In this document: piece after piece, positions 1 through 64,000 of the stretch
How positions within the stretch are numbered: the stretch's first letter is position 1
Layout: the number at the start of each line of letters is the position of its first letter
NCBI GenBank assembly: GCA_000433915.1
Contig: HF993646.1
Location: 69,357-133,356 of the forward strand
Source of the DNA: Clostridium sp. CAG:793
GTDB taxonomy: Bacteria; Bacillota; Clostridia; TANB77; CAG-508
DNA length: 64,000 bases
Reading direction: 5' to 3'
Translations under genes and position numbers: made by a program
The notes under the pieces: model-generated
The model's database searches: none
What the model saw: the letters and a program-made list of their open reading frames with translations, nothing else
What the model was told of the DNA's origin: nothing

Positions 1-90
1 AGAAAATATATAAAAAGTAAATTTAATGTAATACTTAAAAAATGGCTTGAAATAGCACGTTTTAAGAAAATATATAAAATGAAGAGAAAA

Positions 91-123
91 TAAAAAAGAT
101 GAAAAAGTTAACCTTTTTCATCT
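91..123 (-). terminator. intrinsic terminator downstream of tRNA-Glu
   Basis: Perfect 11-bp stem AGATGAAAAAG/CTTTTTCATCT, followed by a T-run on the minus strand. Confidence 0.6.
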
Positions 124-128
124 AAGTC

Positions 129-203
129 TGGTGACCCCGACGGGAATCGAACCCATGATTCAGCCTTGAGAGGGCTACGTCTTAACCGCTTGACCACGGG
201 GCC
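129..203 (-). tRNA. tRNA-Glu (anticodon CUC)
   Basis: The reverse complement folds as a cloverleaf: acceptor GGCCCCG/CGGGGTC, anticodon stem TAGCC/GGCTG, loop CTCTCAA, T-loop GGTTCGATTCC, encoded CCA. Confidence 0.9.
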
Positions 204-288
204 ATAACAAAATTATTATACAATATAAAAATAATTAAGTCAACAAAAAAATATAAAAAAATAATGAAAATTAAAAACAAGAAAAGTA

Positions 289-317
289 TTGACAAATAGA
301 AGATAACTTAGTATAAT
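289..317 (+). promoter_or_regulatory. SigA-type promoter for rpmF-rpmE
   Basis: TTGACA, 17-bp spacer, TATAAT. Confidence 0.6.
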
Positions 318-380
318 ATTAAAGTGACTAAAATAAGAGAATAAATAATATAGATATTCTAAGCATAAGGAGGGATAAAG

Positions 381-563
381 ATGGCACAACCAAAAAGAAG
401 ATGGTCTAAAGCAAGAACACATACTAAAAGATCAACATGGAAATTAGAGAATAAGAACTTAGTAGAATGCCCACATTGCCATAAACTTATGATGCAACAC
501 AGAATTTGCCCAAGTTGTGGATATTATGATGGAACAGAAGTTATATCTCAAAAAGCTAACTAA
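381..563 (+). CDS. rpmF: 50S ribosomal protein L32
   Basis: MAQPKRRWSKARTHTKR N-terminus and a CxxC...CxxC zinc ribbon. RBS AGGAGG upstream. Confidence 0.93.
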   Translation: MAQPKRRWSKARTHTKRSTWKLENKNLVECPHCHKLMMQHRICPSCGYYDGTEVISQKAN

Positions 564-594
564 TTAAGCAAGGTAAGAAAGAGGTGAAACCAAG

Positions 595-795
595 ATGAAA
601 GAAGGAATACATCCAGAATATACAGAAGCTACAATAACTTGTGCTTGTGGAAATGTTATGAAAACAAATTCAACAAAAAAAGATTTAAAAGTAGATGTAT
701 GCTCAAAATGTCATCCATTTTGGACAGGTAATTTAAGAAAAGAGACAACAGGTGGAAAAGCTGATAAATTCAAAAAGAAATATGGATTACAATAA
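595..795 (+). CDS. rpmE: 50S ribosomal protein L31
   Basis: MKEGIHPEY start and CxC...[10 protein letters not shown] motif. Confidence 0.95.
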
Positions 796-806
796 TCGAA
801 AAATAG

Positions 807-838
807 ACTCTGTAGCATTTTGTTACAGAGTTATTTTA
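807..838 (+). terminator. intrinsic terminator after rpmE
   Basis: Stem ACTCTGTA/TACAGAGT followed by a T-rich tail. Confidence 0.6.
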
Positions 839-869
839 GTATAGAAACGCATGTAAGAAAGGAAAAACA

Positions 870-2297
870 ATGGAAGCTAATATACAAGAATGGACAGATA
901 AAATTAATGAATTTTATAATGGAAAAAGTAGAAAATATGCCATAATGACAATGGGATGTCAGCTTAATGAAAATGATTCAGAAAAAATGAGTGGAATGTG
1001 TAAAAAAGCTGGATTTGAAAGAACTAATGATTTATCAGAAGCAGATTTGATTATTTTTAATACATGTTGTGTTAGAGAAAATGCAGAAGATAAACTATTT
1101 GGCAAATTAGGAGAAGTTAAGAAATATAAAGAAACTAATGGTACAATAATTGCTATTGGTGGTTGTATGATGCAAGAAAAACATATTGTAGAAAAGCTAA
1201 ATGCAAGTTATCCTTTTGTAGATATAATATTTGGCCCTCATACTTTGGAGCAATTTCCTAAAGACTTGTATAAGGCTTTAATTGAGAAAAAGAAAATTGA
1301 AGATATATTAGATATAGATGGATTAGTATATGAAGGGGTTCCTGTTGAAAGAGAGGACAAAATAAAAGCTTCTGTTGCTATAATGAATGGATGTAATAAT
1401 TTTTGCACATATTGTATAGTTCCTTATGTTCGTGGAAGAGAAAGAAGTAGAAATCCACAAGATATAATTAATGAAGTAGAAAGCCTTGCTACACAAGGAT
1501 ATAAGGAAGTTACTCTGTTAGGACAAAATGTTAATTCATATTTAGTAAGCCAGAAACAAAAAGGCGAAGACGTTGATTTTAGAGTTGTAGTTCAAGGCAA
1601 AGAAACGGTCGTAAATTCATTTGCAACATTATTACAAGCTTTAGATGAAATAGAAGGAATAGAGAGAATTAGATTCATTTCACCACATCCAAAAGATTTT
1701 ACTGACGATGTAATAGATGCTATAAAAAATGGAAAGCATATATGTAAACTGATTCATTTACCACTTCAGTCAGGAAGCACAGAAGTATTAAGAAGAATGA
1801 ATAGAAAATACAGTAAAGAACAATATTTAGAATTAGCTAGAAAAATAAAAGAAGAGATACCAGATGTGACATTTTCAACAGATATAATAGTTGGATTTCC
1901 AGGTGAAACAGAGGAAGACTTTGAAGATACATTAGATGTTGTTAGAAAAGTTGATTTTGACCAAGTTTATATGTTTATTTATTCTAGAAGACTGGGAACT
2001 CCTGCTGATAAAATGGATGACCAAGTTCCAGAAGAGATAAAACATAAAAGATTTGATAGATTAAAGAAATTAGCAGAAGAAATAATCGAGAGAAAAAACA
2101 AAGAATATGTTGGAACAAAGCAATATGTACTTGTTGAGGGAAAAAGTAAAAACAATAAGGATATGCTAACCGGTAGAACAGAATCTAACAAAGTTGTAAA
2201 TTTTGAAGGACCAGATGATCTAATAGGAAAGCTAATAAGCATGGAAATTGTTTCAGAACATATGTGGTATTTAAAGGGAAAATGTGATAAAATGTAA
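870..2297 (+). CDS. miaB: tRNA (i6A37) methylthiotransferase MiaB
   Basis: MTTase N-terminal domain, radical-SAM CNNFCTYC motif, C-terminal TRAM-like end, 475 aa. Confidence 0.9.
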   Translation: MEANIQEWTDKINEFYNGKSRKYAIMTMGCQLNENDSEKMSGMCKKAGFERTNDLSEADLIIFNTCCVRENAEDKLFGKLGEVKKYKETNGTIIAIGGCMMQEKHIVEKLNASYPFVDIIFGPHTLEQFPKDLYKALIEKKKIEDILDIDGLVYEGVPVEREDKIKASVAIMNGCNNFCTYCIVPYVRGRERSRNPQDIINEVESLATQGYKEVTLLGQNVNSYLVSQKQKGEDVDFRVVVQGKETVVNSFATLLQALDEIEGIERIRFISPHPKDFTDDVIDAIKNGKHICKLIHLPLQSGSTEVLRRMNRKYSKEQYLELARKIKEEIPDVTFSTDIIVGFPGETEEDFEDTLDVVRKVDFDQVYMFIYSRRLGTPADKMDDQVPEEIKHKRFDRLKKLAEEIIERKNKEYVGTKQYVLVEGKSKNNKDMLTGRTESNKVVNFEGPDDLIGKLISMEIVSEHMWYLKGKCDKM

Positions 2298-2367
2298 GTC
2301 GTAATGACTTACATTTTAAGTTTACATAAATTGAAACAATGAATGAACAAGGAGATGACTCATAATA

Positions 2368-5010
2368 ATGGCAGAAAATGAATTAGAAAATGCACTAAAA
2401 GATTTGGATATAAATAAATTTTCACCTATGATGCAGCATTACATATCAACTAGAAGAAAATATCCTGATAGTATATTATTTTATCGATTAGGAGACTTTT
2501 ATGAAATGTTTTTTGATGATGCATTACGTGTTTCAAGAGAGTTAGAGTTAACTCTTACAGGAAAAGATTGTGGTCAAGAAGAAAGAGCTCCAATGTGTGG
2601 AATTCCATATCATGCAGCAGAAGGATATATTTGCAAATTAGTTGAAAAAGGCTACAAAGTTGCTATATGTGAACAGCTAGAAGATCCAAAACAAGCTAAG
2701 GGAATAGTAAAACGTGATGTTATAAAGGTTATAACACCAGGAACCATTGTTGATGGTAGCTTGCTTGAAGAGAAAAAAAATAATTATATTATGAGCATTT
2801 ATAAAGAAGGAATTTATTTTGGTGTTGCAATCTGTGACATTTCGACAGGTGATTTTTATGCAACAGAAATAAAAGAAGATAATAATTTCGCAAAATTATT
2901 AGATGAAATATCTAGATACAATCCATCAGAACTTGTAATTAATCAAATGCTTGCTGATTCAACAGAAGAAGTGAATGAGATTAAACAAAGATTTAATACA
3001 TATATTTCTAAGGAAAATGAAGAAGTTTTCTCACAAGAATCAAAAAATATAAAGTCTACATTTGATGTTGTAGATAAAGATGGAAATGAATACAAAGATT
3101 TTGACAAGCATTTATTTGTAATATCAGCTATAAATGGTTTAATGAATTATATTGAAGATACTCAAAAGGAAAGACCTGATAATTTAAATAAAATAACAAT
3201 ATATGAAGCTACTAAATATATGGCTTTAGATATAAATGCACGAAGAAACCTTGAACTTACAGAAAAGCTTAGAGATAAATCAAAAAAAGGGACTCTACTA
3301 TGGGTGCTTGATAAAACATCAACCTCTATGGGGGGAAGACTTTTAAGAAGATGGATAAGCGACCCTTTGGTGGATGTAAATGATATACAGAATAGACTTG
3401 GAGCAGTAAAAGAATTAAAGGAAAATGATATTCTAAGAGACGATGTTATAAATTCTTTGAAAAATGTATATGATATAGAAAGATTAGCAGGTAAGATTTC
3501 GTATGGCACAGCTAATGCGAGAGATTTGATTTCACTAAAAAATTCTGTATCACAGTTGCCTGAATTAAAAGATACACTTTCTAGAGCAAATTCTAATATG
3601 CTAAGTACAATGTATAGAGCATTAGATACTTTAGATGACATATTTAATTTGATAAATATTGCAATAGTTGATGATCCGCCAATGTCGGTAAAAGAAGGTG
3701 GATTAATAAAAAAAGGATATGATGAACAAATTGATGAACTTATTGACTTAACTACTAACGGAAAGAAATGGCTACTTGATATTGAAGCTAAGGAAAAAGA
3801 GCTAACTGGAATTAAAAATTTGAAAATTGGATATAATAAAATATTTGGCTATTATATTGAAGTTAGTAAATCTTTTGTAAAAATGGTTCCAACAGATAGA
3901 TATATAAGAAAGCAAACTTTAACAACTGGTGAAAGATATATAACAGAAGAGCTTAAGAATATGGAAAATCAGATTGTTGGGGCACAGGAAAGAATTGTAA
4001 ATCTTGAATATGACACATTTGCAAAAATAAGAGATCAAATTGAAGAAAATGCAAAAAGATTACAAACAGCAGCTAGTATAGTTGCTAAAGTTGATGTACT
4101 TTGCTCATTAGCAATTGTTGCAAAAGATCAAAATTATTGTATGCCAGTTGTTGATAATTCAGATGTAATAGATATAAAAGAAGGTCGTCATCCAGTAGTA
4201 GAAAAGATATTACATGCTGGTGCATTTGTTCAAAATGATGCATACTTAGATGCTACTGAAAATAGATTAAATATAATTACGGGACCTAATATGGCTGGTA
4301 AATCAACGTATATGAGGCAAGTAGCTTTAATTACACTTATGGCTCAAATAGGAAGTTTTGTACCGGCTACATCTGCTAGAATAGGCGTAGTTGACAAAAT
4401 CTTTACAAGAGTTGGAGCATCAGATGATTTAAGTATGGGTGAAAGTACGTTTATGGTTGAAATGATGGAGGTTGCAACTATTCTAAATAATGCAACAAGC
4501 AAAAGCTTAGTTATTTTAGATGAAATAGGAAGAGGAACATCTACGTATGATGGAATGTCAATTGCATGGGCTGTTGCAGAATATATTACTAAAATAAAGG
4601 CAAAAACATTATTTGCAACACATTATCATGAATTAACAAGCTTGGAAGGAATGTTAGAAGGAACTAAAAATTATCATGTTGCTGTAAAAGAAAGAGGAGA
4701 AGATGTTATATTCCTTAGAAAAATACTTCCTGGAGGAACAGATGAAAGCTATGGTGTGCATGTCGCTAAATTAGCAGGAGTTCCTAAAGAAGTAACTAAG
4801 AGAGCAAATGAAATTTTAAGAAGCTTGGAAAGAAAGAGTGCATTAAAAGAAGAGCCAAAAAGTAATAAACAAGAAGATCAAGGACAATTAAGCATGTATA
4901 ATTATAAACTTGCTGAAATTGCACATGAATTAGATAAGATTAAATTAGATGAAATCACACCGATTGATGCTTTAAATATTTTATCTAAAATTAAAGAAAA
5001 AATGATGTAA
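2368..5010 (+). CDS. mutS: DNA mismatch repair protein MutS
   Basis: GDFYEMF mismatch-binding motif, Walker A GPNMAGKSTY, 880 aa. Confidence 0.96.
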   Translation: MAENELENALKDLDINKFSPMMQHYISTRRKYPDSILFYRLGDFYEMFFDDALRVSRELELTLTGKDCGQEERAPMCGIPYHAAEGYICKLVEKGYKVAICEQLEDPKQAKGIVKRDVIKVITPGTIVDGSLLEEKKNNYIMSIYKEGIYFGVAICDISTGDFYATEIKEDNNFAKLLDEISRYNPSELVINQMLADSTEEVNEIKQRFNTYISKENEEVFSQESKNIKSTFDVVDKDGNEYKDFDKHLFVISAINGLMNYIEDTQKERPDNLNKITIYEATKYMALDINARRNLELTEKLRDKSKKGTLLWVLDKTSTSMGGRLLRRWISDPLVDVNDIQNRLGAVKELKENDILRDDVINSLKNVYDIERLAGKISYGTANARDLISLKNSVSQLPELKDTLSRANSNMLSTMYRALDTLDDIFNLINIAIVDDPPMSVKEGGLIKKGYDEQIDELIDLTTNGKKWLLDIEAKEKELTGIKNLKIGYNKIFGYYIEVSKSFVKMVPTDRYIRKQTLTTGERYITEELKNMENQIVGAQERIVNLEYDTFAKIRDQIEENAKRLQTAASIVAKVDVLCSLAIVAKDQNYCMPVVDNSDVIDIKEGRHPVVEKILHAGAFVQNDAYLDATENRLNIITGPNMAGKSTYMRQVALITLMAQIGSFVPATSARIGVVDKIFTRVGASDDLSMGESTFMVEMMEVATILNNATSKSLVILDEIGRGTSTYDGMSIAWAVAEYITKIKAKTLFATHYHELTSLEGMLEGTKNYHVAVKERGEDVIFLRKILPGGTDESYGVHVAKLAGVPKEVTKRANEILRSLERKSALKEEPKSNKQEDQGQLSMYNYKLAEIAHELDKIKLDEITPIDALNILSKIKEKMM

Positions 5011-5022
5011 AGGAGAATACTT

Positions 5023-6669
5023 ATGAAAATATATTATCAAGGAAAAGAAGTAGGGTTACCAGCAGGAGTAACTTGTGTAGCAGAGATGTTTAAAGAAAAC
5101 TTACGTATATTTCCTAAACATGTTATAGCATGCAAATGCAATAATGAAGTAAAATCATTAGAATATGAAATAAAAGAAGGCGATAGTGTAGAGCTTTTGG
5201 ATTTAACAAGTAAAGATGGTATGCTTGTATATATTAGAGGAGCTTTGTTCTTAGCATGTATGGCATTTAATGAGTTATATCCAAATTCACAATTAAGTGT
5301 AAATTTCCAACTATCAAATGCTATGTTTTGTGAATTAAAGAATATGGAACTTACAGACGAAATGATTGATAATGTAAGAAACAAAATGCATGAATATGTT
5401 GAAAAAGACTTGCATATAACAAAGAAAATGATGACAAAATCTGAGGCTAAGGAGTTTTATGATAGAGAGAAAACACTTAGAGGAATATTACAATTAAGCA
5501 ATGATGAAAAAGATACAGTTACATTATATTATTGCCAAGATTATTATAATTATTTTTATGGTGTAATGCCTATAAGCACTGGATTTATTGATATATTTGA
5601 TATTGAAAAATATAAAACAGGATTTATCGTTAGATATCCTAATAGAAAAAATCCAGAAGAATTAGGAGAATTTAAGGAAAGTAAAAAGTTTTTAGCAACA
5701 TTGAAGGAATATGAGGATATTAACAGTTTAATGCATGTACAAACAATTTATCATGTAAATAATGCAATAGCTAAAGATGGAGGTAAGGATCTTATTCTAA
5801 CTTCAGAAGCTTTAAATGAAAAGAAAATTGCAGAAATGGCTGATAAGATTGCTAAAAGGCCAGGAATAAAAATGGTATTAATAGCAGGACCATCATCATC
5901 AGGAAAAACAACTTTTGCAAAAAGACTAGGGATTCAATTAAAGGTAAATGGACTAAAGCCTGTAACAATTGGAACTGATGACTATTTTGTAGAAAGACCA
6001 ATGACTCCTAGAGATGAGAATGGAGATTATGATTTTGAAACAATTGAAGCATTAGACTTAGAGTTATTTAATGAACATCTAACAAAATTAATAAATGGTG
6101 AAACTGTTCAAATGCCTACTTTTGATTTCAAAGAAGGAACAAAAAAATATTTAGGAAAAGAACTTCACTTAGCAGATGATGAAATTCTTGTAATAGAAGG
6201 AATACATTGCTTAAATGATAGATTAACAGAAAGTATACCAGCAGAAAATAAATTTAAAATTTATATAAGTGATTTAACGGTATTAAATATTGACTACTTT
6301 AATAGAATATCAACAACTGATACAAGATTAGTTCGTAGAATGGTAAGAGACTATAATTTTAGAGGATATTCTGCTTTAGACACATTAAAGAGATGGCCAT
6401 CAGTAAACGCAGGAGAAGACAAAAATATATTCCCTTATCAAGAAGAGGCTGATGCTATGTTTAATAGCTCACTAGTGTATGAATTGCCAGTACTTGCAAA
6501 GCATGCTTTACCACTTTTAAGAGAAATAAAAGATACTGAAAAGGAATACTCAGAGGCTAAACGTATAATATCTTTCTTAGAGTATTTTGATCAAATTGAA
6601 GATGAAAGTCCAATACCTAATAATTCATTATTACGTGAATTTATAGGAGGTAGTGTATTTGGATATTAA
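5023..6669 (+). CDS. uridine kinase / phosphoribulokinase-family ATPase with an N-terminal TGS-like domain
   Basis: P-loop GPSSSGKTTFAKRL in the C-terminal half; the N-terminal beta-grasp-like region resembles ThrRS/TGS. Confidence 0.7.
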   Translation: MKIYYQGKEVGLPAGVTCVAEMFKENLRIFPKHVIACKCNNEVKSLEYEIKEGDSVELLDLTSKDGMLVYIRGALFLACMAFNELYPNSQLSVNFQLSNAMFCELKNMELTDEMIDNVRNKMHEYVEKDLHITKKMMTKSEAKEFYDREKTLRGILQLSNDEKDTVTLYYCQDYYNYFYGVMPISTGFIDIFDIEKYKTGFIVRYPNRKNPEELGEFKESKKFLATLKEYEDINSLMHVQTIYHVNNAIAKDGGKDLILTSEALNEKKIAEMADKIAKRPGIKMVLIAGPSSSGKTTFAKRLGIQLKVNGLKPVTIGTDDYFVERPMTPRDENGDYDFETIEALDLELFNEHLTKLINGETVQMPTFDFKEGTKKYLGKELHLADDEILVIEGIHCLNDRLTESIPAENKFKIYISDLTVLNIDYFNRISTTDTRLVRRMVRDYNFRGYSALDTLKRWPSVNAGEDKNIFPYQEEADAMFNSSLVYELPVLAKHALPLLREIKDTEKEYSEAKRIISFLEYFDQIEDESPIPNNSLLREFIGGSVFGY

Positions 6670-6693
6670 GCGATGTAATGAAAGGAGCAGAAT

Positions 6694-7002
6694 ATGAAGA
6701 ATTTTACTAAAAGAGATGAAAGTTTTGTATGTGAAAATTGTAATGTACAAGTTGAAAAATTAGGATATACTTCAAGAGACCACTGCCCACATTGCTTATG
6801 CTCAAAACATGTTGATAATATGCCAGGTGACAGGAGCGAAACTTGTCATGGCATATTAAGACCTATTCAGGTTGAGCTAGATAACAAAAAAGGATATGTA
6901 ATTATATATAAATGTGATAAATGTGGTGCGATACGAAAAAACAAAGCCGCAGATGATGATAACAAAGATTTGCTTATAGAATTAACAGTTTGCAAACAAT
7001 AA
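6694..7002 (+). CDS. RNHCP-domain zinc-ribbon protein
   Basis: SRDHCPHCLCSKH motif plus CENC and CDKC pairs, 102 aa. Confidence 0.65.
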   Translation: MKNFTKRDESFVCENCNVQVEKLGYTSRDHCPHCLCSKHVDNMPGDRSETCHGILRPIQVELDNKKGYVIIYKCDKCGAIRKNKAADDDNKDLLIELTVCKQ

Positions 7003-7018
7003 TAACGGAGGTACATAT

Positions 7019-8062
7019 ATGGAAGGTAATGATGAAAAAATAATGATTGAAGACGTTCTGCCTGATAAAAGTAAGAGAATACTTACAGGTGATAGACCTA
7101 CAGGAAGATTACATATTGGGCATTACTTTGGTTCTCTAAAGAGTAGAGTAAAATTGCAAGATCAATTTGAAACATTTATTGAAGTTGCAGATGTACAAGC
7201 TTTAACTGATAATTTTAATAATCCAGATAAAGTAAAACAGAATGTAACTCAAATTTTGATGGATGAACTTGCTGTTGGAATAGATCCTAATAAGGTAACA
7301 TTTCTATTGCAATCAATGGTTCCAGAAATAGCTGAATTAACAGTATTTTATTCAAATCTTGTAACAATAGCAAGACTACAGAGAAATCCAACAGTGAAAA
7401 CAGAAATTGCACAAAAAAAGGATTTATTTGGTGAAAGTGTAACTTATGGATTTTTAGGATATCCAGTTAGTCAGGCTGCTGATATTACTGCTTTTGAAGC
7501 GGAAATAGTTCCAGTTGGAGAGGATCAATTACCTTTGATTGAACAATGCAGAGAAATTGTTAGAAAATTTAATTCTATTTATGGAGATACTTTAAAAGAG
7601 CCTAAAGCAGTATTAAGCAGTAATGCTCGTATAAAAGGTCTTGATGGAAATGAGAAAATGGGTAAATCCCTTGGAAATGCTTTGTATTTATCAGATGATT
7701 TTGATACAATAAAAGCAAAAGTAATGTCTGCAGTAACAGATCCAGCTAGAATTAAGAAAGATGATCCGGGTAATCCAGATATATGTATGGTTTATTATTA
7801 TCATAAATTATTTAGCACAAGTGATGAGTGCCATAATATTTGTGAAGAATGTAAAGCTGGAAAAAGAGGATGTGTTTCATGCAAGAAGCAATTAATTGAA
7901 AGTGTAAATAATACTTTAGAGCCTATAAGAGATAAAAGACATTATTATGAAGAAAGACCAAATGAGGTAATGGATATATTAATGTCAGGAACAAAACATG
8001 CAAGAGAAATAGCAAAGCAAACAATGGAAAAAGTTAAGAAGTCAATGAAATTAGATTATTAA
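7019..8062 (+). CDS. trpS: tryptophan--tRNA ligase
   Basis: Class I motifs GRLHIGH and KMGKS. A C-terminal Cys cluster C-x6-C-x2-C is present. Confidence 0.9.
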   Translation: MEGNDEKIMIEDVLPDKSKRILTGDRPTGRLHIGHYFGSLKSRVKLQDQFETFIEVADVQALTDNFNNPDKVKQNVTQILMDELAVGIDPNKVTFLLQSMVPEIAELTVFYSNLVTIARLQRNPTVKTEIAQKKDLFGESVTYGFLGYPVSQAADITAFEAEIVPVGEDQLPLIEQCREIVRKFNSIYGDTLKEPKAVLSSNARIKGLDGNEKMGKSLGNALYLSDDFDTIKAKVMSAVTDPARIKKDDPGNPDICMVYYYHKLFSTSDECHNICEECKAGKRGCVSCKKQLIESVNNTLEPIRDKRHYYEERPNEVMDILMSGTKHAREIAKQTMEKVKKSMKLDY

Positions 8063-8065
8063 TAA

Positions 8066-9364
<1,299 letters not shown>

Positions 9365-9432
9365 TTTGCATTAATTTACATAATGTGATATAATATAAAG
9401 TATTATACGGAACAAAAAAGGAGTAATACATC

Positions 9433-10320
9433 ATGGAAATGCACATTGAAAAAATTTTGAACAACACGGTACACTTCTGGCGGGATCTTGCTAAGGAAGT
9501 AAAGAAAGATTGGAGACTTGGGTTTGCATTAATTGTTGGAGTTATTATCAGCTTGATGATCACATTGCCGTATATGTTTCCAAAACAGGTTCAAACTGCT
9601 CATGAAACAGAGAGTACTACCAACAGTGCAAAAGAAACTGGCACTTATGAGGTAGCTCAGGATCGTCAAGAACGTAGTAGCTATATGGTTACGGTAAATG
9701 TTGTAGGTGCTACTAAAGAAATAACTGGAGAGAGCGAACATGTAATGACAATAAGAGAAAATTTTGACAATGAGGATGAAGTTGCACCAATAGGCGAAAA
9801 TGCTAAAACTACTGAAGATGCTAAGGACGCTGAAGTAATTGCAGAGCCTACAAGTTATGACTCGAATTACGATATGTTTCTTAAACTTGTAGCTGCTGAG
9901 TCTGGTAATTGTGGACTGGATGAACAAGAAGCAGTGGCACAGTGCATCTGGAACAGGGCTGGTCATGATATGAATAATATTATGACTGTTGCTACTGCAA
10001 GAGGACAGTTTTCAACTGTAAAGAATGGACAAGCGTATGCTAATTTCTCTGATGGTTATAGAGATGTAAGAATGAGTGACATTAACGATGTTACTAAAGA
10101 AGCAGTTGGAAATGTAGTAAATGGTAAAACCACAGTTGTAGAAGAGGCTTTGGCTGATACAGCTAACCAGATGGGACTCTCAGTGGAAACGTATGCAAGC
10201 GGCGGACCGGTATTCTTTTACAGCCCGAAGTACTGCTCCGAAAGTGCATTGGCTGATAGAGCAGCCATTGCCGTGAAAGTTCAAATTGGAAACCAAGTAT
10301 TCTATAAAGCTTGGCAATGA
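9433..10320 (+). CDS. membrane-anchored SleB-type (Hydrolase_2) cell wall hydrolase
   Basis: N-terminal TM segment, then C-terminal EAVAQCIWNRAGH...ARGQFSTV, typical of the SleB-like catalytic domain. G+C is visibly raised. Confidence 0.7.
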   Translation: MEMHIEKILNNTVHFWRDLAKEVKKDWRLGFALIVGVIISLMITLPYMFPKQVQTAHETESTTNSAKETGTYEVAQDRQERSSYMVTVNVVGATKEITGESEHVMTIRENFDNEDEVAPIGENAKTTEDAKDAEVIAEPTSYDSNYDMFLKLVAAESGNCGLDEQEAVAQCIWNRAGHDMNNIMTVATARGQFSTVKNGQAYANFSDGYRDVRMSDINDVTKEAVGNVVNGKTTVVEEALADTANQMGLSVETYASGGPVFFYSPKYCSESALADRAAIAVKVQIGNQVFYKAWQ

Positions 10321-10328
10321 GAACTCCA

Positions 10329-10362
10329 ATCGCTCCCCGATTTAAAGGGAGCGATTTTTTTT
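10329..10362 (+). terminator. intrinsic terminator
   Basis: Stem ATCGCTCCC/GGGAGCGAT followed by T8. Confidence 0.8.
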
Positions 10363-10405
10363 AACGCCAAATTCTTTAATAATAATTTCTTTAACTGACC
10401 AATTA

Positions 10406-10425
10406 GTACACTTGTATTAAAAAAT
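10406..10425. promoter_or_regulatory. operator-like repeat 1 (TTAGTACACTTGTATTAAAA)
   Basis: 20-bp direct repeat with one mismatch to 10447-10466. The core is TACAnnTGTA. Confidence 0.5.
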
Positions 10426-10438
10426 ACAAAATTATATT

Positions 10439-10467
10439 GCTTTTTTAGTACAATTGTATTAAAATAT
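10439..10467 (+). promoter_or_regulatory. promoter of the TetR cluster with operator repeat 2 in the spacer
   Basis: TTGCTT, 17-bp spacer, TAAAAT. The spacer contains the perfect palindrome TACAATTGTA. Confidence 0.5.
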
Positions 10468-10538
10468 AGAAAGAAAGGGATTATAAAAGTAGATTTAATT
10501 CACATAAAGTCGAATTATATATAAACTTGGAGGAAAAG

Positions 10539-11144
10539 ATGCGATTACTACCTAAAAAGAAAAATAAGAAAATAAAAGTAACAGCAAAAGAAAAACTAAA
10601 AAAAGCAACTTTCGAATTATTATCTGAAAAAGGATATGCATCAGTTTCAACAAGGGATATTGCTAAAAGAGCTGATGTGGCTGTTGGACAACTTACATAT
10701 TATTATAAAACAAAAGATGCTCTTATTATGGAAGTTGTTGATGAAACAATAGAATGCTTGATATTAAGCTTAAGGGAATGTATTGATAGTTCAGATAAAA
10801 AAATAGAAACAGCAGAAGATTTTTTTGATGAATTAATCAGGCAAGATGAGAAAACATCCAGAATACTAATAGATGTTATTTCACAAGCTTTGTACAATAA
10901 TCAGTTAACTTTGCGTGCAAACGAATTGCTAGATAAATTATCTGAGATAATTACTTCAATATATATATCAGAAAAAAATGAAGATGAAAATGTAGCTAAA
11001 AATTCTGCTGAGAAATTTATAAATTGTGTATTAGGAACAATTGTAAGAAATAATATACACAAATTTAGTATTGAATTTGAAAATATGGCTAAAGAGAAAA
11101 CAGCTAAAAAGAAATTATCTGTAAAATCTTTATTTGAATATTAG
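10539..11144 (+). CDS. TetR/AcrR-family transcriptional regulator
   Basis: N-terminal HTH (GYASVSTRDIAKRADVAVGQLTYYY). The ATG at 10539 follows GGAGGA; the ORF track starts at an upstream TTG (10527). Confidence 0.85.
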   Translation: MRLLPKKKNKKIKVTAKEKLKKATFELLSEKGYASVSTRDIAKRADVAVGQLTYYYKTKDALIMEVVDETIECLILSLRECIDSSDKKIETAEDFFDELIRQDEKTSRILIDVISQALYNNQLTLRANELLDKLSEIITSIYISEKNEDENVAKNSAEKFINCVLGTIVRNNIHKFSIEFENMAKEKTAKKKLSVKSLFEY

Positions 11145-11152
11145 AGGAAAAA

Positions 11153-11929
11153 ATGAAAAAAGATAAAGTTATATATTATCATGATGAATTAAATGATGAT
11201 TTTGAGGGAAAAAATATTACTCCAATAAAGATTGATGGAAATTATAAATATATTCATAAAAATCTATTATGGAATTTATCAGCAGCAATTTTATATAGAG
11301 GAATATTAACTCCTGCTTGCTGGTTATATGGTAAGATAAAGTTTGGCTTAAAAATTGAAAATAAAGAAATTTTAAAATTGTGTAAGAATTCTGGATATTT
11401 CCTATATATTAACCATACTCAGGACTTGCTTGATGTAATGACACCTACATTTGTAGGATTTCCAAAAAGAGCATTTGTGATTGCACACCCTTCAAATGTA
11501 TCAATGAGAGGATTAAAAACAATTATTAGAATGCTTGGTGCGTTGCCAATTCCAGGAGATATGGCAAGCAGTAGAAATTTTATGAATGCTATACAGCAGA
11601 AAATAAACAATAAAAATGTAATTGCAATATATCCAGAAGCACATGTATGGCCATATTATACTAAGGTACGTCCTTTTAAATCAACGTCTTTCGGGTATCC
11701 TGTTGAATTTGATGCACCTGTATTTTCTGTTACAATTACGTATCAAAAAAGGAAATATAGAAAAGAACCTAAAATAGTTGAATACATTGATGGACCATTT
11801 TTCCCAGACAATTCATTAAGCAAAAAAAATGCCAAGGAAAAGCTTAGAAATGAAATTTATAATAAGATGGTCGAAAGAAGCAATAATAGTAATATTGAGG
11901 TAATAAAATATATAAAAGAAACAGAGTAA
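11153..11929 (+). CDS. lysophospholipid (PlsC-family) acyltransferase
   Basis: NHTQDLLD box and YPEAHVW block typical of 1-acyl-sn-glycerol-3-phosphate acyltransferases. Confidence 0.65.
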   Translation: MKKDKVIYYHDELNDDFEGKNITPIKIDGNYKYIHKNLLWNLSAAILYRGILTPACWLYGKIKFGLKIENKEILKLCKNSGYFLYINHTQDLLDVMTPTFVGFPKRAFVIAHPSNVSMRGLKTIIRMLGALPIPGDMASSRNFMNAIQQKINNKNVIAIYPEAHVWPYYTKVRPFKSTSFGYPVEFDAPVFSVTITYQKRKYRKEPKIVEYIDGPFFPDNSLSKKNAKEKLRNEIYNKMVERSNNSNIEVIKYIKETE

Positions 11930-11932
11930 AAA

Positions 11933-12805
11933 ATGAAAGGAAAAGATATGATAAATATAGAGCTATGTGGAAACAGGAAAGTTTACGATGGAATGCTTAT
12001 GTCACTTTTATCAATTATAAAAAATACAAATGAAGAGTTAAATGTATATGTGTTAACAATGGATCTTCATGAACTTGATGAAAGATTTGTTCCAATAACA
12101 GATGAACAGATTGAAACATTGAATAAAGTAGTAAAGACCAAGAACGAACTAAGCAAGGTTCAAAAAATTGATATAACAAAAAAATTTAAAAGTGAAATGT
12201 TACATGGCAAAAATATGAAAACACATTATACGCCATACATATTTGTACGATTATTTAGCGATGTGATTGAAGAATTACCAGATAAAATATTGTATATTGA
12301 TACAGATATAATTTGTTATAAGGATATAAAAGAGTTATTTGACATAGACATATCACAATATGAGTTAGCTGTTGCAACAGACTGTATTGGTAGAAAGGCA
12401 ATAAATAAAAAATACATGAACTCAGGTGTAATTCTAATGAACTTAAAAAGAATTAGAAAAACTGAAAGTTTTGAAAAGGCAAGGGAAATGTGCAATAATA
12501 AGTGGATGATGATGCCTGATCAGTCTGCAATATATAGGTGTTGCAAGGAAAAATTATATTTACCTGATAAATATAATGAACAAAAAGCTCGCAAAGAAGA
12601 TACAGTTATAAGACATTTTAGCATGACAATTAGATGGCTACCAATATTTCATCTTGTAAATATTAAGCCTTGGAATGTTGAAAAAGTTCATGAAAAATAT
12701 CATATCTTTGATTATGAAGATATAATTGAGCAATATAATGACATACAATCTGGAAAAGAACCAGAAGAAGTTTTAAAAAAATATAAAATAGCAGAAAAAG
12801 TGTAA
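11933..12805 (+). CDS. glycosyltransferase family 8
   Basis: YIDTDIIC (DxD) and NSGVILMNL motifs. Confidence 0.75.
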   Translation: MKGKDMINIELCGNRKVYDGMLMSLLSIIKNTNEELNVYVLTMDLHELDERFVPITDEQIETLNKVVKTKNELSKVQKIDITKKFKSEMLHGKNMKTHYTPYIFVRLFSDVIEELPDKILYIDTDIICYKDIKELFDIDISQYELAVATDCIGRKAINKKYMNSGVILMNLKRIRKTESFEKAREMCNNKWMMMPDQSAIYRCCKEKLYLPDKYNEQKARKEDTVIRHFSMTIRWLPIFHLVNIKPWNVEKVHEKYHIFDYEDIIEQYNDIQSGKEPEEVLKKYKIAEKV

Positions 12806-12822
12806 ATTAGGAGGAATATTTT

Positions 12823-13773
12823 ATGAAACAGGAAATACCAATATTTTTCTCAGCAGATGATAATTACATACCATGTTTATCAGTTGCTTTAAAATCATTA
12901 GAGGAGAATGTAAGTGATGAAAACAATTATAAGGTCATTGTTTTACATACAGGAATGACTGATGAAGGAAAAAATGCTATAAAAGAAATGGAAACATATA
13001 ATGTAAAAGTTGATTTTTTTGACATAACGGAAATAACTAAAAATATGGGAGAAGAGTTATTACTAAGATGTAGAGATTACTATTCTCCAACTATATATTA
13101 TAGAATGTTTATACCATCATTGTTTCCTCAATATGATAAAGCTCTTTACTTAGATTCAGATATTGTAATTAGAGATGACATTGCTAAATTGTATAACACA
13201 GAACTTGGAAATAACTACGTTGGAGCTATAACAGATGCTGTTGCAAATAGCTGCCCTGAATTAGTTGAATATGTTGTTAAAAATCTAGGACTTAATGATG
13301 GAAAAGAATACTTTAATTCTGGAGTTTTAGTAATGAATTTAAAGGCTATGAGAGATGCTAAGATAAAAGAAAAATTTGTTTATTTATTGATGAATTACAA
13401 TCTTGATACAATAGCTCCTGACCAAGATTATCTAAATTTATTCTGCAAAGGAAAAGTAATATACATACCTGAAACATGGGATAAAATGCCTGACTTTGGA
13501 GAGCCTATTCCGGTTCAAGAATTACATTTAATACACTATAATATGTTTAGAAAACCATGGCTATATGAGGATGTGCCTTATGCAGCTGAATTTTGGAAAT
13601 ATGCTAATATGACACCATATTTTGAAGAACTACAATTAAAATTAAAGAATTATACTGATACTGAGAAAGCTCGTGATGCTGGAGCAGGAGAAATTATGGT
13701 TAAACGTGCATTAGATATAATAGAAAAGCCTCAAAAATTTATAGATGTATTACATACAGTTGAGAACATGTAA
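12823..13773 (+). CDS. glycosyltransferase family 8
   Basis: YLDSDIVI (DxD) and FNSGVLVMNL motifs; paralogous to the preceding gene. Confidence 0.8.
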   Translation: MKQEIPIFFSADDNYIPCLSVALKSLEENVSDENNYKVIVLHTGMTDEGKNAIKEMETYNVKVDFFDITEITKNMGEELLLRCRDYYSPTIYYRMFIPSLFPQYDKALYLDSDIVIRDDIAKLYNTELGNNYVGAITDAVANSCPELVEYVVKNLGLNDGKEYFNSGVLVMNLKAMRDAKIKEKFVYLLMNYNLDTIAPDQDYLNLFCKGKVIYIPETWDKMPDFGEPIPVQELHLIHYNMFRKPWLYEDVPYAAEFWKYANMTPYFEELQLKLKNYTDTEKARDAGAGEIMVKRALDIIEKPQKFIDVLHTVENM

Positions 13774-13794
13774 AGTATTCTAAAGGGGAATTTA

Positions 13795-14652
13795 ATGAAA
13801 AAAAGTGAAGATAGATTAAAGGTTATTGAAAATATTAAAGCTGCAACAGAAAGAGGAGACTTAAACTGCAAAGTTGAAATTGGGGATCCGACAAACATTG
13901 ATATGGAAACTGTACTTAACTTTGATGTTATGAGGCAGCAACCAATAAATAAAATAAAAAAAATAATTGCAACAAAAATTGCTAATGAATATACTAAGAT
14001 TTTTAATAGAGATACTGAAATAGTTGGCCTTGAAAATGTAAAAGGAATTAGAACAGGAGCTATTATTACATGCAATCATTTTAGTCCACAAGATAGTACA
14101 GTTATAAGGTATTTTACTAATAAAATTCATAAAAAACATAAATTAGACATTATAATAGAAGAAAGCAATATATTTATGACTGGACAGTTCGGTTTCTTAA
14201 TGAATAATTGTGGCACAATTCCAATAAGCCAAAGTAAACAATATATTTCTCAAAGCTTTATGCCTGCTATGGAATATTATTTGAAAAAAAGACATTTTAT
14301 ATTAATATATCCAGAAGAAGAAATGTGGTTTAATTATAGAAAACCTCGTCCATTTAAGATTGGAGCATACCATATTGCAGTAAAGAATGATGTACCAATT
14401 ATATCATGCTTTATTGAAATGAAAGAAATACCTGGGGAATATGATGAAAATGGATTTAATAGATTAAAATATATATTACACATACTGCCTACAATATATC
14501 CTGACCAAGATAAAGATTATCAAGAAGCAAAAAAAGAGATGATGAACAAGGATTTTGAACAGAAGAAGGAATGTTATGAAAGAGTATATAATAAAAAATT
14601 AACTTATGATTTTTCAGAAGAAGATATAGCTGGATTAAAAGAAGATGAGTAG
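13795..14652 (+). CDS. lysophospholipid (PlsC-family) acyltransferase
   Basis: HX4D box (NHFSPQD) and YPEEEMW block. Confidence 0.7.
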   Translation: MKKSEDRLKVIENIKAATERGDLNCKVEIGDPTNIDMETVLNFDVMRQQPINKIKKIIATKIANEYTKIFNRDTEIVGLENVKGIRTGAIITCNHFSPQDSTVIRYFTNKIHKKHKLDIIIEESNIFMTGQFGFLMNNCGTIPISQSKQYISQSFMPAMEYYLKKRHFILIYPEEEMWFNYRKPRPFKIGAYHIAVKNDVPIISCFIEMKEIPGEYDENGFNRLKYILHILPTIYPDQDKDYQEAKKEMMNKDFEQKKECYERVYNKKLTYDFSEEDIAGLKEDE

Positions 14653-14694
14653 AATTTAAGTATTAGTTACATAATGGACACAATTTTAATATAT

Positions 14695-14728
14695 AATCTC
14701 TCCTAGATAAGGAGGGATTATTATTTTT
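14695..14728 (+). terminator. intrinsic terminator after the acyltransferase/GT8 cluster
   Basis: Stem AATCTCTCC/GGAGGGATT followed by a T-run. Confidence 0.65.
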
Positions 14729-14788
14729 AGATTAGAATCAATAGAAAGCGTTAATATAAATGTAAATAATGCAGAAGATGAAGAAATT

Positions 14789-15436
14789 TTGGAGATTAAT
14801 GATATATTTGACAAAGATATATTAGAAAGAACTATAGATATAGGAAATGAAAATTTTAGAGATATAATTTATGTGTATACACTAGCTCTTAAAGAAATGC
14901 TTAAGAGAATCGAAATTATTCAAAAAGATTATGAATATTTTAATGAACATACTTCAATAGATCATATAATGAATAGGATAAAATCGCCTGATAGTATTGT
15001 TAATAAGATGAAAAAAGATAAAGTTGGTTTAAACTATAAGGCAATGATTGATAATGTGAATGATATTGCTGGAATACGTGTGATTTGTCCACTAAAAAGC
15101 GATGTATTTACTGTAAGGAAATATTTAAGAGAATTTAATGATATAGAAGTAATAAAAGAAAAAGATTATGTAACACATCCAAAGCCAAGTGGATATACTA
15201 GTTATCACATGATATTAAAAGTTCCTGTTTATATTAAAGATAGAGCAATAAAGGTAAAAGTTGAAGTTCAGATAAGGAGCTTAGCAATGGACTTTTGGGC
15301 TAGTTTGGAACACAAAATAAAATATAAACCAAATGGAGAAATAAATGAAGAAGTATCAAAAGAATTAATTAAATGTGCAAGAGACATAAATAAATTGGAC
15401 AATAAAATGGTTAAATTATTTAAAAGTAAGACGTAA
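14789..15436 (+). CDS. small alarmone synthetase (RelA/SpoT-domain GTP pyrophosphokinase)
   Basis: About 215 aa with RIKSPDSIVNKM, DIAGIRVIC, GYTSYH and EVQIRSLAMDFWA blocks typical of RelQ/RelP. TTG start. Confidence 0.85.
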   Translation: MEINDIFDKDILERTIDIGNENFRDIIYVYTLALKEMLKRIEIIQKDYEYFNEHTSIDHIMNRIKSPDSIVNKMKKDKVGLNYKAMIDNVNDIAGIRVICPLKSDVFTVRKYLREFNDIEVIKEKDYVTHPKPSGYTSYHMILKVPVYIKDRAIKVKVEVQIRSLAMDFWASLEHKIKYKPNGEINEEVSKELIKCARDINKLDNKMVKLFKSKT

Positions 15437-15474
15437 ATTCATTGATTTTATAACAAAATAGCATATTAAAGACC

Positions 15475-15528
15475 GAACAAAAATTTTTCAAACTTTTGTT
15501 TGACAAACAAAATCATTTATGATATATT
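15475..15528 (+). promoter_or_regulatory. lexA promoter with two SOS (LexA) boxes
   Basis: GAACAAAAATTT (15475-15486) and AAACTTTTGTTT (15490-15501) abut TTGACA, 17-bp spacer, TATATT. Confidence 0.6.
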
Positions 15529-15575
15529 AATATTGTCATAGTATTGGAAAATGAGAGAATATAAGGAGGTCTTTT

Positions 15576-16253
15576 ATGAATAAATCTAGGAGAGATGAAA
15601 ATGGATTAAATAAAAGAGAAAGGGCTATCCTGAAATATATTGAAAAAGAGATTATATATAAAGGATATGCACCATCTGTTAGAGAGATTTGTAAAGCTGT
15701 AGGATTAAATTCAACGGCAACTGTTCAAGGTTATTTAACAGTATTAGAGGAAAGAGGATTTATAAAAAAAGAGAGTCAGAAGGGAAGAACACTTAGACTA
15801 CTTAAGAACTCTAAAGGCGATGATGTAATAAGTGAAAAAGATGGAATTTTAAGTACAAAGCAGTATTATAGCAATAAGGAAATGGTTAATATTCCTGTAA
15901 TAGGTAAGATTACCGCTGGTCAACCAATATTAGCTGTTGAAAATATAACAGATACATTTCCTATACCACTTGATTTTGTTGGAAATTCAGAGTGCTTCAT
16001 GTTAACTGTTAGAGGAGAAAGTATGATTGAAGCGGGAATATTAGATGGTGACTATATATTAGTTAAAAGACAAAATACTGCGGAAAATGGTACTATTGTT
16101 GTAGCTCTTATAGATGATGAAGCAACAGTTAAGACTTTCTATAAAGAAGATGGATATATTAGATTGCAACCAGAAAATAGTACAATGGATCCGATAATCG
16201 TACCTGATTGCAAGATACTAGGTAGAGTTGCTGGTGTATTCAGAAGAATGTAA
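15576..16253 (+). CDS. lexA: LexA repressor
   Basis: wHTH N-terminus, Ala-Gly cleavage site (KITAGQP), S24 peptidase Ser (RGESM) and Lys. Confidence 0.95.
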
Positions 16254-16303
16254 ATAAGCTAAAGATAAATATAAAATAGAGGATGACATTATGGAGTAAT
16301 AAT

Positions 16304-16789
16304 ATGAAGAAATTTTTTAAATATTTTTTAGCGTTTGTAATTGTATATGTTTTAGTAGATATAAGTACATATTTTATTTTAAAATCAACCTATTTGACAA
16401 GAAATTATTCTATTGAGATAGAAAATAATAGTCCAGAAGTTAGTATAACTGAGGCAAAATGTACTAATGTTAATGGATATATAAAAGGTGTTATAAAAAA
16501 TACAACAGGAAGCAATATTCAGAATAAAAGTTTGAAAATAGATTGCTTTAGTAAGCATGGAGTAAATGTTGGTACTAAATATGTAAGAATTGATGAGCTA
16601 GGCAATGGAAATAACATGAACTTTGAATCAAAGTTTAATTATGATAATGTTGATAACTTTAAAATAAGTATAGTGGACGCACCATCTTTACAAGGAGTAA
16701 AGAGCAGTGAATTTGAATGGGACGATTTGTCTAAAGATCAAGTTAATTTGTTCATAATACTTGGAGCAATTATATTTGCAATTTTCTAA
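16304..16789 (+). CDS. hypothetical membrane-anchored protein
   Basis: The ATG at 16304 follows GGAG. TM segments at both the N- and C-termini. No recognisable domain. Confidence 0.6.
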   Translation: MKKFFKYFLAFVIVYVLVDISTYFILKSTYLTRNYSIEIENNSPEVSITEAKCTNVNGYIKGVIKNTTGSNIQNKSLKIDCFSKHGVNVGTKYVRIDELGNGNNMNFESKFNYDNVDNFKISIVDAPSLQGVKSSEFEWDDLSKDQVNLFIILGAIIFAIF

Positions 16790-16822
16790 AAAAATAAACC
16801 ACGATTTTGTGGTTTATTTTTT
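16790..16822. terminator. bidirectional intrinsic terminator
   Basis: Stem AAACCAC/GTGGTTT flanked by A-run and T-run, between convergent genes. Confidence 0.75.
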
Positions 16823-17381
16823 ATTCGACTTTCTTTTTATTAGCTAAATCTTGTTTAGTTAAAAGCTCATAGCAATTTCTACATAAAGCTAGATATTGTC
16901 TATCTCCAATAACAATGTCAGTATCTTTTCCGCCTTTATAATATGTAAGAACTGCATTTTCATTTTTGCAATTATCACATATTGCTGTTAACATATTTAC
17001 ATTATCTGCAATGCAAAGTAAATCAGCCATTTTGCCAAAAGGCTTTTTTTCAGCAGTTAAATTAAGACCAGCAATAAAGAATTTTTTTCCTTCACTAGCC
17101 ATTTCTTCGATTGTTTTAACATTTCCTTTTAAAAATTGAAATTCATCAATGCAATAAACATCTGCATCATATTTTTCTAAATCAGAAATTTTGTAAATAG
17201 AAGTTGCTGGAATATCAATACCATTTCTAGATGCTACTACATCACGACCAGCTCTTGTATCAATGGTTGGTTTAAACATTTTTACTTTTTTACCAGCGAT
17301 TAATTGTCTTTTGTATTCATTAAGAATTTGTTGAGTTTTGCCACATTTCATTGGTCCAGAATATACATTTATGTCACCCAT
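16821..17381 (-). CDS. tdk: thymidine kinase
   Basis: P-loop GPMKCGKT and C-terminal CxxC...CxxC zinc ribbon, 186 aa. Confidence 0.95.
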   Translation of the reverse strand: MGDINVYSGPMKCGKTQQILNEYKRQLIAGKKVKMFKPTIDTRAGRDVVASRNGIDIPATSIYKISDLEKYDADVYCIDEFQFLKGNVKTIEEMASEGKKFFIAGLNLTAEKKPFGKMADLLCIADNVNMLTAICDNCKNENAVLTYYKGGKDTDIVIGDRQYLALCRNCYELLTKQDLANKKKVE

Positions 17382-17535
17382 TTTATTTCTCCTTTTTTTG
17401 CTACCACACTATGATAATACAAGAGACTAAAAGTATCAATACATTTTTGGAAAAAAATATTTTTGTAATATTGTTGTAAAATATACATATAAATGATAAA
17501 ATAAAGCTGAAAAAATTAGCCGGAGGTTATGTTTT

Positions 17536-18492
17536 TTGAAAGAGTTAGAAGATTTACTCGGAAGAGAGAATATAAAGTATAATGAACCAATGTATAAGCA
17601 TACAAGTTTTAAAGTTGGCGGTCCAGCAGACATGTTTGTTTGTGTTAATACTATTGAAAAATTGAAAAAAACAATTCAGATTGCTAAAAGTGAAGGAATA
17701 CCTTATATCATTGTTGGAAATGGTTCTAATATATTGGTTAGTGACTATGGCATTGATGGAATGGTAATTAGATACAATAACAATGATGTAGAAATTGATG
17801 AGGATTTCGGAAAAAATAACAAGCAAAAATATGAAGATAGCAAATTATTATATATAAATGATGAAAATGCAGTAAAAATGACTTGCGGAGCAGGAGCCTT
17901 AAATGGAGCTTTAGCATATAAATGCTTTAATAATTCAATAACTGGTTTTGAATTTGCAGGAGGTATACCAGGAACTATTGGTGGAGCTGTATATATGAAT
18001 GCAGGAGCTTTTGGAGGAGAGATGAGTCAGATTGTATCTAAAGTAAAGATAATGGATTTAGATACATTGCAGATTAAGATATTGACCAATCTAGATATTG
18101 GTTTTTCATACAGACACTCAATATTTCAAAATATGAAATGTGTTATACTAGAAGTAGAACTTATAATGGGACAAGATGATAAAGTTGCTATTGGAAATAG
18201 ATATCAAGAGATAAAGAAAAAGAGATTTGAGACACAACCATTAAATGTGCCAAGTGCAGGAAGCATATTTAAAAGAGGAGAAGATTTTATACCAGCTAAA
18301 TTAATAGATGAGGCAGGATTAAAAGGATATACAATAGGCGGAGCACAGGTTTCTCCAAAACATGCAGGTTTTATTGTAAATACAGGAGAAGCATCGACTA
18401 AAGATGTGATGGAACTTATTGAATTTATCAAAAACGAAATATACAAAAAATATGGAGTAAAACTAGAAACAGAAGTGAGGTATATACAGTAA
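17536..18492 (+). CDS. murB: UDP-N-acetylenolpyruvoylglucosamine reductase
   Basis: FAD-binding PCMH domain (FKVGGPAD, VGNGSN) and C-terminal SAGSIFK...GGAQVSPKHAGFIVN. TTG start. Confidence 0.93.
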   Translation: MKELEDLLGRENIKYNEPMYKHTSFKVGGPADMFVCVNTIEKLKKTIQIAKSEGIPYIIVGNGSNILVSDYGIDGMVIRYNNNDVEIDEDFGKNNKQKYEDSKLLYINDENAVKMTCGAGALNGALAYKCFNNSITGFEFAGGIPGTIGGAVYMNAGAFGGEMSQIVSKVKIMDLDTLQIKILTNLDIGFSYRHSIFQNMKCVILEVELIMGQDDKVAIGNRYQEIKKKRFETQPLNVPSAGSIFKRGEDFIPAKLIDEAGLKGYTIGGAQVSPKHAGFIVNTGEASTKDVMELIEFIKNEIYKKYGVKLETEVRYIQ

Positions 18493-20162
18493 TGAAAGGC
18501 TTTTTTAAATGGTTTAAATCAAGTTCAAAAATGAAGAGATGGATATTAATCATTCTAATTGGAGTTGTACTTACTTGCTATGGTATAGCAAAATTAATTG
18601 ATGCAGATACATTAGGAATAAAAGAAATTGTACAAGTTGTAATGTCATTCGTATTTGGATTTGCATCAATAGTATTAGGATTTGTATTTATGCAAAAAAG
18701 AATGCTAGAGATAATGGTTGAAGAAAGTGATACTAGAAAAGAAAAGAACAACATTAATACATTAATCTTTAATAAAAAAATATATAATCAAGGTCCTAAA
18801 ATAGTTGTTATTGGTGGTGGAAGTGGCTTAGACACAGTACTTAGAGGATTGAAACATTATACTGATAATATTACTGCAATTGTAACTGTATCAGATTATG
18901 GAGAAACACCTACTGATTCAAGAAAAGCATTGCAAACACTTCCTTTAGATGACATTAAAGGAAGTTTGATGGCACTTGCTTATGATGAGGATGAAATGAG
19001 AAGTTTGCTTGATTGCAAATTTACAGATGGAAGATTAAATACATTGTCCTTTGGAGATATTTATTTCCTTGCAATGAATAAGATTTATGGAAATTTTGCA
19101 AAATCAATAGAAAATTCAACATCAGTATTAAATATGACTGGAAAGGTTTTACCAGTTACACTTGAACCTATTAATATTTGTGCAGAACTTGAAGATGGAA
19201 CAGTAATACAAAATAGAGATAGAATACCTGAAATAGTAAGTCAAACTACTAATAAAATTAATAGAGTATTTATAAGTCCAACTAATACACGTCCTGCTCC
19301 AGGAGTAATAGAAGCTATTAATGAGGCTGATGCGATTGTAATTGGACCAGGAAGTTTATATACAAATGTTATTCCAAATTTACTTGTAAAAGGAATTGCA
19401 AAATCTATAAAAGATTCTAAAGCAATTAAAATATATGTAAGTAATATTATGACAGAAATGGGACAAACTGATGAATATACATTATCAGATCATATAAAGG
19501 CTATAATAGATTATATTGGTGAAGGAATAATTAATTATTGTATATATGATACAGGAGAAATAATTCCAGAATTTATACATAGATATAATTTAAAAGGTGC
19601 TGATATTGTATTGCCTGACACAACCAAGGCAAAAGAACTAGGAATAAGGCTAATTCAGAGAAATTTATCTAAAATTGATGGAGATTCTATAAGACATGAT
19701 TCAGATGTTATTGCTAGCACAATAATTCAACTTATATGTGATGAGCTTAAATTTGAGGATAAGCAAAATGATAGTCAATATATGATGCTTAATTCAAAAC
19801 TTAAGGAATCAAAACGTGAAATTCATAAGCGTGAAAAGAAAGAAAAAGCATTTCAAAAGTCTGGAAGGAAACAATTTGAAAGGCGTGATCCACAAATTCA
19901 AAGTAAATTTAGCTCAAAATATAAAGACAGAATTGAGTCAATAAAAGAAAGTGACGAGAAATCAAGAAAAGCAAAGAAAAGAAACAAAATGGTTACAGAA
20001 AATAAAGCTTATGATTTGCACTTTGATGATAAGTATGGAAGTGTACTTTCAAAACAGGAAACTACTCAAAATAAATTATTTGAGGCTGTTGGAAAAATTG
20101 GGATAAAAAGAAAAAGCGATATACCACATAAAGAAAATAAAGAAAAAATTTCACATTTTTAA
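18492..20162 (+). CDS. yvcK: YvcK/CofD-family gluconeogenesis factor with extra N-terminal TM helices and a Lys-rich C-terminal tail
   Basis: VVIGGGSGL and GPGSLYTNVIPNLLV motifs. Two hydrophobic helices precede the domain and a charged tail follows it. Confidence 0.85.
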   Translation: MKGFFKWFKSSSKMKRWILIILIGVVLTCYGIAKLIDADTLGIKEIVQVVMSFVFGFASIVLGFVFMQKRMLEIMVEESDTRKEKNNINTLIFNKKIYNQGPKIVVIGGGSGLDTVLRGLKHYTDNITAIVTVSDYGETPTDSRKALQTLPLDDIKGSLMALAYDEDEMRSLLDCKFTDGRLNTLSFGDIYFLAMNKIYGNFAKSIENSTSVLNMTGKVLPVTLEPINICAELEDGTVIQNRDRIPEIVSQTTNKINRVFISPTNTRPAPGVIEAINEADAIVIGPGSLYTNVIPNLLVKGIAKSIKDSKAIKIYVSNIMTEMGQTDEYTLSDHIKAIIDYIGEGIINYCIYDTGEIIPEFIHRYNLKGADIVLPDTTKAKELGIRLIQRNLSKIDGDSIRHDSDVIASTIIQLICDELKFEDKQNDSQYMMLNSKLKESKREIHKREKKEKAFQKSGRKQFERRDPQIQSKFSSKYKDRIESIKESDEKSRKAKKRNKMVTENKAYDLHFDDKYGSVLSKQETTQNKLFEAVGKIGIKRKSDIPHKENKEKISHF

Positions 20163-20195
20163 ATATACATAGGAAAAGATTATAGGAGAAATCAA

Positions 20196-22286
20196 ATGAA
20201 AGAATGGATTGTAACAAATGGCATAGGAGGATATGCTGCATCAACAGATTTTGGAGGAATGAATACTAGAAAGTATCATGGATTATTGATTGCTGCATTA
20301 AATCCACCATCAGATAGAACACTTATATTATCAAAACTTGATGAAAGTATTGAAATCAATGGTAAAAAAACAAATTTATATACAAATGATGCTAATGGAG
20401 AAATTTCTAAAGGATACAAATACCAGACAAATTTTGAGAAAAACATAATACCAGTTTATACTTATAAAGTACAAAAAGTTACTATAGAAAAATCAATTAG
20501 TATGATATATGGCAGAAATGCAGTTGCTGTTGTATATAGAGTTATGAATCAAAAGGCTAGAACAAAACTATATTTAACACCAGTAATTAATTTTAGAGAT
20601 TATCATGGGATATGTAAGAATTCGAGTTTTAGATATCGTCAGAATTTATCTCAAGATAAAGTACAGATTGATTATGGAAACAATCATAAAATCAACATGG
20701 GAATAAAAGATTCAAGCTATATTCCAAGCCAGGGAAATATGTTTTATAATATGCACTATCAAAAAGAGCAAGAAAGAGGATTTGATTCTTATGAAAATCA
20801 TGCTGTACCAGGTACTTTTGTGGTAGAGCTTAAGCCAAATGAAGATAAAGAGATTACATTTGTATGTGCATTAGATGGAAAGTATGGAGTTGATTTTGCT
20901 GATATTACTAAATTTTCTGGAAGTAAAATAATTGAGTCTGAAGTTCAAAGAATAAATAGACAAATAAAAGAATCAGGTCTGTTAAATACTCTTCCTAGTG
21001 ATTATTTGGATAAGCAAGCGTATGAAAATCTTGTAAAAAAATATATTGTTGCATCTGATAATTTTATTGTATATCGTGATTCTACTAAATTGCATACAAT
21101 TATTGCGGGATATCCATGGTTTTCAGATTGGGGAAGAGATAGCTTAATAGCTTTTGAAGGATTGCTACTAATATCAAAAAGATTCAAGATTGCAGAAGAG
21201 GTACTTTTAACAAGCATGCAGAAAGTAAAACAAGGTTTAGTTCCTAATGGATTTTCAGAATATGGTGGTAAGGCATTATATAACAGTGCGGATGCTTCAT
21301 TATTGTTATTTGAAGCAGTTAATAAATATTTGGAGTATACAGGAAATTATGATTTTGTAAAAAATAATTTATATGCTCAAATGAAATCAATTATAAACTA
21401 TTATATTGATGGAATTACTTTAGACGGAAATAATATTTATTTAGATGAAAAAGATTATTTGATCGTATCAGGAACAGATAAGACTCAGAATACTTGGATG
21501 GATGCAAAAGTAAATAATATTCCAGTTACGCCTCGAAATGGTAAAGCTGTTGAAATAAATGCTTTATGGTATAATGCTTTAAGGATAATGCAAAAATTGA
21601 ATTTAAAATGGAATCACATTGCAGGACAAGTAGAATATGCGTATCTTGCAAATAAATGCAGAAAATCCTTTATAAAAGATTTTTACAATCCTAATAAAAA
21701 ATGTTTATATGATGTAATTAAAGAAGTAAAAAAGGAAAATCCTAAAGCACCAACTATTGATAATAGATATTCATTTATACAGGTAGAAAAAGATGATAAA
21801 GTACGACCAAATCAATTATTTAGTTTAAGTTTATCATATCCTGTAATAGATTGTAAAACTGAAATTGCAAGAAATATATTAATTACGACAACTCAAAAAT
21901 TACTAAATAAATATGGACTTAGAACTTTAGCAAAAGGTGAACCAGGATATATAGGAGTATACGAAGGTGGACCTGCTAAGAGAGATAGTTCATATCATCA
22001 AGGACCTACATGGCCATGGTTATTTGGACTTTACTATAATGCAATGAAAAATGTAATTAGTGCTGAAAATGATGTAAAACAAAAGAAGGCTTTAGAAAAT
22101 ACTTTGACAGAGTTTAGAATCAACACTGCTAATACTTTTATAAATGAATTAGTAAATGGAAATACATGTGGAAGTATAAGTGAATTATATGATTCTGAAG
22201 AGTCAAATAAAAAGAAAAATGGCAAAGGTGCTTTTGCACAAGCATGGAGTGTAGCCGAAGTATTTAGAATTTTACTAAAAAAATAA
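20196..22286 (+). CDS. glycogen debranching enzyme (amylo-alpha-1,6-glucosidase family)
   Basis: GYPWFSDWGRDSLIAFEGL and WMDAK blocks typical of the GDE_C family, 696 aa. Confidence 0.8.
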   Translation: MKEWIVTNGIGGYAASTDFGGMNTRKYHGLLIAALNPPSDRTLILSKLDESIEINGKKTNLYTNDANGEISKGYKYQTNFEKNIIPVYTYKVQKVTIEKSISMIYGRNAVAVVYRVMNQKARTKLYLTPVINFRDYHGICKNSSFRYRQNLSQDKVQIDYGNNHKINMGIKDSSYIPSQGNMFYNMHYQKEQERGFDSYENHAVPGTFVVELKPNEDKEITFVCALDGKYGVDFADITKFSGSKIIESEVQRINRQIKESGLLNTLPSDYLDKQAYENLVKKYIVASDNFIVYRDSTKLHTIIAGYPWFSDWGRDSLIAFEGLLLISKRFKIAEEVLLTSMQKVKQGLVPNGFSEYGGKALYNSADASLLLFEAVNKYLEYTGNYDFVKNNLYAQMKSIINYYIDGITLDGNNIYLDEKDYLIVSGTDKTQNTWMDAKVNNIPVTPRNGKAVEINALWYNALRIMQKLNLKWNHIAGQVEYAYLANKCRKSFIKDFYNPNKKCLYDVIKEVKKENPKAPTIDNRYSFIQVEKDDKVRPNQLFSLSLSYPVIDCKTEIARNILITTTQKLLNKYGLRTLAKGEPGYIGVYEGGPAKRDSSYHQGPTWPWLFGLYYNAMKNVISAENDVKQKKALENTLTEFRINTANTFINELVNGNTCGSISELYDSEESNKKKNGKGAFAQAWSVAEVFRILLKK

Positions 22287-22301
22287 TAAAAAGGAGCGTA
22301 T

Positions 22302-23243
22302 ATGGTTTACTTATTGTATGGCGAAGATAATTATTTAAAAAACGAATTTGTAAAGAAAGCCAAGAAAAGTTTTGGAGAATTACAACTAGGAATCAACTAT
22401 ATACAAATAGATGAAAGTAATGTAAATAATGTTATATCAGATATTGAAACTCCGGCATTTGGCTATGAAAGAAAAATGATTATAGTAAAGAATGCTAACT
22501 TAATGCAGAAAAAGAATGCAATTTCTGATAAATTATCAGAGTATTTAAATGATGCGGACAAACAAATTTTAGATAGTATAGAACTAATAATTGTTGAAGA
22601 CTCAGTAGAAAAGAATGCTTTATTTAATACGATTTCGAAGATCGGAATGATTAAGGAATTTAATGAGCAAAAGATAAGTCAATTAATTACTAAAGTAAAA
22701 AGCATTTCAGCAGCCTATGGCGTGCAGATACAAGAAAATGTTGCACAATATTTTATTGAATGTACCGGAACTAATATGGAGGATATAATTAATGAAATTC
22801 GTAAGCTAATTGAATATGCTGGAAAAGGTGGAACAATAAAAAAAGAAGACATAGACAGCCTAACAATAAAAAAATCAGAAAGTGTTATATTTGATTTAAC
22901 TGATAATTTAGGCAAAAAGAATATACATGAAGCAATTAATGTACTTCATGACCTGATTTATGCAAAAGAACCAGTACAGAAGATCTTAGTAATGCTGTAC
23001 AATCATTTTAAAAAGTTATATATAGTTCAATTAAGTAACGGACAAAATGTCGCTCAAAATTTAAAATTAAAGCCAAACCAAACTTTTTTAGTAAGTAAAT
23101 ATCAGAATCAAGCTAAATTTTTTACTCAGGATGAAATACGAAATTTATTAAATGAATTTATGTATATTGATGAAGCTTCTAAGAGTGGAAATCTTGATAT
23201 AAATGTAGGGCTGGAATCAGTATTATGCAGATACTGTGCTTAA
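22302..23243 (+). CDS. holA: DNA polymerase III subunit delta
   Basis: YLLYGEDNYL N-terminus, about 313 aa, delta-subunit architecture. Confidence 0.85.
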   Translation: MVYLLYGEDNYLKNEFVKKAKKSFGELQLGINYIQIDESNVNNVISDIETPAFGYERKMIIVKNANLMQKKNAISDKLSEYLNDADKQILDSIELIIVEDSVEKNALFNTISKIGMIKEFNEQKISQLITKVKSISAAYGVQIQENVAQYFIECTGTNMEDIINEIRKLIEYAGKGGTIKKEDIDSLTIKKSESVIFDLTDNLGKKNIHEAINVLHDLIYAKEPVQKILVMLYNHFKKLYIVQLSNGQNVAQNLKLKPNQTFLVSKYQNQAKFFTQDEIRNLLNEFMYIDEASKSGNLDINVGLESVLCRYCA

Positions 23244-23319
23244 TAGGAATAAAAAAGAATTCTTTAAACATAATATGTTTAGAGAATTTTTTTGAGGAGA
23301 ATTTTACAATGAAAAATAA
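23243..23319 (+). repeat. direct repeat copy 1 (77 bp)
   Basis: Identical to 24409-24487 except T7 versus T9. Spans the holA terminator, GAATA-17-CATAATA, GAGGAG and ATGAAAAATAA. Confidence 0.95.
23258..23293 (+). terminator. holA intrinsic terminator (inside repeat copy 1)
   Basis: 14-bp stem AATTCTTTAAACAT/ATGTTTAGAGAATT, loop AAT, T7. Confidence 0.8.
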
Positions 23320-23360
23320 GTTAAATTATGTTGAAAACGATTTTGACTACGTACAATAGA

Positions 23361-23389
23361 TTGACATAAAATACTAAAAATGATAAAAT
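23361..23389 (+). promoter_or_regulatory. SigA-type promoter of the inserted P-loop gene
   Basis: TTGACA, 17-bp spacer, TAAAAT. Confidence 0.55.
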
Positions 23390-23485
23390 ATAAAAAATAT
23401 TAATTGAGAGAAATACTCATTAGAGGATTTATGTAATTATAGCTATGAAATAAATGGATTTTATAATTGAGGAGATTTTGTATAA

Positions 23486-24202
23486 ATGGAAAGATGGGCA
23501 ATTTTGGATGAAAATATGAAACAAGGAAAAAAGCAAAAATTTATATTTGTGACAGGACCATCAGAATCAGGTAAAAGTGGAGCCGTTATACATATGACAA
23601 GAAAATTTCCGAATAATGTAAAACATTTAAAGATAAGGAATATATTTAGAGAGATGTATGAAAGAAGTGATAAGAGGCAGAGTTATGAAGAATGGTATAT
23701 GGAACAAACAACATATGAGTTTGAAAAATTTTGGGATAACTATATTGATACTGCTAAGGATTTAGGTGAGGATGCTGACATTATTGTTATGGATACTTTA
23801 TATGGAGTAGAAGAGATGAAATTTATATATAGTAGACTGGGAAAAAATGTGGGATTACTATATATTGATGCACCTTTAAAAGATAGAATCTTAAGAGAAT
23901 ATAGAAGATTAAGGACAGATTCACCATATTCAGATAGAAAAGCGGATTTGACAATTACATGGGAACAAATAGAAGAGCAAACAAAAAGAAAAGATGAAAA
24001 TAAAAGAAAAGCAGGCGCATTTGATTTAAAAAGGCTAGCAGTGGATGAAGATAATAAATTAGTAATAAATGATAATGCAGCAGTCCATTTTGCTAATATT
24101 ATTAATAATAGAGGCAGTTTAAAGGAATTTGAAAACAAACTTGATGAATATATTGGTAAAGAGATATATGAATTAAGCAAAGAAAGAGAAGAAAATGAAT
24201 GA
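23486..24202 (+). CDS. P-loop NTPase / kinase-like protein of unknown function
   Basis: Walker A VTGPSESGKSG and an acidic Walker-B-like IIVMD. RBS GAGGAG. No family recognised. Confidence 0.7.
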   Translation: MERWAILDENMKQGKKQKFIFVTGPSESGKSGAVIHMTRKFPNNVKHLKIRNIFREMYERSDKRQSYEEWYMEQTTYEFEKFWDNYIDTAKDLGEDADIIVMDTLYGVEEMKFIYSRLGKNVGLLYIDAPLKDRILREYRRLRTDSPYSDRKADLTITWEQIEEQTKRKDENKRKAGAFDLKRLAVDEDNKLVINDNAAVHFANIINNRGSLKEFENKLDEYIGKEIYELSKEREENE

Positions 24203-24408
24203 TAATATGTATATTTTTATTACATGGACTTCTTAAACTTATAAAAGCATGATTGATGGAAAACTGTACAATTTTGAAAATTTTAATATTACAGGGGAAT
24301 TAAATTCCAATGCTATATCTATTGAATTTGAAAACTATATTAAAAAATTTATTGAATTTATTTCGAACGAAAAAGTACTAAAAATATAAATATGGGGATA
24401 TTTTTAAG

Positions 24409-24487
24409 ATAGGAATAAAAAAGAATTCTTTAAACATAATATGTTTAGAGAATTTTTTTTTGAGGAGAATTTTACAATGAAAAATAA
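24409..24487 (+). repeat. direct repeat copy 2 (79 bp)
   Basis: See copy 1. This copy reads into the true gpr ORF. Confidence 0.95.
24413..24441 (+). promoter_or_regulatory. forespore (SigG/SigF-type) promoter candidate for gpr
   Basis: GAATA, 17-bp spacer, CATAATA. This matches the GHATR-17/18-CATxHTA consensus. The same element occurs at 23247-23275. Confidence 0.5.
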
Positions 24488-25427
24488 TCAAATTCCTAAT
24501 TTTAGGACAGACCTTGCAGATGAAAGAACTGAAATATGTAAATCGCAATCACACAATAAAGACATAGATGGTATTGAAACTACTGAAAATAAAATATCGA
24601 ATAACATTAGTGTTAATACAGTCAATGTTTTAAATGAAAACGGTAGTAAGAAAATTGACAAAAAGGTTGGAAAATACATTACAATAAATATTTCTAATAT
24701 TGACAATATGACTAAAGAAGATATAAAGCTTGCAGAAAAAATTTTAAAAGAAGAATTAAATAAGTGTATTAATGATAATGGACCGATACTTGTTGTTGGG
24801 TTGGGAAATGAAGATACAACAGCAGATTCGATAGGACCTAAAGTAATTAAAGATTTAAAAATAACGCGTCATTTGCTAGAATACATGAAGAATAATGATG
24901 AAGAGAAGAACATAAGAGAGGTAAGTGCTATTGCCCCTGGGGTACTTGGAACTACTGGAATTGAGACTCAAGAAATTATTAAAGGTGTTGTTGAAAAAAT
25001 TAAAGTTTCAGGAATAATAGTTATAGATGCTTTAGCTTCAAATAATATATCAAGATTGCTAAAAACTATTCAGATTTGTAATACTGGGATAATACCAGGA
25101 TCAGGAGTATATAATAAAAGAAAGGAGATTAGTTTGGAAACTATGGGAGTTCCGGTTATTGCGATAGGTGTGCCAACTGTTGTTGAGGCTGCCACAATTG
25201 TTGCTAATACATTTGATATTTTAGTTGATAAATTTGATGAATTTGCATTTTTAAAAGATTCAACTTATCAGGAGAAATATACATTAATAAAAATGGTGTT
25301 AGATCCATGCAAATATAATCTTGCAGTTATGCCAAAAGAGATAGATGAACTTGTCGATAATATGAGAGAAATAATCTCTAATGGCATAAATGATGCATTA
25401 GTGTATGATGTAGAAAATGATATCTAA
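24477..25427 (+). CDS. gpr: germination protease (GPR endopeptidase)
   Basis: RTDLADE N-terminus, VVGLGN...TADSIGP and DALA blocks of peptidase A25. The ATG at 24477 follows GAGGAG. Confidence 0.9.
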   Translation: MKNNQIPNFRTDLADERTEICKSQSHNKDIDGIETTENKISNNISVNTVNVLNENGSKKIDKKVGKYITINISNIDNMTKEDIKLAEKILKEELNKCINDNGPILVVGLGNEDTTADSIGPKVIKDLKITRHLLEYMKNNDEEKNIREVSAIAPGVLGTTGIETQEIIKGVVEKIKVSGIIVIDALASNNISRLLKTIQICNTGIIPGSGVYNKRKEISLETMGVPVIAIGVPTVVEAATIVANTFDILVDKFDEFAFLKDSTYQEKYTLIKMVLDPCKYNLAVMPKEIDELVDNMREIISNGINDALVYDVENDI

Positions 25428-26105
25428 TACTGCAATGTGCAATGGATAAAATATGTAAAAAATATATTTTAGTGATGGTCCTTTTTTTCCATTGTATAAT
25501 AACATAAGAATTGATGGCAAAAATGTAAATAATATTTCAGCAATTAACCAATTTAGTGGAGTAATATTAAAATTAGGTATATATTTTAATATACAAAGTG
25601 CTAAAAATCCTACAAGGAATAAACCAGCATTATTTTTGCTCTTGAATATAGGGCAGAATAGATAAATATACAATATTAGCAAAACTCCCCAAGCGCCATA
25701 ATCAAAATGTAAATATTCAGCTATTAGTGTAAGTATAATAATGGCTATACATTTTATTGGTTTGGATTGGACTTTATCATAAATCAATAATGAAATAAGC
25801 CCAAATAATAATGTGAAAAATATATTTAAATATATAGCTGTGCCAAATATAAAATATGTAAAAATGCTAAGTGGTATCTGAGATATGAATGCAAAGAGTG
25901 CTAATCGTTTAGCATATTTTGAAATATCGTGAGTATGTGTATATCCAATGGCTAATTGAAATGCAAATATGGGAAAGGCGAGTCTTCCAATAATATTTAG
26001 TACTGACAAATGACCAATTAGTGCATCAGATGAATGGTCAAGAAACATTGAAATGATAGCTATAAGTTTTAAAACAAAACTTGACATAATATAAAATCCT
26101 TTCAT
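25398..26105 (-). CDS. TraX-family membrane protein
   Basis: LKLIAIISMFLDH N-terminal signature, polytopic, 235 aa. Confidence 0.75.
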   Translation of the reverse strand: MKGFYIMSSFVLKLIAIISMFLDHSSDALIGHLSVLNIIGRLAFPIFAFQLAIGYTHTHDISKYAKRLALFAFISQIPLSIFTYFIFGTAIYLNIFFTLLFGLISLLIYDKVQSKPIKCIAIIILTLIAEYLHFDYGAWGVLLILYIYLFCPIFKSKNNAGLFLVGFLALCILKYIPNFNITPLNWLIAEILFTFLPSILMLLYNGKKGPSLKYIFYIFYPLHIAVLDIIFYIIH

Positions 26106-26138
26106 AAATAATAAAATTTAGCGTAATGCTAAATTTTA

Positions 26139-27017
26139 TTACAATAAATCTTCATAAGGCAATTTTTTTAATGTAAAAGATGAATGGTTTAAGTAGTTTA
26201 AAATTCCTGAATCACTGGTAAAATTAAAAGATATACTGTAGCTACATAAACATTGCGTATATACTTTAAATCTTTTATTGATTTCGTAAGAGCCGTATTT
26301 TCCATCTCCTAGAATAGGTAATGAGCTATGTGCCAAATGCGCTCTTATTTGATGAGTTTTACCTGTATGTAATGTTACATCTAATAAAGATAGTTTTTTG
26401 TCTGGGTTACTTTTTAGTAGCTTATATGAAGTTGTGATTTTTGAATATCCTTTTTTAGGCTCATCTGAAATGTATACTAATGATTTTTTGCTATCTTTAA
26501 ATAAATAAGCATTTAATGTTTTTGATGTGATTTTAGGAATGCCATAGCAACAAGCAACATAATGCTTTTCTATTTCAAAATTTTTGAATTTGTCAAGCAG
26601 AATTTCAAGTGATTCAGGATTTTTAGCAAATAGCACTAATCCGATTGTATTTCTATCAATTCTGTGACAAGGCTCAATATATGAGTATTTTTGCTTTAAA
26701 ATAGAAGATAAAGAATTATCTCCTGTAACTTCAAGATCTACTGGTTTATTGAAAATTGCGATATTGTCATCTTCATAAATAGTAGGTATTTCAATATTTA
26801 ATTTTATTCCATTTAATATTGAGTCAGTGATGTATACTTGAAGTTCATCATTATAATGAAGAACTTCATTTGAAGAAATTCTTTTTCCATTTAATTTAAT
26901 ATCCTTTTTTCGTAATGCTTTGTATACATGATTTACATTTAAGTTAGGGTATATGCTTGTTAAATATGTACTGATTTTTTTTCCTTCATCTTTATAATCA
27001 ATTATTAATGTTTTCAT
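26139..27017 (-). CDS. RluA-family pseudouridine synthase
   Basis: S4-like N-terminus, catalytic HRIDRNTIGLV, GKTHQIRAHLA. Confidence 0.88.
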   Translation of the reverse strand: MKTLIIDYKDEGKKISTYLTSIYPNLNVNHVYKALRKKDIKLNGKRISSNEVLHYNDELQVYITDSILNGIKLNIEIPTIYEDDNIAIFNKPVDLEVTGDNSLSSILKQKYSYIEPCHRIDRNTIGLVLFAKNPESLEILLDKFKNFEIEKHYVACCYGIPKITSKTLNAYLFKDSKKSLVYISDEPKKGYSKITTSYKLLKSNPDKKLSLLDVTLHTGKTHQIRAHLAHSSLPILGDGKYGSYEINKRFKVYTQCLCSYSISFNFTSDSGILNYLNHSSFTLKKLPYEDLL

Positions 27018-27242
27018 AATTCTTAATCAATTAATTAAAATTGATAATCCTTTCTATATAGTAGTTATAATAAAAACTTTACATAAGCTTATCTAAAATG
27101 GCTTGAAATAAAAAAGTAAATTAGCCAATTAGTTGATAAATAAGCATTGTATATAGATTATACAATTTTTTTGAAAAAAATTCAACAAATTTGTTGACAA
27201 ATTTAAAACTATAGTGTAAAATAATAACTGTCGTTAGGAAAT

Positions 27243-27316
<74 letters not shown>

Positions 27317-27345
27317 TATAATTTGTTCATAAGGGCATAGATTAA

Positions 27346-27377
27346 AATCAACCAGTTTACCTCTGGTTGATTTTTTC
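27346..27377 (+). terminator. intrinsic terminator after tRNA-Gly
   Basis: Stem AATCAACCAG/CTGGTTGATT followed by a T-run. Confidence 0.8.
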
Positions 27378-27534
27378 TTTTGTAATAAATCTTGAAAGAT
27401 GTTCATTTCTGTGGTAAAATTGAAAAGTCAATTAGTTTGATACAGAGTGGAAATCCACTAGATTATTGATGTTATTACATTTATCTAGTCGGAGTTCTGT
27501 GTCCTCCGATAGATATAACACATTGGAGGATTAT

Positions 27535-27999
27535 ATGAGAGTATTCAGAATTGAGGTAAAATTCGAAGATGGTAAAAGTAGCTTACCCGCAAACTTTAAA
27601 GGATTCGTTGCACTGAAAAAATCAGGAAAAATTAGAGGATATGTAGAAGAAAAGATGCCTGATAATCATATTGCTATGCGATACATTTATGGTCAATATG
27701 ACGAAGAACATAACAGGCTTGCTTTCTTTAAGTTGTCAAGCGACAAGGATTACGAACTACCATTTCTTTATGTTTTTCCTAGCTTGAATGAAAGTGGAGA
27801 CGAACTTCAATATACTCCGCTGTTTGATTTCTTCCCGTTTGAAACTATTACAAGACATGTAAGAGTCACAATTAGTGAGGAGACTACTGTAAAGTTTGAT
27901 AGAATTATTGCAAAATACAATAAGGTGATCGAAGATAAAAATAAGCTTAATATTATGCTTATTAGAGATGGAGTAGAAGACTACATACACAAAGTTTAA
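27535..27999 (+). CDS. hypothetical protein (154 aa)
   Basis: The ATG at 27535 lies 5 nt after GGAGG. The ORF-track start at 27466 lacks an RBS and runs through a leader hairpin. No recognisable domain. Confidence 0.6.
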   Translation: MRVFRIEVKFEDGKSSLPANFKGFVALKKSGKIRGYVEEKMPDNHIAMRYIYGQYDEEHNRLAFFKLSSDKDYELPFLYVFPSLNESGDELQYTPLFDFFPFETITRHVRVTISEETTVKFDRIIAKYNKVIEDKNKLNIMLIRDGVEDYIHKV

Positions 28000-28017
28000 A
28001 ATTAGTGGAGATTTATT

Positions 28018-28446
28018 GTGAGAATTAAAGATATTTTTACAAGCCGAGATTGCAGAAGATGCATGAGGATAGCACTGAAACTATTTTTTACAAAATTGCC
28101 TATTGTTAAAGACATTTGCGAAATGAGACAAGCGAATAAGTTAACTAAAAAGCTTGTGAAAAAAGATAGCTGGGAAAGATACACAATAATCAAAAAGATT
28201 GAAGATGAGGCGAATTTTAGAAATAGCTGCATTAATGTGTGGATATGCTCTAATGCAAATGTCTGTACTGAGGAAGATCTTGAAAATGCAAGGAATGATG
28301 CTTTAAGCAATTATTTGATTGACCAACCTAAGTATGCCAATATGAAGAAATATGTTGAAGGAGTGAAACTTCGGAGATTCGATACTGAACACTACAAAGA
28401 GATACTAGAAATCGTTGATACCTGCAAGGTGGATATGATGGATTAA
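28018..28446 (+). CDS. hypothetical Cys-containing protein (142 aa)
   Basis: GTG start after GTGGAG, 18 nt after the previous stop. No recognisable domain. Confidence 0.55.
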   Translation: MRIKDIFTSRDCRRCMRIALKLFFTKLPIVKDICEMRQANKLTKKLVKKDSWERYTIIKKIEDEANFRNSCINVWICSNANVCTEEDLENARNDALSNYLIDQPKYANMKKYVEGVKLRRFDTEHYKEILEIVDTCKVDMMD

Positions 28447-28451
28447 AGCAA

Positions 28452-28498
28452 AGCACAAAACGCTATGGGGAGAACTACTTTTCATAGCGTTTTGTGCT
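28452..28498 (+). terminator. 16-bp perfect hairpin closing the two-gene module (no U-tract)
   Basis: AGCACAAAACGCTATG ... CATAGCGTTTTGTGCT. Confidence 0.5.
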
Positions 28499-28530
28499 AA
28501 TAGAAAATAAAATTTATTAGGAGAAACAAA

Positions 28531-28836
28531 ATGATTGATACTATATTGTCACAAATTTTTACATTAAGAAATATCATTATATATTTGATATTTATAAATT
28601 TTTTTACATGGGTAATGATGGGGTATGATAAACACGAAGCTAAAATACATGAATGGAGAGTAAGTGAGGGATTTCTATTTTTCCTTGTACTAATTGGAGG
28701 CGGAATTGGTGGAATAGCAGGGATGTATATGTTTCACCACAAAACAAGAAAATGGTATTTTAAATTTGGTTTTCCAATTATACTTATATTAGAAATTGTA
28801 GGAATTACATATTTAAAAGTACAAGGTATAATATAA
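28531..28836 (+). CDS. DUF1294-family membrane protein
   Basis: GYDKHEAK..WRVSE..L..GG.IGG..GM..FHHKTRK signature. Confidence 0.8.
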   Translation: MIDTILSQIFTLRNIIIYLIFINFFTWVMMGYDKHEAKIHEWRVSEGFLFFLVLIGGGIGGIAGMYMFHHKTRKWYFKFGFPIILILEIVGITYLKVQGII

Positions 28837-28947
28837 TTATTTTATTGACATAAGAGGAAAAAGGTAGTAAAATTTATTCATCAAAATAAAGATATTAGTG
28901 AACTACAGCTCATTATAGGGTATGTGATAGAAAGGAATATAGCGATT

Positions 28948-30330
28948 ATGGTAGAAAATATGGAAACAATAGTAAATCTTTGTAAAAGCAGAGGATATAT
29001 TTATCCCGGTTCAGAAATTTATGGTGGACTTGCAAATACATGGGATTATGGTCCTCTAGGTGTGGAACTAAAAAATAATGTTAAATCATTATGGAGAAAG
29101 AAATTTATTCAAGAACAAAAAAATATAGTTGGATTAGATGCGGCAATACTAATGAATCCGGAAACATGGGTTGCATCTGGACATTTGTCAAGCTTTTCAG
29201 ATCCACTTATTGATTGTAAAGAATGCAAAACAAGACATAGAGCAGACAAATTAATTGAAGAATGGGCACATGAACACAATCAAGATTTAGTTGCGGATGG
29301 ATGGACAGATCAGGAACTTATTGATTATATAAATAATAATAAAATTCCTTGCCCTAACTGTGGAAAAACTAACTTTACAGATATACGTAAATTCAATTTA
29401 ATGTTTAAAACATTCCAAGGTGTTACTGAAGATTCAACTTCAACAGTATATCTAAGACCAGAGACAGCACAAGGAATATTTGTTGATTTCAAAAATGTTA
29501 TAAGAACTACAAGAAAAAAGATGCCTATGGGAATTGCACAAATAGGAAAAGCATTTAGAAATGAAATAACTCCAGGGAACTTTACTTTCAGAACTCGTGA
29601 GTTTGAACAAATGGAACTTGAGTTTTTCTGCAAACCAGGAACAGACTTAGAATGGTTTAAATATTGGAAAGAATTCTGCAAAAATTGGTTAATTGGTCTA
29701 GGAATGAAAGAAGAAAATATCAGATTAAGAGACCATTCAAAAGAAGAATTGGTATTCTATAGTAAAGCAACGACAGATATAGAATTTGCATTTCCTTTTG
29801 GATGGGGAGAATTATGGGGCATTGCTGATAGAACTGATTATGATTTAACACAACATGCAAATCATTCAAAACAAGATTTAAGCTATATGGATCCAGAAAC
29901 AAGCGAAAAATATATTCCTTATGTAATAGAACCTTCTTTAGGTGCTGACAGAGTAACATTAGCATTTTTATGTAATGCTTATGAAGTGCAAGACTTAGGC
30001 GAAGGAGATTCAAGAGTTGTATTACATTTGCATCCTGCATTAGCTCCTTATAAAGTTGCAATATTACCATTATCAAAGAAATTAAGTGATAAAGCAAATG
30101 AAATTTTCGATGAATTATCAAAGAAATTCCATTGTGATTATGATGAAGCAGGATCAATAGGAAAGAGATATAGAAGAGAAGACGAGATTGGAACACCATA
30201 TTGTGTTACTGTTGATTTTGACACATTGGAAGATGGTCAAGTTACAGTAAGAGATAGAGATACAATGGAACAAGTTCGTATTCCAATAAATGAAGTAGAA
30301 AAATATATCGAAGAAAGAATAGAATTCTAA
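28948..30330 (+). CDS. glyQS: glycine--tRNA ligase (alpha2 type)
   Basis: [19 protein letters not shown]-terminus and class II motifs. The ATG at 28948 is preferred over the track GTG at 28924. Confidence 0.95.
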
Positions 30331-30345
30331 AGAAAAGGTGAATAC

Positions 30346-31203
30346 ATGATTAAATTTACTAAAATGGAAGGCCTAGGCAATGACTATATTTATATAGATT
30401 GCACTAGTAAAGACATAAACAACCCATCGGAACTATCTAAAAAGATAAGTGATAGACATTTTGGAATAGGCTCAGATGGGCTTATTCTTATAAAAAAGAG
30501 TAAGATTGCAGATTTTAAAATGCAGATGTATAATAGTGATGGCTCTGAAGCTGAGATGTGCGGAAATGGCATAAGATGTGTTGGAAAGTACGTATATGAC
30601 AAAGGATTAACTAACAAGACTAACTTGAAAATAGAAACACTTGCAGGAATAAAAATACTAGAGCTTAATTTAGAAAAAGGAAAAGTTTCTACTGTAAAAG
30701 TTGATATGGGAGAACCAGTATTAAAAAGTGAAGATATTCCAATAAAAGATGGAAAGAAATTTGAATCTAAAGTGAAAAAAATCTTTTATAAAGTTAATGT
30801 TAACATAAAAGATGAACTTAGAGAACTTACATGTGTATCAATGGGAAATCCTCATGCAATAGATTTTGTAAATGATGTACAATGTACTGATGTTCATAAA
30901 TATGGTTCAATCATAGAGATAGATAAACATTTTCCTAAAAAAATCAATGCTGAATTTATTGAAATTATAGATAAGAATAATATCAAAATGAGAGTATGGG
31001 AAAGAGGAGCAGGAGAGACACTTGCGTGTGGCACAGGAGCATGTGCATCTGTAGTTGCAAGTGTGTTAAATGGATATACAGAAAGAGATGTTAATGTTAA
31101 CCTATTAGGTGGAAAGCTAAATGTAAAATGGGATAAAAATGACAACCATGTGTACATGACTGGACCAGCTAATATTGTATTTGAAGGAACAATAAATGTA
31201 TAA
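30346..31203 (+). CDS. dapF: diaminopimelate epimerase
   Basis: Two active-site Cys blocks, EMCGNG and LACGTGACA. Confidence 0.95.
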
Positions 31204-31333
31204 AATTAACAAAATTAGAAATAATATATAATAAACCGTCCAATCGTTCGAGAGAAAAATATAAGAAGATTGGGCGTTTTTAAATCCTTTATAAAAAAAG
31301 TTGATATTTTAGTACAAATGTATTATAATATGT

Positions 31334-32374
31334 ATGGATTTAAGAGAAAAAGTGATTACGAAAGGAAGGCTTAATGTGAGTGAGGATATTGGCATTGATT
31401 TAGGAACAGCAACAGTAATTGCATATACTAAGGGTAAAGGTATTGTTTTAAGAGAACCTTCTGTAGTTGCTATTGATAGATATACTAATGAGGTTCTGGA
31501 ATATGGAAAAGAAGCTCAGAAAATGATTGGAAGAAATCCACATAATATAGATGTAATAAGACCTTTAAAGGATGGGGTTATATCTAATTTTACTGTGACG
31601 GCTAAAATGTTAAAGCATTTTATAAAAAAATCTTTGGTAAAGTCATTTTTCGCACCTAGAGTTATGATTTGCGTTCCATCACAAATTACTGAAGTAGAAA
31701 AAAGAGCTGTAATTGATGTTGCTATGCAAGCAGGAGCAAAAAAAGTTTATTTAATTGAAGAGCCTGTTGCAGCTGCAATAGGAGCTGGAATAGATATTTC
31801 TAAACCATCAGGAAATCTTGTCGTTGATATTGGAGGAGGAACAACTGATGTTGCTGTGATATCAATAGGTGGTTCTGTTGTAAGTTCATCAATAAAAATT
31901 GCAGGAAATAAGTTTGATGAGGCTATTATAAAATATGTTAAGAAAAAGTATAATGTATTAATTGGAGAAAGAACTGCTGAAGAGATAAAAATCAGCGTCG
32001 GATGTGTATATCCAATGGAATCAGATACATTTGTAAAAGTAAGAGGAAGAAATCTTGAAACTGGTTTACCAGTGGAAATAGATATATCTAATGAAGAAAT
32101 GTTAAAGGTGTTATTACCAATAGCAATGAAAATCGTGGATTGTGTAAAGACAACTATTGAGAAAGCTCCACCTGAATTAGTTGAAGACATAAGCGATAAG
32201 GGAATTTATATGACTGGTGGAGGAAGTTTATTATATGGAATGGATAAACTTTTATCAGAAAGCACAGGAATAAATGTAATGATTGCACAAGATGCGGTAT
32301 CATGTGTAGCAATTGGAACAGGAAAAGCACTTGATAATCTTGACGCACTTGATGCAAAATCAAGAAAGCAATAA
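31334..32374 (+). CDS. mreB: rod shape-determining protein MreB/Mbl
   Basis: Actin-fold motifs IGIDLGTA and DIGGGTTDVA. The real start may be the GTG at 31376 after AGGAAGG. Confidence 0.93.
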   Translation: MDLREKVITKGRLNVSEDIGIDLGTATVIAYTKGKGIVLREPSVVAIDRYTNEVLEYGKEAQKMIGRNPHNIDVIRPLKDGVISNFTVTAKMLKHFIKKSLVKSFFAPRVMICVPSQITEVEKRAVIDVAMQAGAKKVYLIEEPVAAAIGAGIDISKPSGNLVVDIGGGTTDVAVISIGGSVVSSSIKIAGNKFDEAIIKYVKKKYNVLIGERTAEEIKISVGCVYPMESDTFVKVRGRNLETGLPVEIDISNEEMLKVLLPIAMKIVDCVKTTIEKAPPELVEDISDKGIYMTGGGSLLYGMDKLLSESTGINVMIAQDAVSCVAIGTGKALDNLDALDAKSRKQ

Positions 32375-32390
32375 AATATAGGAGAAATTA

Positions 32391-32951
32391 ATGAATAGAA
32401 CCAAGAGAAAAATATTTGAAACTTCAATGAGACTCTTTGCTGAAAAGGGATATGATGGAACAAGTATTGAGGATATTACTTCAACGGTAGGAGTAGCAAA
32501 AGGAACTTTGTATTATCATTTTTCAAGTAAAGAAGAGATATTTAATTTCCTTATTGAAGAAGGAATGAATCTATTAAAAAATAGCATAAATATAAAGACT
32601 GAAAGTCAAAAAAAATACATAGATAAATTGCGAGCAATAATACTTATACAAATAAAAATAATTGTTAAATACGAAAACTTTATGGCAATGGTACTTAGTG
32701 AAGCTTGGGGAAATAGTACAAGAAGTAAGACTTGCCAGAAGTATATTAATGAATATTTAGATATAGTGAAGAATATTTTAGCTGATGGAATGGAGAAAGG
32801 CGAAATAAAGCAATTTGATGTAGAAGTTTTAGCAACTGAATTTCTAGGAATTGCATGTGGGAATTTATATTACAAGAAAACAAATAATTTAAATATAGAA
32901 AAATTATATCATGAAATTGATAAAAACTTTGTACAATCATTAAAAGTATAA
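32391..32951 (+). CDS. TetR/AcrR-family transcriptional regulator
   Basis: HTH GYDGTSIEDITSTVGVAKGTLYYHF. Confidence 0.88.
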   Translation: MNRTKRKIFETSMRLFAEKGYDGTSIEDITSTVGVAKGTLYYHFSSKEEIFNFLIEEGMNLLKNSINIKTESQKKYIDKLRAIILIQIKIIVKYENFMAMVLSEAWGNSTRSKTCQKYINEYLDIVKNILADGMEKGEIKQFDVEVLATEFLGIACGNLYYKKTNNLNIEKLYHEIDKNFVQSLKV

Positions 32952-32975
32952 ATTATTAAAAGAGAGGGAAAAGAA

Positions 32976-34856
32976 ATGATAACAAATTTCAAACTACCAA
33001 ATTTTAAATTTGGAAAAATAAAAATGGATACAGTTGAAGGCCTAGAAAATGTAAAAATTGATTATGAAAAATTGCAAAAAGATAATCTAAAAAAGAAGAG
33101 AACAGAACCATATCCAACAACAAATTATAAGACTGTAAAAGAATTTTTCTATGAATCATTGGAAAAATATCCGGATGAGGACTGTATTCTTGAGAAACCT
33201 GATCATAAAACACCTTATAAAGTTACAAATTACAGAGATTTTGGTAGAGATGTAAAGGCTCTTGGAACATCAATTATTAAGTTATTAAATTTAAAGGATA
33301 AGAGAATAATTATAATTGGTGAATCTCAATATGGGTGGTATGTATCTTATATGGCATTACTTTGTGGCGCAGGCTTAGCTGTTCCAGTTGATAGAGAATT
33401 ACCTGTAAATGAATTGGAAAACTTAATAAAGAGAAGTAAAGCAAGTGCAATTATTTATTCTCCTAAGAAAGCAGATGATATAAAGAAAATAAAAGATAAT
33501 GTTCCAGATGTAGAATATTTTATTGAAATGAAATCAGATAAAGCTATTGATGGTAAAGATGTAGGTATAAACTTCTTAATTGAAAATGGAAAAAAGATTT
33601 TAGATTCTGGAGATAATACTTTTGACAAGATTGAAATTGATCCAGAAGAATTTAAAGTATTAATATTTACATCAGGTACAACATCAAATTCAAAAGGTGT
33701 AATGCTATGTAATAGAAATTTAGCTGAAAATATAAATGCTTGTAATGCGTATGTACAGTTATATCCAACAGATATGCTATTTTCAATTTTGCCTCTACAT
33801 CATACTTATGAATCAACAATTGGTTTCTTATATCCAATGGCAAGAGGAGCATCTGTTGCTGTATGTGAAGGATTAAGATATATTGTTCCTAACTTACAAG
33901 AAGCTCATCCAACTGCAATATTAACAGTTCCACTGTTGGTAGAAAGCATATATAAGAAAATAAATGAAAGCATAAAGAAAAGTCACAAAGAAGCTATAGT
34001 TAATTCCATGATACATATTACTAATGTTTTAAAATCAGTGGGCATTGATATAAAGAAAAAAGTATTTAAAGAAATATATGATAATTTGGGTGGAAATCTT
34101 AGAATAATAGTATCTGCAGCTGCACCTATTGATAAAAAAGTAGGAAATTGGCTAGAAGATATAGGCATAACATTCTTACAAGGATATGGATTAACTGAAA
34201 CAGCTCCTATATCAGCATTAACACCAGAATATAAACCAATGGTTGGATCAGCTGGTAAAGCTATTGTTCAAGCAGATATCAAAGTAAATGATCCAAATGA
34301 AAACGGAGAAGGGGAGATTATGATAAAAACTCCAACTCTTATGCTTGGATATTATGAAGATGAAGAAGCAACTAAAGATGTAATAACAGAGGATGGATAT
34401 TTCCATTCAGGAGACATTGGATATATTGATAAGGATGGATACATATATATTACAGGAAGAATAAAAAACGTAATAGTAACTCAAAATGGTAAAAATATTT
34501 ATCCAGAAGAAATTGAAATGTTGCTAGAAAAAATACCTACAATAAAAGAAGTAATGGTATATGGTAAATCACCAGAAGGCGAAGATGCAAAGAGAAAAGA
34601 TGCTAAAGAACTTATAATTACGGCAAGAGTAATACCAAATGAAGATGAATTAAATAAAATTAAACCTAATATGACAGAACAAGAGATTCATGATACTATA
34701 TGGGAGAGCATAAAAGAAGTAAATAAAAAGCTTACATCTTATAAAGCAATAAAATGTTTAGAAATAAAACATGGTGAATTTGAAAAGACATCAACAATGA
34801 AAATAAAAAGATATAAAGAATTAAAAAAAGATGCTATTGCTAATCAGAGTAAATAA
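32976..34856 (+). CDS. long-chain fatty acid--CoA ligase (AMP-forming)
   Basis: AMP-binding motif FTSGTTSNSKGV, GYGLTET, GDIGYIDKDGY. Confidence 0.88.
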   Translation: MITNFKLPNFKFGKIKMDTVEGLENVKIDYEKLQKDNLKKKRTEPYPTTNYKTVKEFFYESLEKYPDEDCILEKPDHKTPYKVTNYRDFGRDVKALGTSIIKLLNLKDKRIIIIGESQYGWYVSYMALLCGAGLAVPVDRELPVNELENLIKRSKASAIIYSPKKADDIKKIKDNVPDVEYFIEMKSDKAIDGKDVGINFLIENGKKILDSGDNTFDKIEIDPEEFKVLIFTSGTTSNSKGVMLCNRNLAENINACNAYVQLYPTDMLFSILPLHHTYESTIGFLYPMARGASVAVCEGLRYIVPNLQEAHPTAILTVPLLVESIYKKINESIKKSHKEAIVNSMIHITNVLKSVGIDIKKKVFKEIYDNLGGNLRIIVSAAAPIDKKVGNWLEDIGITFLQGYGLTETAPISALTPEYKPMVGSAGKAIVQADIKVNDPNENGEGEIMIKTPTLMLGYYEDEEATKDVITEDGYFHSGDIGYIDKDGYIYITGRIKNVIVTQNGKNIYPEEIEMLLEKIPTIKEVMVYGKSPEGEDAKRKDAKELIITARVIPNEDELNKIKPNMTEQEIHDTIWESIKEVNKKLTSYKAIKCLEIKHGEFEKTSTMKIKRYKELKKDAIANQSK

Positions 34857-34926
34857 TTGGAATAAAAAGATTACAAAAATGTAATAAAACTATATAACGC
34901 AGATGACAAGCAAACCTTACGGAAAT

Positions 34927-34964
34927 AATATTTTGAAGAATAAAAAAATTCAAAATATTTTTTC
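34927..34964 (+). terminator. intrinsic terminator
   Basis: Stem AATATTTTGAA/TTCAAAATATT followed by a T-run. Confidence 0.7.
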
Positions 34965-35067
34965 TTTTTGCTTGACAAGTGTCTTACAGTTGTACTAAAA
35001 TTAGGATAGTAAAAATAGAAGCACTAAATACCATGCTTTACATAAATCAAAGGAGGTAAAGTTTACA

Positions 35068-35991
35068 ATGCCTAGAAGAGGGATAGTAAACGTGAGAATG
35101 GTAATCACGGAAGAAAAAATATTATCAAACATAGAAAAGGTTCAAAGACTTATAAATCCAAATAGTAAGAAGCAAATAATTGAATTAGATGATAACTCTT
35201 ACTTTAAAGATTTAGTAGAATCAATTAAAACCTATTTAATAGAATACCCTAAAAAGAAGAACTTTCCTAAGAGTGTATATGATGCTGCTTATGAATTAGT
35301 GGAATATGCTACAAATCAATTTGAAGAGAACACAAAACAAATAGAGCATTTAATAAAGCAAAGAGAGTACAATATTAAATCAGCTACAATATTAAAGCAA
35401 ACATTAGCTATAGTTCAAACACAAGATGATGAATGGAAAAAGAGTGTTAATGAAGTTAGTGATAGATTTTCAGCAGAAATAATTGAAGCTTTAAATGTTA
35501 TTGGAAAGTCTAAGAACGATAATACTGAAGCATATCAAGAAGCTGAGAAACTTGTTAATGCGCGTATTGCTAATTTGGAATCAAATCTTCATATAGAAAT
35601 CGATATGGAAAGAGTTGAAGATAGATCTAAAGCATTAAGCTACATTGGAATAGAAATAGCAGATGCTTTAAAACTAATACCAACACCGGTTGCTGAAGAA
35701 CCAAAAGTAGAGGAAGTCGCTGAACAAGCTAAAGTTGAAGAAGCTAAACCACAAACTAATAATGTAAAAGTAGCTAATACAAATGTTGCTCCTACACAAC
35801 CTGTACAAAGCAAGACACAAGCTTATGAAAACTTCTATAGTGAAACAAGAACAGAAGTTAAATCTTCTTTGTGGAATAAATTCAAAAATAGCAAATTTGT
35901 TAGAGCAGTTAAATATGCACTAAAAATTAGAGTTGTATTACAATTACCTGAAGCATTACCAGAGGGTAATTCGGATGGTATGAGAAAATAA
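35068..35991 (+). CDS. hypothetical protein (coiled-coil, Pro/Glu-rich linker)
   Basis: GGAGG RBS and host-like composition. No recognisable domain. Confidence 0.6.
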   Translation: MPRRGIVNVRMVITEEKILSNIEKVQRLINPNSKKQIIELDDNSYFKDLVESIKTYLIEYPKKKNFPKSVYDAAYELVEYATNQFEENTKQIEHLIKQREYNIKSATILKQTLAIVQTQDDEWKKSVNEVSDRFSAEIIEALNVIGKSKNDNTEAYQEAEKLVNARIANLESNLHIEIDMERVEDRSKALSYIGIEIADALKLIPTPVAEEPKVEEVAEQAKVEEAKPQTNNVKVANTNVAPTQPVQSKTQAYENFYSETRTEVKSSLWNKFKNSKFVRAVKYALKIRVVLQLPEALPEGNSDGMRK

Positions 35992-36090
35992 AATACAAAT
36001 AATGCACGTGAAAAAATATTTAAAAAAATTTCGAAAAATGTATTGACAGAATAATAAAAATATTATAAAATAAATCACGTGCTGAGATAT

Positions 36091-36167
36091 GCGCCTTTAG
36101 CTCAGCTGGTCAGAGCAACCGGCTCATAACCGGTCGGTCCAAGGTTCGAATCCTTGAAGGCGCACCA
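36091..36167 (+). tRNA. tRNA with CAU anticodon, probably tRNA-Ile2 (lysidine type) rather than initiator Met
   Basis: G1-C72 are paired and there is no GGG/CCC anticodon stem, so it is not an initiator. Loop CTCATAA. Overall it resembles Bacillus tRNA-Ile(CAU). Confidence 0.85.
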
Positions 36168-36232
36168 TTTTTTTATTATAGTCTATACATATAGTATGGA
36201 CTATAAATAAAAATTTTTAATAATTTGTTTAA

Positions 36233-36318
36233 GGGCAGATGGCCGAGTGGCTAAAGGCGGCAGACTGTAAATCTGTTCTCATTTGAGTACGATGGTTCGA
36301 ATCCATCTCTGCCCACCA
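36233..36318 (+). tRNA. tRNA-Tyr (anticodon GUA)
   Basis: 86 nt with a long variable arm, loop CTGTAAA, GGTTCGAATCC, CCA. Confidence 0.92.
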
Positions 36319-36324
36319 TTATAG

Positions 36325-36366
36325 AAATCGTAGAAATACTGAGAAATTAGTATATCTACGATTTTT
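36325..36366 (+). terminator. intrinsic terminator after the tRNA pair
   Basis: Stem AAATCGTAGA/TCTACGATTT followed by TTT. Confidence 0.65.
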
Positions 36367-36481
36367 ATAATGTAAGTTTAATACGATTGGAATGGATAAA
36401 TTAGTTTATTTTTATGTAATTTAAGCTATTTGACATTTATAAAATATCTATGTATAATACATAAATAGGGAGGATGCCAAA

Positions 36482-36820
36482 ATGAAAAATTTAAGAAATA
36501 TATTATGGGGAATTGTACTAATTGTATTAGGACTAATTATGGGAGCTAATTCATTAGGAATAATTAATGTGGAATTGTTCTTTGCTGGATGGTGGACTTT
36601 ATTCATAATTGTGCCTTGTGTAATTGGATTAATAACAGAAAAAGATAAAGCCGGATATATAGTTGGAATTATAGTAGGAGTAATTTTACTTTTGTCAAGA
36701 CAAAATGTGATTAGTACAGATATGATTTGGAAACTAGCATTACCAGTTATACTAATAATTGTAGGAATATCATTTTTCTTTAAGAATAAAGATAATTCAA
36801 ATAATGATGAAAACAAATAA
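36482..36820 (+). CDS. small polytopic membrane protein (LiaF-N-terminal-like)
   Basis: GGGAGG RBS and four hydrophobic segments. The antisense ORF 36448-36816 is rejected. Confidence 0.65.
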   Translation: MKNLRNILWGIVLIVLGLIMGANSLGIINVELFFAGWWTLFIIVPCVIGLITEKDKAGYIVGIIVGVILLLSRQNVISTDMIWKLALPVILIIVGISFFFKNKDNSNNDENK

Positions 36821-37055
36821 TAGTAAGAGAAAGCCTAAGTTTTAATAATTTAGGCTTTTTTAATATTAATAGATAAATAGAAAATATGACGATTGCAGAA
36901 GTATAAGATATAATAATATAATGAAATAGAATAGAAAAAAGGAAAGGTTTTACAGAAGAAGTTTAAATAGTATGTTTGCATTCAAATATTGACAACAAAA
37001 GTAAATAATTATATAATGTGACCATATAATTACGAATATGAAAGGATATAATAAT

Positions 37056-37982
37056 ATGGAAAAAATATTAATTACTGGACATAAAAATCCAGACACAGAT
37101 ACAATATGCTCAAGCTTAGTTATGGAAAAAATAGCAAAACATTATGGCGTAGAAGCACAAGCTGTTAGATTAGGAAAGTTAAATAAAGAAACAGAATATG
37201 TATTTAAATATTTGGGAATAGAGGCACAACCTGAAATTTCAAATGTTGAAGCAAATCAAAAACTTATATTAGTAGATCATAATGAAGCAGGTCAAAGTGT
37301 TGATGGTAGAAAAGATGCTGAAGTTATAGCTGTAATTGATCATCATAGAATAGCAGATTTTTCAACAGAATTACCATTATATTATATAGCTAAACCTGTT
37401 GGATGTACTTCAACTATTTTATATGATATATGCAAACATGAAAACATAGAAATAGACAAACAAATGGCTGTTTTAATGCTAAGTGCAATTATTTCTGATA
37501 CTTTATTATTAAAATCTCCAACATGCACAGAAAAAGATATAGAAGCATATAAAGAATTAGAAAGAATCGCTGATGTTGATGCAGCTACATATGGCTTAAA
37601 CATGTTAAAGGCTGGAACAGACATAAGCTCATATTCTTGTGAAAAAGTTATAAACTTGGATGCAAAATTATTTGAAGAAAATGGAATGAAAATAGAGATT
37701 GCACAAGTAAATACAGCAGATATTGATGATGTATTTTCTAGAAAAGAAGATTTATCATTTGCTATAGAAAAAGAAATAGCAGAAAAAGGATTAAATTTAT
37801 TCGTATTTACAATTACTGATATAATAAATACAAATTCTAAAATTATAGCTTTAGGAAAAGACAAAGATATAGTAGAAAAAGCTTTTGGAAAAAAATTAGA
37901 TAGTGATGATTCAATGCTATTAGAAGGTGTAGTATCAAGAAAGAAACAGTTAGCTCCACCAATATTATCAGTAATAAAATAA
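37056..37982 (+). CDS. ppaC: manganese-dependent inorganic pyrophosphatase (family II)
   Basis: HKNPDTDT, VIDHHR (DHH) and DHHA2 C-terminal domain. The ATG at 37056 follows AAAGGA. Confidence 0.93.
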   Translation: MEKILITGHKNPDTDTICSSLVMEKIAKHYGVEAQAVRLGKLNKETEYVFKYLGIEAQPEISNVEANQKLILVDHNEAGQSVDGRKDAEVIAVIDHHRIADFSTELPLYYIAKPVGCTSTILYDICKHENIEIDKQMAVLMLSAIISDTLLLKSPTCTEKDIEAYKELERIADVDAATYGLNMLKAGTDISSYSCEKVINLDAKLFEENGMKIEIAQVNTADIDDVFSRKEDLSFAIEKEIAEKGLNLFVFTITDIINTNSKIIALGKDKDIVEKAFGKKLDSDDSMLLEGVVSRKKQLAPPILSVIK

Positions 37983-37991
37983 TTAAGATAA

Positions 37992-38030
37992 ATAGTAACA
38001 ATTATGAAAATGATTGTTACTATTTTTTTT
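37992..38030 (+). terminator. intrinsic terminator after ppaC
   Basis: Stem ATAGTAACAAT/ATTGTTACTAT followed by T8. Confidence 0.8.
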
Positions 38031-38231
38031 GACGAAAATTGTAATAAAATGTCGATGAAAAAATAAAAAAATTACTGAAAAACTATTGACAAAATATTAC
38101 AAAAAATATATTATTAGTCCATAATTTGGCAAGCCTAATTATGGATATTTATCTTTGACGATAAAAGACTCCAACATTATACAAATACAAAAGATGCAGT
38201 AATAATTATATAATAATCGAAAGGGGTCATT

Positions 38232-39611
38232 GTGCATAAAAAAAGTATATCAAATATAAGATTTAAAGTATTGCTAATAGTTTCTGTTGTAATTCTAACT
38301 CTTCATGTTCTTAGAATAATTCAGATTTTGTATGGAGCAAATGTACTTGCACAGGAGAATACAAATGTGTCCATTGTTAAATTACAACCTGGAAGTATAT
38401 TGTATCAAAAATTAGATAATGATTTAATTCAAGTACAGCAAAATACTAAAAAAAGTCTTTTTCAAAAAGATCAGGAAGTAATCTTAGAAAATGAGGATAT
38501 AGCTGAGCCTAATAATGTTGATTCTGTAATAACTCAAATGGACGGAGATAATATGTCAATCTATTTTAATAGACCTAAGGATAATGGAACAAAGTATATT
38601 TACCTTATAACTAAAGGATCTAATAATAAAGAATTGAGTTTTTATAGTGAATCTGGTATTCAAGGATATAGTTATGCCGTTGATAATGTTTTAGAAAATC
38701 AGGCAGATACTACACTCAATAAACTCGATGAATCGGCTATTATTGTTTCTAATATTGACTACTCGAAAGACTATTATTTACATATAAGAACTATGGACAA
38801 TAGTGGAAATATTTCAAAAAATAAAACTTTTAAAATAGATATAAAATCAGATGGAATATGTGTTAAGTATGTAGACTCTAATGGAGAAATATTAGCTCCG
38901 AATGAGTATATTTATGGTGCAATTAATGATGAGTATGATGTCAAAGGGTTAGAAAAGAAGATAGATGGATACACATTCATTCATTTTGAATGTGATTATG
39001 AAGGAAAACTAACAAAAGAATGCAAAGATGTTAAATATCATTATGCCAAGAATTGTTCAATTAGGATAAAATACATAAACAAATTAAATAACAAAGAAAT
39101 AAAAGAAGATACTGTAGAAGAAGGTTACGAAAACAAGAAAATACAAATTGTTCCTAAGAAGATAAGTAATTATTATACTAATTCGAAGAATAATGAAGTC
39201 GTTTTGCAACCAGGAGAGAATATAATTAAGTTATTTTATACTCCTGTCACAAAGAACTCTACAGAAATGAAAAAAGACAATAACACTCAAAGATATATAA
39301 CTGTAAAATGTGTTGATATAGACACAAATAAGATATTAAGAAAAGACAGCGTAGTTGTTAATTCAAATAATAAAGCTGTATACAAATTAAGAAGAATCGA
39401 GGGATATCAAATAGTGAAAAACAAAGACAATTCTAATAAAAAGGATAGCTTAATTGATGAGATAATTAGTAGTATAGATACTGATAATAAATTTAATGTA
39501 AATAATGAGTTAGATTCATTAACCGAAGATGAAAAGAATATGATTGATGAACAATATGAAATTGTTATGAACTGTGATGAATCTGATTATATTATATATT
39601 ATAAAAAATAA
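38232..39611 (+). CDS. secreted/anchored protein with MucBP-like repeats
   Basis: GTG start after AAGGGG and an N-terminal signal-anchor. Repeated V/I-KY-VD...G...I blocks resemble MucBP repeats. The function call is weak. Confidence 0.55.
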   Translation: MHKKSISNIRFKVLLIVSVVILTLHVLRIIQILYGANVLAQENTNVSIVKLQPGSILYQKLDNDLIQVQQNTKKSLFQKDQEVILENEDIAEPNNVDSVITQMDGDNMSIYFNRPKDNGTKYIYLITKGSNNKELSFYSESGIQGYSYAVDNVLENQADTTLNKLDESAIIVSNIDYSKDYYLHIRTMDNSGNISKNKTFKIDIKSDGICVKYVDSNGEILAPNEYIYGAINDEYDVKGLEKKIDGYTFIHFECDYEGKLTKECKDVKYHYAKNCSIRIKYINKLNNKEIKEDTVEEGYENKKIQIVPKKISNYYTNSKNNEVVLQPGENIIKLFYTPVTKNSTEMKKDNNTQRYITVKCVDIDTNKILRKDSVVVNSNNKAVYKLRRIEGYQIVKNKDNSNKKDSLIDEIISSIDTDNKFNVNNELDSLTEDEKNMIDEQYEIVMNCDESDYIIYYKK

Positions 39612-39622
39612 TAAATGTATGG

Positions 39623-39654
39623 AAAAATAACCTATAAACATATAGGTTATTTGC
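39623..39654. terminator. bidirectional terminator
   Basis: Stem ATAACCTATA/TATAGGTTAT between convergent genes. Confidence 0.7.
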
Positions 39655-39660
39655 AAAAGA

Positions 39661-40095
39661 TTATAAGTTTTTAATAGCATCTCTAGCTAATTCGTCGCAT
39701 CGATTGTTATAATGGTTATCTGCATGTCCTTTTACTTTGTTAAAAGTGACTTTATGAATTTTGGTAAGAGAATAAAGTTCTTGCCAGAGTTCTTTATTTT
39801 TTACAGAATCACCAGAAGCTGTTTTCCATCCTTTTTGCATCCAGTTGAAAATCCAACCTTGTGTAAAAGTATTAACAACATAAGCACTATCACTATATAA
39901 TTCGACTTCACAAGGGTATTTTAAAGCTTTCAAACCTTCGATTACAGCAGTAATTTCCATTATATTATTTGTGGTATTTTTATTGCCACCGGAAATTTCC
40001 TTTTCCTTGCCATTATATATTAGTACGGCTGCCCATCCTCCGGGACCTGGATTACCTGAGCATGCACCATCTGTATATATGATAATTTTTTCCAT
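39661..40095 (-). CDS. rnhA: ribonuclease HI
   Basis: IYTDGACSGNPGPGGW, TNNIMEI, VKGHADN motifs. Confidence 0.95.
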   Translation of the reverse strand: MEKIIIYTDGACSGNPGPGGWAAVLIYNGKEKEISGGNKNTTNNIMEITAVIEGLKALKYPCEVELYSDSAYVVNTFTQGWIFNWMQKGWKTASGDSVKNKELWQELYSLTKIHKVTFNKVKGHADNHYNNRCDELARDAIKNL

Positions 40096-40205
40096 ACAAA
40101 ACCTCCAAATTAATTGAAAAAAATATGAATTTATGTTATTATATCAATAAATAACGTAGCTTTCAATAGAAAGTATGAAATAATATAAAAGAAAGGAGAA
40201 GTACA

Positions 40206-41426
40206 TTGTCGAAAATATTAGGAATAATTGCTGAATATAATCCATTTCATAATGGACATGTATATCACATACAAAATAGCAAAGAACAGGCTGGAGCAGA
40301 TTATACTGTTGCTGTAATTACAGGTAACTTTACTCAGAGAGGAAATGCAGCCATAGTGAATAAGTGGGAAAAGGCTAAGATGGCTATAAAAAGTGGAGTG
40401 GATTTAGTAATAGAACTTCCAACACTGTATAGCATATCTAGTGCGGAAAATTTTGCAAGTGGTGCGATAAAAATTCTAGATGAACTTGGAATAATTGATA
40501 GTTTGTCATTTGGAATAGAATCAAATAATATATCATTGCTTAATAATATAGCTAATGTTTTATATGAAGAACCAGTACAATATGTAAATTATTTGAAAGA
40601 TGAATTAAAACAAGGAAAATCATTTCCTAAAGCACGTGAAGAAGCAATAATCAAATATTTGAAAGATCCTAAGTATGATAATATCTTAAATGGATCAAAT
40701 AATATTTTAGCTATTGAATATCTTAAAGCTTTAAAAAAGCAAAAAAGTAAAATAACTCCGATAGGAATCCGTAGAGAAAAAGTGTATTACAATAGTAAAA
40801 AAATAATAGACGAGTATGCTAGTGCGACTGGTATTAGATATTTAATGATGAGAAAACAAATGGAGGAAGTAGCCAGAGTTGTTCCAAGTAGTAGTTTTAA
40901 TATATTGCTAGAAAATATAAAAAATGGGACTTATGTACTTGATCTTGCAAATTATTGTGACATTATAATATATAAATTAAGAAGTATGACAATAAAGGAA
41001 ATTGCAGACTTACCAGAAGTATCAGAGGGATTAGAAAATTCGATTAAACAAGCTGTTGGCAAAACTAATAATATCATTGAATTGATAAATATGATTAAGT
41101 CAAAGAGATATACTCAAACAAGAATACAACGAATAATGTTATATGCTCTTTTAAACATAAAAAAGGCTGATATGGAAATGTCAAAGGCAATAAAACCATA
41201 TGTACGAGTATTAGGATTTAATGAAAATGGTAGAAAATTATTATCAGAAATTGATCCTAGAGTAAAAGTAATTACATCAGTTAGCAAATTTGAAAGGGAG
41301 AATAGAAACAAGAAATATTCTAAAATGCTTGAAATTGATAAATATGCTACAGATGTGTATACAATAGGGTATTCAGAAGAATCAAAAACTGGTTTGGATT
41401 ATACAAATGGGTTAGTCATAATGTAA
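40206..41426 (+). CDS. tmcAL: tRNA(Met) cytidine acetate ligase / YlbM-type nucleotidyltransferase
   Basis: GIIAEYNPFHNGHVYH N-terminus (UPF0348), about 406 aa. TTG start after GGAGAAG. Confidence 0.85.
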   Translation: MSKILGIIAEYNPFHNGHVYHIQNSKEQAGADYTVAVITGNFTQRGNAAIVNKWEKAKMAIKSGVDLVIELPTLYSISSAENFASGAIKILDELGIIDSLSFGIESNNISLLNNIANVLYEEPVQYVNYLKDELKQGKSFPKAREEAIIKYLKDPKYDNILNGSNNILAIEYLKALKKQKSKITPIGIRREKVYYNSKKIIDEYASATGIRYLMMRKQMEEVARVVPSSSFNILLENIKNGTYVLDLANYCDIIIYKLRSMTIKEIADLPEVSEGLENSIKQAVGKTNNIIELINMIKSKRYTQTRIQRIMLYALLNIKKADMEMSKAIKPYVRVLGFNENGRKLLSEIDPRVKVITSVSKFERENRNKKYSKMLEIDKYATDVYTIGYSEESKTGLDYTNGLVIM

Positions 41427-41534
41427 TATTACAAAGATATTACATTATGATTATTTTTTTATTATAATTATTGAAAGAAATAGCTTAATAGAATATAATG
41501 GCATTGAAATTTAAATATAACAGGAGGAAATCCT

Positions 41535-42095
41535 ATGGGCGACGAAACTTTCGCAGAATACATTCTAGGAGAAACAGATTGGAGCAAGAAGCTAGAAATA
41601 ATGTATTATTTGAAAAAGAGAACAGGAATATATTATGATAATTCAGTAATATTTAAAGCTCTAATAACAAAGATGTTCCTAGATTATTTAAAACAGTATT
41701 ATCCTGATTTACAAATTGACGAGAATATAGTTATAACGGCTAGATTGCTTTGCGATTGTATGAAAGTAGAAAACTCAACTAATATAGAAGAAATAAAGAA
41801 TTATGCAAAAAGAGGAGCTGAATATTTAGCTAAACTTGGCTTTGACGAAAGATTTTGCAAAATATGTGAAGGAGTAAATAGATATACAATAAAAGAAAAT
41901 AGAACAATAGAAATGGACATACTAGAACTAGCAGATCAATTTGGCGGAATGTTATTGGACAGACCGGAAAGAATAGGTTTTGAACCAGAAGAAGCTATTG
42001 TATTATTACAATATAGAAATCTAAAAGATAAAGAAAATAAAATGTTAAATTTATTTATAGAATTTGTACATTATGCACAAAATATTGAGGTATAG
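41535..42095 (+). CDS. hypothetical protein (186 aa)
   Basis: AGGAGG RBS; first gene of a tight three-gene unit. No domain recognised. Confidence 0.6.
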   Translation: MGDETFAEYILGETDWSKKLEIMYYLKKRTGIYYDNSVIFKALITKMFLDYLKQYYPDLQIDENIVITARLLCDCMKVENSTNIEEIKNYAKRGAEYLAKLGFDERFCKICEGVNRYTIKENRTIEMDILELADQFGGMLLDRPERIGFEPEEAIVLLQYRNLKDKENKMLNLFIEFVHYAQNIEV

Positions 42096-42107
42096 GAGGG
42101 GAATAAT

Positions 42108-42506
42108 ATGCCAACAGAAGATAGTATAAGAAAAGCTCAGAAGATTTTTAATGATATGACAGATCCGCAAAATTTAATAAAAGGAATCAGCTATGCTAAG
42201 CAACTAGAGGAAGATTTTGTGAGAATGATTGAGCTACAGAAATTAAGAGAAAATCAGAAAAGCAAAGAAAAAGTCGAAATAACTCCGACACAATTAGCTT
42301 CTGAAATTGCTAATGACATGATGAGAAGTGAAAGAGAAAGTGGCGCTATGTCGCCTGAAGTCGCTAATACTCCATATACGAGCCATAGTGTGTTAAATCC
42401 ACATAATCCGGATGTGGAAGAACTGTATAGTAGATATGGAAATGGAGCAATAGAAAATAATAGAGAACAAAATAGAGAACAAAATAGTGAGGAACATACA
42501 AGATAG
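42108..42506 (+). CDS. hypothetical acidic protein (132 aa) with NREQ tandem repeat at the C-terminus
   Basis: GGAGGGG RBS and a 12-bp tandem duplication AATAGAGAACAA near the 3' end. Confidence 0.55.
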   Translation: MPTEDSIRKAQKIFNDMTDPQNLIKGISYAKQLEEDFVRMIELQKLRENQKSKEKVEITPTQLASEIANDMMRSERESGAMSPEVANTPYTSHSVLNPHNPDVEELYSRYGNGAIENNREQNREQNSEEHTR

Positions 42507-42519
42507 AGAGGAAAATTAA

Positions 42520-43710
42520 ATGAACGAAATATTTGCAGATTTACATGTACACATAGGAAGAAGCGAAAATGGAAAACCAATAAAAATTACAGGAGCTCGT
42601 TCACTGAACTTTGCTAACATAGCAAAAGAATGTTATGAAAGAAAAGGAATTGATGTAGTAGGAATAATTGATTGTGCATCACCTTATGTTATTGAAGACA
42701 TTGAAAACTTTTTAAAAACAGGTGAAGCATATGAATTAAAAGATGGTGGAATAATTTATAAAGATAAAGTATGTATTATACTAGGAAGTGAAGTAGAAAC
42801 ATCAGAAAAAAATGAAGATGGCAAAACAGGTAGTGCACATAATTTATGTTATTTTCCAACGCTTAAGGATATAAAAGGCTTTTCGCAGGAAATGTCTAAG
42901 CATATTCATAATATTACATTAAGTACTCAAAGATCTGATGTATCAGGTTATGAATTAATTGATATAGTAGAGAAATATAATGGTGTATTAATTCCTGCTC
43001 ACGTATTTACACCATTTAAAAGTTATTATGGAAATTGCACAAGAAGAATAGAAAGAATTTTTAAAGAAAAATATAATAAAATTTTTGCAATAGAATTGGG
43101 ATTAAGTTCAGATACATATTATGCTGATAAGATTTCAGAATTAGCTGGTAAACAATTTGTAACTAACTCAGATGCACATTCATTACCTAAAATAGCAAGA
43201 GAATATAATAAATTATTAGTAGAAGATGTAAGCTTTAAAGAAATATTTAAAGCAATAAAAGGTGAGGATGGAAGAAAGATTATATGTAATTATGGATTAG
43301 ATCCTAAACTAGGAAAATACAATAGAAGCTTTTGTGAAGATTGCAACTGTTCTATAGAAACACCAGCACCAGCATTAAAATGCGATAAATGTGGTGGAAC
43401 AAATATTACAATGGGAGTTTTCGATAGAATAGAAATGATCAAAGATCAAGAATCAACAAGCCCAAGTTTTAGACCAGAATATCATTATCAAGTACCACTT
43501 CAATTTATGCCAGGAGTGGGAAATAAAGCCATAGAAAAATTACTTTCTGCATTTGGCACAGAAATGACTATATTAAATAAAGTTACAAGAGATGATTTAG
43601 AATCTTGTGTTGGAGAAAAATTAGCTGATGTTATTGATAATGCTAGACAAGGAAAAATGCATATTCATGCCGGAGGTGGCGGAGTATACGGAAAAGTAGA
43701 AAATGTATAG
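42520..43710 (+). CDS. endonuclease Q-like PHP-domain protein (TIGR00375 family)
   Basis: ADLHVHIGRS PHP motif and an internal zinc ribbon CEDCNC...CDKCGG. Confidence 0.75.
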   Translation: MNEIFADLHVHIGRSENGKPIKITGARSLNFANIAKECYERKGIDVVGIIDCASPYVIEDIENFLKTGEAYELKDGGIIYKDKVCIILGSEVETSEKNEDGKTGSAHNLCYFPTLKDIKGFSQEMSKHIHNITLSTQRSDVSGYELIDIVEKYNGVLIPAHVFTPFKSYYGNCTRRIERIFKEKYNKIFAIELGLSSDTYYADKISELAGKQFVTNSDAHSLPKIAREYNKLLVEDVSFKEIFKAIKGEDGRKIICNYGLDPKLGKYNRSFCEDCNCSIETPAPALKCDKCGGTNITMGVFDRIEMIKDQESTSPSFRPEYHYQVPLQFMPGVGNKAIEKLLSAFGTEMTILNKVTRDDLESCVGEKLADVIDNARQGKMHIHAGGGGVYGKVENV

Positions 43711-43858
43711 ATAAAAAATGCAATAATCTTAGGATTATTGTATTTTTGCTTATATAGAAATATGAAGCCTATAGTAATAAATGATTGGGCAGATTTATTA
43801 TACAAAAATGAATAATAATAACTTTTATGGAATAGTATTATGTATCAGGAGGAAACAG

Positions 43859-44467
43859 ATGAGAAAGGCGATAGAAAGACATATACAAGAAAACATAAAA
43901 GAATATTTTATACTTTTTTTAGTACTTCTTATGGGAATATTGATTGGCACATTTGTATTAAATAATTCAGGTGATGAACAAAAATCGGAGATAATTAAAT
44001 ACATTACTGATTTTAATTCTAGTATAAAAAGTGGAAACAAAATAGATTATGCTTGTATACTTAAAGAAAATATAAATAAAAATATAAAAACTATACTTTT
44101 AATGGCTTTTTTAAGTATATCTATAATTGGCATATTGGGTACATATATTTTTATTGGGTATAAAGGATTTTGCATAGGATATTCAATTTCAGCAGTTATT
44201 ATGACTTTGGGAATTGGAAAGGGAATGTTATTTACTTTATCTATTATGCTAGTAAGTAAAATAATAGAGATTCCAGCACTATTGATGTTGGCAGTTGCTG
44301 GAATGAAAATGTATAAATCTATTGTGCAAGATAGAGAAAATTTTAAACAAGAAATAGTAAAGTATTTAATATATGTGGGAGTGGCGATTTTTTTATTAGC
44401 AATATCAGTATTACTAGAAACCTATTTATCAAGTAACCTATATATTAGTATTTCAAAGTATATATGA
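43859..44467 (+). CDS. spoIIM: stage II sporulation protein M
   Basis: The ATG at 43859 follows AGGAGG. About 200 aa, polytopic, with the typical SpoIIM layout next to xerD. Confidence 0.8.
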   Translation: MRKAIERHIQENIKEYFILFLVLLMGILIGTFVLNNSGDEQKSEIIKYITDFNSSIKSGNKIDYACILKENINKNIKTILLMAFLSISIIGILGTYIFIGYKGFCIGYSISAVIMTLGIGKGMLFTLSIMLVSKIIEIPALLMLAVAGMKMYKSIVQDRENFKQEIVKYLIYVGVAIFLLAISVLLETYLSSNLYISISKYI

Positions 44468-44612
44468 CTACAACAGAAATGCAAAAAAGTCAATACTTTT
44501 GGACAAAATTTATTTAATAAAATATTGCTCAATTCTCTTTACTTTTTAGAAATAATTTGATATAACATAATAAGTTTATGTAAAACAATATAATTTAAAG
44601 GGGCAAAACAAA

Positions 44613-45494
44613 ATGGATAAGCAAATCAAACTTTTTTTAGAATTTTTACAGAACGATAAAAAATTGTCAGATAATACTCTTCAATCTTATAGAAGAGATA
44701 TTTTACAATTCGAAAAGTTCCTTGACGCCAATGATATTAACTTTTCAAAAGCAACAGAAGAAAACATTGAAGATTATCTAAAAGAGTTACAAAAAGAAGG
44801 CAAGAAGACGTCTACTGCATCTAGAAGTTTAGCTACTATACGTTCTTTTTATCAATATCTATTAAGGACAAAGAAGGTTAAGGAAGATCCAACTGTTTCT
44901 ATCCAATCTCCTAAAATAGAGAAAAGAGTTCCAAGTGTATTGACTTCTGAAGAAGTTGAACTATTACTAGATCAACCAAAAGACGTTGATTTAAAAGGAA
45001 CTAGAGATAAGGCAATGCTTGAGTTTGCTTATGCAACTGGAATGAAAGTAACAGAAATAATTGATTTAAATATAGATGATGTTAATTTTGACGAAAATAC
45101 AGTATTATGCAGTAATGGAAAAAAAGCTAGAATTATTCCATTAGGAACATTAGCTGAAAAAGCACTTAAAGAATATGTTGAAGATGCACGACCAATAATG
45201 GTTAAAGATGAAACTAACAAAGCATTATTTGTAAATGTTAATGGTGATAGATTAACAAGACAAGGATTTTGGAAAATAGTAAAATATTACAAAGAACAAG
45301 CTCATATTGAAAAAGATATAACTCCTCATGTATTAAGACATTCATTTGCAACACATCTTTTACAAAATGGTGCAGATTTAAAATCTATACAAGCTATGTT
45401 AGGACATTCAGATATATCTTCTACTCAGATTTATGCACAATTTCAAACCCCTGAATTAAAAAATATATATAAGAAAGCTCATCCAAGAGCATAG
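44613..45494 (+). CDS. xerD: site-specific tyrosine recombinase XerD
   Basis: SAM-like N-domain. Catalytic residues in R...HVLRHSFATHLL...GHSDISSTQIY. Confidence 0.85.
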   Translation: MDKQIKLFLEFLQNDKKLSDNTLQSYRRDILQFEKFLDANDINFSKATEENIEDYLKELQKEGKKTSTASRSLATIRSFYQYLLRTKKVKEDPTVSIQSPKIEKRVPSVLTSEEVELLLDQPKDVDLKGTRDKAMLEFAYATGMKVTEIIDLNIDDVNFDENTVLCSNGKKARIIPLGTLAEKALKEYVEDARPIMVKDETNKALFVNVNGDRLTRQGFWKIVKYYKEQAHIEKDITPHVLRHSFATHLLQNGADLKSIQAMLGHSDISSTQIYAQFQTPELKNIYKKAHPRA

Positions 45495-45503
45495 AAAAAG
45501 AAC

Positions 45504-45527
45504 TTAGGCATTGCCTAATTTTTTTTG
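45504..45527 (+). terminator. intrinsic terminator after xerD
   Basis: Stem TTAGGC/GCCTAA followed by T8. Confidence 0.7.
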
Positions 45528-45667
45528 TCTAATTAATATAAACTTTCCCATTTTTGGTACTTGACATATTTCAATAATAATAATAAAATATATATGTAGA
45601 ATATTTATAAAAAATGATTATATATATTTGTACATTGAAAATTTAATGAAAAAGAGGTGTTATAATT

Positions 45668-47209
45668 ATGCAAATTGTAATTTATATCACTATTTTTCTA
45701 GTCTCAGCGATAATATTTTCAATTATTGGATACATGGCAAGAAAGAAGATTGCAGAGTCAAAGATTGAGGGTGCAGAGAAAGAAGCACTAAGAATACTTG
45801 AAAATGCCAATAAGGAAGCAGAAAATGCAAAGAAGGAAGAAATTGTTCGTGCTAAAGAAGAAATTATAAGAGCAAGAAATGATTTGGAAGATGAGATTAG
45901 AGAAAGAAGAAGTGATGTTCAACAACAAGAAAAAAGATTGATTCAAAAAGAAGAAAATTTGGAAAAGAAAATTTATAATGCAGAGCAAAGAGAAAAGCAA
46001 TTGGACAAACGTGAAGATGGCATTGAGTCTACTAGACAAGAGGTTGAAAAACTAAAAGATGCACAACTTGACGAATTAGAGAGAATAGCAAGATTAACGG
46101 AGAATGAAGCTAAGGAACAATTACTTGCTAAAATTGATGAAACTCTTACAGCAGAAAAAGCTGAAAAAATAAGAGCGATAGAGGAGCATATAAAAGATAA
46201 AGCAGAAGAAACTGCTAAAAATGTTATAACATATGCTATTCAAAAATGTGCTGCAGATCATACCTCAGAAGCTACAGTTTCTATTGTTTCATTACCAAGT
46301 GATGATATGAAGGGAAGAATAATTGGTAGAGAAGGTAGAAATATTAAAGCTCTCGAAACTCTTACAGGTGTTGACTTTATTATTGATGATACACCAGAAG
46401 CAGTTGTTATATCAGGGTTTGATCCACTTAGAAGAGAAGTTGCAAGGATAGCGCTTGAAAAACTTATTGAAGATGGAAGAATACATCCATCAAAGATTGA
46501 AGAAATGGTTGAAAAGGCTAAAGAACAATTAGCTAAAACAATCAAGGAAGAGGGCGAAAGAGCTGCAATGGAAGCAGGTGTTATTAATTTACACCCAGAC
46601 ATTATAAATTTACTTGGAAAGCTAAAGTATAGGACAAGCTATGGACAAAATGTATTAATGCACTCTATTGAAGTTTCTAATTTAGCTAGAATAATGGCTG
46701 ATGAATTAGGACTTGATGTAAAACTTGCAAGACGTGCAGGATTATTACATGATATAGGAAAAGCATTAGACCATGACATGGAAGGAACTCATGTTGAAAT
46801 CGGTGTTGATATATTGAAAAAATATAAGGAAGATCCAAGAGTTATAAATGCTGTAGAAGCTCACCATGGAGATGTTGAACCGCAAACACCAGAAGCATGT
46901 TTAGTACAAGCAGCAGATGCTATATCAGCTTCAAGACCAGGAGCAAGACGAGAAACACTAGAAGCATATATCAAGAGATTAGAGCAATTGGAATCAATAG
47001 CAGATTCTTTTGATGGGGTTGAAAAATCATATGCAATTCAAGCTGGTAGAGAGATTAGAATTATTGTAAGACCAGAAAAGATTTCAGATGATCAAATGAC
47101 TATAATTGCTAGAAAGATTGCTAAAAAAATCGAAGAAGAAATGGATTATCCAGGACAAATAAAAGTAAACATGATTAGAGAAAAACGTGTTGTTGATTAT
47201 GCAAGATAA
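45668..47209 (+). CDS. rny: ribonuclease Y
   Basis: N-terminal TM, long coiled coil, KH domain ([11 protein letters not shown]) and HD domain (LLHDIGKA). Confidence 0.97.
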
Positions 47210-47220
47210 TTTATAAAATA

Positions 47221-47257
47221 AAAGATTCTATAATAGAAATATTATGGAATCTTTTTT
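47221..47257 (+). terminator. intrinsic terminator after rny
   Basis: 14-bp stem AAAGATTCTATAAT/ATTATGGAATCTTT followed by a T-run. Confidence 0.8.
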
Positions 47258-47421
47258 GGACAATTATGGATATTAATATAAAATCAAAAAATAAAGAAAA
47301 AATGAGAAAATAAAAGAAATATTGAGAAAAACATACAGAATAAGCATTACAAAATACTGCAAAGTCAAAGGAAATGGAATAAATCACTTTACACAATAAT
47401 ATAAATATTGTATACTATATC

Positions 47422-47986
47422 TTGTTGGTGCAGTATTCTAGTGATATTGCTTATTATGAGAGTGGGGCTAAAAATCCACTAAAAGGCTGACACGAATTTT
47501 ATATTTTGCGCGGGACGCCAAGCTTGTGTGATATATAAAATATGAGAATAGGAAAATATATAATGGCATATATATTAACTCCTCTTTTCGCATAGTCTAT
47601 CAATAGCCTGTTTTGAGTGATAGTCTTGGGATTAACTTAAAAAATAAGATTATTTGGCCAAATAGTTTTATTATTTGTTATGAAATCACTATTGCAAAAA
47701 GAACTAGTAATAAACGTAATATTTCAAGGAAATCTTCTAGACTGTTTGCATCAAATGTGAGAAGTTTTATGGATTAAGATACGGATTTAAGTGGCAATCT
47801 GGTAGCCAAATTTTTGGATGCTCTGATTAAATGGAAACAACTAAACAGTAATGGTTAGTTCGGAGTAGAGAAATTCGACTAGACCTAAACCGTAAAATTT
47901 ACGTATAACTTTACCAACAAAATAAATAAAAAATAAGTAGAGAATTGATATCAAGCGGTAAGTTAAACTTATCGTTTTATTTTTTA
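47422..47986 (+). ncRNA. candidate large structured non-coding RNA (family unassigned)
   Basis: Promoter TTTACA-17-TATACT (47388-47416). Closing helix 47422-29/47913-20, nested helices 47434-42/47703-12 and 47714-24/47895-904, terminator 47954-86. No + strand ORF of 60 aa or more. Confidence 0.4.
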
Positions 47987-48067
47987 TAAAGCTTTGGATA
48001 GACAAAGTAGGAAAAGTATTATATAATGACGAGGAGGAATAAACCAATTTTAATTGGTTATGAAAAA

Positions 48068-48619
48068 ATGAAGGAAAAACAAAAAGAAAAGAGAAAAATG
48101 AATGAAGAGCTGAAATGGTTTATACAGGTATCTATAATTGCATTTGTATTATCAATTATATTTTCATTTATTTCAAACAGTGCGGTATCTAGCTTGCCAC
48201 TTATACCAGCAATACTAGTATTAATATTAGTAGTATTTATTGGAATAATATTTGATGTAATAGGTGTTGCTGTTACTGTAGCTGATGAAAAGGAATTTCA
48301 TGCAAAAGCAACTAAGAAGTTACCAGGAGCTAAAACATCAATTAATTTAATAAAAAATGCTGGGAAAGTTTCAAATATATGTGCCGATGTAATAGGAGAT
48401 ATATGTGGAGTTTTAAGTGGAGCTATAAGTGCTGGAATTGCTATAAAAATAATGAATGCGATGAACATTTCAACTAATATTCAATTCATCATAAGTGCAT
48501 TAGTTGCTTCAATGACAATTGGTGGCAAGGCACTAGGTAAAGGATTTGCAAGAAAACATTCAACTGAAATTATAATGATTATAGGAAAAATATTGAGCAA
48601 ATTTAAAAAAGAAAAATAG
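48068..48619 (+). CDS. small four-TM membrane protein of unknown function
   Basis: Four hydrophobic segments and a D-V-I-G-D motif in the third. Own promoter TTGGAT-17-TATTAT at 47993-48021. Start uncertain (48026, 48068 or 48098). Confidence 0.7.
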   Translation: MKEKQKEKRKMNEELKWFIQVSIIAFVLSIIFSFISNSAVSSLPLIPAILVLILVVFIGIIFDVIGVAVTVADEKEFHAKATKKLPGAKTSINLIKNAGKVSNICADVIGDICGVLSGAISAGIAIKIMNAMNISTNIQFIISALVASMTIGGKALGKGFARKHSTEIIMIIGKILSKFKKEK

Positions 48620-48639
48620 ATAAGAAAGAGGATTTATAA

Positions 48640-49404
48640 ATGAAGATATTGGCTATAGGAGATCTAGTTGGTGAAAATGGATTAGCTAAGTTAAAAAAAG
48701 ATTTGGATAATATACAGGAAGCTGAAAATATAGATTTCACAATTGTTAATGCTGAAAATGTAGCAGGTGGAATGGGAATTACCATAAAAATATTTCAAGA
48801 ACTTAAAAATATGGATATAGATGTACTAACTATGGGAAATCATACATGGGGAAAGAAAGATATATTTTCTTTTATAGATGATCCAATGCTGGTTAGACCA
48901 GCCAATTATTCGAAAGGTGTACCAGGACACGGATATACTATTCTTACTAAAAATAGTAAAACAATATGTGTAATTAATTTAATTGGTAGAACTGATATGG
49001 GAGTATTATCGGAAAATCCATTTACCGTGGTTGATAATATTTTAAAGAAAGTCTCAGCAGATATTTTCATTGTCGACTTCCATGCTGAGGCATCTGCGGA
49101 AAAAATTGCGATGGGCTATTACTTAAATGGAAGAGTTAATGCAGTTTATGGAACACATACACATGTACAAACTGCGGATGAAACTATCCTAGATAAAGGA
49201 ACAGCATACATAACTGATATAGGAATGACTGGACCTCGTAAGTCTGTAATTGGAATGGATGTAGATGCATCATTAAAACGTTTTGTTACATCTTTACCAG
49301 AAAGATATAAATTAGCAACAGGTGATTGCAAATTAAATGGTGTTGTCTTTGAGATAAATGACGAAAATTGTCGAACAGAGAAAGTATATAGAATAAATAT
49401 ATAA
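48640..49404 (+). CDS. ymdB: 2',3'-cyclic-nucleotide 2'-phosphodiesterase YmdB (TIGR00282 metallophosphoesterase)
   Basis: MKILAIGDLVG, NAENVAGG, GNHTW, DFHAEA, GTHTHVQTAD motifs. Confidence 0.93.
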   Translation: MKILAIGDLVGENGLAKLKKDLDNIQEAENIDFTIVNAENVAGGMGITIKIFQELKNMDIDVLTMGNHTWGKKDIFSFIDDPMLVRPANYSKGVPGHGYTILTKNSKTICVINLIGRTDMGVLSENPFTVVDNILKKVSADIFIVDFHAEASAEKIAMGYYLNGRVNAVYGTHTHVQTADETILDKGTAYITDIGMTGPRKSVIGMDVDASLKRFVTSLPERYKLATGDCKLNGVVFEINDENCRTEKVYRINI

Positions 49405-49416
49405 TAAAATGTCGAA
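49359..49416 (+). promoter_or_regulatory. cluster of Spo0A 0A boxes upstream of spoVS
   Basis: TGACGAA (49359), TGTCGAA (49369) and TGTCGAA (49410), all matching the TGNCGAA consensus. Confidence 0.45.
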
Positions 49417-49546
49417 AATTGTCATAAAACGGAAAAACGAGTCGATGAAAACTTTGGAAAATTAATAAAAAATACTGGACATTTTTTCCAAAATATATTA
49501 TAACTATAATTGTAATTACAAATAAAAAATAATATAGGAGGAATCA

Positions 49547-49807
49547 ATGGAAGTTTTAAAAATCTCATCAAAATCAAATCCAAATTCAGTAGCAGGAGCT
49601 ATTGCAGGGATGGTAAAGGAAACAAGAAAGGCAGAAATGCAAGCGATAGGAGCAGGAGCTCTTAATCAAGCTGTGAAGGCAGTGGCAATTGCGAGAGGAT
49701 TTGTAGCACCTACAGGAGTAGATCTAGTATGTATACCTGCATTTGCTGAAGTTCAAGTGGAGGGCGAAGATAGAACTGGAATTAGGCTAATTGTAGAATC
49801 AAGATAA
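49547..49807 (+). CDS. spoVS: stage V sporulation protein S
   Basis: 86 aa; MEVLKISSKSNPNSVAGAIAG...QAIGAGALNQAVKA is the conserved SpoVS sequence. Confidence 0.96.
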   Translation: MEVLKISSKSNPNSVAGAIAGMVKETRKAEMQAIGAGALNQAVKAVAIARGFVAPTGVDLVCIPAFAEVQVEGEDRTGIRLIVESR

Positions 49808-49833
49808 TGATTAAGTAAATAAAATATAAATTT

Positions 49834-49894
49834 AACGGGCATGTTATAGTAGTGTTGTGAAAGCTGACAATACTCTATTCATACCCGTTTTTCA
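49834..49894 (+). terminator. long imperfect hairpin terminator after spoVS
   Basis: AACGGGCAT ... ATACCCGTT followed by T5. Confidence 0.6.
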
Positions 49895-49982
49895 ATTAAA
49901 AATATATTCTAAAACTATTGAAAAACAATTACATTTATTATATTATATGCTGGTAAAACATAATTGAAAGGAAATCATTTGC

Positions 49983-51560
49983 ATGAAATCAAGTGGTAAT
50001 AACTTTTTTAAATATATATTTATTTTGGTTGTAATAGCTCTTATAGCAGGAGCAATTTATATAGTGTATGATAAAAATAAACCAAATGAAGAAAATGATG
50101 AAGATGTTGAAAATGCAGTTCAAAATAATAACGTAAGCATTGTAGAAAATTTGAAAATGGGAATTACGAATTATGATACTATGAATCCAATTCTTACAAA
50201 AAATCGTGAGATTGTTAATATTGATAAATTAGTATTTGATTCATTAATAAATATTACATCAGACTATACGGCTGAATATTCACTTGCAACAGCATGCACA
50301 AAAGTATCAGATACACAATATGAGATAAAAGTAAATACGGGGATAAAATGGCAAGATGGAAGTAGTTTGATAGCTAAAGATGTACAGTATACGATAAATA
50401 AAATTCAAGAAACTGGATCAATATATATGCAGAATATTCAAAAGATAGTAAATGTAGAGACTCCAGATTCTGAAACGGTAATTATAAATTTAAGTGAAGC
50501 AGTTCCTTATTTTGAATATAATTTAACATTCCCTATAATCTCAAGTACGTATTACTTAAATGAAGATTTTCAAAGCACAGGAAAGATACCAATTGGTACT
50601 GGCATGTACAAAATAGCAAGTATAGATAATGACAATATATTGTTAATTAGAAATGATAGATGGAGAAATATAAAATCTAATCCACCTAAAACGCAATCTA
50701 TTACAATTCATAAATATAATGCAATAGGAGAAATCTTTAATGCATTTAAGCTGGGAAATATTGATGTGGTAAATACGTATATGACAGATTATACAAACTA
50801 TGTAGGAACAATGGGATACAATAAGAAAGAATACGCAGGAAGAGACTATGACTTTATAAGCATGAATTGTAAAGACAGTATTTTATCAGATTCAGCTGTT
50901 AGAAAAGCATTAAATTATGGGATAAATAAAGAAAATATAGTAAGTACCGTATTTAGTAACACTAAAATAGTAGCTGATACACCATTAGATTATGGAAGTT
51001 ATTTAAATAATGAAGAAGGAAAAATTTCATATAATCAAGAAGAAGCTAAAAAAACATTAGAAAATGGTGGTTGGACATATGTTAGTGGTAGATGGCAAAA
51101 AAATATAGGTGGATATGTTAGAAAGCTTACATTATCGTTAGTAGTAAATAAGAATAATAATGATAGAGTAAAAGTAGCTAATAATATAAAGAGTCAGCTT
51201 GCAGATATAGGAGTTATTATAAATATAGTACAAGTTGATGATAATAAATATTATGAATATTTAAATAATAAAAATTATCAAATAATTTTAACAGGAGTAA
51301 AATCGTCTGTTAATCCTGATATGACATATTTTTATGGATATAATAATTTGGCTAATTATCAAAATGATGATGTTCAATCTAAGCTAAATAGTTTAGATAA
51401 TTATGGTGAAATTCAGAAAAAAGTAAATGAAGATGTTCCATATATTGGATTGTATAGAAATAAAGGAGTAATAATTTTAAACTCAAATGTAGGCGGAGAT
51501 TTTAGCCCTAATACGTTTAGTTTATACTATAATTTCGATAGATGGTTTAGACAACAATAA
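49983..51560 (+). CDS. ABC transporter substrate-binding protein, family 5 (peptide/nickel type), membrane-anchored
   Basis: N-terminal TM anchor; WQDGSSLIAKDVQYTINK-type block typical of SBP_bac_5. No permease or ATPase genes nearby. Confidence 0.75.
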   Translation: MKSSGNNFFKYIFILVVIALIAGAIYIVYDKNKPNEENDEDVENAVQNNNVSIVENLKMGITNYDTMNPILTKNREIVNIDKLVFDSLINITSDYTAEYSLATACTKVSDTQYEIKVNTGIKWQDGSSLIAKDVQYTINKIQETGSIYMQNIQKIVNVETPDSETVIINLSEAVPYFEYNLTFPIISSTYYLNEDFQSTGKIPIGTGMYKIASIDNDNILLIRNDRWRNIKSNPPKTQSITIHKYNAIGEIFNAFKLGNIDVVNTYMTDYTNYVGTMGYNKKEYAGRDYDFISMNCKDSILSDSAVRKALNYGINKENIVSTVFSNTKIVADTPLDYGSYLNNEEGKISYNQEEAKKTLENGGWTYVSGRWQKNIGGYVRKLTLSLVVNKNNNDRVKVANNIKSQLADIGVIINIVQVDDNKYYEYLNNKNYQIILTGVKSSVNPDMTYFYGYNNLANYQNDDVQSKLNSLDNYGEIQKKVNEDVPYIGLYRNKGVIILNSNVGGDFSPNTFSLYYNFDRWFRQQ

Positions 51561-51570
51561 AAAGAAAAGT

Positions 51571-51638
51571 GAAAAAATGTTCGCAAAAACTATTGACAAA
51601 AAAATTTAATAATATATAATATACACAAACAAATGTTT
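51571..51638 (+). promoter_or_regulatory. recA promoter with SOS boxes
   Basis: GAAAAAATGTTC (51571-82), then TTGACA-17-TATAAT (51593-51621), then AAACAAATGTTT (51627-38). Confidence 0.6.
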
Positions 51639-51651
51639 AGAGGAGGAATTT

Positions 51652-52743
51652 ATGAGCACAGAGAAAGAAAAGAACAAAATTAGTTCAGAAAAACAAAAAG
51701 CATTAGAAGCAGCAATGGGACAAATTGAAAAACAATTTGGTAAAGGATCTGTAATGAAACTAGGAGAATTTAAAGCCATGAATATAGAAGCTATACCAAC
51801 AGGAGCATTAAGCCTTGATATAGCATTAGGAATAGGTGGAATACCAAAGGGAAGAATTATAGAAGTATATGGACCAGAATCATCTGGAAAAACTACTTTA
51901 GCACTTCATATGATTGCAGAAGCACAGAAGAAAGGTGGAGAGGCAGCGTTTATCGATGCTGAGCATGCTTTAGATCCTGTTTATGCTAAACATTTAGGAG
52001 TTGATATAGATAATTTAATAGTATCACAACCAGATACAGGAGAACAAGCATTAGAAATTGCTGAAGCTCTTGTAAGAAGCGGAGCTATTGATATAATTGT
52101 TGTTGACTCTGTTGCAGCACTCGTACCAAAGGCTGAAATAGATGGTGATATGGGAGATGCTCATGTTGGTTTACAAGCAAGATTGATGTCACAAGCTTTA
52201 AGAAAATTAGCAGGTGTTATAAATAAATCAAATAGCTGTATAGTATTTATAAATCAATTAAGAGAAAAAGTTGGAGTAATGTTTGGAAATCCTGAAACAA
52301 CTCCAGGGGGTAGAGCTCTTAAGTTCTATGCCTCTGTGAGACTTGATATAAGAAGAGTTGAAAACATAAAACAAGATGGAGAAGTAGTAGGAAGTAGAGC
52401 TAGAGTGAAGGTAGTAAAAAATAAAGTTGCTCCACCATTTAGAGAGGCTGAATTTGATATTATATATGGTAAAGGAATTTCTAAGTCAGGAAATATCTTA
52501 GATTTAGGTGTTAACTTAGGAATAGTAGATAAGAGTGGATCATGGTTTGGCTATAATGGAGAAAGAATTGGACAAGGTAGAGAAAATGCAAAGAAATATT
52601 TAGAAGATAATCCTAAGATTATGGAAGATATTGAAGCAAAAGTAAGAAAGAATTTTAATGAAGCATTTGAAAAAAGCCTTGGAGATGAAGTAATTGATGA
52701 TGAACAAGACATAGAGCCAGAAGATGATGATTTAGACGAATAA
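51652..52743 (+). CDS. recA: recombinase RecA
   Basis: [12 protein letters not shown] Walker A with full-length conservation, 363 aa. Confidence 0.98.
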
Positions 52744-52751
52744 TTTAAATA

Positions 52752-53396
52752 TTGAAAGGTAGAACTTTGAGAGAAGTAAACATACATAATTTATCCCAAG
52801 AAATAAACAGAAGCAAACGTAATAAAGATATGTGCATATCTGATGATGAGTTTAATAAGTCTGATATGCACTATATCCAAGATGAAGTTAAAGAGCAAAA
52901 ATCTAGTAATGTAGCTTTTAACAGGTATAAGGTTAAGTTCTTTAATGAAAATGGATATGCTTTAGAGAAATATGATGAAGCTAAAACTAAAATGTTAAAA
53001 TATATTTTCTATAAAAAAAGGACAGAGAATGAAATTCGTACAAAATTTAAGAAAGACTATAGTCAAGATATAATTGATGATGCAATTACTGAACTAAAAA
53101 AGCTTGGATATATAAATGATACAAATTATGTTGAAAGATTTGTTAGAGAATATATGGCACTAAAAAGCTTATCAAGAAAAGAGCTAAGATACAAATTAAT
53201 GTCTAAAGGTATTAAAAATAATGACATTGATTTATACTTTTCCGAAAATAGTGAAGAACTTAACGAATATGAATTACAGTCTGCAATAAAGATTGTTAAT
53301 AGGAAGAAAAATTCAATGGAAGACATTGAAATAAAACAGTTTCTATTGAAAAAAGGATATACAAGTGATAATATAAAGTTAGCAATGAGTTATTAA
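52752..53396 (+). CDS. recX: recombination regulator RecX
   Basis: Directly after recA, with three-helix repeat blocks (GYINDTNYVERFV, ELRYKLMSKGI). TTG start; the true start may be internal. Confidence 0.8.
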   Translation: MKGRTLREVNIHNLSQEINRSKRNKDMCISDDEFNKSDMHYIQDEVKEQKSSNVAFNRYKVKFFNENGYALEKYDEAKTKMLKYIFYKKRTENEIRTKFKKDYSQDIIDDAITELKKLGYINDTNYVERFVREYMALKSLSRKELRYKLMSKGIKNNDIDLYFSENSEELNEYELQSAIKIVNRKKNSMEDIEIKQFLLKKGYTSDNIKLAMSY

Positions 53397-53441
53397 TATA
53401 ATAAAATGATTTGAAGAAAAATAATATGAAAGGTAATAATA

Positions 53442-54197
53442 ATGCAAAACATCTTTACATTAGAAACTAATAAGTACAATATAAAAATCGAAAACTTTGA
53501 AGGCCCTTTAGATCTATTATGCCATTTGATAGAAGTAAATAAAATGGATATATATGAAGTAAATCTTAATGAGATAACAGATCAATATATTGATTATATA
53601 AATAAAATGGAAGAGCTGGACTTAGAAGTTACAAGTGAATTTTTAATAATGGCATCTAATCTATTGTTTATAAAATCTAAAAAACTTCTTCCACGTCAGG
53701 AGGAAGAAGAAGAAATGTTATCAGAAGAAGAACTTATTCAAAGGATAATCGAATACAAACAATATAAAGAGATTACTAATAAATTTAGACAATTATATGA
53801 TGAAAATTCAAAAAGATTTTATAGATTACCTGAAAGTATAGAATTACCTAAACAGAAATTAGAGATTAAACATTCATATCAGGATATTGTAGAAAAGTAT
53901 AAAGAAATTTTACATAGAAATGAAGTGAAGGTTAATAAAAATTCTAAGAATTTGGAGAAGATTGCTATAATAGAGAACTATTCTGTTGGAGATACTGTAA
54001 AGACAATGTTTAGAGCATTAATACGTAATTCTAATTTTGTATTCAATACATTATTCTCATTGAATAAATGCAAACCACAAGAAGTTGTTACAGCGTTTTC
54101 AGGATTATTAGAGATGTCAAGGAGAAATAAAGTAGAAACTAAACAAGAATATTTATTTGGAGATATAGAAGTATCAAAAAAGAAGAAGACAGTGTGA
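53442..54197 (+). CDS. scpA: segregation and condensation protein A
   Basis: FEGPLDLLCHLIE and EFLIMASNLLFIKSKKLLP motifs. Confidence 0.93.
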   Translation: MQNIFTLETNKYNIKIENFEGPLDLLCHLIEVNKMDIYEVNLNEITDQYIDYINKMEELDLEVTSEFLIMASNLLFIKSKKLLPRQEEEEEMLSEEELIQRIIEYKQYKEITNKFRQLYDENSKRFYRLPESIELPKQKLEIKHSYQDIVEKYKEILHRNEVKVNKNSKNLEKIAIIENYSVGDTVKTMFRALIRNSNFVFNTLFSLNKCKPQEVVTAFSGLLEMSRRNKVETKQEYLFGDIEVSKKKKTV

Positions 54198-54234
54198 TTA
54201 TATGTTAGAAAATCATTAGAATAAATATAAAAAA

Positions 54235-54870
54235 ATGGGCAAGACTATCATTAGGAGGAAAATAGTGGTAGTCTTGCTTTGCTTTTTATGTAGTTTTATT
54301 ATAATATTTTTATTAGTATTAATGATTATTATAATAAAGGGAAAAATTGAATTAAAAGTATGTAATATATGTATACATGATATTAATGATTTAAAGAATA
54401 TTGTTGAGACGATTGTGAATAAAAAATATCCAAATGTTTTAGAATATATTGATTTCCAAATTATATGCAGGTTGTATATATGTAAAAATATTAAATTTAA
54501 TATACTAAAATTAGATAATATGCAAACTAGAAAGATGTTGATAAAGTCTAATATCCAGGATATGAAGAGTGAAGATCCAGAAAAGAAACAAAAAGAAAAG
54601 ATGGAAAAATTAAAGAAGATTATGCCACATGTGTGTATCGATAATTTGAACTTTAATTTAAGTATCGGTGTAGAAGATGCGTATGCAACTGCAATGATAA
54701 CAAGTGCATTAGGCATAATTACTTCAATAATATTATCATTATTTATTGAAGATAATAAAAATTGCACATATATAATCAATCCAGTGTATATAGATAAAAA
54801 TGTGTTTGAAATGAATGCAGCAATAGCAGCAGGAATACGAATAAAGGACTTAATTATAGCAATGAAATAA
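54235..54870 (+). CDS. DUF2953 (YtfI-like) sporulation-associated membrane protein
   Basis: N-terminal TM and the block LNFNLSIGVEDAYATAMITSALG typical of DUF2953. Preferred over the fully overlapping antisense ORF. Confidence 0.6.
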   Translation: MGKTIIRRKIVVVLLCFLCSFIIIFLLVLMIIIIKGKIELKVCNICIHDINDLKNIVETIVNKKYPNVLEYIDFQIICRLYICKNIKFNILKLDNMQTRKMLIKSNIQDMKSEDPEKKQKEKMEKLKKIMPHVCIDNLNFNLSIGVEDAYATAMITSALGIITSIILSLFIEDNKNCTYIINPVYIDKNVFEMNAAIAAGIRIKDLIIAMK

Positions 54871-54910
54871 ACACTATAATTACTATGGATTAGTAATATA
54901 GTGTTTTTTA
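54870..54910. terminator. bidirectional hairpin between convergent genes
   Basis: ACACTATAATTACTA ... TAGTAATATAGTGT followed by a T-run. Confidence 0.6.
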
Positions 54911-54912
54911 TT

Positions 54913-55497
54913 TTACATATCTGAACTTGTTTCATCATATTCAATATCATATGGTTTAGATTCTTTTTTTACAACTTCTGAGGCAGTTACATTGGTATTA
55001 TTTTTTATAGGTGGTGTAGATGATTCTTTTGTAACTTTTAATGTAACAGAAGAATCTTTTTTGTTATCTAATTTTTTTAATTGTGTGTCAATAATTGAAC
55101 TTGTTTTTTCAACCAAATCTGGGATAAAATCTAAAAGTTTATCTAGTGATGATGAATGGGTAACAGGTAATAATTTTACTCCAGTTGGTTGAATGGCAAT
55201 AAATGCGATTGGGCTGATACTTACTCCAGCACCTGATCCTCCACCAAAAGGCAATCTTGAATTTTCAGAAGATGTGGATTTAGAATCATCGTCTTTTGAC
55301 TTATTTTTGTCATTATTAGTTGGAATTTTAAACTCGCTTCCACCAGCTGCAAAACCGAAATTTACTTTAGAAACTGGAATTATAACAATATTATTAGATG
55401 TTTCAATTGGTTCACCTATTATTGTGTTAACATCAACCATCTCTTTTATTGAATTCATAGCAGTGTTCATTAATCCTTCAATAGGATAATTATTCAT
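54913..55497 (-). CDS. ytfJ: GerW/YtfJ-family sporulation protein with a Ser/Lys-rich C-terminal extension
   Basis: IEGLMNTAMNSIKEMVDVNTIIGEPI...IIPVSKV.FGFAAGG...GGGSGAGVSI.P.AF. The ATG at 55497 follows AAGGAG. Confidence 0.85.
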   Translation of the reverse strand: MNNYPIEGLMNTAMNSIKEMVDVNTIIGEPIETSNNIVIIPVSKVNFGFAAGGSEFKIPTNNDKNKSKDDDSKSTSSENSRLPFGGGSGAGVSISPIAFIAIQPTGVKLLPVTHSSSLDKLLDFIPDLVEKTSSIIDTQLKKLDNKKDSSVTLKVTKESSTPPIKNNTNVTASEVVKKESKPYDIEYDETSSDM

Positions 55498-55529
55498 AAT
55501 ATTTAGCTCCTTTACTTTAAATTTATATG

Positions 55530-55558
55530 TATTATTTACCATATAAAGAAAAATATTC
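55530..55558 (-). promoter_or_regulatory. possible forespore-type promoter for ytfJ
   Basis: Minus-strand GAATA, 17-bp spacer, AATAATA (one mismatch to CATAATA). Confidence 0.3.
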
Positions 55559-55561
55559 AAA

Positions 55562-55616
55562 TTTTTATAAAAAGGCCGAAGCCTAGACGGAAAATTCTGT
55601 CCAGGCTTCGGCCTTG
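55562..55616 (-). terminator. GC-rich intrinsic terminator of the 55.6-kb orphan
   Basis: 17-bp stem AAGGCCGAAGCCTAGAC/GTCCAGGCTTCGGCCTT followed by a T-run on the minus strand. Confidence 0.8.
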
Positions 55617-55637
55617 AAAATAGGAATTAATGTGAAA

Positions 55638-56381
55638 TTAGTCGTTCACATCAATATCTAACATTTCTAATTTTAATTTATCACTCCTAACTGCTGTAAC
55701 AATGCACCGAATATTTGAGTCTAGTGGGTATGTTTTGGTGGAATCTAAGATTCCATACACCATAGGGCTTACTTCAATGATGTAGCCATCATTTGTCTTA
55801 AGTCTTTGAGCGATCCGCCCGACGACCTGACGACCAGGATAGTAATTGGATAGTTGGTCTTTACAAAGATCTTTGATTGATCCATAAATAGTATGGTCAT
55901 AGCGGTTCTTTCCAATAATCTTTATACGATGTTCAGTGCCAAGAGGAGACTGTTTTTTAAGATTATGGATTGGAGCTACTGAGATGTCAGATACCTTGCA
56001 ACGTACAACGCTACTATTATTGGAACACTGCATGATAAGACCATCTTTAAAGTACCCAACAACTCTGCAAATCTGAGAACTTCCAATGTGAACCTTCTGA
56101 TAATCTTCAAGCATTACTTCGCGATGAGAATAGTAACGCTCAGAGCCTTGCTTATGACAAACGTAAACGGTAATCTCCTGACCAAAAAGCCTTTCAACTT
56201 CTTTGGGCATCAGATATGATGTGAAATCATTGGGGTCATACATTGAAACTTCGCTGAGTTCCATGTAGCCAAAGCTACCGGTGTCAAGGTTTAAGAATCT
56301 TAAGCGCTTGGATGGATTGTCCCACCCGACTACTTTGACACGGTATTTCCGGATCTTTTCAGCTGCTGAATTATTTTTCAT
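55638..56381 (-). CDS. uncharacterised OB/S1-like repeat protein (paralogue 1), GC-rich
   Basis: The ATG at 56381 lies 9 nt after GGAGG; the track TTG start is the RBS itself. Several beta-rich G..V.G.V-type segments. The C-terminal half aligns with the 57925-58515 product. Confidence 0.7.
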   Translation of the reverse strand: MKNNSAAEKIRKYRVKVVGWDNPSKRLRFLNLDTGSFGYMELSEVSMYDPNDFTSYLMPKEVERLFGQEITVYVCHKQGSERYYSHREVMLEDYQKVHIGSSQICRVVGYFKDGLIMQCSNNSSVVRCKVSDISVAPIHNLKKQSPLGTEHRIKIIGKNRYDHTIYGSIKDLCKDQLSNYYPGRQVVGRIAQRLKTNDGYIIEVSPMVYGILDSTKTYPLDSNIRCIVTAVRSDKLKLEMLDIDVND

Positions 56382-56432
56382 AGTGTAATCCTCCAAAATT
56401 TAAATTAAAAATGTACAAATCCTTTCTAAAGA

Positions 56433-56485
56433 TTATGAATAACATTCATAATTTTTATGTTAACACAAAATACAATAAAAATCAA
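56433..56485 (-). promoter_or_regulatory. promoter TTGATT-17-TGTTAACAT plus leader palindrome TTATGAAT-N3-ATTCATAA
   Basis: Read on the minus strand. Homologous to 58584-58638. Confidence 0.5.
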
Positions 56486-56563
56486 GTTATTTGCATAATG
56501 TATTCAAAGGACTATAAAGAACATTTTTTATAAAAATACATATAATTGAGTAGGAGGGTGATT

Positions 56564-57846
56564 ATGAAGAAAAATACACATTATATATGTGTGATGATGA
56601 TTTTGACTTTTTTACTTTTAATGATTGGCTGTGCTAATTATACATATGCTATTACACCAGAGTCTAAGGATTGGTATTACGGTGTTGATGTAAGTGGGTG
56701 GCAAGGATATATAGATTATGCAAAAGTAAAAAAGGATAGAATAGATATTGTATATATGAAGTCTAGTGAAGGAAGAACGTGGAAAGATAGTTATTTTGAA
56801 ACGAATTACAGGAATGCCAAAGCAAATGGCTTGAAGGTCCGGAGTATATCATTTTTTAACAGCAACTAATGTGCGCGATGCAGAAGATCAAGCTAGGTTT
56901 TTTGCATCAGTTATATCTGGAAAACAAATAGATTGCAAACTAGCAATGGATTATGAGAGTTTTCAAGGCGCTAGTGTAGAAATGATAAATGCTATATCTA
57001 ATGCATTTTTAAATAAGGTAAGAGAACTAACTGGAAAAGAGACAATAATTTATAGTGACATATATAATGCACAAAATAGGTTTGATAAAGAGCTTGCTGG
57101 AAATTATCCATTATGGCTTGCATATTATGGTGACTATAATAATACTGAAGATATAGATGTGAGATGGAGTAAATGGACTGGAATACAATATTCAGATAGG
57201 GGAAATGTAAGTGGTATAAGAGGTAGTGTTGATAGAGATGTATTCACAAAACAAATATTTTTAGGAAATTCGGATAAAACGCCAGATGTTGTTCATCCAA
57301 ATAATAATCAAAATTCAAATGTTATAGAATATGTTGTAAAAAGTGGTGATACATTGTGGGGAATATCAAGAAGATACAACACAACAATTTCTGAAATAGT
57401 TAATTTAAATAATATTAGTAATCCGAACTTAATTTATCCAGGTGAAGTGCTAAAAATAATAACAAATAGTAATTTGAATGGAACGGAAAATAGAGCTACA
57501 GGAAAGATAATATATACTGTAAAGTCTCGGAGATACTCTATGGGCAATTTCGAGATATTATGGGGTATCTATACAGCAGATTGTTGAACTAAATAATATA
57601 CAAAATCCGAATTTAATATATCCGGGTGAACAATTAAGAATAACATCATTATCAACTAATGGTGTTTTACAAAATAATTATACTAATCCTAATACTCAAG
57701 CAAATTACATTGTATATACAGTAAGATCAGGAGATACATTATGGGCAATTTCTAGATATTATGGGGTATCAATTAATAGAATCGTAACAATAAATCATAT
57801 ACAGAATCCAAACTTGATATATCCAGGGCAAATTTTATATATATAA
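56564..57846 (+). pseudogene. GH25 muramidase with three LysM domains, interrupted by two +1 frameshifts
   Basis: Signal peptide, then DVSGWQG...GLKV | GVYHF...DAEDQARFF across a 1-nt shift at 56840. LysM2 and LysM3 are restored by skipping C at 57528. Confidence 0.85.
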
Positions 57847-57852
57847 ATTATA

Positions 57853-57890
57853 TAAAAACCCCCGTGACACATAGCGTGTGCCACGGGGGT
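57853..57890 (-). terminator. GC-rich terminator of the 57.9-kb orphan
   Basis: Stem ACCCCCGTG.CAC/GTG.CACGGGGGT followed by a T-run on the minus strand. Confidence 0.75.
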
Positions 57891-57924
57891 GCTGAGGTTT
57901 AGTTGTTATAGGCTGCTGGGGTAA

Positions 57925-58515
57925 TTATCCCAGAACTGTGACCTTTTTAAGGATCAGCATATTGGGAGGTGTAATAGCCTCTACTACAGCCTTCACATGT
58001 TTTCCGTAAAGGTACCCTCTGGAGCTTACATACGAAGCTCCAACAGAGCAGCTGAGCTCAACGGCGTATGCGTACAAAGATGCACCGTCTTTAACTTTTT
58101 CACCGTTCCTTTCGACTTGCTCCTTAAGCGCAGGATAGCAGGAGGCATCGGGAGAGATCTCCTCTTGGTAAACAACTGTGGCGTACACGATTGAGCCACG
58201 TTCGAAGTCACGAACCGACAGGGTACATGCGGCACGGATAGAAACCAAAGGATAGACCTTGCCATCTACTTGGTATTTGCCAGGCAGGGTGACGAAAGCA
58301 ACATCTTTGCCGATGGGAAAAGTGTTTTTCAGGTAGTTGCTTGCGCTTTTTCCGGTTGCATACTGGATGCAGTCAGAGATGACTGTAGCTGCATCACTCA
58401 TGCAAGCAACAGTTTCATCACAGTTGTTGCATTTGATGAGCAACGCACAAGGGACACCAGAGTTGTCAAAGACGTAATCAATGATTTTGCCATTAAATTT
58501 TTCCATAAGATCCAT
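57925..58515 (-). CDS. uncharacterised OB/S1-like protein (paralogue 2), GC-rich
   Basis: AGGAG RBS. Two 60-nt lines counted at 47% and 55% G+C. Aligns with the 55638-56381 product. Confidence 0.7.
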   Translation of the reverse strand: MDLMEKFNGKIIDYVFDNSGVPCALLIKCNNCDETVACMSDAATVISDCIQYATGKSASNYLKNTFPIGKDVAFVTLPGKYQVDGKVYPLVSIRAACTLSVRDFERGSIVYATVVYQEEISPDASCYPALKEQVERNGEKVKDGASLYAYAVELSCSVGASYVSSRGYLYGKHVKAVVEAITPPNMLILKKVTVLG

Positions 58516-58583
58516 GTTAATTCTCCTATATGAAATTCACGGGTTGATAACGGACTAAATATAAACCTCTCTTTCTACAAAAA

Positions 58584-58638
58584 TTTATGAATAAAAAATT
58601 CATAAATATATGTTAACATAAATCAGAGAAAAAATCAA
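58584..58638 (-). promoter_or_regulatory. promoter TTGATT-17-TGTTAACAT plus leader palindrome TTTATGAAT-N5-ATTCATAAA
   Basis: Read on the minus strand. Homologous to 56433-56485. Confidence 0.5.
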
Positions 58639-58698
58639 GCTTAATTGTTAAATTTGTAAACTTAAGTTTACAAAGGGAAAAACAACGATACACCTCTA

Positions 58699-58727
58699 TT
58701 TACAAAATCCCCCACTGGGTATATAAT
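58699..58727 (+). promoter_or_regulatory. copZA promoter with a CsoR-type operator in the spacer
   Basis: TTTACA, 17-bp spacer, TATAAT. The spacer holds ATCCCCCACTGGGTAT (the reverse complement contains TACCCAGTGGGGGAT). Confidence 0.6.
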
Positions 58728-58811
58728 AAGCTTGGGGTTGTGAAAAAAGAAAATTTGGAAATAATATATGAATTAGTAGAATTATTTAAAAAATAATAAA
58801 TAAGAAAGGAT

Positions 58812-59030
58812 ATGAAAGAAATGAAAGGATTAAAATTAAAAATAAATGGAATGATGTGCGGAGGATGTGAAAATAGAGTAAAAAATGCATTATTAGAAAT
58901 AGATGGAGTAGAAAGTGTAGAAGCTGATCACAATACAGGAATAGTTGTAATAAATTCTAAAAAAGATTTAGATATAGCTAAAATCAAAGAACAAATAATT
59001 GATATTGGATATGAAATTGTAGAGGAATAA
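58812..59030 (+). CDS. copZ: copper chaperone CopZ
   Basis: HMA domain with MMCGGC. The start may be the second ATG at 58821. Confidence 0.88.
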   Translation: MKEMKGLKLKINGMMCGGCENRVKNALLEIDGVESVEADHNTGIVVINSKKDLDIAKIKEQIIDIGYEIVEE

Positions 59031-59031
59031 T

Positions 59032-61239
59032 ATGAAAAGAATAATTTTATCAATAGATGGAATGACATGTAGTGCGTGTTCTAATGGATTGGAGAAATAT
59101 TTAAATAAACAAAATGGAATAATAAATGCGTCTGTTAATTTAGTAATGGCTAATGCCACAATTGATTATGATGAGAAAATACTAGATCAAGAAAAAATTG
59201 AAAAATATGTAAAACAGGCAGGATTCAAGAGCTTAGGGATATTTAAAAAAATAGGAAATGAAGAAAAAAGTAAAAAAGAAAAAATAAAGTTTATATTTTT
59301 TACTATTATGGCGATTGTAATGATGTATATTTCAATGGGACACATGATTGGTTTGCCTTCAATAAAAATAATTGATATGCATCATAATACGGTTGGATAT
59401 GCAATAGCGATGATGATAATTTCAATTCTATTTTTAATATATGGATATGATATATTGAAAAACGGATATAAAAATTTGATTCATGTAATGCCTAATATGG
59501 ATACTCTAGTTTCTTTAGGAGTGGTAAGTAGTTTTGCTTATAGTGTGTATGAGATGATTAGCATAACTAAAGGAAATATGGCGAGTGTATCAAATTTGTA
59601 TTTTGAATCAGCCGCAATAGTAATATATTTTGTTAAACTTGGAAGATATATAGATGGAATCAGTACTGGAAAAACAAAAGATGCTATAAAAAAATTAGTT
59701 GAGATAACTCCTGAAAATGCCACAATAGAGATTGATGGAAAAGAAAAAGTTGTTACACTTGATGAAATAAAAAAAGATATGATAGTAATTGTAAAACCAG
59801 GTGAAAAGGTTGCCGTTGATGGAGAAATTATATCAGGTAAAGCTCATTTTGATGAATCATTTATTACAGGTGAAAGTAAGCCAACTCTTAAAGAAAGTGG
59901 AAACAAAGTACTAGCAGGGAGTATGAATTATGATGGCTATGTAAAATACAAAGCAGAAAGAATAGGTAAAGATTCGACTGTTTCTGAAATAGTAAGGCTT
60001 GTAATTGATGCTAGTAACACAAAAGCACCTATTGCTAAGATTGCAGATAAAATATGCAGTTATTTCGTTCCATCTGTTATAGCTATAGCATTTATTACTT
60101 TGTGTGCATATCTTTTAATGGGACAAGGCATAGCAAATGCCATTAGTACATTTGTAACTGTATTAGTTGTTGCATGTCCTTGTAGTTTGGGACTTGCTAC
60201 ACCGCTTGCAATAATTGTAAGTGAGGGAATTTGTGCTAGTCATGGAATATTAGTGAAAAAAAGTGAAATCTTAGAAAATGCATCTAAAATTGATACTATT
60301 ATATTTGACAAGACTGGAACTATAACATATGGTATGTTAAAGATATCGGAGATAATTAATTATTCTGACATGGAAAATGATGAAATAATAAAAATTGCTG
60401 GTAGTATTGAAGCGAAATCAACTCATCCAATTAGTAAAGCATTTGCAGATTATATGACTGAAAATAAAATTATTCCGTATAATATAGATGAATTTGAAAA
60501 CATAAGTGGATATGGAATTGTGGGAAATATAGAAAACAAAAAATATATAATTGGAAACAGCAAAATAATTGATAAATATGATATAGCAAATGATCATAAA
60601 GATGATGAGCTAAGATTGTCTAAAGGCGGAAATAGCATTGTGTATATTGCTAAGGACAACAAGATAATTGCTATGATAGGCGTTAATGACATTGTAAGAG
60701 AAAATGTAAGAGATGTAATCAGCAGATTAAACAAAAGAAATATTGCTACTATAATGCTAACAGGTGACAATGAGGAAACTGCTGGAAATGTTGGAAAACA
60801 AATAGGTATAACAGAAGTAATTGCAAATGTTTTACCAGCTGACAAGGCAAATGAGATAAAGAAATTAAAGAAAGAAAATCATAGAGTTATGATGTGCGGA
60901 GATGGGATAAACGATAGTCCAGCTCTTGCAAATGCTGATATAGGTGTTAGTGTACAAAGTGGTACTGATATTGCTATGGATGCATCTGATGTAATATTGA
61001 CTAAAAATGACTTGAATTCTGTATTACAATTAATACAAATAAGTGAAAAAACAGTTAGAAATATAAAACAGAATTTGTTTTGGGCATTTTTCTATAATGT
61101 TTTAATGATACCAATAGCAATGGGAATATTTAAATTTGCAGGAATATCTATTAATCCAATGATTGCAAGCTTAGCAATGATGTTTAGTAGTTTAACGGTT
61201 ATATTAAATGCCTTAAGATTAAAAAGAATGAATATATAA
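59032..61239 (+). CDS. copA: copper-translocating P1B-type ATPase
   Basis: N-terminal GMTCSAC, CPC (VVACPCSLG), DKTGT, GDGIND. Confidence 0.96.
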   Translation: MKRIILSIDGMTCSACSNGLEKYLNKQNGIINASVNLVMANATIDYDEKILDQEKIEKYVKQAGFKSLGIFKKIGNEEKSKKEKIKFIFFTIMAIVMMYISMGHMIGLPSIKIIDMHHNTVGYAIAMMIISILFLIYGYDILKNGYKNLIHVMPNMDTLVSLGVVSSFAYSVYEMISITKGNMASVSNLYFESAAIVIYFVKLGRYIDGISTGKTKDAIKKLVEITPENATIEIDGKEKVVTLDEIKKDMIVIVKPGEKVAVDGEIISGKAHFDESFITGESKPTLKESGNKVLAGSMNYDGYVKYKAERIGKDSTVSEIVRLVIDASNTKAPIAKIADKICSYFVPSVIAIAFITLCAYLLMGQGIANAISTFVTVLVVACPCSLGLATPLAIIVSEGICASHGILVKKSEILENASKIDTIIFDKTGTITYGMLKISEIINYSDMENDEIIKIAGSIEAKSTHPISKAFADYMTENKIIPYNIDEFENISGYGIVGNIENKKYIIGNSKIIDKYDIANDHKDDELRLSKGGNSIVYIAKDNKIIAMIGVNDIVRENVRDVISRLNKRNIATIMLTGDNEETAGNVGKQIGITEVIANVLPADKANEIKKLKKENHRVMMCGDGINDSPALANADIGVSVQSGTDIAMDASDVILTKNDLNSVLQLIQISEKTVRNIKQNLFWAFFYNVLMIPIAMGIFKFAGISINPMIASLAMMFSSLTVILNALRLKRMNI

Positions 61240-61245
61240 TAAAAT

Positions 61246-61296
61246 GGCCGCCATGGCAATACTTCCATTTGGAAGCAATAACCCTGGCGGCGTTTT
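61246..61296. terminator. GC-rich bidirectional terminator between copA and the 61.3-kb orphan
   Basis: Outer stem GCCGCCA/TGGCGGC and inner stem TTCCA/TGGAA, with T-runs on both sides. Confidence 0.7.
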
Positions 61297-61342
61297 GTAT
61301 GTGGCCTAAAGAGTGGCCACAGAGATAATTAAATTATTCGGG

Positions 61343-62269
61343 TTATGCGAGGCTGCTGAGGTCGAATACGCCGATCAAGCCAACATTTGCAATCATAGCC
61401 TTAAAGAGCCTCTCGACAGGACATTCGAAAATGCCTCCTTCGATGCTGCTATCTAGCAGCACAGCTGTCGTTCCTTCAAAGCCGATGAGGGTGACATACC
61501 GTCCTTCGACTTTTTCGGGGTCATCGAGATATATGGAGTTCTGGACTCTCACGATAACACCGATTCCTTTCCAGAGATTTTCAAAGATCTCATGGATGTT
61601 GTGCAGACGGGTGTCACGGTAGGCAATAGGATGTACGTCGCGAATTCTGACACCAAAGTTAGCGATGAGTTCGTCAAGATAGTACATAGAACCACCAATA
61701 CCATGAGGTCTGCCCAAAACCTTGATGATGTCTTCAGGGGTCTTAGCGTTTTTAAGAGAACTGATGACTTCATGGGTTGCTTCTTTCAAGAAACGGCTGT
61801 TGCTGAGGAAAACCTTCTTGATTTCTTCAACTTTGATTTCGGTCCACCCGAACGAAATGTACGGGAATTTCTCACAGCACCACATTCTGTAGCCTTTAGT
61901 GGCTGCATCTTTAATGAACTCTTCTACAGCAGGGATGTATCCGTTGCTTTTGTAAAAATCAGTGGATGTCAAAGCGTAAAAGGAATTATGGGCAGAGAGA
62001 CCTAAAACTCCAGCTCTTTCTACTGTGCCAATGATACCAAAAGGCATATCAGCATAATCTTTGGCAAATGCCAATTCATTGTATTCCCGCTTAAGTAGGG
62101 GATAGCTGTAGCTAAAAATCAATTCTTGGGTATCTTGCGGATTCTTAAGTGCATTTTCAATGGAATATTTCATTCCATAAGCACTACTGAGTACAAAGTC
62201 TTTCCTTTCTAGATATTTTGCCCGACTGCGCTCGCAGTCCGGAATGTGTTGAATCAGATAGTTACTCAT
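61343..62269 (-). CDS. hypothetical protein (308 aa), GC-rich orphan
   Basis: GGAGG RBS. One 60-nt line counted at 53% G+C. No domain recognised. Confidence 0.7.
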   Translation of the reverse strand: MSNYLIQHIPDCERSRAKYLERKDFVLSSAYGMKYSIENALKNPQDTQELIFSYSYPLLKREYNELAFAKDYADMPFGIIGTVERAGVLGLSAHNSFYALTSTDFYKSNGYIPAVEEFIKDAATKGYRMWCCEKFPYISFGWTEIKVEEIKKVFLSNSRFLKEATHEVISSLKNAKTPEDIIKVLGRPHGIGGSMYYLDELIANFGVRIRDVHPIAYRDTRLHNIHEIFENLWKGIGVIVRVQNSIYLDDPEKVEGRYVTLIGFEGTTAVLLDSSIEGGIFECPVERLFKAMIANVGLIGVFDLSSLA

Positions 62270-62436
62270 GATGTAAAACCTCCAATTGTTTAATTATCTC
62301 TTCAATAGAGATATCTTTATTATAACATATTATGTTAATAAAAACAATGCAATACGTAAATTTCTTTGAAAAATCAACAATTTTAAGGACAAAACTTAAA
62401 AAATATGCTATAATACTAATGATTGGAGTGTTAGAG

Positions 62437-62691
62437 ATGGAAAAAAAGACATATAAAGAAGCAAATAAGTCAGAAACTGAAACAACTATTAATGTACTAT
62501 ATCATGAAAAAATAATTACTATTTACACTAATAAAGTTGATTTGCAAAAAAAATTGAATAAATTATTAGGAGCTCCAACAAGAGAGTATAAGACTAAAAG
62601 ATCAATTACAGGAAGTTCATGGGATATTTCAATGGATGATAAAAGTATTATATCTAAGTTGATTCTTAAAGCTAATATATTTGAAATTTAA
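62437..62691 (+). CDS. hypothetical small protein (84 aa)
   Basis: The ATG at 62437 follows GGAG, and a TATAAT lies at 62408. Host-like composition. Confidence 0.5.
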   Translation: MEKKTYKEANKSETETTINVLYHEKIITIYTNKVDLQKKLNKLLGAPTREYKTKRSITGSSWDISMDDKSIISKLILKANIFEI

Positions 62692-62709
62692 ATTTTGTGG
62701 AGAATAAAA

Positions 62710-63411
62710 ATGGAGAGAATAGATAAAATAGTTGCATCACAAACAGAATATTCAAGAAAAGAGATAAAGAAACTGATAGCACAAGGGAAGATTACAGCTA
62801 ATGGAGAAAAAGTATTAAGACCAGAGCAGAAATTTGACATGGACTGTATAAATATTGTTATAGATGATAAACCTATTGAAGTAAACAGATATGTTTATTT
62901 AATTATGAATAAGCCTAAAGGATATGTTTCTGCAACAGAGGATAAAAATGATAAAACTGTACTTGATCTTGTACCTTCAAAATATAAAATGAGAAATTTA
63001 TTTCCTGTTGGAAGGCTTGACAAAGATACAACTGGAATGATGATTATAAGTGATGATGGAGAATTTGCGCATAATATACTTTCTCCTAAAAAGCATATTA
63101 TAAAAACTTATAGAGTTAAGATTGATATAGATATTAATGAAAAGATGAAAGAAGACTTTAAAAGAGGGATAGTACTTAAAGATCATGTATGTTGTCCTGC
63201 TGAAATTATAGTTCAAGATAAAAATACAGCTCTTGTTAAAATAACAGAAGGAAAATATCATCAGATAAAAAGAATGTTTGGATGTTTTGGAGCAAAAGTA
63301 GTTGAACTAGATAGAATCTCTATGGGAAAGCTTGATATGCCAGTTGACTTGAAAATGGGAGAATGCAGAGAACTAACAGAAGTTGAATTGCAGCTTTTAA
63401 AATTACGTTAA
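62710..63411 (+). CDS. rsuA: RsuA-family 16S rRNA pseudouridine synthase
   Basis: S4 N-terminal domain, GRLDKDTTGMMI, EGKYHQIKRMF. Confidence 0.88.
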   Translation: MERIDKIVASQTEYSRKEIKKLIAQGKITANGEKVLRPEQKFDMDCINIVIDDKPIEVNRYVYLIMNKPKGYVSATEDKNDKTVLDLVPSKYKMRNLFPVGRLDKDTTGMMIISDDGEFAHNILSPKKHIIKTYRVKIDIDINEKMKEDFKRGIVLKDHVCCPAEIIVQDKNTALVKITEGKYHQIKRMFGCFGAKVVELDRISMGKLDMPVDLKMGECRELTEVELQLLKLR

Positions 63412-63424
63412 TATGTACATAAAA

Positions 63425-64000
63425 TTATAATGAAACGATTTTAGCATAGACATTATTATCATCAGAACTCATATATAATTTTATTTTAGAACCAGTGTTA
63501 TTTTTAAACTTCATGTCAAGTTTGCCATAAGCAACAGCTGCGTCCTTGCCTTCAGGAACATAACTTACTTTTTGCCCATGATTGTTTCTCTCAATAATTT
63601 CAATATTGTTAGACTCTAAGGCAGCATTGTATAAAGTTGAACTTACTTGGCAGTTACCACCACCAATACCTTTAGTAATTCTATCGTTTATTATAACATC
63701 TGCTTCGAGATATCCTTTATCAGATGTGGGATTACCAACAACTTGATTGAATGAAAAAGTTTGCCCAGGTTCTACAATAGTTCCATTAATAGCCTGACAT
63801 GAAAGTTTTATATTTGTTCTTCTATTGGTGTCTCCAGATAACTTTGTTGAATAATGAGCCAATTCATGCTCTTTAGATGGCTGATCAGATGAAATATTTT
63901 CTGAAACATTTGCAACTGAGTTAATTTGAATGTTTTGTGAGCTCTCGGAATTATTTTGACTAAATCCGATTATTATAATAGAAAAATCCAACACATATAG
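63425..64000 (-). CDS. VanW-family protein (5' end outside the window)
   Basis: GQTFSFNQVVG, GIGGGNCQVSSTLYNA, GKDAAVAYG blocks. The ORF stays open to the window edge. Confidence 0.8.
   Translation of the reverse strand, partial: LYVLDFSIIIIGFSQNNSESSQNIQINSVANVSENISSDQPSKEHELAHYSTKLSGDTNRRTNIKLSCQAINGTIVEPGQTFSFNQVVGNPTSDKGYLEADVIINDRITKGIGGGNCQVSSTLYNAALESNNIEIIERNNHGQKVSYVPEGKDAAVAYGKLDMKFKNNTGSKIKLYMSSDDNNVYAKIVSL

Follow-up and report, generated by a model that had tools for sequence, protein, structure and literature searches.

The genome of Clostridium sp. CAG:793 raises a simple question: what lies in the long gap between rny and ymdB? The window analyzed here, i.e., the whole stretch of 64,000 nucleotides taken from contig HF993646.1, contains no longer stretch free of open reading frames than the one that separates the stop codon of rny (47209) from oapA (48026 or 48068, depending on the start codon), which spans approximately 0.82-0.86 kb when the end of the gap is set at the next gene of at least 120 amino acids with family or homology support. 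This agrees with an earlier note on this DNA, made from the letters alone, which had singled out the gap as the largest non-coding stretch of the window. On the 3' side of oapA one finds ymdB (48640-49404) and then spoVS (49547-49807). OLE (Ornate Large Extremophilic) RNA, a large structured non-coding RNA of Bacillota, dates back to 2006 and constitutes a family of Rfam. We conclude with high confidence that the gap between rny and ymdB holds an OLE RNA gene, in a reduced form, followed by oapA, which encodes the known membrane-protein partner of this RNA. The earlier note had suggested a large structured RNA with ends that close on each other and an arrangement resembling that of OLE and OapA, and this part of its proposal stands; its further idea that the RNA class, or the pairing of RNA and protein, might be new does not. 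The feature is real but already known: the family is described and curated, this copy belongs to it as an ordinary member, and its reduced form has been reported before.

The identification relies on a comparison of the whole window with Rfam 15 under the gathering thresholds, which returned four tRNAs and OLE. The match to OLE (RF01071) extends over 47409-47933 of the + strand, with a structured core at 47422-47920, and covers the model positions 1 to 616 with a cmscan score of 248 bits (the gathering threshold being 50) and an E-value of 6e-69. The earlier note had proposed such a comparison with the models of large RNAs, and in the region 47200-48100 searched at E<=1 cmscan identified OLE alone, leaving ROOL, GOLLD, raiA, and the other curated families unmatched. 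These families are therefore excluded and chance is ruled out. The match is 525 nt long and the core 499 nt, which is shorter than the ~600 nt of an OLE running from P1 to P15. As an observation in its own right, we note that an RNA of ~500 nt departs from the size of roughly 600 nt that is usual in this family.

The pairings of the model are maintained in the window, where 113 of the 120 consensus pairs of Rfam are canonical when transferred from the model. We then aligned the window with 12 sibling species (A1) and considered the conservation of these pairs. Across the 13 species, 89.6% of the cells of the Rfam structure are paired and 24 pairs have changed on both sides. Control structures made by sliding the 3' partners by 1-3 columns had 42-49% of paired cells and 5-12 changes on both sides, and none of 500 shuffles attained the observed values. 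These patterns of pairing and covariation show that the RNA is a conserved, folded OLE, not the decayed protein-coding gene that the earlier note had named among the outcomes that would refute its proposal. The relatives come from a search in which the downstream protein was the query and the GTDB species representatives the database, and which resulted in 14 loci, all from uncultured Clostridia or Clostridium gut MAGs. An OLE match is present in 13 of the 14, and in 12 it is immediately followed by the OapA homologue, as it is in 3 more distant loci with other genomic contexts. The host belongs among the Bacillota, where OLE typically occurs in anaerobes or extremophiles: the relatives are Clostridia, and Firmicutes typically have the neighboring genes rny, ymdB, and spoVS.

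The helix numbers used in the following (P1-P9 and P13) are our interpretation of the text descriptions of the helices in the published papers, to the extent that these descriptions go. The end-closing helix of the earlier note, which pairs 47422-47429 with 47913-47920 (+ strand, duplex of -8.7 kcal/mol), is the P1 of OLE. Within the clade, the 6 bp at its core do not vary, and comparison with the distant OLEs of the loci L015, L017, and L018 revealed two positions where both sides change, one from G-C to A-U and the other from U-A to A-U or G-C. The bases of P1 are unpaired in the structure line of Rfam; its consensus letters, GUGGU...ACCAC, are complementary. Inside P1, the segment GCAGU (47430-47434) pairs with ACUGU (47741-47745) on the + strand to make a helix that would be P2, which is 100% paired in 16 sequences and has one pair changed from G-C to U-A in 3 of them. 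Another long-range helix surrounds the 5' domain by pairing 47443-47457 with 47707-47723 (+ strand), with A47714 and C47715 bulged. It is 94.9% paired, and 6 of its 15 pairs show changes on both sides (0-3 in slid controls). Its cognate duplexes have a mean of -6.9 kcal/mol, against -2.5 to -3.4 kcal/mol for non-cognate duplexes formed across clades. This helix presumably corresponds to the elongate P3/P3.1 of the literature.

The 5' domain continues with a series of hairpins, all on the + strand. The first one (47461-47480), already noticed in the earlier note, is among the helices of the Rfam OLE model and has the sequence AGUGGG-GCUAAAAA-UCCACU and an invariant A-rich loop. It is nearly invariant in A1 and is likely the published P4/L4. 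The next two are also Rfam helices with changes on both sides, and we take them to be P5 (47498-47539, loop GACGCCAAG) and P6 (47544-47589, loop AAUGGCAU). Further 3' is P9 (47610-47704), a long hairpin in three parts made of Rfam helices, where 9 pairs have changed on both sides. In the apical loop of P9 one finds the palindrome GGCC (47656-47659), without variation across 16 sequences. It corresponds to L9.3, the kissing loop of the OLE dimer, in which four nucleotides form a palindrome, for instance GGCC (Kretsch et al. 2025, PMC12286853). Finally, the 3' domain (47761-47912, + strand) consists of nested helices that pair 47761-71 with 47902-12, 47780-84 with 47890-94, and 47798-803 with 47878-83.

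The other pairings of the earlier note did not withstand the comparison with siblings. Two further long-range helices had been put forward, 47434-42 with 47703-12 and 47714-24 with 47895-904, and both are rejected; their bases are claimed by the better-supported P2 and by the covarying helix 47443-57/47707-23. At least 319 of 500 shuffles match them in every measure, and they have a single pair with changes on both sides. Of the three long-range helices for which the earlier note had proposed a covariation test, the end-closing one is supported and the other two are not. The core of the helix 47434-42/47703-12 pairs two copies of the palindrome CUAG, which are complementary by construction, making the helix spurious. 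According to published mapping, OapA binds palindromes located in P2 and P4a or close to them (PMC12265935). The hairpin at 47594-626 is specific to the sequence of the window, being paired at 15-47% in siblings, and the one at 47853-85 clashes with covarying Rfam helices. The three-way junction is also abandoned, since the supported long-range helices are nested, with 47430-34/47741-45 inside P1 and 47443-57/47707-23 inside the former. The pairings supported by covariation thus describe a 5' domain enclosed by three closing helices, nested one inside another, with the 3' domain coming after.

Judging from its alignment to the family, the window copy is a reduced OLE of ~500 nt that lacks P7-P8 as well as the GNRA loop and the bulge of the OapB site. 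The remnant of P7-P8 measures ~20 nt (47590-47609, + strand): in the cmscan alignment, 9 nt stand in for 84 model positions, of which 80 fall in a local-end gap and 4 are deleted just ahead of this gap. The same region forms a short hairpin of ~25 nt in siblings and has ~80 nt in more distant relatives. The species of the window has an extra deletion of ~21-28 nt relative to its siblings. The loci L015, L017, and L018, whose OapA are 62-64% identical to the one of the window, have a full-length OLE of 608-616 nt that scores 333-363 bits. An assembly error does not account for the short form, because four independent metagenome assemblies agree on it with 99.5-99.8% identity over 47380-48030. 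A further relative, L021, is 99% identical and starts too near oapA for ole to lie within its coverage.

The sites where accessory proteins bind the RNA are changed as well. OapB recognizes a GNRA tetraloop together with a bulge of one nucleotide within P13 (PMC7936274). The equivalent of P13 in the window (47805-47818) reads GCCAA-AUUU-UUGGA, with neither GNRA loop nor bulge, and a GUAA loop (47848-51) persists on the next hairpin of the 3' domain (47840-47859, + strand). As for OapC, AUCGAUGAAG and the GGAG of J6/7 form its kink-turn in the cryo-EM structure, which brings together J4a/5 and J6/7 (PMC12286853). By alignment, the model strand AUCGAUGAAG corresponds to AC--ACGAAU in the window and GGAGa is deleted, so that both strands of the kink-turn are apparently missing; the full-length relatives L015, L017, and L018 retain the two in their alignment (A2). 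No homologue of OapC or bS21 was found in the 64-kb window. The P13 loop and bulge and the kink-turn strands, here missing or changed, are essential in Halalkalibacterium halodurans. Fernando and Breaker (2024, mSphere, PMC11332333) describe reduced OLE variants, numbered 1 and 2, in gut Clostridia with small genomes, and report that the hosts of reduced OLE (gut clades TANB77 and RF39) tend to lack OapB and OapC.

One may wonder if such an RNA is a decaying OLE without function that survives just as spacer DNA. The large deletions relative to the model and the loss of sites for protein binding that H. halodurans requires are what one would expect from a relic. However, its long invariant blocks and the 24 pairs changed on both sides are found in 13 species with diverged flanking sequences, and both the promoter and the terminator described below have been maintained. 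The adjacent oapA is intact, its family having 46 invariant columns in 40 homologues, the four assemblies mentioned above are nearly identical, and reduced variants are a recognized and widespread form of OLE. We therefore find it very unlikely that the window contains a relic, and retain the reading of a conserved reduced OLE.

The gene has its own transcription signals. The putative promoter at 47388-47416 (+ strand, TTTACA-17-TATACT) has 10 matches out of 12 to the consensus and predicts a start around 47422-47424. In DNA this rich in A and T the number of promoters returned by our scan is at the chance level (12 found for 10.4 expected), and the promoter is instead supported by the hexamers being kept in the siblings as the surrounding bases vary: in A1 the -35 box is invariant and the -10 box is TATAAT in 12 out of 12 siblings. 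The SigA-like promoter of the earlier note is thus backed by conservation in addition to the scan. Its intrinsic terminator was also borne out, with a stem longer than the 8 bp initially described: the element at 47953-47986 (+ strand) includes a stem-loop at 47953-47977 with 11 pairs and a 3-nt loop, followed by a T run. A hairpin with a U run occurs at the equivalent place in all 12 siblings, with different stem sequences. Upstream, rny ends with an intrinsic terminator of its own (47220-47257, + strand), a 16-bp hairpin followed by a U run (RNAfold, -16.0 kcal/mol), that separates rny from the transcription unit of OLE. The terminator scan overlooked it because its stem has fewer than 3 G-C pairs. 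Given the promoter and the terminator of ole, and the strong terminator of rny, ole is an autonomous transcription unit in this clade. A candidate promoter for oapA is located at 47999-48027 (+ strand, TAGACA-17-TATAAT, 11 matches out of 12), and the pair T(A/C)GACA...TATAAT is retained in several siblings (alignment A4).

This organization bears on the possibility that the RNA is mainly a cis-acting leader that controls oapA by read-through of the terminator at 47953-86. Both genes are on the same strand, 90-140 nt apart, the cluster of H. halodurans is a single polycistronic transcript (PMC12265935), and a simple search of L015, L017, and L018 failed to identify a terminator between ole and oapA. 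Yet, all 13 species of the clade have a terminator after ole, several have a separate promoter-like site for oapA, and in L014 a gene on the opposite strand stands between the two. Moreover, the OLE of the model organism is a stable and abundant RNA that is part of a ribonucleoprotein particle. A leader is thus a highly improbable interpretation of what we regard as an independent OLE RNA gene.

The next gene (48068-48619, + strand) starts 93-135 nt after the end of the Rfam match, depending on the start codon, on the same strand, and the sequence of its predicted product identifies it as oapA. The reading frame is open from 48026, which gives a product of 197 amino acids where conservation starts near residue 29, and ATG codons are available at 48068 (183 amino acids) and, alternatively, at 48098. 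Since homologues have ~13-17 residues ahead of KWF, the ATG at 48068 is the best start. The identity of the protein was settled by its alignment with the published OapA sequence (supplement of PMC12286853), to which it is 37% identical over 179 columns, almost its entire length (BLASTP, E 4e-32). In contrast, searches of Pfam, NCBIfam, and PDB sequences did not assign the window protein to a named family, its match to the Pfam model of CNNM falls short of the threshold of E<=1, and weak matches to CNNM (PF01595) are found in 28 of the 40 members of the family. A sub-threshold match to DUF3784 and chance matches to LolE were dismissed as identities for this protein.

The features expected from OapA are four transmembrane helices and a basic cytoplasmic cluster (PMC11332333; PMC12265935), together with a DxxxD motif that is distinctive of OapA and absent from CNNM domains (PMC11332333). 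The motif is DVIGD (48386-48400, residues 107-111), it aligns to the DVIGD of the reference, and its D107 and D111 are invariant in the 40 homologues of the family alignment (A3). The basic stretch HAKATKKLPGAK is also conserved, with HAKATKK..GAK kept in A3. The AlphaFold2 model (pLDDT 84.7) has long helices at residues 2-42, 45-71, 98-132, and 139-163, and the four long hydrophobic helices and the hydropathy peaks predict four transmembrane segments. When this model was searched with Foldseek, ranks 1 to 4 were 7M1T_B, 7M1T_A, and 7M1U_A, all MtCorB, and the CorC structure 7CFF, with TM-scores of 0.44-0.56 and probabilities of 0.85-1.00, and the E-values of these CNNM matches were weak (6e-3). 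The best fold matches of the OapA of H. halodurans are likewise CNNM/CorB proteins, with 7M1U at the top (PMC11332333). Hence, the small membrane protein with a D-x3-D motif that the earlier note described has both the motif and a predicted multi-helix membrane fold, and the resemblance to OapA that it suspected turns out to be homology, accompanied by a CNNM-like fold. The exact same protein is found in more than 1,200 assembly blocks.

With the RNA being OLE (RF01071, 248 bits) and the protein an OapA homologue, the idea that the large structured RNA is of a new class and has a new membrane partner, the two being merely similar to OLE and OapA, is left unsupported and has practically no chance of being correct, even if the locus differs from the ispA-dxs context of H. 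halodurans and the sequence searches of Pfam, NCBIfam, and PDB put no name on the protein, because the OLE model matches from end to end with other families absent, the protein aligns to the published OapA at the identity given above, and the relatives with OapA 62-64% identical to this one have a full-length OLE. The identity of OLE, the conservation of its structure, its transcription signals, and its partner gene are direct observations on these loci.

The genomic location deserves a comment. The order xerD-rny-ole-oapA-ymdB-spoVS is common to most of the 14 sibling loci. Upstream neighbors differ in 3 of 12 siblings: rny is absent upstream in L008, L012, and L013, and its place is taken by polA in L008 and by an M23 peptidase gene in L012. 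Inserted genes flank oapA on both sides in L014 and L010, and it is one of these, on the opposite strand, that parts ole from oapA in L014. We found no OLE in L010, whose first ~415 nt, at the end of the contig, fail to align to L014. More distant ole-oapA pairs adjoin genes for a short-chain dehydrogenase and a lactate dehydrogenase, or infC-rpmI-rplT. What is constant across contexts is ole followed by oapA. The location between rny and ymdB, rightly described as unusual in the earlier note, is a lineage-specific placement, and being limited to this clade it is no evidence for a different family or mark of another system. Full-text searches revealed no paper that pairs OLE with rny/RNase Y, ymdB, or spoVS, a 2023 review on the neighbors of ole lying outside their scope. 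One could speculate that a minimal OLE with OapA alone, inserted in the otherwise conserved rny-ymdB pair, reflects a functional link between the OLE particle and RNase Y, both membrane-bound, which we consider improbable. If it were true, OLE could be a substrate that RNase Y processes or turns over, or it could itself act as a modulator of RNase Y.

The expression, binding, localization, and function of OLE and OapA in this host can be proposed by homology. By analogy with H. halodurans and C. acetobutylicum, the RNA would fold and dimerize, with the GGCC kissing loop as one of the contacts. Dimers of OapA would bind OLE and anchor it at the cell membrane, and the resulting particle would help the cell to cope with excess Mg2+, cold, short-chain alcohols, and poor carbon sources. 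OLE is published to anticorrelate with MpfA, an exporter of Mg2+. Considering this trend and the CNNM-like fold of OapA, we favor a role of OLE as a membrane-bound scaffold or regulator of OapA in the homeostasis of Mg2+ and in stress. The sequence changes in the protein-binding sites suggest that OapA is probably the sole partner of the reduced OLE, or one of a smaller set. The value of this locus as a discovery is small, as OLE dates from 2006 and its reduced variants in gut clades were described in 2024. Its practical value lies in providing a naturally minimized OLE of ~500 nt, with clean transcription signals, in a very common gut bacterium. Of the three sites for accessory proteins that the model organism cannot do without, this RNA appears to lack two. 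Such an RNA helps to delimit the irreducible core of the system (P1-P6, P9, the 3' domain, and OapA) and is possibly a simpler subject for structural work.

Relative to the full-length OLE of H. halodurans and C. acetobutylicum (RF01071), the window copy fits the same model and has the same sequence blocks and order of helices, its ends close, the GGCC loop is kept, and oapA lies directly downstream on the same strand. It differs by its length (~500 nt instead of ~600), by the ~20 nt left of P7-P8, by a P13 without GNRA loop or bulge, and by both kink-turn strands being changed or deleted in the alignment. In addition, ole has its own promoter and terminator here, whereas the full-length representative is inside a polycistronic operon, and it is located between rny and ymdB instead of ispA and dxs as in H. 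halodurans. It has the traits of the OLE variants 1 and 2, where P7/P8 are shortened or absent, the nucleotides of the OapB site in P13 are gone, and the hosts are, as here, uncultured gut Clostridia with AT-rich genomes. The window protein shares with the published OapA the DxxxD motif, the basic cluster HAKATKKLPGAK, four hydrophobic helices, and the position after ole; it differs in being unnamed by the models of Pfam and NCBIfam, and its start codon may be at 48026, 48068, or 48098. Finally, the CNNM transporters MpfA, CorB, and CorC provide its best structural matches (7M1T, 7M1U, and 7CFF), with identities of 14-20%. Unlike them, OapA consists of the membrane domain alone, without CBS or CorC domains, and has the DxxxD motif.

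The OLE RNA of this species, encoded by ole between rny and ymdB, is a reduced variant in which the P7-P8 remnant (47590-47609) has lost about 21-28 nt more than in the sibling gut Clostridia. The site of this extra loss is flanked on both sides by a 7-nt direct repeat, AUAGUCU (47592-47598 and 47620-47626), possibly a vestige of the event that removed these nucleotides. The hairpin that the earlier note proposed at 47594-47626 is specific to this sequence and is a product of the same repeat. Further upstream, rny is followed at 47220-47257 by a terminator hairpin that is strong (-16 kcal/mol over 16 bp) but AT-rich; for want of G-C pairs in the stem, it escaped the consensus scan.

For oapA, which encodes the OLE partner OapA, there is a single good Shine-Dalgarno sequence, GAGGAGG (48031-48038), about 30 nt upstream of the best-fitting start at 48068. 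Between the two lies a 7-bp hairpin (48042-48059, -5.6 kcal/mol) that is absent in the siblings and that could draw the start codon close to the Shine-Dalgarno sequence; otherwise, translation of oapA could start elsewhere.

The window has a G+C content of 29.4% overall, and the Rfam scan identified four tRNA genes in it, at 132-203 (minus strand), 27243-27313, 36091-36164 and 36233-36315. The public assembly collection lists the exact 197-aa product of the open reading frame at 48026-48619 in 1,236 blocks, with contigs of up to 0.29 Mb. This count, with sample names that resemble those of gut-cohort metagenomes, marks the organism as an uncultured species of gut Clostridia that is very common.

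The adjacency of ole and oapA is not absolute, since genes are interposed in one sibling lineage (L014, also L010). There, a 494-aa gene on the opposite, minus strand separates ole from oapA (L014:3283-4767), and about 3.4 kb of extra genes separate oapA from ymdB (L014:5534-8730), encoding two membrane proteins, one sigma-70/ECF-like protein and one possible anti-sigma factor. In L018, a more distant relative with a full-length OLE, ole-oapA follows infC-rpmI-rplT, translation-related surroundings unlike those in the window, and about 2 kb downstream of the pair are genes for a 5S rRNA and a tRNA (L018:8478-8673).

Follow-up and report, generated by a model that had tools for sequence, protein, structure and literature searches.

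Two fast-evolving S1/OB-domain genes of Clostridium sp. CAG:793 share a conserved promoter and a candidate 5′ stem-loop with an unnamed protein family

Few RNA binders are as well known as the S1-domain proteins, and S1 domains bind single-stranded RNA; yet the small S1-only family described here has neither a name nor a family model. The ribosomal protein bS1, Rrp5 and related proteins of Pfam S1 (PF00575) are built of tandem S1/OB barrels, with four to six domains in 380–560 residues, and bS1 has ribosome-binding domains at its N-terminal end. Ribosomal protein S1 represses translation on rpsA. Stand-alone S1 proteins that lack an enzymatic domain are also found in Firmicutes, among them GSP13/YugI, CvfD, Ygs, YabR and CvfB/YitL. 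GSP13, CvfD and Ygs have one S1 domain, while CvfB has three S1_2 domains and a winged helix. At the level of the message, 5′ stem-loop and STAB-SD elements (cryIIIA) stabilise Gram-positive mRNAs. In Bacillus, initiating ribosomes protect the hbs mRNA, as does a 14-bp interaction between its 5′ and 3′ UTRs (PMC5737220).

The window analysed here is a 64-kb stretch of a Clostridium sp. CAG:793 contig. It contains two genes, A and B, each with its own promoter, leader and terminator, and the following features are discussed below.

55572–55615, minus strand: terminator A, an inverted repeat with a 17-bp G+C-rich stem followed by a T run (−34.2 kcal/mol, z = −7.7)
55638–56381, minus strand: gene A, 247 residues, with three S1-like domains at about residues 12–75, 95–170 and 178–243
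8 nt before the ATG at 56381, minus strand: GGAGG, the real Shine-Dalgarno sequence of gene A, read from the sequence
56420–56427, minus strand: purine box A, AGAAAGGA, Shine-Dalgarno-like, about 40 nt upstream of GGAGG
56433–56451, minus strand: hairpin A, TTATGAAT-GTT-ATTCATAA, beginning 5–6 nt past the −10 element, at or beside the predicted start
56457–56485, minus strand: promoter A, with −35 TTGATT (56485–56480), a 17-nt T-rich spacer and a TG-extended −10, TGT-TAACAT
56462–56457, minus strand: −10 hexamer of promoter A, placed by the exact motif and the family promoter profile (E 1e-6)
56564–57850, plus strand: lysin pseudogene with a signal peptide, GH25 and three LysM repeats, not part of the S1 modules
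57858–57890, minus strand: terminator B, a 14-bp G+C-rich stem followed by a T run (−27.1 kcal/mol)
57925–58515, minus strand: gene B, 196 residues, with two S1/OB-like domains
7 nt before the ATG at 58515, minus strand: AGGAG, the real Shine-Dalgarno sequence of gene B, read from the sequence
58566–58576, minus strand: purine box B, AGAAAGAGAGG, Shine-Dalgarno-like, upstream of AGGAG and conserved in the sister species
58584–58606, minus strand: hairpin B, TTTATGAAT-TTTTT-ATTCATAAA, with a local stem of −7 kcal/mol, at or beside the predicted start
58610–58638, minus strand: promoter B, with −35 TTGATT (58638–58633), a 17-nt spacer and TGT-TAACAT
58615–58610, minus strand: −10 hexamer of promoter B, placed by the exact motif and the family promoter profile (E 1e-7)

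An exhaustive HMMER search recovered 32 relatives of protein A, and the family proteins are 226–290 residues long, about 230 being typical. Protein A alone has no Pfam match at E ≤ 1; 27 of the 31 family sequences aligned with it match Pfam S1 (best E 2.5e-15), and among PDB profiles the family profile matches bS1 (E 1e-41, over two to three domains) and Rrp5 (E 1e-55). The NCBIfam S1 and rpsA models match relatives of A at the domain level only, and the CvfD/Ygs/GSP13 models match 20 of the 31 family sequences, again at the domain level. Neither A nor B reaches an NCBIfam threshold or has any NCBIfam match, the CvfD/Ygs/GSP13 and CvfB models included, and protein B has no direct Pfam match either. 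These profile comparisons place protein A, as a divergent member, in an unnamed family with three S1 domains. The loci recovered for this family are AT-rich, and sporulation genes are present at some of them.

The two domains of protein B correspond to domains 2 and 3 of protein A, with an insertion in each. The protein similarity that the initial annotation drew by eye is marginal when the two sequences are compared pairwise (BLASTP E 0.045; p 0.014 in a Smith-Waterman shuffle test) and significant at the profile level. In hhalign, B matches the A family with a probability of 68% and an E-value of 4.8e-5, and the A-family HMM gives B 12.3 bits (P 4.6e-6 for a single comparison; none of 4000 shuffles scored as high), a score that is significant as a planned comparison and would fail in a database-wide search. 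Both methods align B to the C-terminal two domains of A, the part to which it had been assigned. Protein B, as far as profile alignment can place it, is a lineage-specific, remote and very diverged paralogue of A that retains the equivalents of domains 2 and 3.

The AlphaFold2 model of B (pLDDT 87.5) has two β-barrels, each built of three strands, a helix and two strands; this is the five-stranded OB barrel with its helix between strands 3 and 4. In Foldseek its top matches are S1 domains D3–D4 (E 3e-5) and phage S1; other tandem OB proteins come next, and the matches include 3go5, a multidomain Streptococcus pneumoniae protein with nucleic-acid-binding domains, probably a CvfB homologue. S1-family sequences were part of the alignment behind this model, which is therefore no independent test. 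The model of A, built from a shallow alignment, is of too low a confidence (pLDDT 45) for its fold to be assessed. The early guess of an S1/OB fold is borne out by the Pfam S1 matches of the family, by the bS1 and Rrp5 profiles and by the tandem barrel of B, while the statement that no described family could be recognised has to be withdrawn, as protein A and, less certainly, protein B belong to the S1-domain superfamily. They are predicted to be small, cytoplasmic RNA-binding proteins made up of S1/OB domains only. Neither is bS1 itself: the curated score of the rpsA model (TIGR00717) is reached by neither protein, and they have three and two domains. Membership in CvfB/YitL can also be set aside, since the S1_2 domains and C-terminal winged helix are absent from A, B and their relatives in Pfam searches. 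The PADLOC 2.0 defence models match neither A, B and the unrelated gene C nor any of the 31 aligned family sequences.

The upstream regions of A and B are homologous, as first described: the observed number of matches was reached by no shuffle. TTGATTTTT-N11-TGTTAACATA occurs exactly twice in the 64 kb, at 56456–56485 and 58609–58638, and the family promoter profile matches only promoters A and B within the window. The 17-bp spacing given initially is correct between the hexamers TTGATT and TAACAT but not for the 10-mers that were quoted, which lie 11 nt apart and were not found with a literal N15–19 spacing. Across the family the block reads cTTGatTTTT-N7-TTTATGTTAACATA, and it is nearly identical upstream of members that are only 19–28% identical to A. 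It is predicted to be a sigma-A-type promoter with a TG-extended −10. Because the block is common to the whole subfamily in other species, it provides no evidence of a recent local duplication, and the shared promoter cannot serve as the mark of a duplicated module. The promoter-plus-gene unit is nevertheless real, being a cassette that is kept across the family. The lysin gene between the two modules is broken, as had been seen, by frameshifts near 56840 and 57520, and every strain, like the sister species, has it split in the same way. The GC-rich hairpins reported at the gene ends are both strong intrinsic terminators.

The two palindromes lie where they were originally placed, and from the position of the −10 element they would be transcribed, the start itself being predicted. 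A perfect hairpin of at least 5 bp, 2–9 nt after the −10, is found in seven of ten independent lineages, as counted with a custom script and not a covariance model, and was not found in the other three; among chance copies of the promoter-like motif, 19 of 191 carry one (Fisher p 2.5e-5). Six stems occupy this place in the seven lineages (ATGAAT, ATGTGAA, ATGGG, TAAGG, GTTGG and TATGGA, with loops of 3–7 nt), and stems that vary while their position stays amount to compensatory change. The sister species keeps the hairpin arms and alters the loop. The hairpins are both short and rich in A and U (−4 to −7 kcal/mol), and shuffled sequences fold as well as the whole leaders do (z −0.6 and −1.6). 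Most family members have a purine box in the same place, after the hairpin and ahead of the real ribosome-binding site. [quoted passage not shown] Rfam 15 has no match at E ≤ 1 in 55400–62500 and none at gathering thresholds in the leaders of 12 related loci.

Taken as a whole, the best explanation, to which we would assign a probability of roughly 0.55, is that A and B are two single-gene units that encode S1/OB proteins, each in a conserved cassette whose 5′ RNA stem-loop stabilises the message, and each part of a fast-evolving GC-rich module. The order of the cassette would be a TG-extended promoter, a stem-loop at or near the predicted start, a purine box, the real ribosome-binding site and a strong terminator. 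The palindrome would act in the RNA, as a 5′-terminal stem-loop, and, in combination with the purine box and terminator, may shield the mRNA from decay that depends on the 5′ end and from 3′ exonucleases. The purine-rich leader may also bind the protein that it encodes, giving feedback control.

The palindrome had been read as either an operator or a 5′ stem-loop, and the latter is better supported. As an operator, ATGAAT-N-ATTCAT over the start, perhaps with the 12-bp palindrome TATGTTAACATA at the −10, would bind a dimeric repressor that co-regulates A and B. The half-sites are identical in the two genes and are kept by the sister species while the loop changes, the site overlaps the predicted start, and the −10 region is itself palindromic over 12 bp in nine of 12 family promoters. 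Against this, the loops between identical half-sites are 3 nt in A, 5 nt in B and 4 nt in B of the sister species, a spacing that a rigid dimer would not tolerate, and stems of entirely different sequence occupy the same position in other lineages. Since the position is kept while the sequence and loop length change, a 5′ RNA stem-loop is favoured over an operator. The symmetry of the −10 region ends at 12 bp and is broken in three lineages that have TAATAT, and, since ATGAAT-N2–7-ATTCAT occurs nowhere else in the 64 kb, no regulon is visible. The operator reading is unlikely. It is about equally unlikely that the leader is principally an autoregulatory site, at which the S1 proteins would bind their own purine-rich single-stranded leader and repress translation, the hairpin serving only to position it. 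The affinity of S1 domains for single-stranded RNA, the purine box between hairpin and ribosome-binding site in most members, and a leader architecture that stays with the coding sequence throughout the family as the remaining intergenic DNA diverges would all fit. However, the purine boxes vary in sequence and pair with the 3′ UTR in several relatives, and the very rapid divergence of the proteins contrasts with a fixed promoter block.

The compositional oddity noted at the outset is real: A has 39–41% G+C in 200-nt windows and B 45–52%, against about 25–30% in the surroundings, and GC3 is 0.379 and 0.482, against a median of 0.178 for 55 ORFs of the window. Both genes use CTC, CTG, GTC, ATC, ACC, CGC and CGG, codons that are rare in host genes, and avoid ATA and TTA. 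Such atypical composition and codon usage is what mobile cargo would have, and A, B and C could be recent foreign single-gene islands that keep the composition of a donor of about 45–50% G+C. The unlike codon usage extends to all three codon positions, each gene is a unit delimited by a promoter and a terminator of its own, strain diversity is concentrated at A and C, and in other genomes the family gene lies at different loci, two of which adjoin a tRNA or tmRNA gene. But A, B and C have the same positions in eight independent metagenome contigs, representing eight strains (no strain-variable presence or empty site was found among these contigs, which were retrieved via protein B, so that strains lacking B could not appear), and the positions of A and B are also the same in the sister species. 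No integrase or transposase ORF was seen near A and B and no direct repeat flanks them, and there is no donor-like relative among 1.8 billion representative proteins and no match to the modules in phages, plasmids or viral contigs. The proposed cargo island, within this species, is not supported. In addition, GC3 of the family gene is above that of its neighbours in all six other hosts, and polarised polymorphisms in A number 23 from GC to AT and 25 from AT to GC. With raised GC3 throughout the family and no AT-ward drift in A, a simple recent foreign origin is not the best reading, and we regard it as decidedly unlikely.

GC-rich codons and fast change are properties of the whole family that are more extreme in this species. 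Relative to the sister species, dS is 0.85–0.89 for A and B and 0.18–0.43 for flanking genes, and the modules evolve at two to five times the rate of their flanks, with selection on them purifying (dN/dS about 0.08; 0.083 for A and 0.078 for B); πN/πS of A among strains is 0.13. In other species the whole module cannot be aligned between genomes whose flanks are 85–90% identical. Such rapid change in a protein is not what one would expect of an abundant housekeeping RNA chaperone, nor would strong codon selection be expected to leave such high synonymous divergence. A speculative reading, possible though unlikely, is that the whole unit, from promoter and hairpin through coding sequence to terminator, is a hypervariable cassette that can be replaced, and that the S1/OB proteins are conflict genes, for example decoys or sensors of phage RNA or of RNA-targeting factors. 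Alleles would be swapped by recombination into conserved chromosomal slots, which would explain why sharply delimited blocks cannot be aligned between close relatives, as well as the host-unlike, GC-rich codons and a 5- to 10-fold excess of strain diversity. The 13–18-nt inverted repeats found in some relatives on either side of the coding sequence might then be sites of RNA cyclisation or of recombination or inversion.

The A family behaves unlike a housekeeping gene. Its promoter is kept nearly letter for letter while the protein drops to 33–38% identity between genomes whose neighbouring proteins are 72–91% identical; its codons stay GC-rich in AT-rich hosts, and strain diversity is concentrated in it in a bacterium that is common in the human gut. 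A leader that works as a 5′ stabiliser or an autoregulatory site would constitute a new cis-regulatory RNA motif, absent from Rfam. Exchange of the cassette between strains, should it occur, would hint at an unrecognised class of RNA-binding genes that evolve fast in gut Clostridia. Should both proposals fail, A and B would simply be divergent S1-domain genes, two in number, whose promoters and terminators are good.

Compared with the known S1 proteins, the A family and the model of B share the tandem S1/OB barrels of bS1 and Rrp5, but A and B have only three and two domains in 247 and 196 residues, none of the ribosome-binding N-terminal domains of bS1 is seen in them, and they evolve very fast, which bS1 does not. 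They resemble the stand-alone S1 proteins of Firmicutes in lacking an enzymatic domain and differ from GSP13, CvfD and Ygs in having more than one S1 domain, and from CvfB in lacking the winged helix. The leaders are closest to the known 5′ stabilisers, the stem-loops, the cryIIIA STAB-SD and hbs, since A and B have a hairpin at or near the predicted 5′ end, a Shine-Dalgarno-like box well upstream of the real one and a strong terminator. The UTR complementarity in some relatives of A is similar in length to the interaction in hbs. Unlike those stabilisers, the element in A and B is tied to one gene family and to a near-invariant promoter.

Genes A and B are two minus-strand genes in an AT-rich window (29.5% G+C) whose sporulation and housekeeping genes include recA, scpA, ytfJ/gerW and copZA. 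The features at and near these two genes are as follows:

55638-56381, minus strand: gene A, 247 aa
56433-56451: leader palindrome of gene A
56564-57850, plus strand: GH25 lysin gene with three LysM repeats, frameshifts near 56840 and 57520
57925-58515, minus strand: gene B, 196 aa
58584-58606: leader palindrome of gene B
61343-62269, minus strand: gene C, 308 aa, GC3 0.47, with its own promoter, leader palindrome and terminator

The initial annotation described A and B as GC-rich genes that each end in a long GC-rich hairpin, and this description holds. The G+C content in 200-nt windows is 39-41% for A and 45-52% for B, compared with 25-30% for the surroundings, and both genes are closed by strong intrinsic terminators (A, -34.2 kcal/mol; B, -27.1 kcal/mol). 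GC3 is 0.379 in A and 0.482 in B, the median over 55 ORFs being 0.178. Both genes use CTC, CTG, GTC, ATC, ACC, CGC and CGG, codons that are nearly absent from host genes, and both avoid ATA and TTA. Relative to the sister species, a related species with the same locus, A has a dN/dS of 0.083 and B one of 0.078; piN/piS of A is 0.13. Purifying selection acts on both genes. Structured non-coding RNAs, as an alternative to genes, are ruled out by the ORFs of 196-308 codons, and the dN/dS of 0.08, the piN/piS of 0.13-0.18, the concentration of variation at third codon positions and the lack of any Rfam match also count against them.

Pfam, NCBIfam, PHROG and PADLOC models do not match A or B, and word-indexed searches with the two proteins return near-identical proteins only. 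An exhaustive HMMER search with a profile of A, however, finds 32 proteins at E < 1e-3, mostly of 226-290 aa. In the aligned family (A4), 27 of the 31 sequences match Pfam S1, and the aligned sequences also match the NCBIfam S1 and rpsA models at the domain level. In a search of the PDB, the family profile matches two to three domains of ribosomal protein S1 and of Rrp5, with E values of 1e-41 to 1e-55. These matches identify A as a divergent three-domain S1 protein. Its AlphaFold2 model from a shallow alignment is uninformative (pLDDT 45). The earlier guess of an S1/OB fold is thus confirmed, while the statement that no described family could be recognized has to be withdrawn.

The relation of B to A is seen mainly through profiles. 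Pairwise similarity of the two proteins is marginal (BLASTP E 0.045, shuffle p 0.014). In the comparison with the A family, hhalign places B residues 60-185 on A residues 139-235 with a probability of 68% and an E value of 4.8e-5. On the family HMM, B scores 12.3 bits (P 4.6e-6), the best of 4000 shuffled copies reaching at most 8.9 bits, and in the MAFFT alignment the C-terminal ~135 residues of B are in register with the family motifs. An AlphaFold2 model of B from a mixed alignment of B and the family has two OB-type barrels (pLDDT 87.5), but it depends on the family alignment and is no independent test. In the PDB it best matches the D3-D4 domains of ribosomal protein S1, and among viral proteins it best matches phage S1 proteins. 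We read B, in line with the initial annotation, as a two-domain paralogue lacking domain 1. A defence-system or phage protein finds no support, given that A, B, C and the family are all without a match in PADLOC and PHROGs.

Both upstream regions contain TTGATTTTT-N11-TGTTAACATA, which occurs exactly twice in the 64 kb. Judged by its sequence, this motif reads as a sigma-A-type promoter with TTGATT, a 17-nt spacer and a TG-extended TAACAT; the spacing of 17 bp given earlier is correct between these hexamers, while the 10-mers that were quoted are 11 nt apart. A block of the form cTTGatTTTT-N7-TTTATGTTAA(C/T)ATA is also present upstream of distant family genes, whose products are 19-28% identical to A, and is followed in these loci first by a hairpin and next by a purine-rich box. 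As first proposed, promoter and gene do form one unit. The block is absent from P0096, which represents a more distant branch of canonical S1 proteins, and a family promoter-block profile run over the window matches the A and B promoters alone. Since distant relatives have the same block, the likeness of the A and B promoters is a family signature and no proof of a recent local duplication. At the -10 region lies a palindrome of 12 bp, TATGTTAACATA, whose symmetry is broken in three lineages; an extended palindromic operator around it is ruled out, since the symmetry ends at 12 bp. A literature search on TGTTAACA retrieved primers and unrelated papers only.

The leader palindromes lie where they were first placed, and had been viewed as either an operator or a 5' stem-loop. 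Seven of ten independent lineages have a perfect stem, 5 bp or longer, that starts 2-9 nt past the -10 element. Scanning metagenome and viral contigs for the promoter pattern gave mostly chance matches, a family gene being present at 2 of 197 loci, and these chance matches supplied the controls: such a stem occurs at 19 of 191 chance promoter-like motifs in unrelated contigs (Fisher p 2.5e-5). The stem sequences vary by lineage (ATGAAT, ATGTGAA, ATGGG, TAAGG, GTTGG and TATGGA), the loops are 3 to 7 nt long, and identical half-sites are spaced by 3 nt in A, 5 nt in B and 4 nt in B of the sister species. Because the structure is kept while sequence and spacing change, the comparison favours a stem-loop in the RNA, at the 5' end or close to it, and speaks against a fixed operator. 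No Rfam family matches the leaders of A, B or the related loci.

Two further features of the leaders may be mentioned. Eight of 12 family promoters have an ATG 5-9 nt past the -10 element (56447-56449 and 58601-58603 in the window; also in family loci L013, L014, L220, L223, L095 and L084), and in several a stop codon follows at once or nearly so (ATGTAG, ATGTGA, ATGAATTAG). The arrangement may represent a leaderless start-stop element or just the context of the transcription start. The 3' arm of the A hairpin with the next bases (56426-56442) can pair at 16 of 17 positions with 55490-55506, the region of the ribosome-binding site and start of ytfJ, the next gene downstream; since ATTATGAAT is present in both, this complementarity may be due to chance.

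Known stabilizers of Gram-positive mRNAs include 5' stem-loops and STAB-SD elements. In A and B, Shine-Dalgarno-like purine boxes (AGAAAGGA and AGAAAGAGAGG, respectively) lie ~40-55 nt upstream of the real ribosome-binding sites. The combination of 5' hairpin, purine box, real ribosome-binding site and strong terminator is typical of stabilized Gram-positive messages and may act in this way here. In several relatives of A, the purine-rich leader segment is in addition an exact complement of the 3' UTR immediately ahead of the terminator, over 18 nt in L013 (leader ~180-200; 3' UTR ~1452-1470), 13 nt in L014 and ~16 bp in L223 (p <= 0.002-0.015); the complementarity is weaker in L220 and L095. 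As DNA, the complementary segments are inverted repeats that flank the coding sequence and leave the promoter outside; L220 and L095 have two separate segments, each of them complementary, with the same order kept. The hbs mRNA has a 14-bp interaction between its 5' and 3' UTRs (PMC5737220). Such pairing is unsupported in A and B, where the duplex energy has a z of ~0 and the longest complementary stretch is 5 nt in A and 8 nt in B (p 0.057), and is real only in some relatives of A. Autoregulation via the purine-rich leader is a reasonable candidate, either in addition to stabilization or as an alternative to it.

The initial annotation suggested a duplicated cargo module of compositionally foreign genes, a reading that is not borne out in this form. 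Eight metagenome contigs, retrieved through protein B, share one gene order, and in the sister species A and B occupy the same positions and are ~87% identical in protein sequence. No mobility genes or flanking repeats surround A and B, and phages, plasmids and viral contigs give no match. For this species, these results argue against a mobile island. A plain foreign origin of the composition is also counted against, since in all six other hosts the family gene has a GC3 of 0.22-0.33 versus neighbour means of 0.11-0.18, polarized polymorphisms in A number 23 GC-to-AT versus 25 AT-to-GC, so that the gene would be at equilibrium close to its current G+C, and no donor lineage was found in the protein databases. 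A reference-genome collection scanned with B and with CopA gave no match. Among genomes the family gene is found at different loci, twice adjoining a tRNA or tmRNA gene.

The cassette (promoter, leader hairpin, coding sequence and terminator) changes rapidly. Strain diversity amounts to 0.04-0.05 in the 3' half of A and 0.03-0.056 in gene C, as opposed to ~0.005 in the flanks, and dS relative to the sister species is 0.85-0.89 for A and B versus 0.18-0.43 for flanking genes. In two other related genomes the family proteins are 38% identical and the flanking proteins 86-91%; the divergent block covers roughly -300 to +800 relative to the gene and has sharp edges, with flanks of 85-90% DNA identity. 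Since so sharply bounded a block exceeds what a uniformly raised rate would give, this pattern suggests that whole modules are replaced. Between the related genomes represented by L012, L017, L220 and L221 the block around the S1-family gene is sharp-edged, the protein in the slot being 33-38% identical and the neighbours PriA, FolD, VWA and DinB 72-91%. A diversity-generating retroelement or template repeat behind the variability of A is ruled out, the changes being ordinary transitions; no template repeat, adenine-biased changes or second copy of A, B or C was found in the window.

Gene C has no similarity to A or B and is ruled out as a third paralogue. Its relatives are 29-38% identical, some having Pfam PF13529 (C39-like peptidase), and its piN/piS is 0.18. 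The lysin gene between A and B is broken, as first reported: it is split as 101 + 238 aa in seven of eight strains, slightly differently in L005, and the first break is also found in the sister species. The lysin is therefore either an old, fixed pseudogene or a gene needing recoding. The sister species has a csoR-type repressor gene (Pfam PF02583, Trns_repr_metal; L010 1964-2257) between copZ and gene B, which is absent from the corresponding interval of the window, 58640-58811. Elsewhere in the window, on the plus strand, are:

9433-10320: cell-wall hydrolase gene (Pfam PF07486), a compositional outlier with 40% G+C and GC3 0.31
27469-28446: two adjacent orphan genes of 176 and ~127-142 aa (GC3 0.29 and 0.36), with no Pfam match, directly downstream of a tRNA gene (27243-27313); the pair looks like a small tRNA-linked insertion
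47409-47933: OLE RNA (ornate large extremophilic) over its full length, matching Rfam RF01071 with 248 bits (E 6e-69)

Fold and profile matches place these proteins in the S1-domain class, an ordinary one; it is the conserved cassette, the composition and the rate of change of the family that are out of the ordinary. The family is not bS1, because its domain number and size differ and the curated cut-off is missed, and it is not CvfB, because the winged helix is absent. Regulators of the GSP13/CvfD type, unlike this family, have a single domain. The cis module resembles known 5' stabilizers, yet it is undescribed and bound to one family.
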